DNA from: Basidiobolus meristosporus CBS 931.73 | Taxonomy: Eukaryota; Fungi; Basidiobolomycota | Direction of reading: 5' to 3' | DNA length: 64,000 nucleotides | Assembly: GCA_002104905.1 (NCBI GenBank) | Contig: MCFE01000380.1 | Coordinates: 20,219 to 84,218 of the forward strand | In this document: piece by piece, positions 1-64,000 of the stretch | Numbering within the stretch: position 1 is the stretch's first letter | How the letters are laid out: every line of letters starts with the position of its first letter | Translations under genes and position numbers: made by a program | Notes under the pieces: generated by a model | Databases searched by the model: none | What the model saw: the letters and a program-made list of their open reading frames with translations, nothing else | Told to the model about the DNA's origin: nothing

Positions 1-793
1 CCATTCCAAGAAGAGAGGAATGGTCAGCTTGGTTCCAACGAATTTTGCCTGCTCAGCCTGAAAGGTATGTTCATGTTACTATAGAACTTGGAACGGTATC
101 GATCAGATATGGGGATTTACCGCCAGCTCCTTCTCCAACTTCTCTTGTTCTAGTCTCTCTTTCTCCGCTTTCTTCTCCAAAGCTAAAGCTGACAGCAGCT
201 CTTTCAATGTAGAGGCCAGGGAAAAGACCATCACCATACCGATAGACTCTTCAGCCTGTTGTGAATAGGCGAGCAAAGTTAGTGACCTCGCGGAGGTAGT
301 CTAGGATGCGGTCGATACGAACCAGAGTTTTGAGCTCCTCAGTAAATTTCTCGAGCTCCTCCGAAGAAAAATCTCCTTCAATCACCTCAATCTTGTATTC
401 GGGTAGTTCATCCGGGTAAGTTGGTGTGTAGGTCACGTTTAGGTAGAGTGAGCCTAGTTGCGAAGATAGTAAATAAACGAGACTTTCCTTGAGACGATCC
501 AGGGTAAACAGGATACATACATGGGAACTCTTCTACTTCCTCCTCGGGGTTAACTAAAATGCGGAAGGAGTGGGGTTCCGATTCAAGTTCTGTGTGAAAA
601 GGCTTAGTGGTTGCCTTTTTAAAATGGCTTGAAAAAAGCGTTGGAACTCTACGAACCTTCGTATTCCTCTGGATAAATAGATTGGAGAGCCTCAATCTCA
701 TTCAACTGCTCTTCAGCGTAATCTACAACACGGTGCGTTTGGTTAGATGGAAGCGCCATCTGAAGTGAAATGTAGTAGGACCCTACCAGTCAT
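1..793 (-). CDS. GIR2: RWD-domain protein (GIR2/RWDD1 homolog), multi-exon, runs off the window start
   Basis: Spliced N-terminus MT-DYAEEQLNEIEALQSIYPEEY (ATG 793, intron 786-723), then TYTPTYPDELP of the RWD domain and an acidic/basic tail. Confidence 0.85.
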
Positions 794-1092
794 GATGAAT
801 ATTCTGATGTCTAGTACAGTTCAGAAATAGAAGTGATCTGCTCAATGTTGTATTTCACCCAGCTTGACCACCACACGCTAACGCACACTGACTATTCTGG
901 AGCAAGGCTTACTCGGATTGACATGTTAATCCCATTTTTTTTCTGATCACCATTTTTTTCGATAATGGTATAGGCTTTAGCGAGTTTTTAATCAAGTTGA
1001 CTCCCACATGCCGCTTGAGAATGGAGAGTTTTGTGCACACTACCTCATTGGAAATGTTGGGATCAATCAAAATGGCACGAGTTTATTATTAA

Positions 1093-3586
1093 CAAGTAGA
1101 GATTAGCCCAATCGGACCAAATGGTCCGATTGTATTTAAATTATTTTGACCTCATAGCAAGGATATATGAAGTCTAAATGAAGTTTATGAAATCTCTCTG
1201 GTATGCACTTTGTGCTGGTATTTTGATTTTTTCAAAATGGTTGCAAATACTTTGTCTTATATTGCCTTTACTGAAGCAACTTTTGGCAAATTTTAATCGG
1301 ACCAAATGGTCTAACACTTCATTGATGAATAATGGGTATGGCTTTAAGCAATTATATTTCAAACATTTAATAGCCAATCCTACTAACTGCGAAGAATTAT
1401 TGAGCATTATTTGTTTTTTCATATACCACCTTCAAGTGCCTGGTATAGCAGTCTTTACACATTGGGTGGCCAGGGTTGCAACTGCATGAAAACTCAACCT
1501 TAGTGCCTGTAACATGAGCGGCAGTACAAGTTTTGCAAGCTAATCTACGGCGCTTTGAGCCATAACCTTTACTCATCGACAGGTAAGTGTGATTTTCATC
1601 ACTTCTGAGTTGCCTCTGACTACCCAAGGGCCCCTTGATGTCTGAACCGGCCAAATTCTTACAATATTGCAAGAAATTGTATGCTAAAATATCCTTGAAA
1701 GAGAAATGAGATACGCCACGCTTTTGGTAAGAAAATGTACGATAAGAGCTATAGGCATTGGCTTCGCAGATACCCAGGATGAAGCCGTAGAAACGCATCT
1801 CCCATCTTTCTGTAGATATAACATCATGATAAGATGTCAAATTATCTCGAAGGTTATTGGCAGCATCAACCGAACCTACAAATATAGTAAATGGAGCACA
1901 TGTTGTTTCTTCAAGACAGGATTCTACTTACTTTTATGGGTCTCATATTCTTCAACCACTTCCGGTCGCTGAATGGTTATCACCTCACCATTGTCCCCTA
2001 CAAAAGTTCTCCGTCCAGTAAGCCTTGTTGTGCTGCAAGAAGAAATAAATGCTTTGATCTTGTAATCACGGTAGGCGCAGACAAAGATTCTCCCGCTCCT
2101 TGTTGTCTTGTTCATAGTAAAGTGAGCACCATACAAGTTGCCAACACTGGCAACAATATCGGTGGTGGGCATACCACATGGCCAGTAGCAGCGCTTAGTC
2201 ACTTGCATAATGGAATACAGACCAAGTTCAGCCAGCATCATTGTCATATTTGGGGATCCGAACCAAGAGTCAGCAATAACGGTACGGCCAGTACCAAACC
2301 AAGGCTTGACTAATCGCTTGACAGTGGAAGTCAACTTGGACATACCAGGATCATTGTCATATTCCTTCTGTAACCAATCACTCACTGTATCTATTCTCAG
2401 GATACAAGCAGTGTGATGGTCTGCTAAAGTCTTGAACTCCTGTCCGATGGGATGCGGCTTCCTTGGAACTTTCTTAACATTGGGCAAACCAGCTCCTAAC
2501 CATTGATTCATTGATTCGTCAATGACTAAATACTTGCAGGGCTCTAAACAAGTTTTCATGTGTTCATTAAAGGCGTCAATAGTTGATCTAATTTGATAAA
2601 GAGCATCGATTTCTTGATGTTCTCGGGAAGGGATTTCAAGAACGTGCATTTTCAGAATCTCTTTAAATCTTCTATACGACATATATTCCGTAAAGTCAAT
2701 GTTCATTAAGAAATGAGAAGAGCCTTGCTTCCAGTAAGCTTTTTTGTCGGAATGATTGATAACTGTCATTACAGTTATTAATGCAATCCACATCATGTAC
2801 TCGGCAAATGTAATGTCAGTCCAGGGGCCAATGCTAGTTGCATAAGCATTAATCCTCCGAACGATAGTGCGAAAGTGATCTAAAGGAAGGAAGAACAAGA
2901 AATAATCCAGTGGTGAGGCATTTCTAGCATTTTTCATATTTAACCGAGCTTTCAAGGAGGTAAAACCATCAGCTGGCCCACTTGTACGGGAATCAATATA
3001 TACTTCCCCAGTTATCCAGGTGTCTGCTGCAGTAAGGTCAATTTCATCTTCCTCCTGCTCCTCATCTTGGATTGCATCCTCCAATAGGTCTTCAGTAACA
3101 ATACTCTCGGTAGTATTAGCAGTTGCAGGTTCAATGTTTCCCAAGGTATCATTACTGTTAGTCTTGATATACTTTAAACAGTTTTGTGAAAGAGTCAATG
3201 TAATCCCCGGTACCAGATCCAAAATGACATCATATTTCACATTGCCATTGACTGTTGAGCGTGCAGTGGTAACTCCCTTGAAGCTCAAACCAGGTGTATT
3301 CCAGTCAAAACGCAGAGATAAAAGTCGTTTGACTTCCTTATGTTTGATAAATCGCTTGGATACTGATACACGCACATTAACATCAAGATGTTTACTGGCA
3401 GGAGGCATGGTTTAAGTCTTAAGAAAAGATAAAACGAATATGACGAATTATCAAAACAACTCCAAAAAATAAATATTCAGATTCTTGTTTATCAGAATAT
3501 GATATGAAATAAACAAAGTAAGGCATCCATCCAGAAAAAACAATTGTATTAAATTGGACCAAATGGTCCGGCCGAATCTCTACTTG
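1093..3586 (-). mobile_element. piggyBac-superfamily DNA transposon, full length (about 2.49 kb)
   Basis: TTAA at 1089-1092 and 3587-3590. Perfect 12-bp TIRs CAAGTAGAGATT / AATCTCTACTTG. Subterminal GGACCA-AA-TGGTCC palindromes at both ends. Encloses a transposase gene. Confidence 0.93.
1397..3408 (-). CDS. piggyBac (PGBD-like, DDE_Tnp_1_7) transposase, about 651 aa, 2 exons (3408-1932, 1875-1397)
   Basis: Motifs VIDESM, IADSWFGS, (spliced) HKSSVDAANN and a C-terminal Cys/His-rich domain CKTC...CSC...CKDC...H. A 56-nt GTAAGT...TAG intron joins the two ORFs in frame. Confidence 0.88.
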
Positions 3587-3610
3587 TTAATTATTGTGCT
3601 GATGATGGCT

Positions 3611-4576
3611 TTAACCGAAGATAGGGCAGTCAAAATAGGTTCCGGGATCATTGAAACGGATGCCCTTGTCCAATTTCTTGATTTCATTCATATCCTCCTC
3701 GCTAAGTTTGAAGTCGAGATCAATGTTCTGCTCCAGACGTTCGTCGCTCACGGATTTTGGAATCACTGCTAGCTGACGCTCGTTGGCCCAGCGAAGGAGC
3801 ACCTGAGCTGGAGTCTTGGAGTGTTTCTTAGCAATCTTGGTGATGATCTCGTGCTCCAACAAGCTAGGGATATCCTTGGCTCCATCAAATAAGGAGAGGT
3901 ATGAGATGGATCCAAAGCTTGAGTAAGCGGTGATGGCAATCTCCTTTCTGTGGCAGAATTCTACCAGTACATCCTGGGCCAAATAAGGGTGGATTTCTAC
4001 TTGGTTGACAGCTGGCTTGATGCGAGCATATTTTAGGAGATCCATAAGCAGAGAACAGTTGAAATTAGCAACACCAATGTTCTTCACTAAACCGGCATCC
4101 ACAAGCTCCTCCATGGCCTCCCAGGTTTCACGGATGCTGACATCGACGTAGGTTGGAAGCTTGTCGGTTTCGGGGTTGTAAAGCCACTCGGGTGGATAGC
4201 GAGTGTTGAAGTCAACATACTTCAAGGAAATAGGGAAGTGAATCAAGTAAAGGTCTAGGTACTCCAAGCCCAAATCCTTCAAGGTTCTCTCGAAAGCAGG
4301 GCGAACATGTTCTCTAGCATGGAATGTGTTCCATAGTTTGGAGGTGACGAAGATATCTTCGCGCTTCACCACGCCAGAGCCGATAGCGGCTTTGATACCC
4401 TCTCCGACTTCAACCTCGTTGCCATAGTCACAAGCACAGTCAAGAAGACGATATCCCTTGCGAATAGACTTTTCAACAACTTCGGCGGTCTTGTCTTTGG
4501 GGATCTTCCAGGTGCCCAAGCCAACAAGTGGCATGGCTTGGTTGGTGGTTTTGAGGTTAACTGTAGCTTTAGTCAT
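3611..4576 (-). CDS. XYL1: aldo-keto reductase, D-xylose reductase type (intronless, 321 aa)
   Basis: MPLVGLGTWK, LLDCACDYGNE, IFVTSKLWN, YLDLYLIHFP, NQVEIHPYL and the IPKS cofactor motif. Confidence 0.9.
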   Translation of the reverse strand: MTKATVNLKTTNQAMPLVGLGTWKIPKDKTAEVVEKSIRKGYRLLDCACDYGNEVEVGEGIKAAIGSGVVKREDIFVTSKLWNTFHAREHVRPAFERTLKDLGLEYLDLYLIHFPISLKYVDFNTRYPPEWLYNPETDKLPTYVDVSIRETWEAMEELVDAGLVKNIGVANFNCSLLMDLLKYARIKPAVNQVEIHPYLAQDVLVEFCHRKEIAITAYSSFGSISYLSLFDGAKDIPSLLEHEIITKIAKKHSKTPAQVLLRWANERQLAVIPKSVSDERLEQNIDLDFKLSEEDMNEIKKLDKGIRFNDPGTYFDCPIFG

Positions 4577-5101
4577 GGTGAATGGAACCAGATAAAAGTC
4601 AACTTGATGTGATATTCTCGATTATATACGGAGAAAATAAGTTGAATCATGCCATATATGCTTAGCAAACGTCACCTGGGCAGGAACCAATAACATGGGT
4701 AAACCGAACAATCGTGATGGGGTTCCTTGGGAGCTTCAATGCACCAACTGGGTGGATTCTTGGTGCTGTAGCACAAGTTGATCAAAATTTGACACGTTTG
4801 TATCGTCATTTCGCACTTAGGTAAGCGTTATGTATATATATATCATATTACGCAATGTTTACCTGGACAGACAAGATGCGTTTCTAAGATGTATTTAAGG
4901 CCTTAGAGCCGAGTGACTCCGATATGATGCTACCAGTGTCAAGTGAAAGTGAAAGGAAACATCGATTGTCATTTCTATTGACCGGGTAATGTTTGAAAGT
5001 AAATGACAAATAAGCTAGTCTACTGAAACTAAATATCAATTCTATGCATTACAATAAAACGGAGTGAGTACAAGATAAATACGAGGGGGATTAATGACAC
5101 T

Positions 5102-7074
5102 TCAGTTGGCACCAAGCTTGGTAATGGTTTGGGCAAGAATCTCGGCACCCTTGTTGCCCTCGGCCCCGGCTTTCTTGATGTCCTTCACGCGCTTCTTGAG
5201 TGCAGACATGACCTTCTTTTGGCAAGCAGGTGACTCGAGCAGTGCGAGGACAACGAAAGAGCCGCCTGAGGTGCTGAAGTGAGCAATCTGTGATTGGACG
5301 GCATCGAGGATGGCTGGTCCGATGGTAGCTTCGCCATCAGTTTTGATCTCGCCAGATTTGCTCTTGTATTCCGATTGAATCAAGGTCTTGAGGGTACGGC
5401 TGGCGATGGTGTTCTCCAGAATGTGGTTCTCCTCGTCATCTTCGGCGATGAGGGTCTTCAAGGCATCGAAGAGAGCTGATTTGTCCCCAGCAGCGTTTCT
5501 GAATACCTCGAAGCAGACTTGACTGGGGAATGGCTCGCGGAGCATGGAGCCAAGGTTCTCGGAGACGTACTTCAAGAGGGCGGGGGAAATGGCGTTCAAC
5601 AATTCCTTGGAACGAGCAGCGGGCTCCTTCTTACTGGTTGTGGCACGAACTTCATCGCCGGTTTGGAGAAGGGTGATGTTGTCGGGAGAGATGTACTTGG
5701 GAGATCTTCCGGCGAGAAGGTACAACACGACACGACGACCGTACTTGTCATTGACAATCTCGTCCAGGGTGTTGCAGATTTCACTAATGATGTTCTTGTT
5801 GACAAGAACGGTATCATCGACCACATCAAACAATCTAAGAAGGACCATGTGGCCGTATTCCTCTTGGCAAATCTTCTGTACGAAAGGCTTGAATGACTTC
5901 ACGATGACTTTACGATCCTTGGGGGTGGCGTAAAGGAGGCAGAGCATGGCAACTTGAGCACCATCCTTGGTGTGAAGAATCTCAGCAACCTGTTCCTTGA
6001 TGATGGCGATCATCTCTTGGACGCCATTGGCATCGGTGTGTGTGAGATACTCGTACATGGCGCGGTGAACAATACTGTGATTGATGGTTCCCTTGTCCAA
6101 AATGGCCGAGATGGTTTCATTCAAATGCTTCAAAATAGACTCCTTCTTCTCTGGCTTCTCCTTGAGGATGTCGTCCAACGATTTCTTATCGGCAGATTTG
6201 AACAGGGCAAACTCGGGTCCGTAGAACTCCTCAACCAAGGCGTGGCGCTGGGCAGAGTTGGCGAATTGTCCAAAAGCCTCTTCGATAATCTCCGAGGCCT
6301 CCTTGTGTCTAATCAGCTTGCGTACTTTTCCGTAGAACTCCTTGATCACATGCTCACGATACTTGGGACAGTAGTGCAAAATCTTGATGACAATGAACTT
6401 TCCGTACATGCTCTTGGACAATTCCAAGTATCTGCCCTTCAGCTCGCTGGCGATTTGATTACGATGCTCAGGATTGCCATACTTCAAGCATGTTTGGATG
6501 ACTCGAGAGGCGTCATGTTTGAAAATCACCTGTTGACGACACAGATTAACCCTGTAAACATGCCATTGCTCATTTGGAAGTAACATACCTCAACGACACG
6601 ACCCTTGACCAAGGCCATCAAATCCGAAATAAGTTTTTCTCTCTCGGGCTTGGGAACATCCTTACGGCGCATCTTTTCCCAAATCTTCTTGGCTTGTGAC
6701 AAAATTTCGAAATGAGGCTTTTGCGCTTTACGCTCCAACTTTAAGGTCTTCTGTTTCTCGTGTGCCTCCTTAGAGTTTTGGCTGTTGGCAGGCTGCTGGT
6801 TGAGTTTAGCTTGTGGCTCGGTCTGCTCATCGGCCTCTTGAGCTTCTTCGATCTCCTCTCCATCGAACATGTCCTCATCCGAATCCTCCACTTCCTCAGT
6901 AGTCTCCTTGGTCACTGCCTTTTTCTTTTTGGGTTTGACTTCAGGTTCGTGTTGGGCAGCAGGCTTGACCTTCTTGGTAGCGCTCTTGCTTTTGGCATCT
7001 TTCACCTGCTTGGGTACTTTACCTTCTCCCTCATTCGAGGCCTTGCGCTTTTTTTGGATTTGGTTCCCGGCCAT
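5102..7074 (-). CDS. PUF6: Pumilio-homology nucleolar protein Puf6/PUM3, one intron (6588-6530)
   Basis: Basic/acidic N-terminus, HFEILSQAKKIWEKMRR, KHDASRVIQTCLKYG, PUF repeats and a CPL domain (YGRRVVLYLL). Confidence 0.92.
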
Positions 7075-7398
7075 GATCACTTTGTGTGGTTAGGTTGTGC
7101 TGAGAACTGAATGGATTTCGAAAATTGCTGGTTTGCCGCCGATAAAATGAACTCCAGTCTAACTAAGCGTTTTTTTTCTTTTTTTTTCAATTGGAATATA
7201 GGAAAAAAAAGGCGTGGATCTGTGAACTGGCATAGAATTCGGGACTTGGTTTAACTGCACCAGATGTTGTTTAACCGAAATCATCCACACGATGCATTGG
7301 ATTGGAATTGAAATCCTCGATCAAAAAACTTTTACTGTTCTGGAGATGTGCAGTTTATCTAGACTAGAGGGCCATTTGTATCTTTCACTCCAGCTATA

Positions 7399-7842
7399 AT
7401 GTCCGCAAAGAAGCCGGCCGCCACCGCCTTTCTGAGAATCCTTGTTCCAGCCGGTAAGGCATCCCCTTCCCCACCCGTTGGTCCTGCTCTTGGTCAGAGA
7501 GGTATCAAGTCCATGGATTTTTGTAAACAATTCAACGACCGTACCAAGGACATCGAGCCTGGTACTCCCATTCCCACCGTCATCACCGTGAAGCCCGACC
7601 GTACCTTCAGCTTCGTCACCAAGAGCCCACCAACCTCTTGGTTGCTCAAGCGTGCCGCCGGTGTGGAGAAGGGTAGCTCTCAACCTGGTGTTCAGATAGT
7701 TGGTAAAATCTCTCTCAAGCACGTCTACGAAATCGCGCTACGCAAGCAAAACGACGCCAACTTGGCCCACCAGGAGTTGAAGAATATTTGCGGCTCTATC
7801 GTCGGTAGCGCCAGGTCTGTTGGCATCGAGGTTGTTCCTTAG
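7399..7842 (+). CDS. MRPL11: mitochondrial ribosomal protein uL11m
   Basis: PAGKASPSPPVGPALGQRG...FCKQFNDRT...FVTKSPPTSWLLK. Divergent from PUF6. Confidence 0.95.
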   Translation: MSAKKPAATAFLRILVPAGKASPSPPVGPALGQRGIKSMDFCKQFNDRTKDIEPGTPIPTVITVKPDRTFSFVTKSPPTSWLLKRAAGVEKGSSQPGVQIVGKISLKHVYEIALRKQNDANLAHQELKNICGSIVGSARSVGIEVVP

Positions 7843-8180
7843 ATTCGTGTACACACCCAACCTCCTAGATACACTTGGCTATCTTCGGGTTTCCATACTT
7901 CTAGATACTTTCCATCTGCATTCCACTATTTCGCACTCTCTTCCCACTCTACCCCAAGATCACTCAAATAAACCGTTCAATTATGATGGTGTGATGGTCA
8001 CATGGATGCTTTACTAAACTGCTCAGCAAGACGCTCGAAATACTTTGATAAAATGGACGGGAAGAACATTGGATTAACCGACGGAATCAAATGAAATTGT
8101 ACAAAGTGGAGCCAAGTTATAAAGCTTGCAACTATAGGTTGGTAAATCAACTCATTCTACGTAGATGGGGCTCGCGCACT

Positions 8181-10968
8181 CTACTTCTCCAGCTGAGCGA
8201 TCTGTTCTAGAAGAGACTTGGATTGTGAAACGAAGTCTAAGGGTGTCGCCTGTAGCACGCTATAACGGACTTTTGAGGTATCCTGTGGACTTGACGTGTT
8301 AGCGGCGAGTTAATGATGTGGAGATATGTGGATCCTACTTACGTTGAATACTTCTTGCTTGGCACGGCACTTGAACATGTACTGTTGGAAGTTGGCTTGC
8401 TGAAACACAGCGGAGAAAGCGGCAGGGTTGATGTCCTATGGAGATTTGGTTAGTCAGACTCGCCTCTCTTTCCGGAATTCCTGACATACCTTGAGTTGCA
8501 TCAGCTCGCCAGCAGTTTTTCCCAAGACTTGGACACCGATATCATTGAAACATTGCAACCAGACCTGGCCGGTGTGATCGCTAACATTGATGGCCATGAT
8601 ATATCTGATGGGGGAGTTTAGAGAAAAGAACACGCATGGGATTCTATGAGGGTCAAGTTACCTATACTCAGGGGCGTCATAGCTGCGGTTGCACTTTTCA
8701 CATCTCCAGCCTCCCGCGTCTTCAGTCACCTTCTTGTTGCACGAGTCGCTAGGGCAGGCTGGGTAGGCAAGGTTCTCCTGCTTCAAAAACACGACGGTGC
8801 CCTTCGCGAGGAAATAGTCCGGCTATATGATTCCAAACGTTAGTTTGTGTCCACCGATAGCTTTGCATGACCAATCAATGACCTTGTCACCCATTCCGAG
8901 GTTCTCATCCTTGACCTGGCCGAAATTCTTCAGCTCGTCTTTCTTGGCGGTGATTGGGGCTCCGTTGCCTCCCATCGAATTCGAGTAGCCGTGGAATTGG
9001 GCAGAGTGGCCCATCGAGTCATACCTAGGCAAAGGCAAGGTGAGAACGGGATTCGTAATGGTGCAGCGAAAGCGTATACTTACCAGCCACGAAGGCGATG
9101 GGCCTCCGGAATATCTGGATCAATCATCATTGAGCTAGAGCTGTACATGGAGAGGGAACGTCCTGGATAGAGCCGAGGCGTTAATGTTGAGGTATATCAT
9201 GTATCAGCACAAGGAACATACCGTTGAAATCACTGACACGAACCCCTTTGAACGCAATAATGGGAGTGGAGGAAGCGTCGAACGATTCGGCTTGTTTACC
9301 CCAGAGTGTAAGACGAACCGAGAATTCCGATGTATCGACAAGGGTCAGGTCCCGCTTCGATACAGGCTTCTGTGTTGCTTTCGAGAGAATCTGAGACAGC
9401 TCCTGAGCCTCTCTTACAACTCCAATGACATCTATTCGGTCACGCTGTTAGCACTAGGTTCCATGCTTCCTTATGAACATCCACATACCAATGGTGCTAT
9501 CCTTGGCTACGTCATTCAACTTGCTCAATTCAACAAAATTGTACCGGACTTTGGGTACATCTACGGTATCTACGCACTATAGGAGAGGATTAGTATCGTA
9601 GACTGGTCGGATAAACAAGGATTTTCGCTTACGAGGGAAACTTCGGTTCCATGGTCGAGGGATAGCTCGTATTCGTTCTGGATGGAGGAGAATTGTGGCT
9701 TGGCCATGGTCACTTTGGCCTTGGAGATGTAATAAACCTGCGTCGACCGATGGTTAGATGCTACGTGGAGATTGGGAGTTGCTCATCGGATGTATATATA
9801 CCTTGTTTTCCTCGAATAGGCTGTAGAATTGATCCACCTGGTCGTTAAAGGCAGTCGCCTTAATCTCACCCTAACGCACCAAAATTGAGTCGATTGTAAG
9901 CATGGGGAGTTCGGTTGGCTGGACTTACACTCTCGTCTAGCAAGTTGACACTAAAGAGTTTTCCTTCACCACGGGCATTGTGCCAGTGTCTGATGTCGGA
10001 TTTCGACGTTACTCGGACTCGAATAGTCCATCTGCATGTATGTTAAACAAGAATACCTCGGCATTAATAGTCAATCTTGCTCTTACTTATTTTGATAGGG
10101 GCTGAGCCCTTTGATGGGGTAAATAGCCCCGGCTGGCTCTCCAATAGAACGGGGTGGCATATTTGATGTTTGGCTGTTGCGGTCGATGTTAGATGAGGGG
10201 TTCAGCTACAAGTTCAACTCCAACCATTAGTTACTTATTAGGGGCCTTGTTAGGAACACCAGGGGGCTTGTTTCCATTAAATGGGTGGCTTTGACCCATA
10301 TTATTCTGACCGTAACCAAAATTCTGAGGCTGTTGCTGCTGTTGTGGTTGCTGAGGATAAGGTTGGTTTGGTGTAGGGTTGACAGGGCTGGGTCGCTGTT
10401 GTGGAGAGTCCTGGTTTGATCCTCCAGTTTGAGCAGGAGCCGGTTCCATAGAGACGGGGTCACCAATCTTTTCCTCGGGTGTTCCTAGAGCCTCGACGTT
10501 CAGAACAATCACTATTCTATCAGGGGGTAAGTACGCAAAATTCAACAAATTCACAAGCTGATAAGCAAGTACCTTCTGTTTTGCACCGAGTTACAAATGT
10601 ACTGCACCAGTTTGATCACAGTGTATTTAGTGATCGCGCCGTTATTGATTAGCTCGTTCATTTGGGTACCAAGCATAGCTACGAAGCGAAAAGTCAGCAA
10701 CGGTGGAAAAAGGAAAGAACGGAAGATAAAGGTCACCTTGCATAAAGTGAGTTCCATCGGAAATGACAAGTCTGGTGAGGTTTGATTAGAAAGGGCGCGC
10801 GAGAGTGAGCTTAATGCAACATAGGTACCGAAAACGCTCGGGCGTCGAAGGATTCTGGGAGGTTAACTTTTTGATGTTGATGATCTGTAAGACAGGATTT
10901 GCAGAAGCAGGCGAATCCTTGTTGTCTTCATAGATCGCCTTAATCGCGCCTTGTGTTAGCTGGTTCAT
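8181..10968 (-). CDS. RFA1: replication factor A large subunit (RPA70), many introns
   Basis: N-terminal OB fold ([12 protein letters not shown]...RFR), P/Q-rich linker, [18 protein letters not shown], and C-terminus [29 protein letters not shown]...QLEK*. Confidence 0.92.
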
Positions 10969-11402
10969 GGTATGCACTACGTTTATCTTCAACAAACAAA
11001 CTAAAGAGACTTGTGATAGTGATAACGTCCAATCAGTCTAAAATGGCCGTTACTCCTATTGCCAATAATATTATTTGTTTTGTTTTCATTCCCTGCGGCA
11101 CAATTTTTTCTAGTAGTGGCTTATCCATTGGAGTGCAACATTGTTGATGACATTCAGCTGCGAACTAATCGAATATGATTATGTTCCATGAGAAATTAAA
11201 CCAAATACCCAGGTGCACCAAATTCAACAAGGAGCGGGGTCTGCAATTGTATTGATTATGTCTAATGACCATTGTGTGGTATTCTCCATTCACATAGAAT
11301 AACAATGATTTCTTTTTTGGTGAATAAACTTCCGAATATGTTGATTAGTGTAGACCAAAACTTGCACGGGGAAAGGACTTCTCCGTCTTCTGTCAACCCA
11401 GG

Positions 11403-12801
11403 ATGAAGTCTACCTCTAGTCTCGTCGACCCAAAAGACTCGGGCTTCGAAGGGCGAAACAGGATTTTTCTTTGGGGAAATATTGTCACCTGTGGTGATTT
11501 TTGGGCTTTCGGAGTAACCCTTCTGTTAATTCATGTTCCTGTAGTACTATTCGGTGTATTTGTGTAAGCTCTTGACCGTCATGGAAACTCTCGAATGCAA
11601 CTTGAATTCGATTTCTAGGCTTGAATACTGAAGCTAACGGTTTATATAGTTGTCCTTTTGTATATAGTAACATTAGTCCCGCCGCGGTGTTCGTCTTCGC
11701 CTACATTTATCTTGTATCTATGGCCTCGTTATTAAAAACCTCTTGGACCGACCCAGGGGTACGTACCTTAAGACCCCCACCTTCACAAGCTTTGGTTGCG
11801 AATCTTCTTTTTTGCCTTCAATTCTAGATACTTCCTCGGAATTTAGACCCAATCCAGTCTTTGGAAACCTTTGGAGAACCCACCAACTCTGTAGACAGAG
11901 TGGAACAGCCCCGTTTCTCCGCAGCATACCCTGGACTCAAGGATGTTGTGATAAACGGAGTCACAGTCAAGTTGAAGTTCTGTGATACTTGTCAACTGTA
12001 TCGTCCACCGCGGTGTAGTCACTGTAGACAATGCGACAATTGCGTGGGTTAGTAAACTAAAGAGTAAACGATAATAGCTACAACTGACAACTTCCGCTAG
12101 AACACGAGGATCATCACTGCATTTGGGTCAACAACTGCGTCGGCCGACGCAACTATCGCTACTTCTTCACGTTTATATCGAGCATATCGATTATGTGCTT
12201 CTACGTACTAGGGTTTAGTATAGCTCATCTAGTTCTTTATTGGAGAATGCAAGTGAATGAAAGCGCAACCGGCGAGTATCCGTTTCAAGAAGTACTAGCC
12301 ACCAAATTTGTCAGATATCCTTTTTTTCCGTAGACTAGCGATTGAGCGTCCTTCCATTCACGTATATGCATCATCCTTAACTAGCTTACTCTTATCCTGG
12401 CGATTTTTACGTTTGTCTTTGGGCTCTCCATCTTCGCCTTAACGGCGTATCATTTTTATCTAATATCGAAAAATATGACCACATACGAGCAGGTATATGG
12501 CCCCTTTCCCTTTCCCGGCCCATCTGATTGCTAACAGTTTCAACGCTAGCTACGGTCATCTGTCAACATCCAAGAAGCGTCGCACTCTTTCAGCTTGGGA
12601 AACATCCTTACGAACATATGCCGATTTGTCGCCCGCCCGAGCCCACCTAGGTAAATCATCACATGATAAGCTTCACAAGTAGAGTCGTTAATAACAATCC
12701 ACCGGACCATCCACCCCAGCTACATCGATTGGCACAAGGTATTCCAAGAAAGGCAGTCCAACAGCCGTCCATCCACCTCGCGTGTTAGCCCAATTGTATG
12801 A
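11403..12801 (+). CDS. ERF2: DHHC palmitoyltransferase (Erf2/ZDHHC9-like), multi-exon
   Basis: [43 protein letters not shown] / [22 protein letters not shown], and NMTTYEQ. The start codon is less certain. Confidence 0.88.
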
Positions 12802-12958
12802 ACCCATAGAACCCCATTGATAATAGACTTGGTTAGCCGATTAATTTGCAAAAGATGTGGAATAAAAGATATTTAATTATGAGTCGACTATGGTTCGCGT
12901 TGAATATACTTTACAACGACCATTCATCATGGTGAAATGAAAATGGCAATCTTATGAT

Positions 12959-14625
12959 CTATTTCTTGGATTTGCTCTTGGAAGAAGTCACCTTCTCTTT
13001 TCTCTTCTTCACCGCCTTGGGGATCTTTGTTTTCCTTTTCTCGCGAGCCTGCTCCTTGGCTGCTTTTTTGCGTTCCTAGCAGTAAAGACGGTTGGTGTTA
13101 GGGGTGGGTTCGTGAGGGGCAGACGAGAGTCGTATATCACAAACCTTCTTCTCGTCTTTGTCTTCGAATCGCTTGCCACGGGGCTGATGATACTCTATTT
13201 CCCGCTCTTCGTCCTCGTCCTCGTCGTCCTCATCATCCTCATCCCCATCCTCATCTTCGTCACTGTCCATTTCGCTATCCTCGCTATCGCCATCGCTTTC
13301 TTCACTTTCGCTGGCGTTGACAAGATCCTCGTTGTCGAAATCCTTCAGACTAAGACCCGTGAGTTTTTGGTAGATGAGCTAAGGACGCAACATTAGACAA
13401 AAAAAACAAAGGGGAAACAAATGAGGAATGTCGTACCGCATCGCCTTCACCCTTTTGAATCTTTTCAACATCACGCTCGATATCAAACACCTCGTCCAGA
13501 TTACGGGGAATGTAGATTTGCTTGAACACTTCCTCGTCGATATCGAACTTATTCATGACCTCTGAGTCATCATGTCTTTCGGTGACCATCTTCTGAATCT
13601 GGATTGCGGTGTGAGTATACAGCAGAGGGAAACAGTGGAAAAGCCGTAAAAAACCTTATCCAATTCGGCCTCGATTTCCTCCTCGGAGGATCCGATGTTG
13701 ACGTCGGTGATGAAGTCGAACAGCTCACGAACGCTCATAACCGAGATCCCTCTCTTGCGGAAATAGTCCGTAACATTGGTACAGTCCATTCTCAAGAACT
13801 CCAAAGCGTGTGGATGGTCGTGCTCCACCGACTGGGAAACGTCGATGATATATAGTGTGCTCTTGTGATACCTAGAATTCCGGTTAGCGACATCCGAGAG
13901 AGCGCTTGGTCCAGCAGTTGAACTTCTTACAAGATGTTATATTCGCTTAAATCACCGTGAACCAGGTGACACACTTGATAAAGCTTGCGCATGTCCTTAA
14001 CCAACTGGTAGTAGAGCTGGGGATATTTCTCATCACTAACGACGGCATCCTTCAGACGAGGGTAGGCCCTATAATACGGCTTAGCTCACATACATCAATA
14101 ATGGTTATTCTGCGCGATCATACCGGCCGTTCTTATCACCCAAAAATCCCATGACCAGCACATGCATCTTTAGCAGGATGGGTTCGGGACAAGGAATGCC
14201 AGCAGAATAAAGTCTTTTGAGATTACGCATCTCCTTTTCGGCCCAGACTTTCACCATCTTACGGGGATTGTGTTTGCTGTAACCGTGTCTGAAACGGAAC
14301 TCTCCAGTGACATATCTGTCACGATCCTTGAAGGTCAAGATGGATGTCTTGTAGATCTTGACCGCTCTGTTCTCCCCATTATCCGTGACCGCGTGATACA
14401 CGTTGGCCTGAAAATCAAATCACAAAGTCAATTTGGGTACTTTGAAAAGAAGGTGGCCTAAGTTACTTCTTTTCCGGTACTGATGCAACCGTGAATCTCG
14501 TAAAACACTCCGCTGTTGAGAAGTTTGAAAAGAATGATACGTGTACGGCGGTCGAGCACTTGCTCGTTGGTGGCGCGATCCGCCTTGTCCGTGCGACGGA
14601 ATTTGTCCTGCTCTATGCCCTCCAT
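12959..14625 (-). CDS. RIO1: atypical kinase Rio1, multi-exon
   Basis: [73 protein letters not shown] and a basic tail. Start uncertain. Confidence 0.9.
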
Positions 14626-14925
14626 CTGTTTCAGAAAATACGTTGGTGTGTCGACGATGACACCTTAACCATGGTGCGGAAAAGAAAAAAAAGAAAAAAG
14701 AAATCTACCACTTGATTAGCTGGTGGATCTGAATTCGATTCGTATTGTGTCGGTTTATTGCAACAAGTAAAATAATATATAGCAGAAATTTACGATCCTC
14801 CCCCCTCAACTGGGATTGAGGGAAATAGGTACAAATGAATATACATAGCTATCCTGACAAATCATAATGTTCTATGGACAATTGATCACTCTATCTGTTG
14901 CAATGTACACTGTCATTCGGCTGGT

Positions 14926-16400
14926 TCAAAAACTGTTGCTACGAGACCAGCTGATAGACTTATTCTTGAGCTTTTGACTAAATGACTTGGTGAACTTGGC
15001 CATTTGCGCTTTACATTCGGTTTTGTGACATTCGTCGTCCATTTCCACGTAGTTTTGAGGCACGCAATGAGGCTTCCCAACGGTGTGCGCAAAGAAACCT
15101 CTATAGCCTCCCTCCAGTACATACAACTCGGGATAGCTTAAATGAGGGTAGTTGACAGCATTCAATTCACGATCTAAGCTGCGCAAATGATGAGCCCTGA
15201 GACGAGATGAATGATTAGCTGGTGAATCGAAGGATTATGTAATCATAGTGACAATACTTACATTCTGGGTGCTCTATGAGAGGAATATTCACAATGGAAA
15301 ACGATGATGGTTCGTTCATTGCTTGCGACCTGGGTATTCTCACGGAAGAAAGTCTCCAATGATTCTTTGGTATTCACATTGATAGCATCCTGTATATGAC
15401 CCCCCTCATATTCGTAAGGGAAGCGACAGTCGACGACAACGAGCTTGTCGAAGGAGCTGTTGTATTTACCGCCCAACACTTCACAAAGCTAAATGTCAAG
15501 TCAATTTTCCGTCCGTTGCTGATGCCAGAATTGGTAGCCACTTACTGTATCAGGAGTGATTCGTTTCAAGGTATCCTTCTTGGTGGTATGGCAGGGAAGG
15601 ATGTGGGATTCACCGTGGACGTCATCGGCCTGGAACTTGGGTGAGCCTCCATAGATAAACTCCTCTTCCAACTCGTACATGCTATGCATCTTGCGGAGCT
15701 TGGGAGGTGGGTGAGCAGCTCTGATGTTGCTCACTTGGCGAACAGGGGATAGGATTTCCTCCTCGATCATTTGGAAAGAGCTGGATCTCTTCAATTGGAA
15801 ATCACAAGGCAAGCCAAACTTGGGCGATGCTTTGGGTGGGCATCTGGGAGGAGCATTAGCAACGTGCGAGGGAAGAGCACAATGATGGGTTGATTTACCT
15901 TGCAAGTGGACTGCAAAACAGGCTCGACATACTGGGTGGTGGCATGTTCATGATCGGGCTAGCCAGCTCCATTCCTGATGACTTGCATTTGAATATGTCA
16001 TCATCATCCATGAACCCATTATTTACACTGCCCGAGACTGGGGTCTCACTTGATCTCAACGAGTCCAATAAGCAACGTCTAGGGGTTTTTGTTATGGGAC
16101 TATTCAATGGGCAAGCAGTATTAATTCACTAGCTCATGTAAACACTTTTGGTGAGAAAAGTAATCACCTCGCCTGCAGAACAAGGTTGGCATTCAGGTCA
16201 ACCGCTAACGACGAGGGTGATGGGACATGGAAATTTCTGATGAATGGAGAACGACGACAAGCCGAGTCAGGAGACAGAAGTCTTTTGCGTGGCAAATTGC
16301 AGGGTGAGGCAATACAGACAGGTGAACTGATAGCTAATGTAAAGTCATGTTTAGTTACGGCTGGCGCGACGCAGTTCAGAAACAGATCTATACCAGGCAT
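14926..16400 (-). CDS. CDC25: M-phase inducer phosphatase Cdc25/Mih1, multi-exon
   Basis: SP-rich N-terminus, VVDCRFPYEYEGGHI, catalytic loop FHCEYSSHRAPRM, and YPELYVLEGGY. Confidence 0.9.
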
Positions 16401-17810
16401 GTTATAAGGTATAGTGGGTGTCGAAAATTTCAACTCAAGCAAGAAAGCTAAAGCGGACCTGAAGGAGGGGAAGGAGAATAGGTTGGGGGAGATTAGTAAG
16501 AAGGGCTGGAACCACGATGCAATGATCGATACGAGCGGGCTTCTGGCTATATATGTATGATTTTTTCACGACTCGCACCAAGAATCGCGGGCGATTGTTC
16601 GGTATTAATGATTTGTATTGATCTCACTTTGTGGCTACAATCCAGCTAGTACTAAGAATGGCGACCCATTTGATTACAGTTGACGCGCATTTCCCTTAAC
16701 CACGCCCTGCTACCCATACTTAATTTGGCCAGATCTTTGGTGATTCGATGGGCGGCATTCGCGACCTCCTTGCGTGGTCAGCAACACCTAACATTTTCCT
16801 CACGCGACCATTTCTCAGCTATGATTCATTCGGTAGGTCTTTATTTACACAATCATATAGATAAATTAAATCCGCACATTACAACACACCGCTCTACCAA
16901 CCTCAAGTCGACTATGCTAGCGACACTTCATGAAATCAGCTACGCGTATTTCCAAAGAGCACAGTTTCTGTAATAAAAAGCCAGTATCTCTCATTGGCCT
17001 ATAATGTTTATATTTTCGATTGTACCATCGATGATTGGATAATTTGGACTGATTTGTTAATATTAACAGATTACAGAGTAGAAGTATAACATGCTCCGAT
17101 CTCCAATAAATTCGAGTGGAATGTTTACCAAACGATTAAGGGCCGCCTGAATACTTGCTAGATACTTAATTATTAAAACAGGATTGGACTTGTGTGACTT
17201 GGATGATAATTTGTCTACGCGCTGGTAATAGTGACCAGTAGCTCCCACCATTGTATCATCGTTGGGCAGGTTCCAGAAATACTCGTCATTCAGTAACGCT
17301 CATGATGGCATGCTCATGGTGGATATTTCGAGCAGGTAGAGACACTCGATTTAAACTTTGTTGGAGGGCTGAGAACGCTATGAAATGTTCATGAGAACAT
17401 AGCTTGGATCATATTTACGCAGCTAGTGCCAAAGCTACTAATACATCCCAATAGAAATCGAAGAGTGCATCATATCCGGTTATTTCCTAAATAGTTGGCT
17501 GAAGATTGGCTTTCCCTAGAAAGCTATTCAAAATGTTCTATTGTACACGCATATCTTCCAAAATCGACCCCGTATCTTCTTTAATAAGGAATCCGGGTTC
17601 TGCTTTCTGCTTTAACCAACTGTTTAACCATCTATCATCCAGTCCAAATAAGTATCTGGTTGTAGTATTTATATAATCATTGTAGAGACGAATAACTACG
17701 AGCTTTGTGTTGTTGCCATATCACCGCCGCCACTGCTAACGAAATCAACTTTCGTACATGACTCACTATAGTATATTTTATGCTTTCAAATCTCTAGACA
17801 ACTCTTGTTG

Positions 17811-18880
<1,070 letters not shown>

Positions 18881-19136
18881 GGTGTGTGGGAAGTCAAGAA
18901 ACACTAGCGAAGTGGGGAATATTTTTTCATCATATGAATTATCACGACGCGCAGTTGCCCATCTAACCCACCGTTAAATCCGATGTCGATTAAACTTGAG
19001 GTTTGCTGAGATGGGAATTTTTTTTCTCGAATATATATGCAGCGAAATGAAAATCAACCAATATTATTAAAATGATTCTTGACACCGCCTTTTTCCGTCT
19101 TGTGAATTGAGCTGGTGGTTGAAATTATTCTAAACG

Positions 19137-19707
19137 ATGGAGATAGTTCAAACCCGTTCCGCCCTGTTGAGTAACTACGAAGTGTTTTCCTTGCTGAAGG
19201 AACAGGAGAATGAGCGTAAGCAGCAGGTGCAGCACAAGCACCCCGAAAATCTACTCACCATCGAATTTGAGGTTAGTCTTCAACACAACCTGCCCCTTTC
19301 CTTCTGCATCCACCGGATTCAATTCCTTCCTTTCGCTGACCCTAAATTCTTAGGTTGTCCAGTTCTTAGAGGGAACTCCGAGCGGTACACAGACACCGGA
19401 GCAACTCGCAGACTTTCTGGAATCCATCAAGGATTTCGGGTTGACAAAAGCCGAGAAACTGCAGATCCTTAATCTACGACCACGCTCAGCCGTAGAGATC
19501 CATTTGGTAAAACAACTTTCGACTCGGTCAACTGGCAATACTGCGATCCTCTAACCCCACTTTTATGTTCAGTTGATTGAGGAATGCGAAGAACGGTTCT
19601 CGCAAGAACGTTTGGAGGAGCTGATCAACCTGGTCGCAGAAAAGCTTCCGCGTGATGATGATGAAGAAGTTGAGGCCGATGAAAACTCCGATCAGATGGA
19701 GGAGTAG
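19137..19707 (+). CDS. RPC17: RNA polymerase III subunit Rpc17/RPC9 (CRCP), 3 exons
   Basis: LLSNYEVFSLL, LTKAEKLQILNLRPRSAVEIHL and LIEECEERF. Confidence 0.9.
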
Positions 19708-19869
19708 TGCACTGGAAATTCTTTGCCTCTACCAGTGAAAATCCCGTATAGATCACCAACATGTACACCTCTAATCAAATAAATATCTCTACTATTGGTT
19801 TGGACAAAGTAACGATTTATTGTTCGATACATGGAATTACGATGTACCAACGGATAAGTGATGATGAGC

Positions 19870-20495
19870 TTATTCGTCTTGAACAATGTGGGTCTTCTCA
19901 GAAACGTAGATACCATCCAAGAACTTACGGATATCCTTGTTCTTGGCAAGGGTGGATTGTTGGATGCTGGCAGCGGATTGAGAGACGTTGTCAATGGAGT
20001 TTCCAGAGAGAATGATCTCATCCTTTTGGGCATCGGAGTGCTTGATGGTGACTCCCTCCAACATGTTGACACGACGGATAACCTTCTCACCCAAGAAGTT
20101 ACGAATCTCAACGACCTTACCATCGTCAGAAATGTTGACGTTGATGGGGAAATGGGCATATACGAAGCGCATCTTGTAAAGGAAACCCTGATAGCTGGGC
20201 GTTAGTTGATGGTGTTGAAGGACCACTTGTTTGCTGTATTTACCTTGGTAACACCGGTGATCATGTTCTCGATGTGAGAAGCAATGGTACGAAGGCAAGC
20301 AACATGCTTACGGGCACCGTGCCAGACAACAAGTCTAACCTTGTTCTGGGAGATCTTCTTGATCTCCATTTCGACGTGACCAAAGTTCTTGGTAAGAGTA
20401 CCACGAGGTCCCTTGACACGAACCAATCTAGACTTCACATCAACAGTAACTCCCTCGGGGATGGTGATTTCTTCCTCCTTGTAGATGTCTTTCAT
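19870..20495 (-). CDS. RPL9: 60S ribosomal protein L9 (uL6), one coding intron
   Basis: [36 protein letters not shown] and [15 protein letters not shown]. Confidence 0.96.
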
Positions 20496-20931
20496 CTTGA
20501 ACTGCTATCCCTGATAAAAACGCACGGTCAGTCAACGTTTCAAAGTAAAGACGCTTCGCAAATGGCTGGATGGCTCATTTCGTTAAGCAGATACTAACCA
20601 CACGGTAAGGGAAATGGGTGAACGGATGAGATTGGAAAAAAGAGGAAGAATAGTTCTTCAAGTCAGCCCCATTTGTATCGGTTCTCTGAGCCAACCAATC
20701 AATCCATGCAAAAAAAATTTCCTCGATCCAACGTTGACAATTTCTGGTCGCTGTGGTGCTTTTGCCACAGTCCAGGATTTGCTCAGATTCGATGGATAGG
20801 GTCAGCAAACACAAACAATCGAGATGAAAGCTTCGGAACACATAGCGATGTTAGGTTTATTGCACAACAGGTGGAAATGAACGGACCATTGATCGTAATA
20901 AACAATGAAGGGCCATGATGCTCTTCTATGC

Positions 20932-21678
20932 TTAGAAAATCTTGGCCTTCTTCTTGGCATCAGCCTTGCTGGTGGCATTCCAGTAGTAAACCATTTGCAA
21001 GGCAAGAATTCCATTAACGATGGAGCTGAGCAAGAAACCGGCCAACATGATGTTGTCGTCCACCTCTTGGAGGGTGGTGAAGACTCTGGCGGCTGCTCCA
21101 GCGAAGTAATTGAAAATGGTAAATGCTGATAATTGTCCAGTATTTCCATTTTTGTAGTTGGACAAAATCTGTGGGATACGGCTCATAAGTACGATGGGTA
21201 CATTGGCAGCGTAGAGGATCGATATCTGACTCTCGCTAACTAGCGAGGGATCGTACAAGGCATAAAAGGCGACGGCACAAGTAACAACGGCCAAAACAGA
21301 GCCCATGGTTTGTCTGCCATAAAAGAGAATCAGCGCCAAAATGATGATGTCTTGAATGGTGATGAAGAAGCTTTCTCCAAAGGTACTAAAAGGATTGCCG
21401 GCTCTCAAATTGTATGCTAGGGTAACCAGATAAGCGAATGTTTCCAAGATATACGAAGATAAGCTTAAGCCTCGCGCAGAGCGGCCCTGAACGATCTTGA
21501 GAATTTGAGGCACCTTGACGATGGAGCCTCCGGCAACAATGCCAAAGCCAAGTCCTTTAGAAATGGCGTATTTCAAACAAGGAACATCGGTGATGTTTAG
21601 GTTCTCCACTAATTCAACATAGCACTTGTCACCTAAAATGGCGACAGCTGGCGTTTTCAAGATTCCAGGAAGTTGCAT
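20932..21678 (-). CDS. MPDU1: mannose-P-dolichol utilization defect 1 (PQ-loop protein), intronless
   Basis: SKGLGFGIVAGGSIVKVPQILKI, FSTFGESFF, and SRIPQILSNYKNGNTGQLS. Confidence 0.92.
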   Translation of the reverse strand: MQLPGILKTPAVAILGDKCYVELVENLNITDVPCLKYAISKGLGFGIVAGGSIVKVPQILKIVQGRSARGLSLSSYILETFAYLVTLAYNLRAGNPFSTFGESFFITIQDIIILALILFYGRQTMGSVLAVVTCAVAFYALYDPSLVSESQISILYAANVPIVLMSRIPQILSNYKNGNTGQLSAFTIFNYFAGAAARVFTTLQEVDDNIMLAGFLLSSIVNGILALQMVYYWNATSKADAKKKAKIF

Positions 21679-21994
21679 TTGAAAATGGTTGGGTGATACA
21701 CTTGCCAAAGGACTATATGCGTTTACTTTTAAGATGCAGCGTCTGTATCTCACGTGACCTCCATGATACGTCTAATCCGGTAAGTTATTGGAATTGGCAG
21801 GCGTGCTCGAAGTAAAAACAATAGTTACCAAGTAGGGTTGGTGGCTACGAGCCAATCGCGTACCTATGAACGACCGTATTACATGGATACCGCTAATTGG
21901 CTCGCAGTATATTTAGCACTAAGGTTGGTGTGGGCTTTGGATGACACTATAATATAACATTTATTCAATTAAACAACTATACAAAAAGGGGCAT

Positions 21995-24900
21995 TCAAGA
22001 CTCTAGCTCGGTGGTGCTTCGTTCACGATATTCGCGTAAGATTTGATCGTCGGGCTTGGTCAGTCTCCATTTTGGCAATTCGTACTTGCGTCTTTTTGGT
22101 GTTTGTCCAGTGGAAATATCCATCTTGATCTTCTCATTCACCAAGCAGTTGATATCACGCTTCGATGCCATCAGTTGCTCGAACGCTGAACTGTAGAACG
22201 AGTTCAGCATGTCTTTGTTTTCGGTAAATAGTGCAGTCCGTTCATTCTCATGCTTCGACAAATCGTTCTGCAGATCTTTGAAGGCGGATTTCGAGGCCTG
22301 TAGGTCTTCGGATATCAGAGCGGAGAGCTTGGATAACGCTTCCTTGTTGTCCTTGATATATTGCTGGGATACAGCCAGGGACTCGGCGTTGGATTCACTT
22401 AGCTCGTCCAAGTTTTTACTGACCGAGGTATTCAGCTCTTCCACGTGAGTGTTCAAAGTCGATTGCACATGGGTGGATGCCACATCGAGGTTTTGGCTGT
22501 GTTGCTCAATCGATTCGGACATGGCCCGTAGCTCCTCAGTAGCCTTGGTGGAGGATTCGTTCAACGATTGAATGAATGTTTCAATCTCCTCACCAGCTTG
22601 TTTCGTAGTGGCCTCGAAGTTTGATCCAAAGGTTTGCATGGTGCTGGCATTGGTGGAATTGGTGGTCACCACGGAGTCAACCAAGTGTTGGAAGCCTTCA
22701 ACATGCTCTTCAGAAAACCCTTCGATCAGTGATGAAATGCCTTGAATCAAAGAATCTTGATCCGCTTCCGAGTTGACTCTATCAGCCTCCAAGAGCTCAG
22801 AAAGTTGAACGATCTGCAGTTTCAACTGAGAGATTTCTTCGGTGGCAGCAGCATCCACTGTCTCCATAAAATCGTGGATATACTCTTGCTGTGCCACAAG
22901 ATGGGATTTGGTTGAGGTCAGGATTGATTCCACACCGCCTTCGATATCGTGATAAACATCTAGTATTTGAGTCTTCTGCTTTCCTAGCTCACTCTTAATA
23001 TCATCGAAGAGCTGGCCAGAGGTTTGCCGAAATTCTTCGGTGAATTGCTGGGCGAATTTCTGCATTTCGAGTCGAAGGGCATCAAACTCGCCGTGTCGAG
23101 TTTCTACAGTAGTTTGGTGTGCTTTGGCATGCTCATCGATCGCTTGAGAGTTCTCATTGAGTTGTTGGAGAGTACTGTCAGCCAGTTGCAATTTGTTTTG
23201 AAGACTTTCAATTCTTTGTTTTACAAAATTATCCATCTTCTGAACACAGCCATCAACGAACTCAATCTGTGCTTGAGCAAACTGGGTGATGTCTGAATTA
23301 AGCTTGTCAGCTTGGGAGGTAAGATCCTCTTGGAAAGTCTGGAGGAGTTGACGATTTTCAGACTCTACCCCATCTTTTCTCTCGATCTTCGCATGGAGAT
23401 TGTGAATATCTTCTATGCTACCTTCCAGAACGGACAAAAGTTCAGAGGCTGTTTTGTTGAGTTTCTCCTCCGTCTCGGCGTGAGCACGGGTCAAAACAAC
23501 TTGCTCGGCAAGAGAGACCTTGGTATCCTCTAGTGTCCTAGAGGTGTTTGCCAAGCTCTTTGAAGTGAAGTTAAGCTGCTCTTCGGTGTTGGCTAATCTG
23601 GTCTTGGTTTCGGCCAAAATGTTCATCTTCTGCTGGAACTCTTGGGTCAGGCTGGCCAATTGCTCCTGAATGGATTCGGCATGTTTGTTAAGCTCCACGA
23701 TTTGGTCTGCTCTGCTTTGGTTTTCATCCAATAGTGATTGGTAGCCGTCCATGGGCAAGTAAACCCCCTCCTTCTCTCTAGCTGCCATGAGTTCACTCTT
23801 GAGACGTTCAATTTCAGTGATATACTCTTTGATCAAGGCTTTTTTGCTCATCCTCTGGTTGGCCTGGGGCTTATTTTTGATGTTTTTGGCTTTGTTGGCA
23901 TATTCGAGGGTGCTGAGGGTCTCGTCAATATTGGACTTGGCTGGAGAGATAGTGGCGATGATACAAGTCTTTGTACGTCCACCAAGAGAGTCTTGCAGCA
24001 AACGAGTCAATTTACTCTCGCGGTAAGGAATATGTGGAGAGCGCTCGACTAGAGAGTTGATCACTCTACCCAGTGTCAGCAAACTTTGGTTGATCATTCC
24101 GGCTTCTCTAGCTCTTTTGTTCTCAGCACCTGAACGGCCGATGTTTTCCGAACCTGCCAAATCAACAAGGTTGAGCTTTCCGACAGTAAGCAAATCTTCC
24201 CCGCCGAGTACTGATTGCTTTCTGTGTACTGTAATGGTAAACACACTATGAGAACGACTGGATTTGTCGTTGTCGTTGGTTGCAGCGATCTTTCGTCGCA
24301 AGGAGCCGCGCTGCAGCAGGCTGATACCCTCCATAGCATTGTTTGCATGTATTTCTTCAAGGCCTTGGATGACTACGGTTCCTTTCTTGGAAGAATCCTC
24401 AAAAATGCGTAACTTTTTGCTGTCGTCGTCGGGACCAAGAAGGTCCTTCAGCTCTTCGTTGTATAGTTCCACAAACGATAAGCGAACAGAGAATTCAGCC
24501 TTCTCCTTTTCAAGTCTGTCGAAGAGGTTAAAAAGGGTACGAGGAATAATACCAGCTTCCTCAGTAAATGTTTGATTGACTTCATCCATATTTCCCTCCA
24601 TGGTATAGGTTTTACCGGTTCCGGTCTGTCCGTATGCAAAGATTGTACAGTTGTATCCATTCAAAACTTCCCCGAGAAATGGTTCTACGATTGAGTTGTA
24701 TAAGAGGCTTTGATCAGCCTCTGGCCCAAATGTACGGTCAAAGGCGTAGGGTCTAGAGTTTTTGTCTCCAGAGCCAATCTTCACTAGTATATCTTTGCCA
24801 GAGACGTTGACTACAAGAGGGGAGTTGTCACGTAGCTCTATCTCGTTGCGACCTCTGCGAGAAATATGAGTTAGGCTTATGGTGGGTATAGAAGTTGCTG

Positions 24901-25041
24901 CGCACATCCTTACCTGCAACGAACAACAACTTGAACGTTGCTTTCTTTGTCAGCTTGGTCTGCTTTCCGTCTCAATTCTCCCGGACGGCGACTGTGCCCT
25001 ACGTTCGTATCTACAGAGTTTGGGGTTTCAGGTCGAGACAT
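21995..25041 (-). CDS. bimC: kinesin-5 (BimC/Cut7/Eg5 family) spindle motor
   Basis: NVQVVVRCR, GYNCTIFAYGQTGTGKTYTM, SSRSHS, LVDLAGSENIGRSG, long coiled coil and BimC box (STGQTPKRR). Confidence 0.94.
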
Positions 25042-26056
25042 TTTGGTTAAAGCTATATGAAGGTAGTGATAGGAACGAAGGAAGGCACGAAAAAAAGAGA
25101 AGGGTGAGTATTGAACAGGAAAGAAAGAACCTAACGAATAAGTATGTCTGTTTCTATAGTGATAACTAGACTTGAACACGAGCTACTCGAGAAAAATACA
25201 GTGTAGTGAATGGGGTCTCCAAAGCTCAGGTATTTTTTAACCAACAATCGATGTCAACAATCACAAATCTGAACCAATCAAATCGTGAGTAGAAAAATGT
25301 AAATACATACATTCAATTCGTAAACAAAACAAAGATACGCTGGTCACTTTTCTTACTAAATCGGATGTTTTTCATACATCAACTTTACCTTCAAGTTTGG
25401 TGAGCATCATCGAGACTACCAATATTCAATGATGCCTACATGACTTACAAGCATGCCATCCCTTGGAATATACACCGTCAATTACTAAGCTGTTTTCAAC
25501 TGAAAGTGGAAGCAGCGCTGGCTTTGCCCTAACAAGCCCAAATCATCTAATTTACGCATAAGTTATTTCTTAGATGTGTCGCAAAAAGAATCGTATACGA
25601 CTTATCATTGCATCATTAGGTCCAAATTGATTGAGTATCGATGTATATCGCTAAGTATAGTAGTTGTCACCCCTACTTTCTTAGATCTTCTATAATGCAC
25701 CCTATTACCTCCACCAAGTCCAATCTATGGTGTAGTTGGAATATCTGAATGAATGGCTCATGCACCTTCTACCTTTCATTTTTATTACTTTGATGTCTTG
25801 CCGATGTGGAAAACAACAAATTTCACATCAATGCCAATTCTGCAGTGAGCCTCATGTTCTAGAATTTGGGTAACACAAAGTTGTGCTCACCATGGCCCAA
25901 GGCCTTGTTTGAGTTTTACTTGCCATTTACTTGATCCTACAGTAAATCAATTTCACATTACTGAAAGTGTTGTGAATTTTATAATTACACCTAAATATTC
26001 CATTGACTCATAAAATTTTGAATGATGGGTGCTATACGCTTATATGTTGTCCTAAT

Positions 26057-26381
26057 TGTTGTAAATAAAGAACTTACCCCTAAACCATCTATATGCCTTA
26101 AAATTCTATTTAGCTTACTAATAAACTATGATCTACTTACTTGAAACTTGATTTGTAAGATATCAGCTAATTCTTAGAATTAGTGAAGGCCTGGAAGATA
26201 TCAAAATTTTCAAACCCATTCAAAAGCTCCAACAATCTGCACCAGACTTCCAGGGGCCTACTTATTTACAAAGTTCTACTAATAGTATAATACCTCTTTT
26301 ACCTCTAATGAATCGTACTAAGTACCACAGAATGCACTTGTTCTTCCAATCACTTCCAGTATCTCCAAGACCCTGACAGCA
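26057..26381 (+). mobile_element. degenerate solo LTR of the copia family found in the subtelomere
   Basis: Starts TGTTGTAA. Ends CACTTGTTCTTCCAATCACTTCCAGTATCTCCAAGACCCTGACAGCA, which aligns with the LTR 3' end at 60062-60109. No PBS follows and the flanks match only 3/5. Confidence 0.7.
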
Positions 26382-27560
26382 GAAATTAAGTGCAAATTCT
26401 GAAAGCAATTCTCATTAGTTTGTGGGAATCCTTGAAGTTGTGAGTCCTCCGCGTGTCACTGAATATTCATAGTGTTTCTATCACATATCCCATTATCTGC
26501 ATCAAGTCATCAGGTTTTCTACTTGATTCAACTTAGAGTATCCCAAATTTTGATTTCTCATTCCCCATTGATATTCCTCCAGCTTTGGAAATACCTCTAC
26601 TACTCAAGGCCTCGGGAAACATGCGAAAGGACTGACCACAGAATCATGTTGACCAATGTAGTGAAGTTCAGGATTGATTTGGGTAGCAGTCATCCATCAC
26701 CAGGATCAGCTGCCTGTAATTTGGAGGTGAGATGACGACCACCTGAGTTGCTGCTATTCTGGTGGCAACCTCTCGCGCAGAATGACGGGAAGGATATTGG
26801 CTCACGTATGCCACTAAAATACTCAATGGCATAAACAAAACACCATTGTTTACGTGATTGAAATCACCAGCCATGATCACTAGCCAACTACGCTCGATGA
26901 AAACCGATGCACGTACATTCAGGTGGAGAGGTAGAGGTTCGACTATAATTGGTAAGCGGTCATGGCACAACGATGCTTTGGTTTGCCAGTGCAGTGAATG
27001 GAATTATCAGGCGGTTGATCATGATATGTTGGGCAATGCTTCTTACAAATCGAGAGTCCCAACACACAACTGAGAAGTAAATGGGACCCTTTCTGCCAGC
27101 ATGGACCGTATCCGCCGACGGCATTTCATAGCTTTATATATCACCTCTCAAACCACAGCTAAATACCCGCAATGTGTAACGGAAATAGCGGTGAAATCCC
27201 CCCAGACTACTACTAAACAGTAATCTCTAGTAGGCCTATGGTACGAATATCAGAAGAACTGTACCATGGGAACGGCCTTTCCTTGCACTTGTATATCCAA
27301 TTAGTTGTACAAGCACATGAAAAATGTGGTTGTCTCACCATTTGGTTGACCTCCAAATGGATGATTTCACGTGAATCATCGAGTCATATGCCTTGTGAAG
27401 TTCAGCAAATGTATAATCGAAATGCTAATCAAAATATGACGAAAATCGTGTGAACTGTGGTACATTAGGTCTATGACTGCCATAGCCAAGGAACAAAGAC
27501 AAGATCCGAGTATGAAGTGCAGGCAGAATCATTAAGGTTAAAGATAATTGGTGAACTGAC

Positions 27561-28934
27561 ATGGCTACTCACTCGACTATAAATTCGGCCAACCCGTCTG
27601 AATTGGGTTGTCATTTGTCCCGCACCGTCGTTTCAGTTCATGCTTCCCACAACATAATGGATACATTTTGGATAGTCTTGTCTGCTTTTTGCGTATGGCT
27701 TATTGTCACACTAATCTCTTTATACTATTTTATTCACTACCGTCATGAGCCAACAATCAAGCACCGCGGAGTCAGTCTCACCTGCTTGTTTGCTCTGTTC
27801 AATACTGTGTTGATCGGGTATCTGCTATACAAGTTGGCAAAGCCGATCACCTCTTGCGTTGCTAGATTGTGGACTCCTTCCGTGATCTTCCCGATTTTGG
27901 TGCTCACTATACTTGGTAAACTTATTCGGCTGATATTTCTCGGCAAGTATCATAGGTCTATTTACATGGACGCCAAGATGGAGGTGTCTGTAGACGAGGA
28001 TGATCCTAGCATGAAGTTGACTGATGAGTCCTGTGTTGGGGTCCAGGAAAATATGCATTCCAGGGAGGCCTGGTACTACAAATACCGCCACTTGTTCAGT
28101 ACGCCATACATCCTTGAAACGTTAGCATGGTTTCTGCTGCTGCATTTGGGGATTACGACCATCGTGAGCACTATATCTCCCATGACACCGGCAGCCATCC
28201 CCGGTGAGGAGTGTCCTCTTGGCTGGGAATTCTACCCATTCATGGGTTCTCTGGCAATCTACTTGTTTCTGGGTGTACCGGTGTTGCTATATTGGTTCTG
28301 GGGGATTGATGATGTCTATGGGATCCGCAAAGAGTTGCTTGCCGTGGCCATCACCTCCATGATAGGGTTCTTTCTGTACCTTATCTTCATGTTTCTTCCC
28401 TCGTTGCGCACGGTGGAAAAGACGTTTGCGGCCTATGTGTGGGGAGCGATTACGTTGGTCTTGATCCACACATTTTTCGTTATTTACCCGATCTATGAGC
28501 TACGTAAATCTCGGCAGGTTCGAGCCAATGCAAAGAACACCCAAGTATTCGATAAGGTTCTATCGGATCCCGTCCTCTTCGAGGATTTCAAAGCTTTCAC
28601 CATCAAGGACTTCAGTGTGGAGAATCCGTTGTTTTACGAGCGCTGTAGGAAACTCCGAGAGAGCGTAACCCATATCCCTCGGTTCTCTGCGAAAGTCTCG
28701 CTGAGCAACAAGCAACGGATCGAGCTTCGCTCCATGTACGATACATTCATCAACCCCAAGTCGGAATTTCAGGTGAACCTCTCCTCGGCCACGATCGAGG
28801 AATTAACCAAGCGGTTCGATTCTGGGGAGTTGGCACTGAACATGTTTTCCCGTGCCGAGTGGGAAATCCATCTCTTAATGTATCAAAACACCTTCCCCCG
28901 ATACCTCAAGTATACTTCATTAACCCGAGTCTGA
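27561..28934 (+). CDS. 7-transmembrane protein with C-terminal RGS domain (GprK/AtRGS1-type), intronless
   Basis: About seven hydrophobic helices, then an RGS box VLSDPVLFEDFKAFTIKDFSVENPLFY...YDTFINPKSEFQVNLS...MYQNTFPRY. The true start may be the ATG near 27657. Confidence 0.85.
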   Translation: MATHSTINSANPSELGCHLSRTVVSVHASHNIMDTFWIVLSAFCVWLIVTLISLYYFIHYRHEPTIKHRGVSLTCLFALFNTVLIGYLLYKLAKPITSCVARLWTPSVIFPILVLTILGKLIRLIFLGKYHRSIYMDAKMEVSVDEDDPSMKLTDESCVGVQENMHSREAWYYKYRHLFSTPYILETLAWFLLLHLGITTIVSTISPMTPAAIPGEECPLGWEFYPFMGSLAIYLFLGVPVLLYWFWGIDDVYGIRKELLAVAITSMIGFFLYLIFMFLPSLRTVEKTFAAYVWGAITLVLIHTFFVIYPIYELRKSRQVRANAKNTQVFDKVLSDPVLFEDFKAFTIKDFSVENPLFYERCRKLRESVTHIPRFSAKVSLSNKQRIELRSMYDTFINPKSEFQVNLSSATIEELTKRFDSGELALNMFSRAEWEIHLLMYQNTFPRYLKYTSLTRV

Positions 28935-29624
28935 GAATGAAAGAAGTGTTTCCCCTCATATCTGTACCGCTACCATGTAAATGTAATCCAACCCCGCTTC
29001 TACCTTAAATTGTAAAAATAAACCTGTTGATTCAAGTGGCCAATTCGATAGATATTAGGAGGTTGCCTAAATTGGCCTGTCATGGCTCTCTTACAATCGA
29101 CTCTCGGCTTGGACGAGCTTCGTACTAATTGATACGAGTTGGCTTATGAGCCCCTAACCGTTCAGTCGGGGAAACCAGCGGATGTGTGCTGGCTTTGATG
29201 TTTAGGGAGATTTTCATTTAGGGAAAGGTGAGTATTTACAAACATCAATTAAACATGTTTCAGGACCAACGAGGGATACCAATGTAATGAGTCAAAATTT
29301 TGGATCAATAAGTAATCTTAGCCTTCACGGTCTCAATATCAAATTAAGGGGAGAAGGGTTAATTGAAGGGATTGATTTCTGCTCAGACAAGCGTTAAATT
29401 GTATATTCCTCGGCGCGGTGGTTAGAGTACAAATACTGCCTTCTGAACCTCTGGTTATCTTTCAGCTCCAATTCGCACACCTCTACTTTGGTAAGGATCT
29501 CAAGTTGAGCGTATGGTAGTAGCGTTGGTACCGTTATCTTTTTATTTGGTACCTAAATAGTGTATCATCAGTGTCACAATAACAGGCTATGGTGAATAAA
29601 GATCGCACCCTAAACAGCCCCTAA

Positions 29625-29915
29625 TTATACCACTCATTGGGATGGGTATTTTTCTATTTATACCGCTCATTGGGGTGGGCATTTTTCTCCAACAATACCA
29701 ATGTCACATGTTGAGCTGTGTATATTTCTCAAGTTGAGATTCAATGATGGTGTATGGGTTGGGATATAGCCTACGACGAGTGACGATGAGGTATACAATC
29801 GGCAATGCTATAGTGTGCATTATGAATCGAGATATAGTCTACGATGAGCAACAATATGGTATACAATGAGCAGTACTACGGTGTATATTTCATGCGTTGA
29901 GATATAGTATATGAC
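29625..29915. repeat. short degenerate tandem repeats (about 33-bp x2 and about 68-70-bp x2.5)
   Basis: TATACC[A/G]CTCATTGGG[A/G]TGGG[T/C]ATTTTTCT occurs twice. GATATAG anchors recur at 29763, 29831 and 29901 with similar intervening sequence. Confidence 0.6.
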
Positions 29916-30129
29916 AGGTATAACGAGTGTAATTGCGGCATACGGCGGGTAATGATATGGTGGGAAATCAAGACGCGGAGTATCATGAGTTGAGCCATTT
30001 TCTTATTTATTCATATCAATGCCGAGTACCAAAGGAATTTTCAATATATACAAAAATGATACAAAAGGTGGTTGGACGGGCATATAGACTGCCACTACCA
30101 GGTAAATAGGAATTAAAATTTGTTAGGAT

Positions 30130-31137
30130 CTAAGAGGCGAACTGTTGGGAAGCGATCCTACACTTCTCCTCAACCCGGTAATGCCGGCTGAGGGCATCCG
30201 ATCTCGGGAAACCTTTCAGACACGAGGAGCACTCGTATGGCCGGCTGCCAGTGTGTAGACGAGTATGACGCTGAAGATCATGCTTTCTGGCGAAGGAGCG
30301 CGGGCAAAATTCACACGAGAATGGGCGGAGATCAGAGTGGCTCCGCAAATGCGAAGTCAGGTTGTACTGACGGCTGAAGGTTTTTTGACATCCGGGGAAG
30401 GTGCACCGGAAGATGTGGCCTTTCTCTGAGCTTCTGCTGCTTCCTTTGATCCCTGTGGAGCAGTCCTCAACGGCCTGTGGTGCACAAGCTTTTGCTGGCT
30501 GGGGAAGTGTTGATGCGGCCGTAAGCTTGGGCCCTTTGCTGGATGGTTCGTAAACAATGAACTTCAGTTGGTCAGACACCTGGCTGGGAGAGACGATCTC
30601 CACTTGGTCAGAGTGATCACCTAAGATGGCTTCATTGAGCTCCAATGAGTTCAGCAGCAATGTAGCCCAGTCGTCATCGAGCGAAGTGCCACAGGAAGAG
30701 GCAGTGGATACGCTGGAGCTCCTGGAGCGGAGGATGAGTGGAGGCGAGGCGGCATTTATTAATTGAGTGATATCATAATCCAAAAATAGCTCCATCTCGT
30801 TTGGTGGGGTAAGAGGGGATGGAATCAATGATCCGCACTCTGACGGCTCCTCATTTGACATGAGATTCATGTTCAGATCGAGCTCTGATTCGAATAAGTT
30901 CGCCATGGCACCCTTGTCCTGTGCAAGGGAGTCATTGAGCAACGAAGTATCGAAATCAAATGTCATCTCAGTAGGTGTAGGCAGCCCGGTCTCTAGCATG
31001 TCAGTGAGGTGCTCCATGTTACTGGGCGAGAAATCCTCCAAAAGAGAACAGGGATTTACATCGGAAAGAAGGTCCGAAAAGTAGTTCGAATCAAACAGTT
31101 GGGTGTTCATGGTGCTGTCAATATGGTTGACCGACAT
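30130..31137 (-). CDS. C2H2 zinc-finger transcription factor (Crz1-like finger array), intronless
   Basis: Acidic/Ser-rich activation region, then three fingers: CTFPGCQKTFSRQYNLTSHLRSH, CEFCPRSFARKHDLQRH and CSSCLKGFPRSDALSRH. Confidence 0.88.
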   Translation of the reverse strand: MSVNHIDSTMNTQLFDSNYFSDLLSDVNPCSLLEDFSPSNMEHLTDMLETGLPTPTEMTFDFDTSLLNDSLAQDKGAMANLFESELDLNMNLMSNEEPSECGSLIPSPLTPPNEMELFLDYDITQLINAASPPLILRSRSSSVSTASSCGTSLDDDWATLLLNSLELNEAILGDHSDQVEIVSPSQVSDQLKFIVYEPSSKGPKLTAASTLPQPAKACAPQAVEDCSTGIKGSSRSSEKGHIFRCTFPGCQKTFSRQYNLTSHLRSHSDLRPFSCEFCPRSFARKHDLQRHTRLHTGSRPYECSSCLKGFPRSDALSRHYRVEEKCRIASQQFAS

Positions 31138-33067
31138 CTCAATAACTGTAAACGCAATTCTCAAAATGCTGTTGGCTATTGTGGTGGAGGGAGACTTCGT
31201 TTATATAGTTCTGGCGGCATTGGACTTCATGCCTCGGTGCAAACAGGATTCACTTCGCTTATGCTTGGCCCAGAAAACGGTACATTTCCTCGGCTTGTGT
31301 GCATAATGAGTAGATTGCGATGATTCTGGCGGAGTGCTCTCGATCCTCTACATACACCCGGACTATTTAGGAAAATCCCCTAGCAGGTTTTGTGGCGTGA
31401 AGGTATTCTACTTGAGTCAATTGCCGAATTTGGAAAACGCTTAAGGCTTTGGTACAGCTTAAACTACATCCGCTATTTTACAGTTTTCAGATGGGCGAGA
31501 GAAACTAGTTCACGCCACAAGGGCTTGGGTGTTTGATATTAAAAAGGCAGCAATTCTCTAATTTTGGCACAAACCTGTCACTCCCATCTGAATTCATATT
31601 ACCATCAGGGTCTCTGCTTAACTTACCCGGTATCGTGACAATGGCAGAGCTGGAGGTAGACCTTGCCCGGCAAAAATAAACAGATCAACTACCATCCGAA
31701 GATACACCCCTTAAACTCCTTTTGATTCGAATGGTCATTTCGCACTTCTAAAAATACCAAGAAACCTCCTTAATCGTGGCTATACGCATATGTTGGTAAC
31801 CGCACTCCACCAGTTATCTTATCACACACGCTAGGCTTTGCATTTCTATTTAGAGTATTGAATTTCTCTAAAACCACCACCCTCATAGTTACTGAATATG
31901 TACGCACACCTCATTCCTCCTTTCCACAAGCCCAAAGCTTAAACCTCTCGAGCGCTTGGCGATTTCAAACGGACATACATATGATTGGGCGGTCATTCTT
32001 TACTCGCTGCGTTTGAAGTATGAGGCTCTGCAGCACGGTTGCTTGCAGGGGCTGGTTTTGTAATCAATAAAGCATGGCCGTCGATAGTGGCCCCATCTCG
32101 ACATTGAGACTACCTGATTATGATCTTCCGGTTAAAATGACTAAATGAACTGTACAGTCCCATCAACGTTGTCACAGCTTCGATGGTATCAATGCACCAT
32201 GTGAACTGGTGGCTAACCTTTTCTGTAGATCTTGTTTTCCGGGCCGGTGGCTTGTCAGCATTACTATGTTAGGATAAACCATGATACCTGGTGTTCCCTT
32301 TTGTCGGGTCACTCAGCACTCAATGTTATTTGAACATAGAGGGAATCTTTGATTTGTGCCTCACTTGGTGGCTCAGGTGGAATTTCACATTTGGGAAATA
32401 ACCCATACACTGAACTGCATCACCTACCCCAGTCCATATGAAAGTTCTCAAACGGACAATCTAAGCATCCATTGGTCTTACTTGTACAGATGGTCTGTTA
32501 ATAACTGATAAGAGTCTTATGACATGGGGTATTGGCGAACCACCAAGAGCAATGAAAACCCAACCGTGTATGAGGTTGTGGCTGGCCGTTCGAAATCTTA
32601 CGGTTTATATAGTGCAAGATACTATCAAATCATGTCAACGGGCTGACTAGGCATAAGACACCATACAGTGTTCCCTTTTCGCCCATTGTATTCTTAATAA
32701 CCTATTGTTATGTCTCAACCGCCAATATTTCCTAAAACGATTTCAAACTTTAGGTTTCTATCACCATCTGGGATCTTAGTATTTTATGTATAGTAAATCG
32801 AATTCATCAATAGGCTACGAGAATGAAATTCGAAGAATTGATCTGAATCCTGTCGGTTGTGAGGAAAAGGAGATCACCGAAAAACCCGGTCCAGTTTCGG
32901 TGTTAGAATTTCGACGGCTGGTAACATGAAAGAGCCATCCCAGAATAGCTGGTTACAGTATGAATACATGATTCCATTATATGAGAACAGGCTAAACTCT
33001 AGTACCGCAGAAGTCACCACAAAGTACGGGATTACACAATAGAGATGAATACTGGATTGGAGAAATT

Positions 33068-33559
33068 TTAGTTTACTCGAGTATAGTTTGTAGAAGAGTT
33101 GATCGGTAGGCGTTCGTTCACATCTTCCTCGATTGTGCTATTTCTCTTGTACACGAAGAGCATGACGGCGGCGATTATCCCGACAAACAAAAGCCAGAAA
33201 AATGGCTCTACAGCGTCAGGTACCTCTTCTTGTACGCCGGAGAAATAGCACAGCCCATCACGATATTTCTCCCACTTTTCGCATTCCTGTGGACCCTCCA
33301 CTTGTTTCTCAATGTTGTCAGGGATTTTGCAAAAGAAGGTGTACACATCATTTATACGCACAAAAAGGTGTTTGTGCCCGTTACAGTCGGCATCTTCGGG
33401 ATCTCTTGGAAAGCAGAAACCGTTGTTTTGACAAATGTATTCTGGAAGTGGACAGCCTAATTTGAGTGAACAATGGTATCGATTGACGGGCATAATCTTT
33501 TTCTTCAATTGGGAGTACTCTTCGTGGAGAGCCTCGTATTTCGGAGTGTAAGACGACAT
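33068..33559 (-). CDS. hypothetical single-pass membrane protein with a Cys-rich ectodomain
   Basis: ORF with several Cys, one TM helix (FFWLLFVGIIAAVMLFVY) and a short tail. No clear signal peptide, so the start is uncertain. Confidence 0.55.
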   Translation of the reverse strand: MSSYTPKYEALHEEYSQLKKKIMPVNRYHCSLKLGCPLPEYICQNNGFCFPRDPEDADCNGHKHLFVRINDVYTFFCKIPDNIEKQVEGPQECEKWEKYRDGLCYFSGVQEEVPDAVEPFFWLLFVGIIAAVMLFVYKRNSTIEEDVNERLPINSSTNYTRVN

Positions 33560-34119
33560 AAAAGACAAGCTAGGGTTACATTGGACACCATAGATGCGAA
33601 AAAATATATAGCTGCGACACGTCACTACGAGCTTGCCCTTGACTTGGGATTCCAACGGTCACAGCTACACTGTAAAAAAATCGGCCAGTCATCTGACATC
33701 AGCAGCCTTGATGCAAGGGATTAGCTAAGCCAATGTAACACCCAAGGAAACGGTAAATTGACGTTCAAGTTTCCCAAATTAAGAATTGAGACATATTTGC
33801 CATCTGCTTGCCTACCCTACAACAGACTTGAGGGGATGGAGACCACGGTTGAAACCATGGCTAGTATATATGGAATTAAATACAACGGTCGATGTGTGAT
33901 GGCGGCAGTTGGCTAATTTATTGACCAGTGATTGGGCCATTGGAGGTTCTTATGTGGTCACACATATTTATCAACTCTCTACTCGCCGACCACAAATGAT
34001 CAATATCCTTATTGAAATGAAACCTTCCTTAAAGAGCTCCTCAATATATATAGCTCCATGGGGGAGCACGCCAAAGTAGCAAATTTTGACTTCACTCCTC
34101 CCTTCGCCACAAACGCTTG

Positions 34120-35763
34120 ATGAAGTCCCTCCTAACTTATTTGTCGGCCATAGCTGCCACACTGCTAGCAGCTAACGCACAGATCGAGAAGGAAGGTCAG
34201 TGGGACTTGATTGGTCACTCTGGGGTATCGGCGATGCACATGGCACTGACTCATACAAACCATGTAATCATTCTCGACAGAGTCCAGAAAGCCTCAAAAC
34301 TGTATCTACCATCGGGCGATTTCGCCTGGGGGTCTGAATACGACTTGGAAACGAATACCGTCCGCCCGCTTGATTTGAAGAGCAACACCTTCTGTTCGGC
34401 AGGAGGATTTCTCCCTGACGGGGTAAGGCAATCTTGACTCCCATTTGACACGTGGTGGTGGATTTCTCATCGTGAAATACCTCTTTATTAGACATTGATC
34501 AATGTGTCGGGCTCTCAAGGTAGGAGAAAGATTCGCGAAGGATTCAATGGTATCCGCTCCTTCAAGCCTTGTGTGGATAAGTTATGTGACTTCAATCAAG
34601 ATTTCAACGTCACCCTCGACAGTAAAAGATGGTACCCAACGGTTGAAGGCTTGGCTGATGGGAGGTTGGTTATTTTTGGCGGGTCAACCACAACCTGTGG
34701 CCTCAATACGGAAGAAATCAATGTACCAACATTTGAGCTCTATCCCCCCTCTCCGAACGACCCGTTTACAGGCCAAAAAGAGCTGAAACTACTGAAAGAA
34801 ACCCTCCCGAACAACCTCTATCCCGCTGCCCATTTGCTACCAAATGGCAACATGTTCGTCTTCGCAAGTACCAAGTCGGTAATATTAAATACGACCACAT
34901 GGGAGGTTGAAAAAGAGCTGCCAGATATCCCCGGAGGGGTGCGGACCTATCCGTTGACTGGGGGCTCTATCCTGCTGCCTCTTTCACCGGAAAACCAGTA
35001 CCAGGCGGAGGTGTTAATTTGTGGTGGGAGTCGAAGATATTATCGAGCAAGTCCTGGTACGATATCCTGTGGCCGCATAAACCTTGATGCAGAAGAACCA
35101 AAATGGGAAATGGAGGACATGCCTTTCCCCCGCGTGATGCCAGATATCATGGCACTCCCTGACGGTAGACTCATCATCGTTAATGGAGTTGAGATCGGAA
35201 CTGCCGGCTTCAACCGCGCTAAAGAGCCGACATTTGCCCCGGTGATCTACGATCCGTATGCGCCCAAGGGGGATCGGTTCACAACGCTGGGGAAATCCAC
35301 CATTCCTAGAGTCTACCATTCATCAGCGCTGCTTATCCCAGATGGAAGGATCTTTGTTGCAGGTAGCAATCCCAACTCCGATGCAACCTTCGAGCAAGTT
35401 GACTTCCCCACCGAGTATCGTGTCGAGGCCTTCTCACCGCCTTATTTATTCGGGGAAACGCCAAGGCCAGTTATCCAGAAGATTCCTGAAAAAATCCATT
35501 ACGGGGAAAAGTTTGAGGTCAATGTGGAATCCTTCGTGGAAGGCTCGGAATTCAAAGTGGTTTTGATCCACTCCGGATTCGTCACACACAGCACACATAT
35601 GAGCCATCGTCATGTTACTTTGCAACAGGTTCAGGTCGATGGAAATAGCATTACCGTCACCGCCCCGCCCAACCCCAACATCGCACCACCCAAGTATTAC
35701 ATGCTGTTTGTACTAGAGAACAATGTTCCCTCTATAGCTAGATGGGTCCAATTGAGCAACTGA
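34120..35763 (+). CDS. secreted copper radical oxidase (glyoxal oxidase family, CAZy AA5_1), one intron (34423-34491)
   Basis: Signal peptide, SNTFCSAG (Cys), RWYPT, NLYP, RVYHSSA, FVTHSTH and a C-terminal Ig-like domain. Confidence 0.92.
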
Positions 35764-37233
35764 TCCCTCTCATGGTTGCACTTCTCCATCCCATGCGTAA
35801 TCTCGTGAAGATAGATTCATTTTTCCAAGACGATCGTCGCAACCAATATCTAGCACAATCATAGTCCTAATCGTAGTAATCATAGCCATAATCATAATCA
35901 TAATAATACCACCACATTCTGCCCATCAACGTGTTGGAACACGAGCTCACAAGAATTACTCATTTCGACTAACTGAGCACCAAGAGCATTGCTGTGCTAC
36001 ATTGGGTTCGTCTTTTATACATAAACTTTGGGCGAATACGTCATCCAGTCCAAATCTCCACAAACACCATCAATGATATTGATGTCTTGGAATGCTAAAT
36101 TAACAAACAGACACGGATCTGACCCGCTGGATGAACCATACCACGAATGTTCCGGCCCTAAAAGGAAAACTGGATTGGGGAATGTTCATGTTGCGACTGT
36201 AGACGGATTTGGGGGAGAGGTGAAAATGACCATGTTGCGTTGGTGGTAAAGCCGGTATTTGCTGGCAAATGATAATTGGCTTGGCCAATGGATGAAATAA
36301 ACTTTCGACGTGTTGATCTATCACCACAAATTCCATCCTAAAAAATAATAGATGGATTAACCATTGCAGGCCTGGCCAATCAACCGAGGCTGGGACTCAA
36401 CATGCTCAACAGACAAGATGGAAACTGCCGTATTCATAATGGCCGTATTCATTAATGCCTACCTATCCGTGTCCAGCGGTCACATGTCGAGGAATATATT
36501 AAGAGAGGGGTTACACGGATGGTGGATATGGCTTATCTCAACTTTAACATAAGCGGTTGGTAATGCAAGGCCGAGTCTAAGCAAGCCAAGCCAGGATCAT
36601 CCTCGTCGACAGCAATAGCGCTTGCTCGACCTCTATCTCGCTCCCACACTGCACTCGAATCTTACCGAGGCCCGGTACATTCATCGAAAATCCATTCGGG
36701 AGGAATCATCTAATACGGCCGGGGGCCGCGTATGATGAGGTGTGGGTGTGCAACGATACCGACCCCAGATGAGATGTTTATCAATATAATCGTAACCAGA
36801 TCGACATATATGAAAGCCAATCGGGTTAGGACGTACTGATATCATCAACCTGTAGAAACCTTCCATGATTATATCTGAAGCTAAAATGCGATGGGCCTGC
36901 CAAAATTGGCCCAATTAGCCGAGGATTGGTGACTGATCTCAGGCTTGATTGCGACAGAAAACATTACTTCGCGGCTCGTTTTATTCAATCTTGCTTTTGC
37001 TTTGTAATGCGAGGTTGGAATGTGCATCGATTATCAGGAGCAGTTTAGTTATTTCAGATATATTACAAGATGGCAATGGACTGGAAAACACCGAGAATTT
37101 GTACATAGAGTAACGGCTAAATGTCTATGAGAGTGGAGTGTAGCCCGGGGAGGGGGGATAGAAGTAATAACGGTTGCACACAGGCACTGTGGGTGGGTGG
37201 GGCGGCAAAAGCTCGATATGGCTTGGCCATCGC

Positions 37234-37851
37234 TCATGGTAAATCCTCTTTGGACCCTGGGCGTCGCATGGCCAGCTTGATTCCTTGCTTCGCGAAGCTT
37301 TTCGAGAGTTCGGTGATGACCGTAACTCCGGGGAAGGATTTCGCTGGATATACTGAAAACGGTGCCGAGTATACCCATGTCCGTACCATGGAATGTGGGA
37401 ACTGGTCGGTCTGGCTAAGATCCGTAAATAGAAACCTCAAGCAGTATTTGCCCTCCGTCCTGATGGATAGATCCGGAAAAATAAAAAAAATCCCTTTTTC
37501 GCCGTTGTGGTCGCTAAGGTTGTATGCCGAAGAAACCAAAGAACCAACTAGATTTCTGGAATACACCCCCTTGTCGCTGGTCACAAAAGCAGAGCTCGCC
37601 CCCTGTCTCGTGTGGGTGCCCGACGTGCTGAGCAGGACGTTGCAATCCTTTTGACAATCAGAGGACCATAAATCTACGTGAACAACGAAGGATGTTGAAT
37701 CGATAGGGATGCTGTTTGGTGACCCGTCCTCCTTTAATGTAATGAGTTTGACGATGGGTGGTGGATCTATAGGTCTTCTATCTCGTTCGCCAAACCCGCA
37801 CATCCTGGCACGCTCGGGCTGCTGAACAACCTCTAGCTTGTATTCTAACAT
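37234..37851 (-). CDS. velvet-domain protein (205 aa, essentially domain only), intronless
   Basis: YKLEVVQQPERARMCGFGERDRRPIDPPPIVKL, RNLVGSLVSSA, FFIFPDLSIRTEGKYCLRF, and SAPFSVYPAKSFPGV. Confidence 0.92.
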   Translation of the reverse strand: MLEYKLEVVQQPERARMCGFGERDRRPIDPPPIVKLITLKEDGSPNSIPIDSTSFVVHVDLWSSDCQKDCNVLLSTSGTHTRQGASSAFVTSDKGVYSRNLVGSLVSSAYNLSDHNGEKGIFFIFPDLSIRTEGKYCLRFLFTDLSQTDQFPHSMVRTWVYSAPFSVYPAKSFPGVTVITELSKSFAKQGIKLAMRRPGSKEDLP

Positions 37852-39395
37852 CTGGTGGTATAAAGGTATATGAACAAGACGTCTATATGAGGTGGGGTGA
37901 GTGTCAAAATTCTGATGCTGAGCTAAGAGAAGATGAACATTATATATCTAGGAGCTACCATGTACTGTCATTCTCTACCGCTACCGAATTTGATCCCATT
38001 CTTGCCTAATCGAGCCCCACCGTTCCAAATTCCTCCGTTCTCTTCGAATCCATATCTAGAGTACCTGCTATTTCAAACGAAAGATTATCCTGCCAAATAT
38101 ATTGTGTACTACAGACATCTAGACACAGAAACTGGATTAGGAAAAGACGAAAGAAATCAAATAACCCACTACATGAAACCACATAAATTCCTCAGAAACA
38201 CAGTGTAGACAGAATACAAATCATATCGCGATTGGGCAGCAACATGGAAATCGTGCACTAGAATGCGCGTTGTTGTGCGATGGTGTGAAATGTAGCTTTC
38301 CCTCTGAAATGATGCAAAACCAATTTAGCTGTCGCATATGAACATTTTTATGCAATACTGGATTGATGGTGCACACTGCTTGTGTGCAGTATTATCGATT
38401 CATTGTCCTGAAATATAGTGCTTCCACCTCCGCTGTGTTGGCGGCTTTCAACTCAGTCCGGAAGTTGTCTTGTCCATAAAGAAAGAGATGAGTAGAGGTG
38501 CTTTTGAAATGAGAGGAAGCTTGCCTCCTGATGCTTCCACCCCCGCAGATTACGAGGGGAGGATACATAATAGATGGTCATTGGCCTGCGAGCCAAACTA
38601 GGTGTAGAGGCTCAACCAAACAACCTGGTTGCTTCTTCTTAAGCACTCATTCTCGTGCTAGTTCAACTATGGAAGCAACAAGGCTCGTCACCTTGGGTGC
38701 TATCATTGCTCAGGGTGGCTATAAAAGGGGTTTTTTTGAAAATAATAAGAATATTTTAGGAAATGGAAATACAACTATTTAGCCATGAATGACTCTAGTA
38801 TGTAGTCAAATCTATGTACACCTAGTTGCGTAAACAAAATGGTGCCATCTCCATAAAAGGAGTTGGATATGGTTTATCGAATCGAGCAAGAGCGAGTGGT
38901 GAAGGATAAACTCTCTTCCATGGCCGATGTCAAGAGGATGTACTTTTTAAGTAGCTTTAAGGTGGTATTGGCTTTTCTTGAATGGTATATCCCCAAGCGG
39001 CCGTAGAAATGAACTAATCTAATCTCCTTAGGCTCCAGTGAATGGCTCGGGAAGGTTAGAGCCGAGAAAAAATTGGAGTGTTCCTTCGACGGGCTCATGG
39101 AGTTCATTTGATTTTGATTACCTAAGTGGCTTAGCCTGTTGTTTGGCGATTCCCTGTGTAGAGCGTTCAGATGCAGGTAAATTGCTTGGCCAATAGGGTT
39201 GAGCAATCTAGGGATGCCGTATTTTACATTGGCTCCCTTTCGTGGGTCTGTCTTTAATCTACGTATTCTTGTGTCTTCGCTCTAACTCACCTAACCTATT
39301 TATAACCCTAATAATACGTTAAAATTTCGCTGTTTTCTTTCTTACCCAGTTTTTTGAATCCTTTCCACGCACCGCGTGACTTCTTCGCAAACGCT

Positions 39396-40334
39396 ATGGA
39401 TCAACAGGATACTGTCATAGATTTGTCGCCAACTTTGCGGGTTCTAATAGTAGGAGGGAGTGGTACTTTGGGAAGCCAGTTAGTGAGTGAATTGGCAAAA
39501 GTACGGAGCCCGCGCATCCAGATATCCGTATTAGTTAGAGAAAGAGGGAGACTCCCATTTGATGAACAATTTCTGGTCGACAAAAAAATCTCTGTATATG
39601 AAGGCAACCTGGATGACGAGCTAAGCTTGCTCACAGCTTGCGAAAACCAAGATGTTGTTGTATCTACGGTGCAGGGTGACAGAGGGGTCATCGTTAACGG
39701 ACAACAAAATCTCCTGAAAGCTTGCCTAGAAGCCAAAGTCACCAAGTTCATCCCCTCCGATTATTGTCTGGATTATTTCCTATTACCTACAGGGATTAAT
39801 AGAGAGCTTGACTGGAGGAAGGAATTTGCTGGTTGGGCGATCAAGCACAAGAGCGAGCTGGCGGTCGTACATCTCTTGACTGGCATTCTGACCGAGGCGG
39901 TTTTCGGGTTTCTGAAAGTTTGGGATTCCGTTGAGCGAAAATTCCGAATCTTTTCTGATCCCGACACCAGATTTCCCATGACTAGCTTGGATGACATAAC
40001 TCGGTTTATCGTCGAGGCCGTCTTAGAGCCCGAAATAGTGGGTAAACTGCCGGTATGCGGAGAGGATATTTCATTTGCCGAGATAGCCGAGCGGTTCGAG
40101 CTTGTCAATCAGGAGAAGGTTGAAGTTGTTCAGATTGGAGACGTCTCGAATCTTGAGAGTAAGGTACAGGAGATGAACCTACGCGAAGAAAAAGATACCG
40201 AAGAGCTTATACGACTTGAGTATTTATTGCCAATAATGAAGGGAGAGGCTAGGTTTGAGGAGCTGAAGAATTCCGTCTTTACCTCGTTTAAACCCCGTTC
40301 CTTCGAGCAGTGGTTAATGAAACATCGAATTTAG
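39396..40334 (+). CDS. NmrA/isoflavone-reductase-like NAD(P)-binding protein, intronless
   Basis: Rossmann motif VLIVGGSGTLG, VVVSTVQG...GQQNLLKAC...KFIPSDY. Confidence 0.85.
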   Translation: MDQQDTVIDLSPTLRVLIVGGSGTLGSQLVSELAKVRSPRIQISVLVRERGRLPFDEQFLVDKKISVYEGNLDDELSLLTACENQDVVVSTVQGDRGVIVNGQQNLLKACLEAKVTKFIPSDYCLDYFLLPTGINRELDWRKEFAGWAIKHKSELAVVHLLTGILTEAVFGFLKVWDSVERKFRIFSDPDTRFPMTSLDDITRFIVEAVLEPEIVGKLPVCGEDISFAEIAERFELVNQEKVEVVQIGDVSNLESKVQEMNLREEKDTEELIRLEYLLPIMKGEARFEELKNSVFTSFKPRSFEQWLMKHRI

Positions 40335-40637
40335 TCTTAATCTGATATCGATACTGCCCTACGCATTCTAGTAACCAACACTACTAATGTATATAACCAA
40401 GCAAATAAGACAAAGTACAAATATTCCTTTATTCTACGTCAAAGGTCATATTTTGGGATGTTGTGCTCGATGAGGTCGTTTAGACTTTGAGAATACTTTG
40501 AAATTGGTACCTGTGAGCGTTGCTCAATCGAAAATCCATGTATATACAGTTTTCCACATAGGCGCATCTAACCAGGCGGTCGTTCGTTGAAACGCAACTT
40601 GGGCCAGTGCGCATCTAGATGTACGGAGTTCTCGGGG

Positions 40638-43474
40638 TCAATACAGGCTCTTTAGGCGATTGTTCTCCTCACGTAACCGCTTCAGTTCTTCTTCCATCTT
40701 TTGATGTTGACCTACTTGAATCTGAAGCCAATCCTCGCGCATCTCTTCCTGTTGGTTTAGAGCAAATAATTGTAGCAGTGTCAACAATGGTGGTTGGTAA
40801 GCAATTGTTAAACTGTCAAAAGGTCATCTTGCCTGGTGAATAAACATCTGTCGAACCATCTCCAATTGCATCGTCTTTAGCTCTTCTCGTATCGACACTT
40901 GTGCCTCAGTAATATATTCTCGAAGACATTCCTGTACCACCTGTTGAACCACTTGTACTTGCTTATCTGTAAAATGGCTAGTTGCTTCGCCAGATTCTCG
41001 ATGCGACAGATAGCCATTTAGTCGAGAGGAAATTTCTGACGTGTTACGGCCGTGGGGGTTAAGAAATCCACCAGAAATACTGCGTGTGGTAGATAATTTC
41101 CCACTGCTATCCGGCACCTACGAGCATTGTTGTGTTGGAAAAAGATTGTACAATATTGGCGAGTTATCGTAGAGTAGTTTACCTCGTTGAACATCTTCGT
41201 GGGAGAGTACGGGCTTTTAAGGTTGCCAGGGATACTGTTGCCAATACCTCTTGGGGTGCTTAGCGAGCCAACTGGTGTGCTGCACAAAGCGTCAGTGTGC
41301 TGGGAGATGTTCGTTGGTGTTGCAGGGCCACCGGTTGCGGATATACTTCTCAGACGTGGTTCATCATCACTATTCATTAGCTCATTGGCATAGCTACTTC
41401 CAGCTACTATCATTGATTTAGGCCGAGTTCGTTGACGGGAGCCATTACTGCGAGCGGACAAAGGTGTTATGCTGGGCGACCTCAATGATTCTACTGAGCA
41501 ATGAAATGAGCGTCAGTGGTGATATAATAGTAATTTCGAGTTGCTACCGTACCTAGATGCTTGTCACGCGTGGGTGAGTACCCAATCGGACTGTCCATAG
41601 TGAATCTACGTGTCTCGGGTGACAAAGACTCATCTAAGAAGGGGGTTAAATTGCCTGTTGCAAAGTAAGTTAGGCATATTGATCAATCTTTACCTAGTCG
41701 ATACGTAGGCTTCATCTGAAACCTTGATTCATCGATCGTAGAATCTAGATCTTCTGCACCCGGCAAAGAGGGACCCTTTCGGTGGCGAGCTTTGGATATT
41801 GGAGATTAGTGCCATATGCTTGATGTACAAGTTAACAATGGGTGCTCACACTCATGAAGCAAAGACATTGAGGCAAAATCCACACTTGGTGAATCAAATA
41901 AAGGGCTGTCAAGTGGGTTGTTTCTGAGAACGCTGGAGCGCATAGTGTTGCCTGTAATTCTGGCGATACCAGGATTTCTTTTCATGGTTGGTGTTTTGAT
42001 TGAAATCCCAGGCTAGAGCAGTTAGATCAGTATGTGATACGCAGAGTATGTGTTTTCGGTAGTGATTACCTGATATAAGATACATTTGATGCGATCTCCT
42101 TCTATTTGAGTCGTTTTGATGGGCTCCTTGAGGTCTAGTTTATAAGCGAATATGACTCCTACGAGCACAACATCTGAGTATTTTGTTTCGGATCTCTTGT
42201 ATTTGATTGTAGACTCACCCTGATTTGTGCCAACAAGAAAAATAGGGGATTCGGCTGTGCATGCCAAAGTGGTTAGTGGAGCCGGTGCCGTCCAAGTTCG
42301 AACAGACCTACACCAACGAGTAGAATTGCATTCAACGTTAATTCAACCACAGCCACATGGATGCTAATGAAGACATTACCGTTTGCGTTCAACGTCGAAG
42401 ACAAAAATCTTTCTATCTAAGCCAACTGAACATAACATCATATGGTTGAATGGAGAGAATTGGAGGCCAGTGACTGGCGCACGATGAACACCACGTTCGA
42501 TGTGTACTGTTCGTGGAAGTTCCTGAGTGTTCCAAAAATACAAGTGCCCATCATCTCCCGCCGCTACTAAATGATGTCGCTTGGCAGAAAACTCGAGGTG
42601 AACTAGGCGCTATATACATACGAGTCAATTGATATTTATGGGATCCACTCAAGAAACTAGCAAGGAGCTACCTCTGGTGCCTCATGGACAAGTTTTGTTG
42701 ACGTGTTTTTCATCAAATTATGAAGAAAGAGAGCATTATCAGTATCTAATGATGCTAAGAAATTTTCATCCCCATTGATGGATATCTCTGTGATTGAGCC
42801 ATGATGCACTTGCTGCATTCAACAAATGTGTTAGGTGTCAAGCCAAACGAATTGTGAAATTGTGTAGTACCTCGATTTTGTCTACAAATTCATACGAGTT
42901 GCAGTCTAGACAGCGTAGAATACCAGAGCTTCCTCCCATCCAAAGGCGACCAGAACGTGGAGCAAATCGAATCACCTCAACATCCTCTTGCAACTAGATA
43001 CATGCAATGAGATTGCTGGCTGGGTAATCAATCAATATGTTACCATTAGCTTTACCTGCTGTTTATCCCATTGCTCCAATAATACATAGTTATCACCATC
43101 TTGACGGTACAGTGATATGGTATGCTGAACATCTAAAACGGCAAGGATTGAGTCTATGAAGCAACGAAGTTATGGAACTTTTAGAGAAGACAGGGAGGCA
43201 GAAGATACAATGTTCAACTCTTTTCAAAAAAGATACTCTCCGAACTCCAGCATATTGATTTCGCTTCAGCATATAATGGCAACGAGTTTGTCAGGTCCAT
43301 CTCTGATGCCTGATTCCACCAGGAAATATCACTCTTAGAGCCTGTTTCAGGGACCGCAAAACGGTAGGTCGTCAGTGATTTTGAGCTGACAATCAACGAA
43401 CCGCGAGTGTATGAGCTGATGCTTTTTGAGGTGTTCATGCTAGGCGTATTTAAATTTGAATGGAGCCTTGACAT
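40638..43474 (-). CDS. NEDD1: WD40 protein with C-terminal coiled coil, NEDD1/GCP-WD-like, multi-exon
   Basis: N-terminal WD-like exons, Ser/Thr/Pro-rich middle, and tail VVQQVVQECLREY...IREELKTMQLEMVRQMFIHQ/EEM...ELKRLREENNRLKSLY* resembling the NEDD1 gamma-tubulin-binding tail. The 5' boundary is approximate. Confidence 0.65.
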
Positions 43475-44022
43475 CGATATCGCGAAAAGCTGTTTCTATA
43501 AGTGTCTGCTGGTGTTTGTGCTCGAAATGTAAAAAAGTCCTGCTAGAGCAAATGATCGAGGTTGGAATGTGGAGGTCAACTCTTGTCGAGTAAATTCACT
43601 GGCTATTGTGAGTGAGTACGTGTGAAGCTTATTAGAGGGTAACAAAGAAAGGACATGCACGTCACACTAGTTACCTGAGATCGTTCTATGAAGCTGACGG
43701 ATCTTTAAAGTGACACTAGTAATAGGCTTGGGATTAAATCGGCGTGTTTATGTTATCTTGAGCATACAAATTCAACACATTTGTTTTGGTGTTTGTTGGT
43801 TTGTCATTGGATCCACATATGTGGAATCAACTCAATAGGGGGTGAGATGCGAAGTTGATTGCTCAAATATCTTGGTGGATGATTGATAATAGCATATGAG
43901 TACAGTGTAAACGAATGCTCAGATTTATTTGGTCTTCACTGAGGATTTTCAACTTTTGTACAAACCAGTGATCAAAGAATGTTTATTAAGTGCAAAACAT
44001 GCAGTGTACTTCTCTCCAGAAT

Positions 44023-45141
44023 CTACTCTTTTTGAGTTGCCTCGATGTCCATAGAAGATGTGGTTTGCTCTGATTCTGTTGGTGGCTGCTCGTTTTGATC
44101 GTTTGGTGATTTCTGCTCAGCTGGATTTTCCGACGCCGTTGTCTCTGGTTTGTTGCTAGTGGAGTCTGTCTCTTTGTTGCTTGACGTTACCTCGGACGCT
44201 GTCCCATCATCCATCATATGATCTTCGGACTGTGAGAGAGCTTCTTGGTCCATGCGTTCTTCCTCCAAATCTTGCTGTTCTAATTTCTTAAACTCTTCCT
44301 CTACCGCCTTTTTCTGTTCAGAAATGGTATCCATGTGCCGCCCAGATGGTTTGGCTGGTAGGTAATAAAGTGCGGGTTTTGTCTTTGTTGCTAAGAAGCC
44401 GGCAAGTTTGGTCTTTTGATTCTTCAAGCTTTCTCTCTTTGAATGGTGATGGATATTAGTGCGAAGTTTAAGGGTTGGGAGTTGGAGGTTACAAAGTTAC
44501 TTTACCAACTCGCTTTTGCGCTTGCGCTCATCTATTTTCCGTTGAGCCATGATCTTTTCTTTGCGGGATTCTTGTTCGATTTTGACCTTTTCCGCTAGCT
44601 CCTCTTTCTCTTTCTTTAACTTCTCCTGAAGCTTTTGCTCTAGTTTCTCTCTTTTGATTTCCTGTTTGAATGTAAAAGCTTACTTCAGCACACACGTACG
44701 CCAAAGGTGCAGAGTCGGATTTGCAAACTTACCGCTTCGCTTTTATGCTTTGATTGATCTTTGATTTTGTTCAGCGTCCCCAGAAGCATTCCAAACATAC
44801 GTTGTCCTCTACGCTTGACCTCTTTATCCTCTACTAGACGTGGTCTCTTCGCTTCTGGAGAATCTTCAGTATTTGAGGTCTAGAACAAAGCATGGTTCAG
44901 TTACGTGTAATTCTTGAACTGTCGGCCCGCTGCTTTGTGTACGAACCTTGTTTTCCGTTGTATCTTGTTCAGCTGCAGTATCATCACGGTCCGAGCTAGC
45001 GTCACTCAAGCGTCGCTTCAAGGTATTGTCGGCTAGATCGTCAACATTTTTCTCTTTCTCTTCTCTGAGATTAGTGCTAGTTTCATCTTTCGATGGTTCA
45101 TTCGTCTCAATCTGCGCGCTGGATTCACTAGAGTCGAACAT
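44023..45141 (-). CDS. PNN: pinin/SDK/memA-domain protein, multi-exon
   Basis: KRRGQRMFGMLLGTLNKIK, charged coiled coil, and FLATKTKPALYYLP. Confidence 0.8.
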
Positions 45142-45965
45142 TAATGAAAAGTAAATCGAAGTCAGTTACCCATCAACACGGTGAAATGCGCGTTAATTTG
45201 GTGACGAAAAAGGTTTAAATTGCTCGATTCCAAGTAACATGACACACATCAATATGAAATCAACACCATTTCTCCGCATACTAATTCGCTTCTAATCAAA
45301 GAGAAAGATCTACCTTTCTACATTTTGAGTAACTTCATCGCGTCTATCGACCTCCATATTGCAAGGGATTGATATCTTAAATTATAAAGAATGAGATACT
45401 ATATGGAAGGATTAAACTACGTATTTGAAAGGGTACGCGGATACACTAACGTTTGTTCAAGATACTGAGAAAAAAATGAAGATATATGAGTGACGATACT
45501 CCAGGCAAATTCCATACTATTCGAAGTGAATTTATTGAAATATCAATCGGATTTAATTAATAGTGACTAACTTTAAACCACTAGATGCTCGCAAGTTTGT
45601 TTATTATCATTCCGTGAAGCAAGTCCATAGACATCATATCACAATGCATGATCACTTGCTACACTTGGACACTATTCCATACTCAGCTTAAAGGTCATGT
45701 GGGTTATTATCATTCAAGATGTCTGCCCTGTAGAGAATGCGCCTCAAACGAACAGGAGAAATAGATGAATAAATTTTGAAAGATAGAGAAACGAGCCAGT
45801 AAACTAGCTATCAGAAGTAGGTAACAGATGCCGAAAGAATACATCTAGGTTTGAATGTTGATTATGTAGAAACGATGACCACGCAGGAGCGTCAGGAAGT
45901 GATCAAGATGTATGGATGAAAATTCTTTACATTTGTTGATGTGTGTAGTTCACATTGACCAAACA

Positions 45966-48589
45966 TTAGGCGAAGCTTCGATTAGAATCGTTAGGACAAG
46001 TGATGGGCTTGTTTTCATCATACCACCACGTCTTTAAGGTACGATCATCACTACAACTACAGAACAAACTCTGCTTGTCGTTCCATACAGCATTATATAC
46101 GATGCCAGAATGACCACGAAGTTTTTGAAGAACCTCGCCTGTCTTTTGATCCCAGATGTAAACAATACCATCCTGGAGAGAGAAGATGCCTTTAGAAAAG
46201 TGTTCAGAGTATAGGAAGCAGAAGAGAAATACCTCGGAGCCACCAGCTACCAGATTGTTATGGGCGAAGCCTGCGCGAATAAAGTTTTTCGAAGTGTTCT
46301 GATGGCCTTTGAGGCGTTGAATTGGGCGAACCTATTGATCGTGTTAGTTTCTACAGAATGGGTTTGACCTTTGTAGGGCCGCTTACCATTCGGATGTCCC
46401 AGAGTCGGTTGGAGTTGTCTTTAGAACTACTCAGAAGTAGGTTTCCACTGGAATTGATTTCCACTGAAGTAACTTCGCCAAGATGCTGAGTGATTGTACG
46501 AATGCATAGCCCTGACACAACATCCCAAAATTTGATCGTATTGTCCTTGGACCTGATAAAAAGTCAACTGATGCACTGTAGGTGATAGGGAACAGGTATT
46601 GGTGATAACTTACCCACTAATAATCAAGTTGCCCAGTGGATTGAAGATGGTCTTGGAGACTGCCAGTTGATGCCCGGTAAATGTTTTGACTACAGCTCCG
46701 GTGTTTATATCGAACAGGCGGACAACTTTATCATAGCCTCCGGTCACGAAATGATTCTTGACACATAATTAGGGTCGAGGTTAAGGAGGGTGATATACGA
46801 AGATTGAACATACCCCTCCCGGATGGAACTTAACACTGTAAACGTCCCCTTCGTGCCCCGAAAAGGTAGAGAGATACGAGCCAGACCCATGCTTGATATC
46901 CCAGAGCTAAAGAATTTCAAGTGGCTCAGCATTTCCCAACGTGTCATCGTATTGTCGCCATGCTGGGTGTTTACCTTCACTGTTCGGTCTCCTGAAGCAC
47001 TTGCGACCAATGACCCCTTTTTGTTTGAAGAGACGTCCCAGATGCGAGAAGTATGGCCCTCGAGTATACTTGTGCATTTGGTGGTCTCCGTGTTCCAAAT
47101 CCGTAGCGTGTTATCACTAGGGATGTGAAGCGGGTAAATAACTGATTTAGTACGACTGCGCAGAAAGCTATAGGAACCTTGAACCAGAGATCAATGAGCT
47201 TCCCTCCTCGCCGATAAATTCAACACACTTAATGTTGCCCCGGTGGCCAGTGAAAGTCGAGAATACCGCATTCGGAATGATAAAGGAGCTATAGTCCTCT
47301 AACAGCCTATAAAGTAGAATGATCAGCCGACGAAATAGCTTTGGAGTATACGTTGATTCACTATTTACGTATTGACTATGGGCGTTATTCTTGGGTGGTA
47401 TCTGGCAAACTCCATTTGATACGACACAGCCTGTCGCAACAATGTGACCAGCCGATTTGGTGGCACGTAGGTTGAGTTGGCTGCTGAAATGAACGTTAAT
47501 ACATGTGGTCATGCGCCTAACTTTCCGATAGCTCTACCGACAATCTCTATTGAAATTTTCTGAATCGAGTCGATTTTGCAATTGCTCTACAAGCTTCTCT
47601 CTGTGTATAGGTGAGTTAAACAGCAGGTTTCCAAGCTTTAGAACAACTCACCTCGCTGGCCCAATTCCCTCCCAGTTTTTAAATGATGCCGCGTCATGAA
47701 TGGATTTAGCAGTCAGCAGATAGCACAGGTCTTTGAATTCGTTGGGGGTGGTTTGTAGATGCTCAAGTGGCTTCAACCGCTTGGTTAGAAATGTAAATGC
47801 CTGTGGATAACGAATACTCATTAAGTGACCGTGCTCTAATGTCCTGGTTTGCCAATTGCTTCATACTTTCTGCATTTCACGGTGCTCAATATACTCCAGA
47901 TATTGTTGCTTATACACAGCATAAAGAAAGCTCTTCTGATTTTTGACTAGATTCTTCGAGCATAGCTTATCAACCTCAGTCCAATCGCCATCTTTACACA
48001 TACAAATTAGTGTCGGTTGTAACAAAGTTGATGCTCACTGATCATAACTTACCGAGGATCACCTTCTTTAATCGAACAATCTCGGCTTGCTGTTCCATTT
48101 TCTCGTGCCACTTGATGTTTGCTTCGTCACTGACCGTCATTTTGGAGGCATGATACCCTTCGTCATTAAGATATTGAATGATCATCCGGATAATGTCCTA
48201 ATGAAATTTACAGATACATGTAGGTGAACTGCATTTTTACGCCATCCCAAATATCTCTTAAGTACTTGTTTGATGTTAGGGTCGTCAGGATTGAAAATCT
48301 CTTCTGTGGAATCAATTCTTTGCAAGTGAGCTCCAATATAGGTATTCTTCTCAGCAATTTCGGTAATAGAAAGACTGATGAGGGAGAAACACGTTTGTAA
48401 GTAATTTTTCATTTGAACACTAGGTGCGAGTTAGTTGACGTGGTTATCTACGAACTCTTTAAGCTGGTCAACTGTTGACTTCTCGGAAGACGAGATGCCA
48501 CGACTTCCATTTAATCCGCTCGAGCCATAGGGTATAGAGGTTGAAGTGGTAGATAGATTCACTCCAACTGGAGGCGGGGTATGATCCAT
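45966..48589 (-). CDS. LisH-CTLH-WD40 repeat protein, multi-exon, ortholog unassigned
   Basis: MIIQYLNDEGY (LisH), DGDWTEVDKLC...YKQQYLEYIE (CTLH), and WD repeats FTGHRGNIKCVEF, GGSE/DGIVYIWD, LRGHSGIVY...CSDDRTLKTWW. Start uncertain. Confidence 0.75.
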
Positions 48590-48893
48590 GCTGTTGCTCG
48601 ATGTCAGGTAAATTCTTGAAGCACCCAAGCTATATGTATCCCCTCAATTATGAAAGATTGAAAGTCCTGTCTGGGAAAAATGGAATCGTGTGTTAGCCAA
48701 ATAAGAAATCCGCCATGTCAATGCCAGATGAGATTGCCTAACGATTGCATAACCTGACAATAGTTGATTAGAGATTTGATCCCACATCGCTCTGTTCCAT
48801 ATTTGAGTTTATGAAGATTTCATGTCATTCTTTGTTCCCAACGGGAGCATAACTTAGAGCACCTTGTACAATACACCAGACAAACAATTGAAG

Positions 48894-50885
48894 ATGCCGC
48901 TCAATATATGGTACTCTTTATTTATCGAAGAAACTTGATGCCCTCAATATTGGCCTTCGAGCTAATTTCTTCTCTAGTATGGTTTCGGATTTCTTTTATC
49001 CAAATATTGGAGGTGTCGAGTCGCATCTGTTCCATTTATCACAGCAATTACTGCTTCGTGGACATAAGGTTTCCTATTGAATGTCAAATGTGAATGAGCA
49101 CTCAAGTCTTTCTCACGCGGAGATTGTATTGTAGGTGGTCATTGTAACCCATGCGTACGGCGGTCGTACCGGAGTTCGATACTTGACACACGGCCTGAAG
49201 GTATATTATGTCCCCCATATGGTGATCCACAGCCAAGCGACGCTTCCTACTTTGTACGGATTTTTCCCACTTTTCAGAATAATTGTTATCCGCGAAAAAA
49301 TCGACGTTGTTCATGGTCATCAGGTAACGCACCCATCTGATGGATTCCTGAGATTGGGGCTAACCACCAAACATTCATGCATAGGCTTTCTCGTCCCTTT
49401 GCCAAGAAGCGATTTTCCACGCTAGAACCATGGGCTTAAAGGCATGCTTCACCGACCATTCCCTGTTCGGCTTTGCTGATGCCAGTAGCATTCTGACCAA
49501 CAAAATGCTGAAGTTTAACCTATCCGACATTGATCATATAATATGCGTTTCACACACTAGGTAAGCTCCTTGTATTGAGTGTGAAAAATAGATTTGAACT
49601 AAGCACTCACCACGCCATAGTAAAGAGAATACGGTTCTTCGAGCAGCATTGAACCCCAAGAACGTCTCCGTTATCCCCAATGCCGTTGTTGCTGCTCAAT
49701 TCATACCAGATCCAGGAGCGGCAAATCCAAACTACAGTAATGGGCTTACAAGTGATCGTATGCGTTGGTATCCTTGCTAACCTTTAGAAAACAGTTACCA
49801 TTGTGGTGATCAGCCGATTGGTTTATAGAAAAGGAATGGACCTTCTTGTTGCGGTGATTCCAAGAATTTGTGCTGCGCATCCCAAAGTTCGCTTCTTAAT
49901 CGGTAAGTATGAAAGTCTTTTGTGAAAATACCCACTTCTCTAACTCGCCGTGTAGCTGGTGACGGGCCAAAACGTATTGACCTGGAACAAATGCGAGAGA
50001 AGCACCTGCTTCACGATAGAGTAGAGCTATGTGGACCCATCAAGCACTCGGAAGTTAGAAATGTAAGATGACTCTAGCTTTTAGTGATGAGCGGCTTGTA
50101 CTGATCAACGCATATCTAGACGTTAATCCAAGGCAATATATTCATGAACACCAGCTTGACGGAGGCCTTTTGCATTGGTATTGTTGAGGCAGCGTGTTGC
50201 GGGTATTTTGATTATGGACCTTTTCAGCAGTTATCTGAGCTAAGACTAATATCCATTTGCTATAGTTTGTTGGTTGTTAGCACGAAAGTAGGTGGAGTTC
50301 CGGAAGTTTTGCCGCATCACATGATTCACTTCGCTAAGCCTGAGGAAGATGGTAACCATGTATACTGTTATCTGATCCGGAAATACCTTACTTAAGAACG
50401 ATGATGGGTAGATGTTGTTGTGGCAATCACCAAAGCTATCAACACAATCCGTATGAAAGAGGTGGATCCCTCGAAGTTTCACGACGAAGTGAAGGAGATG
50501 TATAGCTGGGCTAATGTTGCAGAGCGAACAGAAAAAGTATACTACTCCATATCTCAAAAACGAGCTCCGCCGCTGATAGAGCGTCTTCGCAGGTATGTAC
50601 TCATAACTGGGTCGAATTTGGAGTGGCGTTGTTTAATATGGCATTTGCGATAGATATTATGGATGTGGCCTGTGGGCTGGGAAATTGTTTTGTATCTTGG
50701 TAGTGATCGACTATCTGGTATTGATGTTCCTCGAGTGGATTCTTCCGCGGCAGGAGATCGAGATAGCTCCTACTTTCCCTTATCGCAAATACCAGAAGGT
50801 AATATGAAGCACGGTAATCCAAGATTTTCATCACTAAAATCTCCTACAGATGTGCCAGATAGCCGATAAAGATGAAGATGCGTAA
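48894..50885 (+). CDS. GPI3: GPI-GlcNAc transferase catalytic subunit (PIG-A/Gpi3), multi-exon
   Basis: [61 protein letters not shown], and [10 protein letters not shown]. Confidence 0.95.
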
Positions 50886-51344
50886 GCAAAACCTTGGTGG
50901 CCTTTTTTATCATGCACCAGCTATGTACAAAACGATATTACTCTTAATAATAAGCTACTTCCACAAGCAATCCTGCAATCGGAATAAACTGCACAACTTG
51001 GATGGAAATCAACTAGTATGCAAAACGACTCTTCATTCAGTCAATCAAGTAGGCAAATACAGTTCTTCATCTTCACTCAGGCATAACCAGTGTTGAGTAG
51101 AAAACGAAATCCAATTGGGGTTTGTATATAAATAGCCATGAAATAAAGCTTAATCTTTCTTACAGAGAACATTCGGCTGTGCCAACAAGACCAATGGATA
51201 TGTGTGGGAGTGTTCGAGCTTTCTAGAGCACACCATATTTGGGAATCTCTCTGTTTTCCTTACCCTTCTCATTCTTACGCAGGTTAGTCGAGAGTTCCTT
51301 TATATAAACTGGCCGAAATCTGTGAAAAGTATCCCTTGAACATC

Positions 51345-51840
51345 ATGAACCTTCGATTGATTATTTTATTAGTAGTTGGGCTATTGGGACTATCACTAGT
51401 ACAAGGTATATTTATACGATTGCTCACATTACTAGGACACCCAACTGACTCGACTCATATTTTAAGCTCAGGCACCAAGTAGCACTAATTCTAGCAAAGA
51501 CAATAGCTCCACAGCCACTAGTGAAAACAAATCCTCTCAGACTCCAACCAGTACTGAAAGTAATAGTTCTGGGTCTTCTTCTACCACCGAAAGTAATAGC
51601 TCCGGGTCTTCGACCACCAGCGGGACAAGTGAAAGCTCCTCGTCTCAAACCTCGGATACCAGCAGCAGCCCAAGCTCCACCATATCACTCACATCAATGC
51701 CACCCTACCCTACACCCACTGCTCCAGCAACTGCATATTTCCCTGATGTATACCGAAAGCCAAGTTCAGGAAACTCCATCCAAGCATGGAGTCTGACTAG
51801 CTTTGCCGCGATTGCTGGTGTTGCTCTTTGCTTAAACTAA
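51345..51840 (+). CDS. small secreted Ser/Thr-rich, probably GPI-anchored protein (one intron, absent from the ORF track)
   Basis: MNLRLIILLVVGLLGLSLVQ signal peptide, phase-1 intron, an S/T-rich body with a repeated TESNSSGSS motif, and hydrophobic end SGNSIQAWSLTSFAAIAGVALCLN*. Confidence 0.8.
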
Positions 51841-52420
51841 TCTCGAAATTTGAAATAAATGATGTAAATTTACCGCAATTCTAAGCAAAACATCAGAATG
51901 GAGCCGATCGGATCTGGACTGGCCTTTCAAGTGTTCTTTGGAAGACCAAACCAATGGGTATCATGAGGTTGCGGATGAGATTGAATGAGATGCAATCCTA
52001 AAATGGTATGATCTTGAAGTCTTCCCACCGTTTAACCGTATTTGGAAGGTTACATCAGCGTTCCCAACGTAAAGAATTTCCGCCGTGTAATTCCGCAACT
52101 ATACTTCCGCATATTAGAACAACTCGTGGAGCTTCTGGAGTTGACTCATTCCTGTTTAGCCTGCGGGAATTCGAATTACGCGATCCTACGGCATCGGATC
52201 AGTAGAGTCCTGTTAGTCCGTGGGTCTGTATCACATTCATTGCCATTTTAGAACTCTCTCTTTTGGATCCTTTAAATGGAAAAAATATCAGACTCGTACT
52301 TGCAATAGTATAAATATCGGAGAAATTTAATGGGGAATTAATCATAATCTCCATCGCTTTAAACGATTCATCGAAACGAAAAATACTACTTTTCTGTTAA
52401 CTTTACTGTAATCTTTCACA

Positions 52421-53087
52421 ATGAAGTACGGTTACGTGGAAGGTATGTCGTTTGAAGGTATTGGTTCTGAGCCGTTGTACTCAATCTTTACTTTCTTTAG
52501 ACGTCGCTTCTTCTTACTTTACTAAAACCTTAACTCCACCGTTCCTGTCGAAGATTGGATTATCTTGTCATCACCCGCAATTCGCCTTTTTGGGTTACAA
52601 AAAATCCATATTAAACTGGATGCGCAAAAACAGCCACCTAAAAGTCGAACTCAATGACAACACACAACCTGGAATCCGCAATATAACCTTTGAAATAACC
52701 AACCTCTACAATATACCTTTTTCGCCCTACCGGTGTAATATTCGCGCTACGAAACTCAGTGATTATCAAGAGCCTAGTAAAGAAAATCCTGCGCCAGAGA
52801 ACACGCGTATCCTCATAGTTCGCTCTGGCAAGTCTCTTGGTGACATTCTGTTATTGCTACGAATCTGCTGGGCGCGTAGTTCACGGACCCGATACATATG
52901 TACCGGCGATGAACTCGAACTTGATTTACTGGCCAGGCATTTAACTTCCAATCAAGAGCCAAGTGTGCCCATCACACTTCCACTGGAGCCTAGTCCATCC
53001 TACCACAGTATCGAAAGGCCACTCTCATGCGAGCTACCGTCCTATTATTCTAGTGGCACGGACCGACGAATTACTTCGGTGGTTTGA
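52421..53087 (+). CDS. hypothetical protein (2 exons)
   Basis: ATG AAG TAC GGT TAC GTG GAA G|gtatgt...ttag|AC joins in frame to the long ORF ending at 53087. No recognisable domain. Confidence 0.4.
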
Positions 53088-53450
53088 CTCGACGATTCTT
53101 AGGGATTCCTATACATACACACATGTGTACATAGCTATCTATACCTTTCTTACTTGAATAGTCGCGGTATGCTTTTCCTATGTAAATAATAAACAAAGAT
53201 GTGTAGCTAGACTACCAATCAGTATATTCGAGCAACTTGATTTTGGAAGCAATTTGGAATGAAGCCGGGGTATTCCTACTTATCTTTCATCTCCACATCT
53301 AAGCCGTCCTATTTTGGTTAGATCGCTTGTGGATTTATTGTCCTCCATGAACAGACGTCCCCTGTGATGACCCCAGTCAGCACATACTCTTGACTTTGTG
53401 TATCCACATTTATCCACTTGAGAATCTGCTTCACTTCGATATCTATCTCA

Positions 53451-55112
53451 ATGAAACTACCTAAAGTTAAAGCACCGGTGCCTATCGACGAGAAGGAGCG
53501 AATAAACGAGCTTTTGGAATACAAAGTTCTTGGCAGTGCCCCGGAAGAAATATTTGATAACATCACTTTCTTGGCTGCTCAAATCTGTGAAACGCCGGTC
53601 GCTTTAATAAGTTTTCTCGCGACCGAGAGATGTTTCTTCAAGTCTCGGTATAACACAGACGGCGAGCCGGCTGAAAGGGACGTGGCTTTTTGTTCCTACG
53701 TTGTTGCCTATAACAAGACGATGATTGTTCAGGATGCTGCCAAAGATCTGCGGTTCGAGGAAAATCCCGGGGTGATATCAGGCGATATTCGGTTTTATGC
53801 TGGCGCTCCGCTTACGACAAAAACCGGAAGAGTGTTGGGCTCTTTATGTGTGATAGATAAGAAGCCAAACAATTTAAGTTTACGCCAAAAGGCAACCCTG
53901 GAGAATCTTGCTCGACATGTAATCCTGTGTCTTGAATTAAGACGAAGTTCAATGCTCTTGGACGAGGCTAACGATCTAAAGAATCTATTCTACGCAAATG
54001 CAGAGGCCGAACGACAAACCTCTTTGATGAAATCGCAATTCCTGGCAAATATGAGTCATGAAATTCGAACGCCTATTCATGGAGTGGTGGGGTGCCTTGA
54101 ACTTATGCGAGCAACACCGTTGAGCAAAGAACAGGAGCAGTTACTAGGAATAATGGAGGAAAGCGTCAACGGCATCGCTCGACTGACGAACGACGTCCTA
54201 GATCTTGCGAAAATTGAAACAGAGCAGTTAACTCTTGAGCCGATAGAGTTCGACCCTAACAAGGTTTTCCGAACGATCCAAAAGAAATACCAAATGGTTG
54301 CGACGCAAAGGAACCTGGATTTTACCGTGACGGTGCCATCCAGCATGCCCAATAGGGTTGTTGGTGATGTAGTTCGATTCGATGAAGTAATTGGCAACCT
54401 AGTCAACAATGCTTTCAAATTTACCGAGCACGGATCAGTCTCTGTAGTCGTTGCTGACCAGTCGAGCAAGAACAATGAGCTGGTCTTATTTATACAAATC
54501 ACCGACACTGGTGTTGGTATACCTTCCGAAAAACTGAGCAAATTGTTTAAGCCATTCAGTCAAATCGATGATTCCCACAAGCGAAAGCATGGAGGCTCAG
54601 GGTTAAGTCTGTCCATCACCAAGTTTCTTGTGGAGAAGATGAACGGGACCATTGGTGTTAAAAGTGATTACGGCAAAGGTTCCCAGTTCTGGGTGATCGT
54701 TCCCTTCGCTGTACGCGAACGCCACGCCACGCAGCTGAACAGAGGTCAAATGACTGCTTTGATTGTTGAGGATAACGAAATCAATCGGAAAGTGCTTTGT
54801 AAACAAATTTCCAAGGATTTTGACTACATTCAGTGTGTTGATAATGGGTTGCTTGCCGTTGAAGCCTGCAAACAGTCGGAATTCACAGTCATATTTATGG
54901 ACTGTCAGATGCCCATCATGGATGGCTATGAAGCCACCACCCAGATACGACGGTTCAATCAATGGACGCCAATTATTGCAATATCAGCGAACAACATCAA
55001 AACCGATGTTGATCGTTGCTTCCAGGTAGGAATGACTGCATATCTATCAAAGCCCGTTAAGCGAACAGATATCCTGAAGTGTGTCAAGTCCTGTTTAAAC
55101 CGAGAGTGCTAG
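53451..55112 (+). CDS. hybrid sensor histidine kinase GAF-HisKA-HATPase-REC (553 aa), intronless
   Basis: GAF (EKERINEL...FDNITFLAAQICETPVALIS...FYAGAPL), H-box ANMSHEIRTPIHG, N-box NLVNNAFKFT, DTGVGI, and receiver IFMDCQMPIMDG. Confidence 0.93.
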   Translation: MKLPKVKAPVPIDEKERINELLEYKVLGSAPEEIFDNITFLAAQICETPVALISFLATERCFFKSRYNTDGEPAERDVAFCSYVVAYNKTMIVQDAAKDLRFEENPGVISGDIRFYAGAPLTTKTGRVLGSLCVIDKKPNNLSLRQKATLENLARHVILCLELRRSSMLLDEANDLKNLFYANAEAERQTSLMKSQFLANMSHEIRTPIHGVVGCLELMRATPLSKEQEQLLGIMEESVNGIARLTNDVLDLAKIETEQLTLEPIEFDPNKVFRTIQKKYQMVATQRNLDFTVTVPSSMPNRVVGDVVRFDEVIGNLVNNAFKFTEHGSVSVVVADQSSKNNELVLFIQITDTGVGIPSEKLSKLFKPFSQIDDSHKRKHGGSGLSLSITKFLVEKMNGTIGVKSDYGKGSQFWVIVPFAVRERHATQLNRGQMTALIVEDNEINRKVLCKQISKDFDYIQCVDNGLLAVEACKQSEFTVIFMDCQMPIMDGYEATTQIRRFNQWTPIIAISANNIKTDVDRCFQVGMTAYLSKPVKRTDILKCVKSCLNREC

Positions 55113-55170
55113 TTTGTTAATCCAACTTTTTATGTATAATAGCTCCATTATGTATTATAGTCCACAGCGA

Positions 55171-55245
55171 CCCTGACCCTATCCCCCTAACCCCATCCCC
55201 CTAACCCCGTTCCTACATCAGGCGCATCTCGCCACCCTATCCCTA
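55171..55245. repeat. degenerate interstitial telomere-like tract, C-strand on +
   Basis: CCCTGA CCCTAT, ATCCCCCTAACCCC x2 (55181-55208), CCCTAT CCCTAG. Confidence 0.55.
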
Positions 55246-55425
55246 GATAAACTAAAGAATCAAGTACCTGGGATTTGTGTAGTCCCATTGGCTTGCAATG
55301 CGACCATTTATTGATTAATTATTATAATGCAATCATGTATTGAGCGGATTCAAATTTATCAATCGTTTTTGGTAGCTAGTTTGGCAATATTGAGTTTGAG
55401 CGGCGTCTTTTGGGTTGATCTGTTG

Positions 55426-55549
55426 AATGCTTTCCAATCTCGATCAGATAGACTCTGAGTGATAGTATAGGTGGAATCGCGTTCATGCTAAATGCTTTCC
55501 AATCTAGATCACACACTGAGTGGGTATAGGCTGAATCGCGTTCTTGCTA
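55426..55549. repeat. imperfect tandem duplication (65/59 bp) upstream of the thaumatin gene
   Basis: AATGCTTTCCAATCT.GATCA...CTGAGTG...GTATAGG..GAATCGCGTTC.TGCTA starts at 55426 and again at 55491. Confidence 0.75.
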
Positions 55550-55661
55550 AATTACGCGTTAGTGAAGCAAATTTGGGAATAGATAACCGTAAAGGTTTGT
55601 TGGTAAAAAACATCCAGCATTTATAAATATGTAGCCTGTTTGCCTCCCTCAGTTGTCAGGG

Positions 55662-56441
55662 ATGTTGTCTTCAGTTAGGATCATCGTTACAGCTCTTGCT
55701 CTCTTCACGGTTGCGCATTCTGCACCAGTGGATAGCGGATCGGGGGATTTAACGCATAACCTGGTCTTCAAAAACAAATGCTCCCAAAATATTTGGTTGG
55801 CATCCTCGACCACTTGGGATAATACCCCACTTCCCGCCAACGGAGGCCTACTTATCCCTGGGGAAACCTTTACCATTACAGTGGTAGATCATTGGCAAGG
55901 CCGATTCTGGGGTCGAACGGAGTGCAATTTCCAGTATTTGAACTCAACTACCAATGCTGCCTGTGCTACAGGTGATTGTGGATCAGGCGAAGAGTACTGT
56001 GGGTATATTTCCGGCAGGCCCCCTGCCACATTGGCCGAGTTTGACTTCAACGGCTGGGATGACCTTGATTATTATGATATATCACTAGTGGATGGGTATA
56101 ACCTGCCTATTTCCATTCAGCCTCAAACGAAACTCCCTGCTCAGGGTGACCCTTACAGTTGTGGCAGCCCTACTGTGGAGAAAAACATCAATAGTATTTG
56201 TCCGAGCCCCCTTCAAATTCTGGACCACAACGGAGAGGTGGTTGGCTGTAAATCGGCTTGCAATGCTTTTGGATCCCCCCAGTACTGTTGCGCCGGTGCC
56301 TACAATTCTTCTCAAACTTGTCAACCGTCGAGCTATTCCAAGCTGTTTAAATCTGCCTGTCCCTCCTGCTACAGTTTTGCTTTCGACGATGCAACTTCCA
56401 CATTCACTTGTAAAGGAGACTACACCATTCAATTTTGTTAA
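55662..56441 (+). CDS. secreted thaumatin-like protein (PR-5/GH152, large type)
   Basis: Signal peptide, NKCSQNIW, WQGRFWGRTEC, CATGDCG, PATLAEF, YYDISLVDGYNLP, CKSAC, FKSACPSCYSFAFDD. Confidence 0.95.
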   Translation: MLSSVRIIVTALALFTVAHSAPVDSGSGDLTHNLVFKNKCSQNIWLASSTTWDNTPLPANGGLLIPGETFTITVVDHWQGRFWGRTECNFQYLNSTTNAACATGDCGSGEEYCGYISGRPPATLAEFDFNGWDDLDYYDISLVDGYNLPISIQPQTKLPAQGDPYSCGSPTVEKNINSICPSPLQILDHNGEVVGCKSACNAFGSPQYCCAGAYNSSQTCQPSSYSKLFKSACPSCYSFAFDDATSTFTCKGDYTIQFC

Positions 56442-56485
56442 TATTTCATTAATTGTACTAAACTTAATAAACATACATAGTAATA

Positions 56486-56953
56486 ATGCTTATTCAACCT
56501 CAAACCGCTCTATATTGTGCTTGTTGCATTGGTAACAAGGTAATTGACAACAACGATGGATCCTATTCCTATTATGATACGAAACTTCAATGTACGCTGA
56601 AAATCAGAGGGTACTACTGCCAAGAAAACCCTGCGAAGAGTGTCAGTATCGAGCTGTTCACTTATCCTTGCTCCGATACCTCCAATTTGAAGGTGATTGT
56701 ACTTAAAACACCTCGACCAGTTGTCGAAGCCCCTTACAGCAGTGCTATTTCTCTACCAAGCAGCCTAGCTTCATCGCCAACTATTGCATCTCCGATGTCA
56801 AGCACACTGGATGCATCATCAACTACATCGTCTATCAGTGTACCGTCTACTTCAAATTTTACCAACAACTCGGCAGTAGTCATGCCAAGCCTCGGGGCTG
56901 TTCTCTTTGCTCTATTCTTCGGATTAATTTACAAGCGTTTCCATTTCCATTGA
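56486..56953 (+). CDS. Cys-containing, Ser/Thr-stalk, C-terminally anchored ORF; possibly a spliced extension of the thaumatin gene
   Basis: 155-aa ORF starting 44 bp after the TLP stop, with no signal peptide and a hydrophobic C-terminus AVVMPSLGAVLFALFFGLIY. Confidence 0.55.
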   Translation: MLIQPQTALYCACCIGNKVIDNNDGSYSYYDTKLQCTLKIRGYYCQENPAKSVSIELFTYPCSDTSNLKVIVLKTPRPVVEAPYSSAISLPSSLASSPTIASPMSSTLDASSTTSSISVPSTSNFTNNSAVVMPSLGAVLFALFFGLIYKRFHFH

Positions 56954-57687
56954 TTGCTCCATACATAATAAAGCCTAATTTCCATACACCAAACGCGTTA
57001 TGTAAATGTTAAGTAGTTGCGTGTAACACATTCGGAGATGCAAGATACTTGGAGGATATGCCAAATATGGCAATGCATGAAAGACAATCATACACCAAAT
57101 CATCTGGTGAAATCCTTGTCTAATGTAGCATCCGCATTCACTCCAGCAACCAATCGAGATAACTTGGATGTCTATTTATTATTTACGGCCAAGTGAAAGA
57201 GATTGAAGACAAGCAGTGGACCAGATTCTGCTATAAGAGTCGTAAAATGAGAGGCCTAAAGTATTCAGCAAATTAGATGTTGTCCTGGGTGCTGGGTTGT
57301 ATTAGATCAATAACATGACAACAACGGTGCAAAGCTGATTTTTCTCCATCGTCGCCTGTATTTGGTTTACCTTTATCACCTTGATGTGTAGTATGTTGCG
57401 AGGCATTCAGTTCTAGTCGACATGAAGTATCATAGTTGGTGTTGTGGCATTAATGTCATGCCTAATATATTGTTTTGTCGTTTTAGATTACTACCAATTT
57501 TAAACCGTTTTGTTACAAAATGCTGGTTAGGACTTGTCTCTTTTCCGGTGCAACAAGATCCCACATAGGCCGACTATGTTCCATCACTATTTGTATGTGT
57601 CGCTGATTTGCATACACTACTGATTTAGATATGCCTGTTTTGAGCATACTCCTGTCGACTTTCCGAATGATATGACCTTCTACCTCT

Positions 57688-57760
57688 GGGGCGTTGGCCT
57701 AATGGATAAGGCATCAGACTTCGGATCTGGGGATTGTGGGTTCGAGTCCCATGCGCCTCG
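57688..57760 (+). tRNA. trnR-UCG: tRNA-Arg (anticodon TCG)
   Basis: Cloverleaf: acceptor GGGGCGT/GCGCCTC, D arm GCCT-AATGGATA-AGGC, anticodon arm TCAGA-CT TCG GA-TCTGG, T arm GTGGG-TTCGAGT-CCCAT. T-rich run downstream. Confidence 0.95.
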
Positions 57761-58205
57761 CACTTATTTTGTAATCAGAATATTAACATTTTTTCCTCTC
57801 TATTCTTGGTGTATTGAGGCTGTTGATATATTTCTAACTATAGACAGGTCTACAGTAACATTATGTAATGTTCAGTGTGTATATATCAATTTTGTGGATG
57901 CCATTTTTGTAAATGATGTGAAAGCATTAATTCATTAGAAAAGAAAATCTAGTACCACTATAAGAAGACTATGTGTTACTCAACAGTAAGGTCAAAACTA
58001 CCCTTGCTCACATATATATGATTAACAACCCCTAGGAAGGGGCAAGCACAAGCACCAGCTCTGCTCTTGCTTTGCTTAAAAATGGGTATGGGATGTATCT
58101 CTCACAGTTTTTGTAAACAAAACTATCCTAACTCCTGATATAATAACTAGGTGTTCTTCAGCTTCCCTCTTTTCTGTTTCATTTGTGTATAATCATTCAC
58201 TGAAA

Positions 58206-58738
58206 CTTTGTAAAAATTTGTAATTCCACCTAAATATTTACCTAACTTGGTCACTTAGATCATTACCTACAAATCTTAGAGAATACTAACCAAATTCCTT
58301 GTTGTGACTTAGAATATTTTCACCAAAATATCAGATACCCAGAATATGTGAATTCTTAAAGTGGCCCAAACAGAACCAAGCTTTGCACACATGTCTTTGG
58401 GACCTTCCTAAGCCTATTCTACATGCTATTATACCAAGACTGTGTAAAAATATCCATACTACTTTTACATCCAATAAATCATTTGGTGAAAACCACAAAA
58501 TTTACTTGGTCTCCCAATCACTTCCAATATCTCCAAGACTCTTACAACAGGTTATGAGCCCCAAGCTGTCACTCTCTGCAATGTCTACTACTGCTATTAC
58601 TGGAATTTTTCCCACTGCTAAAAGTTGGATGGATCTAGCTACCAAGTGTGGAAGGTGAAGATGAAGATCCTGCCACAAGAAAGAGGCCTTTGGGATATTG
58701 TCATGGGAGAAGAATGCCCTCCTAAAAATGTGGCAGAG
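58206..58738 (+). mobile_element. Ty1/copia element copy 1: 5' LTR (about 58206-58549), PBS and start of gag, truncated
   Basis: LTR ends TTACAACA, followed by PBS GGTTATGAGCCC and MSTTAITG...KLDGSSYQVWKVKMK with frameshifts. Aligns to 59761-60300 and breaks off into GGGTTAGGG. Confidence 0.88.
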
Positions 58739-59684
58739 GGTTAGGGGGGGGGGGAGACAGTCACCAACAGGTTAAATATTTGTTTCAGTGGAAACAAAGA
58801 AGCCAGTGCTACTGTGGTAGCTTTGATACAAGAGTGTGTAGCTGAGGGGAATTAGTAGGTAAGTTAATAAGAAGTGATGAAAGTTCTTCAGTGCTCAAGA
58901 CACTGTTCAGGGGTAAGGGGGTAGCAAGAGGGGTAAGAATGATTTGTGAACAACATAAATGAGGGGAACATGATAAGGATTGATATTCATCATAAAGGGA
59001 GTGTGCTGCTTCAGATATTGCTGCCAAAGATCTGTCAAGTACTTCAGGTAGGCCAGCTTGGGTTTTTCTGACTGCTGAATATAATGAGCAAACTTCTTAA
59101 ATTCAGGATCTCCAAGTATTGTGCTCCAGCAGGAGCCAGGTGTAGTGTGGTGTGTTCTCTTCCAGGCCTTGATCATGTTGCAATACTCTGAGGAAGTGAT
59201 ATGGAGAACTAGAGAATTTACATGTTATTCACTTGTAGATATACTGGTCAAAAGTATGGTATTTATACTTTTGATTAAGTAGAGCAAGCAAATGTGTAGA
59301 GTTTGTTGAGGAAGGTCCCAAGAATATGTGTGCAAAGTTTGGGGGCTTTTGGACAACTCTGAGAAAGATCAAAATCTGGGTACCTGATAATTTGTTGTAA
59401 ATATTTCAAGTATATCCTAACAAGAAATTTGGTCAGGACAGAATGTTGATCAAAGAATAAGATCTATGTGACTAAGTCAGCATGAATATTTTGGTGACAA
59501 CTTAATGATTACAACAGATCAGTGGGTAGTTGCAGTGGTGAAGTTGGAGATATAAACTGGTTCTAAGGTAGAGAAGCCTTATCTTATAGGGCATAAACTC
59601 AAAAGCACCAAGAATAGCATGTCTGTAGGGGCATTCAGGCAGATGAGGCACCAAGGTGGTAATACACCAGACTGCAAGCTTGTC
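58738..59684 (-). mobile_element. telomere-joined retroelement copy A: 5'-truncated, ORF C-terminus plus 3' end, interrupted by a solo LTR
   Basis: Minus strand ends ...TTGGTGACTGTCTCCCCCCCCCCCTAACCC. The reading frame resumes across the solo LTR, and the protein is homologous to copy C. Confidence 0.75.
59176..59516 (-). mobile_element. copia solo LTR (341 bp) with perfect 5-bp TSD GATCA
   Basis: Minus strand TGTTGTAA...TTGCAACA. GATCA at 59171-59175 and 59517-59521. Internal similarity to the other LTRs (CCCAAACTTTGCACACAT.TTCTTGGGACCTTCC). Confidence 0.92.
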
Positions 59685-59760
59685 TTAGGGGAGGGAAAGT
59701 CACCAAGGTAGGTAAAATCTTTATTTGATTTCAGACAAGTCTAACTACAAATAAAGAAGC
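59685..59760 (-). mobile_element. telomere-joined retroelement copy B: 76-bp 3' tip
   Basis: TTAGGGGAGGGAAAGTCACCAAGGTAGGTAAAATCTTTATTTGATTTCAGACAAGTCTAACTACAAATAAAGAAGC is almost identical to 62258-62334. Confidence 0.85.
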
Positions 59761-61643
59761 TGTTGTAAAAATTTGTATTTCCACCTCAATATTCACCTAA
59801 CTTAGTCACTTAGATCATTACCTTCAAATCCTAGAGAATACTGACCAAATTCCTTGTCGGGATTTACTTAGAATATTTTCATCAAAATACCAGGTACCCA
59901 GAACATGAAAATTCTCAAAGTTGTCCAAACAGCCCCAAACTTTGCACACATGTTCTTGGGACCTTCCTTAGCCTATTTTACATGTTTGTAATACCAAGAC
60001 AAGGTAAAAGTATAAACACTACTTTTACATTCAATAAATCATTAAGTAAAAACCACATTATCTACTTGTTCTCCAAATCACTTCCAATATCTCCAAGACT
60101 CTTACAACAGGTTATGAGCCCCAAGCTGTCACTCTCTGCAATGTCTACTACTGCTATTACTGGAACTTCTCCCTCTGCTGAAAAGTTGGATGGATCTAAC
60201 TACCAAGTGTGGAAGGTGAAGATGAAGATACTGCTACAAGAAAGAGGCCTTTGGGATATTGTCATAGGAGAAGAATGCCCTCCTAAAAATATGGGAGAGG
60301 AAGCCTTAAAGTACCAGAAGAAAGAACAAAGTGCCTTCAACTGCATTTGCCTTAATGTCAAGGACAAATTGCTAATTCAATGCTCAAGAGCAAAAACAGC
60401 AAAGAATGCCTGGAAAGCATTAGAAGACACCTACCAGTCATGCTCAGCTGCCAAGAAACTGTATCTGAGACAAAAATTCTTTACTTCAAAGATGCTGTCA
60501 GGAGAAGAAATGAAAAATCTAATTAACAGAATACCCTGCTGGTAGATGAGATGGAATCTGTGGGCATACCAACTACTGATGAGGATGTGATAGCTACCAT
60601 CCTGAATAGCCTGACAGACGAGTTTCAGGGCCTTGTATCAGCCCTAGAGTCCAGAACTGAAGATTTGACCTTAAATTACATATATGGAAGGCTCCTGGAT
60701 GAAGAATTAAGAAAATCATGCACCAATAAGAGGGAAGAAGAAAATGCTTTAATAAGCAATGATAGCCAACAAAGGAGGTACTCAAGACCCTACAAAGGCA
60801 ACAGCAACCTATGTTGCAACTACTGCAAAAGGAAAGGACACACATCAGACCGGTGTCTCAAAAAGAGAGATTATCAGCAAAAGAAGCCTGAATATGGAAA
60901 TGCTGCAACAACTGAAGATAGACTATTCATATCTGCACTAAAAATGACCACAAACAAGGATTCTCAGATGTGGTATATTGCCTCTGGAGCTTCTCAACAC
61001 TTTACACGCCAAAAAGAACTTTTTACCCAATAGCAAGAAATTCCAATTAAGAAGGTTTTCAGGGGTGACAATAGAATACTTGATGCAGTGGGAGAAGGAA
61101 ATATCCAAGTAGACCTTAGAAGCAGTGAAGGAAGCCATACACTGACCTTTAAAGAAGTACTCTATGTACCAGAAATAGCCAAGAACCTACTCTCTGTAAG
61201 CAAGGCCACAGCAGAAGGACTCAGTTTCAGTTTTGACAATTCTGGATGCAGGATCACTGATCAAAATAGTGCTCATATTGCTTTGGGCATCAGAGATCAG
61301 AATCTATACAAGCTGACTTATATTCCATCATATCTGGAAGCCAATATAAGTAACTTAAATGAAGAAACACCAATGCTTTGGCACAGGAGATCTGGGCACA
61401 TCAATTTTGATTATTTGCGCAAAATGATCAAAGATCAGCTAATTTCTGGAGTGAAAATTGATCCCCCAGTCAATTTGGAGCACTGTGAAGCCTGCATATA
61501 TGGGAAACAAGCCAGACAACTATTTAAGAGCTCTGGGTTAATCAAAACTAAGAAAAAATTAGATCTAATTCACTCAGATCTTTGTGGACCTATGTGAAAT
61601 TTATCCTTAGGTGGGATAAAGTATTTTATCACCTTTATTGATG
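59761..61643 (+). mobile_element. Ty1/copia element copy 2: LTR 59761-60109, PBS, gag-protease-integrase pseudogene, truncated in the integrase
   Basis: TGTTGTAA...TTACAACA LTR, PBS GGTTATGAGCCC, gag from 60141, knuckle CNYCKRKGHTSDRC, protease WYIASGASQHF (D to A), WHRRSGH...CEAC, IHSDLCGPM*, YFITFID. Contains frameshifts and stops. Confidence 0.93.
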
Positions 61644-61842
61644 GTTCAGTGGGCCATTTGCTTGAAGTAAGCATGGCAAAGCACTTAGGGTAGATAATCA
61701 TCCTGAATTCAGTAGAGAGGTGTAAGTTATTGCAGACTTGGCTTTTATATGAGAGTATTGTTAGAGATTAGAATGTATTGTAGCTTATAGGAAGCCAATG
61801 GTGCTGTAGGGTGCCCAATGAATCTGGTACTATAAGCAGGCA
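61644..61842 (-). mobile_element. degenerate coding fragment, possibly a diverged piece of the telomere-joined family
   Basis: One minus frame has a single stop (LGTLQHHWLPISYNTF*SLTILSYKSQV...IIYP). Motif spacing weakly resembles copy A. Confidence 0.3.
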
Positions 61843-62210
61843 GGTAGGGGATGGAAAGTCACCAAGTTGGTGAAATCTTTATTTGAGTTAAGAACTAATC
61901 CAAGTACAAATAAAGAAGCCAATTAAGAGGTCTAGAACTTCTTTAATAAGTAATCTAATTTATGTTTTGTTTCATCTCTAATGTTTGTTTCAATAAAGTA
62001 AAGCTCATCAGGGGTAAATATAAAATTCAGGGGTTTTGGGGGAAGTACAAATTTTAGATGTTTCTGATCAATATAATCCAAGACTGGAACCCAGCCTGGG
62101 ATTAGGTGTAGTAGGAAAGGTGTGCGGACTTGTAAGTAGCCCTGCCACATAGATCTTAGATGGTCCTGAGCCAGTAGTCTTGGTTTCTCAGCTTTTTTAA
62201 GTGTTGAAGC
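61843..62210 (-). mobile_element. telomere-joined retroelement copy C: ORF C-terminus plus 3' end
   Basis: Open frame ...KAEKPRLLAQDHLRSMWQGYLQVRTPF...LPPKPLNFIFTPDEL...KKF*. The 3' UTR shares the AATAAA and GGTGACTTTCC.TCCCCTA motif. Confidence 0.8.
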
Positions 62211-62255
62211 TGTTGTAAGAGTCTTGGAGATATTGGAAGTGATTTGGAGAACAAG
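62211..62255 (-). mobile_element. 45-bp 3' tip of a copia LTR, inverted and truncated
   Basis: Reverse complement CTTGTTCTCCAAATCACTTCCAATATCTCCAAGACTCTTACAACA matches 60065-60109, then fuses to GGGTTAGGG. Confidence 0.9.
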
Positions 62256-63717
62256 GGTTAGGGGGAGGGAAAGTCACCAAGGTAGGTGAAATCTTTATTT
62301 GATTTCAGACAAGTCTAACTACAAATAAAGAAGCCAGCTGGGAATAGAAGATTCCCAAAGTAAATACTAAGTTGAATATGAATAAATCTAAGCTAAAGTT
62401 AAGGCAGTATCCCAGAGTACACTGGAGTTCAGGTTCATGGGGGGAGTGAAGTAGATAAGCTTGAGAGATATAATAATCTTTGAGGAAGTGGGTAACAGCA
62501 GGTGAAGGGGAGTTTTTGATAAGTGAAGTGAATCTTGAGAGCAGAGACTCCTCTAAGGAGAAGGTCTTGTAAACTGGAGAATCAGGAAACTCTTTAAAGG
62601 CATGGTCAGTAGGTTCCCAGTAAAGCTGGTCAGAGACATTTTGAGAGAACTCTTTAGCAATACTTTTGTCAAGTACTACCTCCAGAGTGTGATGGTTGAT
62701 AAATCTCATGTTGACAATCTTGGATAAGTTGTAACCTTGTTGCTTGAGATACATCCTATGCTCAGATATAGGAATAAACTCCACATTGGCAAAGTAGCAG
62801 ACAGCCCAGTCAGTAGCAGGAGGCAAATCAGAAGTGGCAGGAAACTTTCTTTTGGTCTTGGGAGGAGCAGCAGGATGTCTTGAGGGAGCAGGAACAGACT
62901 TTTTGACAACTTCAGAGTAGGAAGAGTGAGCAGGAGCAGATGATTCTTGGGGAGTCTTGTTGGCAGGAAGGGTTGGCACAGGGACAATAGATTCTTGCAG
63001 ATCAGAGAAGGCAGAAAAGAGCTTTTGAACTTGTTTCTTGAGTAGAGCATTTTCAGCTTCAACAAGTGCAAGCCTTTCCTCAAGGAAAGAAATCTGAAGG
63101 GAATGGAGTGAAGGCATAAGAAATAAGAAGAAGAGTGTAAGATGGGGTGGGTGGGAGGGAAAATTAGCAGGGAGAAGAGAAGGAAGGAGCAAAAATTCCA
63201 GAAGTCAGAATTTATAGATGGATGGACAAGGGTAGATGGATGGATTATTCCTGGGTTAGGAAAATTAGCAGGGAGAAGAGAAGGGTTAGGGTGTAGGTGT
63301 TATAGTAAGGGCTAGGAAAAGGTTAGAAGAGCAGGGGGTCTGGGGGACACAGTCCCCTAGAGAATAAAAAAGCAGGGGGTTTGGGGGATGCAATCCCCCA
63401 TACTGCTCTTATACACTTTAAATTCCCGTTGGATTACTTTTCTCTCATTCTTGGTTCTGGTCCCTTAGGGTTAGAATTCCTCCTCCTAACCCTTATCACC
63501 CTAACCATAAATATTTTTGCCCTACAATTGGCACATTGTCTGCTCATATGGTGGGCATGTCTGGGCCAATATTTGTCTCCCTATACTGTCCATACGCTCT
63601 GTATAAGTCTTGATGACTATTTAATTAATAAATTGTTATTTTTAATATATATCTAATAATTAATGGGATTCATCCCAATCTGACCACAATCCCATATTTT
63701 GATAAGCTTTGGGCACC
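62255..63717 (-). mobile_element. telomere-joined retroelement copy D (about 1.46 kb): ORF1-only, capped distally by telomeric repeats
   Basis: 5' end abuts TAGGG(TTAGGG)6. About 600-nt 5' region, one ORF, then AATAAA and a 3' end ...CCCTCCCCCTAACCC. No RT or endonuclease motifs. Confidence 0.78.
62305..63117 (-). CDS. retroelement ORF1/gag-like protein (270 aa from the first ATG)
   Basis: Coiled coil LEERLALVEAENALLKKQV, SYSEVVKK motif, Pro-rich linker, and an alpha/beta RRM-like segment WAVCYFANVEF...IVNMRFINHHTLEVVL. The domain call is by pattern only. Confidence 0.65.
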   Translation of the reverse strand: MPSLHSLQISFLEERLALVEAENALLKKQVQKLFSAFSDLQESIVPVPTLPANKTPQESSAPAHSSYSEVVKKSVPAPSRHPAAPPKTKRKFPATSDLPPATDWAVCYFANVEFIPISEHRMYLKQQGYNLSKIVNMRFINHHTLEVVLDKSIAKEFSQNVSDQLYWEPTDHAFKEFPDSPVYKTFSLEESLLSRFTSLIKNSPSPAVTHFLKDYYISQAYLLHSPHEPELQCTLGYCLNFSLDLFIFNLVFTLGIFYSQLASLFVVRLV

Positions 63718-63760
63718 TAGGGTTAGGGTTAGGGTTAGGGTTAGGGTTAGGGTTAGGGTT
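63718..63760 (+). repeat. internal telomeric tract TAGGG(TTAGGG)6TT
   Basis: Perfect repeats read directly. Confidence 0.97.
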
Positions 63761-63845
63761 GAGGCGAAGGAGGATAATCGGGACCTTCTAGCGACTAATA
63801 TTTCAAACCGCAAAGTGACTTAGGACGACGAATCGTTTTTCTAAA
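63761..63845. other. 85-nt non-telomeric insert within the telomere
   Basis: Unique sequence between two TTAGGG tracts. I found no match elsewhere in the window. Confidence 0.9.
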
Positions 63846-63881
<36 letters not shown>

Positions 63882-64000
63882 GGTTAGGGTTAGGGTTAGG
63901 GTTAGGGTTAGGGTTAGGGTTAGGGTTAGGGTTAGGGTTAGGGTTAGGGTTAGGGTTAGGGTTAGGGTTAGGGTTAGGGTTAGGGTTAGGGTTAGGGTTA
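63846..64000 (+). repeat. terminal telomere (TTAGGG)n with one TTTAGGG variant near 63859-63865
   Basis: Continuous G-strand repeats to the window end, oriented as a right chromosome end. Confidence 0.98.

Follow-up and report, generated by a model that had tools for sequence, protein, structure and literature searches.

A candidate telomere-primed cDNA tag inside a terminal telomere of Basidiobolus meristosporus

Introduction

How does a short piece of non-telomeric DNA come to lie inside a telomere, with telomere repeats of the same orientation on both sides? This question is raised by one chromosome end of the fungus Basidiobolus meristosporus CBS 931.73, which we analyzed as a 64,000-nt stretch (hereafter the window) of contig MCFE01000380.1 in assembly GCA_002104905.1. 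The window end (64000) is the end of the contig, the tail of the fetched locus being identical to that of the window. The original prediction for this end was that an 85-nt insert within the telomere represents a cDNA of the 5' region of the telomerase RNA (TER). In the literature searched, no description of a TER of Basidiobolus or of other early-diverging fungi was found, and if the prediction is true, the insert could serve directly as a probe for what would be the first TER from an early-diverging fungus, besides providing evidence of substrates common to telomeric retroelements and telomerase.

Results

Anatomy of the telomere tip

The telomere tip consists of the following parts.

63718-63760, plus strand: inner (older) telomere tract, TAGGG(TTAGGG)6TT, perfect
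63761-63845, probably minus strand as to RNA sense: 85-nt unique insert, CpG-rich and non-coding
63846-64000, plus strand: outer (newer) telomere cap, composed of G, 2 TTAGGG, TTTAGGG at 63859, 22 TTAGGG and TTA

Both tracts around the insert are G-strand sequences in the same orientation, and the outer cap reaches the contig end, from which the insert is 155 nt away. As predicted, the insert is preceded by (TTAGGG)6TT, which belongs to a slightly longer inner tract, and consists of 85 nt that are unique in the window; indeed, it remained single-copy there even when 3 mismatches were allowed or 7-nt blast words were used. The new telomere had also been described as opening with a TTTAGGG variant. 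The variant exists, but it is the third repeat of the cap rather than the first. It is the single deviation from the repeat in 198 nt of flanking telomere (63718-63760 and 63846-64000), which argues for a well-supported consensus. The inner junction is in register (...GGGTT/GAGG, the stroke marking the junction), and the 3' end of the insert, written as C-strand RNA, reads ...GAAAUAUUAGUCGCUAGAAGG(13)CCUUCGCCUC/AACCC. The insert is joined to 7 telomere repeats, in contrast to the 9-nt seed that joins the elements of the stack described below. The lone G at 63846 possibly marks the final base to be copied or added, from which telomerase resumed. The possibility of a coding gene as the source, which the original prediction had proposed to check, finds no support, with stop codons in all six reading frames. 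Although polarity is not readable from a non-coding 85-mer, we infer that the RNA sense of the insert is the minus strand because all neighbouring elements are so oriented.

The retroelement stack beneath the telomere

The interior of the window carries ordinary fungal genes including those for a kinesin, a histidine kinase, a thaumatin (ORF 55653-56441) and a glyoxal oxidase. Its last 5.7 kb form a one-way stack of elements, as listed here from the inside outwards.

58208-58737: truncated copia element
up to about 59686: GGGTTAGGG plus G-run junction, followed by a 5'-truncated element
59688-59760: solo ORF1-type (gag-only-type) 3' tail of 73 nt, between the truncated element and a copia LTR
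distal to the solo tail: second copia element
from 61847: tail variant
62255-63282, minus strand: ORF1-only (gag-like) telomere-attached element, ORF 62305-63192
63283-63717, minus strand: separate non-coding element, GGGTTAGGG seed at 63283-63291 and 426-nt body at 63292-63717

In all stack members the C-strand is the sense strand, and the terminal CCCTAACCC is joined to a GGGTTAGGG seed. Their tails share a 3' module in which AAUAAA and a TCACC/GGTGA-type stem come before a C-run and CTAACCC, and the tail of the ORF1-only element reads AAATAAAG..TCACC(6)GGTGA..CTTTCCCTCCCCCTAACCC on the minus strand. This element (62255-63282) matched no Pfam family. In the gag-only element, tandem repeats of ~101-104 nt, variable in number, make up the 5' UTR (63158-63284; also L002:1-210 in B. 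ranarum), and the copy in the window begins inside one such repeat, right after the GGGTTAGGG seed. The 426-nt non-coding element has a tail of its own (...CCTACACCCTAACCC) and lies directly under the inner telomere tract; searches for tRNAs (ARAGORN) and Rfam families both returned no match for it. The adjacent 1.46 kb had been regarded as one element. Because of the GGGTTAGGG seed at 63283 and the variable number of 5' UTR repeats, it is probably two elements, split at 63283. Further inside, the 73-nt solo tail is an extreme 5' truncation within the stack.

B. ranarum has the same 3' module, as do Logan contigs on which LINEs with ORF1 and a reverse transcriptase (RT)-bearing ORF2 are found; the B. 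ranarum homologues of the ORF1 element share its tail, and their 5' UTR is likewise repeated. The same element families also occur in Logan/ENA Basidiobolus-type contigs and end two other B. meristosporus subtelomeres.

MCFE01000356.1:6415-8815 (L011:1-2400): subtelomere with an adjoining thaumatin paralogue
MCFE01000215.1:1728-6695 (L012:15546-20513): subtelomere with an adjoining thaumatin paralogue

This arrangement suggests that blocks of subtelomeric genes were duplicated and that one retroelement system caps them all. Since the same families are present at other subtelomeres, in B. ranarum and in the Logan/ENA contigs, telomere-primed RT activity appears to be a standing property of the Basidiobolus lineage. 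The JGI annotation of B. meristosporus contains zero genes in the stacks.

CpG composition of the insert

The insert contains 7 CpGs (at 63765, 63779, 63792, 63809, 63826, 63829 and 63834) with a CpG o/e of 1.77, and at least 7 CpGs are reached by 5% of all 85-nt segments of the whole window. The adjacent 1.46 kb (62255-63717) contains 2, as does its non-coding part (63283-63717), so the counts originally given are correct. CpG o/e is 0.00-0.06 across 58001-63000 and 0.5-1.2 in the window interior; near-absence of CpG, a family trait of the stack elements, is thus not shared by the insert. The fall in CpG o/e is abrupt and occurs near 58,000, exactly at the start of the retroelement stack, and the copia, gag-only and non-coding elements of 58000-63717 are all almost CpG-free. 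A piggyBac-type transposase region at 1-4 kb retains a CpG o/e of ~0.6.

The CpG contrast had been taken as a sign of a different origin. This holds against the neighbouring families as far as their CpG-free bodies and tails are concerned, which the CpG content excludes as the source of the insert, but an element head would still fit. In a related contig, a LINE 5' head (L004:4436-4580) has 6 CpGs in its first ~145 nt, while the remaining UTR and most of the ORFs of this LINE are without CpG; the head may be a protected internal promoter. The contrast between the insert and its neighbours is therefore weaker than apparent, although the CpG density of the insert (7 in 85 nt) is higher than that of this head, the only CpG-bearing one seen.

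Search for the source of the insert

The insert was absent from the window outside the tip and had no match in 121 kb of other Basidiobolus DNA, which comprised B. ranarum, Logan and ENA contigs together with ~45 kb of B. meristosporus DNA and took in parts of the two further subtelomeric stacks, whose telomeres themselves lie outside the sampled sequence. These contigs were reached via ORF1 homologues, a LINE ORF2 and thaumatin paralogues. The original prediction had also called for a comparison with the 3' ends of multicopy retroelements, and none of the sampled Basidiobolus tails matched: the insert was not found among the 3' tails in the window, in the two other subtelomeres or in the B. 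ranarum, Logan and ENA contigs, whether with at most 3 mismatches or by blastn-short, a comparison covering a small part of the elements of the genome. Correspondingly, the shared 3' module is absent from the insert, which has neither AAUAAA nor a C-run and has a different stem. No significant similarity was detected to the LINE heads of related contigs L003-L007, which are heads of relatives rather than a B. meristosporus LINE 5' end, or to ORF1-element heads; the best head alignment reached p~0.01, uncorrected for 14 tests, and was on the wrong strand.

A gathering scan of the window with Rfam identified only a tRNA at 57688, and E-value scans (E up to 10) of 63740-63865 and 62250-63870 gave only chance-level matches, with no rRNA match for the insert. 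TER covariance models also failed to match the insert on either strand at E up to 10, a result that is uninformative because TERs diverge fast. ARAGORN predicted no tRNA in the insert, either alone or extended by 0-43 nt of telomere plus the following 150 nt. By blastn, the insert matched no plasmids, no phages including lambda, and no E. coli sequence, and none of its exact 20-23-mers occurred in JGI metagenomes (two scans) or in GTDB prokaryote genomes.

Two derivations from a telomeric SINE were considered and, as far as tRNA-likeness bears on them, rejected. In one, the insert would be the internally primed head of the SINE, which is tRNA-Gly-like with an internal CCCTAACCCT; priming at that motif would leave a head by itself between telomere tracts, but neither ARAGORN nor Rfam detected tRNA-likeness in the insert. 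In the other, the 85 nt, a collapsed telomere motif and the 426-nt body would together constitute a ~519-nt tRNA-headed SINE; the arithmetic is close (85 + about 10 + 426), but no collapsed construct was tRNA-like.

Proposed RNA structure of the insert

The original prediction described a UUCG hairpin and a bulged stem close to a template-like sequence. Indeed, the ACGA(UUCG)UCGU hairpin and the GAAGG/CCUUC stem are present in the C-strand RNA, and the GC..GAAGG(13)CCUUC-GC helix (5+2 bp) sits 3 nt from the junction. Both features, however, are at chance level. A contiguous stem of at least 5 bp ending at most 8 nt from the 3' end was present in 1586 of 3000 dinucleotide shuffles (53%), and at least one 4-bp tetraloop hairpin in 2297 of 3000 (77%). 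The C-strand RNA of the insert plus part of the repeat has an MFE of -9.4 kcal/mol versus -13.75 +/- 2.69 for shuffles (z +1.62), 194 of the 200 shuffles folding at least as well, and the plus-strand fold of the insert has a z of +0.6. Aspergillus TERs are known to have such a helix, placed two or three nt 5' of their template (PMC3603654). The template-boundary-like helix of the insert is indistinguishable from chance. The observation is real in sequence and composition, not in structure.

Discussion

The explanation that we favour, and that seems to us somewhat better than an even proposition, is that the insert is a real, recent and short cDNA made on the G-overhang by telomere-primed reverse transcription and re-capped by telomerase. 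It is favoured because the two telomere tracts have the same orientation and the insert lies distal to a one-way stack in C-strand sense, and so short a cDNA is plausible in view of the 73-nt solo tail (59688-59760), a copy of comparable brevity in this stack. In the proposed mechanism, an RNA with a C-strand-like stretch (...CCUUCGCCUC-AACCCUAACCC...) would pair with an ordinary telomere at its TTAGGG 3' overhang, and an RT would extend the overhang along this RNA for 85-86 nt; the most likely enzyme is that of the telomere-primed LINE system to which the underlying stack is due. Synthesis would then stop at the 5' end of the RNA or by abortion, or the copy would later be eroded, after which telomerase would resume from the terminal ...CTAAAG and synthesize the present cap. 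This fits the single G ahead of TTAGGG, which would have been aligned as the final G of a repeat.

The putative RNA intermediate would be non-coding, CpG-normal and none of the element tails in the window. Its source is most likely an unsampled telomere-targeted family, from which the insert would derive either as a tip left by severe truncation or as a 5' head primed internally; a CpG-rich element fragment of this kind is possible because related LINE heads carry CpGs while their bodies are CpG-free. The next most likely source is another cellular RNA captured in trans. By template switching, LINE RTs copy cellular RNAs in trans and leave short orphan cDNAs, such as U6/L1 chimeras. Such retro-copies are recognisable small RNAs, whereas the insert matches no Rfam family on either strand. 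Several findings weaken the cDNA explanation: no source was found and the insert is without the module of the neighbouring tails, it has no significant similarity to the LINE and ORF1-element heads compared, and it is denser in CpG than the one CpG-bearing LINE head. The explanation is further weakened because the insert is known from the assembly sequence alone and its non-coding sequence does not disclose its polarity.

Close parallels are found among telomeric retroelement systems. In Magnaporthe, truncated telomeric retrotransposons are capped by canonical repeats, through abortive copying or through erosion followed by healing (PMC7367193). Like the insert, the truncated copies and relics of MoTeR in Magnaporthe oryzae are short non-telomeric pieces within or beneath TTAGGG arrays, with telomere repeats on both sides (PMC7367193), and the origin proposed here for the insert is the same as theirs, namely telomere-targeted reverse transcription, truncation and re-capping by telomerase. 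Unlike the insert, for which no parent element was found and which is without the 3' module of the telomeric families of its own genome, MoTeR relics can be recognised as the 3' termini of full-length elements that are known. The LINE/gag-only/SINE system of Basidiobolus (58738-63717) shares with the insert the chromosome end, the probable polarity, the C-strand-like stretch at the junction and a distal telomerase cap. The insert differs from this system in having no similarity to the tails and heads compared, in being CpG-rich rather than CpG-free, and in following 7 repeats instead of a 9-nt seed.

Could the insert instead preserve part of TER, as originally predicted? In that case, the 85 nt would be a cDNA of the TER region immediately 5' of the template, extending to or close to the 5' end of TER and made by telomerase copying past its template boundary or by the LINE RT acting on an overhang paired with TER. 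We regard this as unlikely, although TER alone among cellular RNAs is expected to pair with the G-overhang via an internal CCCUAA-type stretch and the junction is in register. The insert is also CpG-normal like genes and unlike the neighbouring retroelements, yet CpG richness would equally fit element heads. That it is non-coding and belongs to no known RNA family is expected of a fast-evolving TER. Its 5+2-bp helix at 3 nt from the junction resembles the helix located 2-3 nt 5' of the template in fungal TERs (PMC3603654), but, as shown above, this helix and the tetraloop hairpin are no more than shuffled sequences produce. Template-boundary helices are known from yeast, ciliate, vertebrate and Aspergillus TERs (PMC3603654), and read-through at the boundary would give non-telomeric G-strand sequence immediately behind a telomeric repeat and in the same polarity, with a helix near the junction as in the insert, where it does not rise above chance. 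The polarity named in the original prediction fits any RNA copied onto a G-overhang rather than TER in particular.

Other considerations also speak against TER. Described fungal TERs are long RNAs, and the template-boundary failures that are known add a few nt rather than 85; we know of no description of a natural 85-nt TER copy in a telomere. The pseudoknot/triple helix and the three-way junction (CR4/5) of TERs lie 3' of the template and hence outside the insert. Moreover, the prior odds of TER are low in comparison with a genome full of RNAs ending in CCCUAACCC. Nothing contradicts TER and nothing singles it out, and the alternative already named in the original prediction, that a second telomere-targeted element left its tip here or that some other RNA was captured, is at least as likely as TER.

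A capture event at the DNA level appears a little more doubtful. Here, a telomere would have broken and acquired 85 bp from genomic, mitochondrial or rDNA-spacer DNA by end-joining or break-induced copying, and telomere repeats would then have been restored by recombination or telomerase. In favour of it, the CpG-normal composition fits unique genomic DNA, and interstitial telomere tracts of at least 3 repeats are break-prone in Magnaporthe, where repairs by NHEJ or BIR are documented (PMC7367193). Against it, two joins would be needed that both preserve telomere orientation, and the piece has no match in the window or in the 121 kb of other Basidiobolus DNA and no Rfam rRNA match. In addition, the ...CCUC/AACCCUAA junction resembles overhang annealing more than a blunt join.

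An assembly or read artefact, such as a chimeric or mis-corrected long read at a thinly covered contig end, is about equally improbable. The distance of 155 nt places the insert where coverage is usually lowest, and TTTAGGG at 63859 could be a residual insertion error, but the flanking tracts are nearly perfect and agree in strand, whereas a hairpin adapter left in a read would cause a strand switch. Nothing else in the last 64 kb of the contig could have been copied into the 85 nt, and a real insert is favoured because lambda, plasmids and vectors, E. coli and prokaryotes all gave no match.

If the insert is the truncated or orphan cDNA that we favour, it would be a footprint of the known telomere-primed retroelements working beside telomerase in Basidiobolus, and this system would also lay down very short sequences from outside its families that are re-capped by telomerase. 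Should the same or a nested sequence recur with the same inner junction, a specific overhang-pairing RNA would be defined, and a single internal locus for such an RNA, with a template of 1.5 repeats, would identify the TER of an early-diverging fungal lineage. The TER explanation predicts one internal transcribed locus at which these 85 nt are followed by ~1.5 CCCTAA repeats, and a discrete RNA that begins (C)UUUAGAAAAACG and continues into the CCCUAA template and beyond.

Telomere-like motifs were also observed outside the telomere tip. An array of CCCTAACCCCATCC x2.7 in C-strand orientation is located at 55171-55208, just after the histidine-kinase ORF and 3 kb inside the stack boundary. Divergent Basidiobolus-type LINEs carry CCCTAACCC at the same place in ORF2, where it is read as codons F-P-N-P (L004:2491, L004:7601, L005:2471, L006:3011 and L007:2586); one of these copies is CpG-normal and distant. 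This CCCTAACCC represents an internal telomere-template-like motif conserved in the coding sequence of LINE ORF2.
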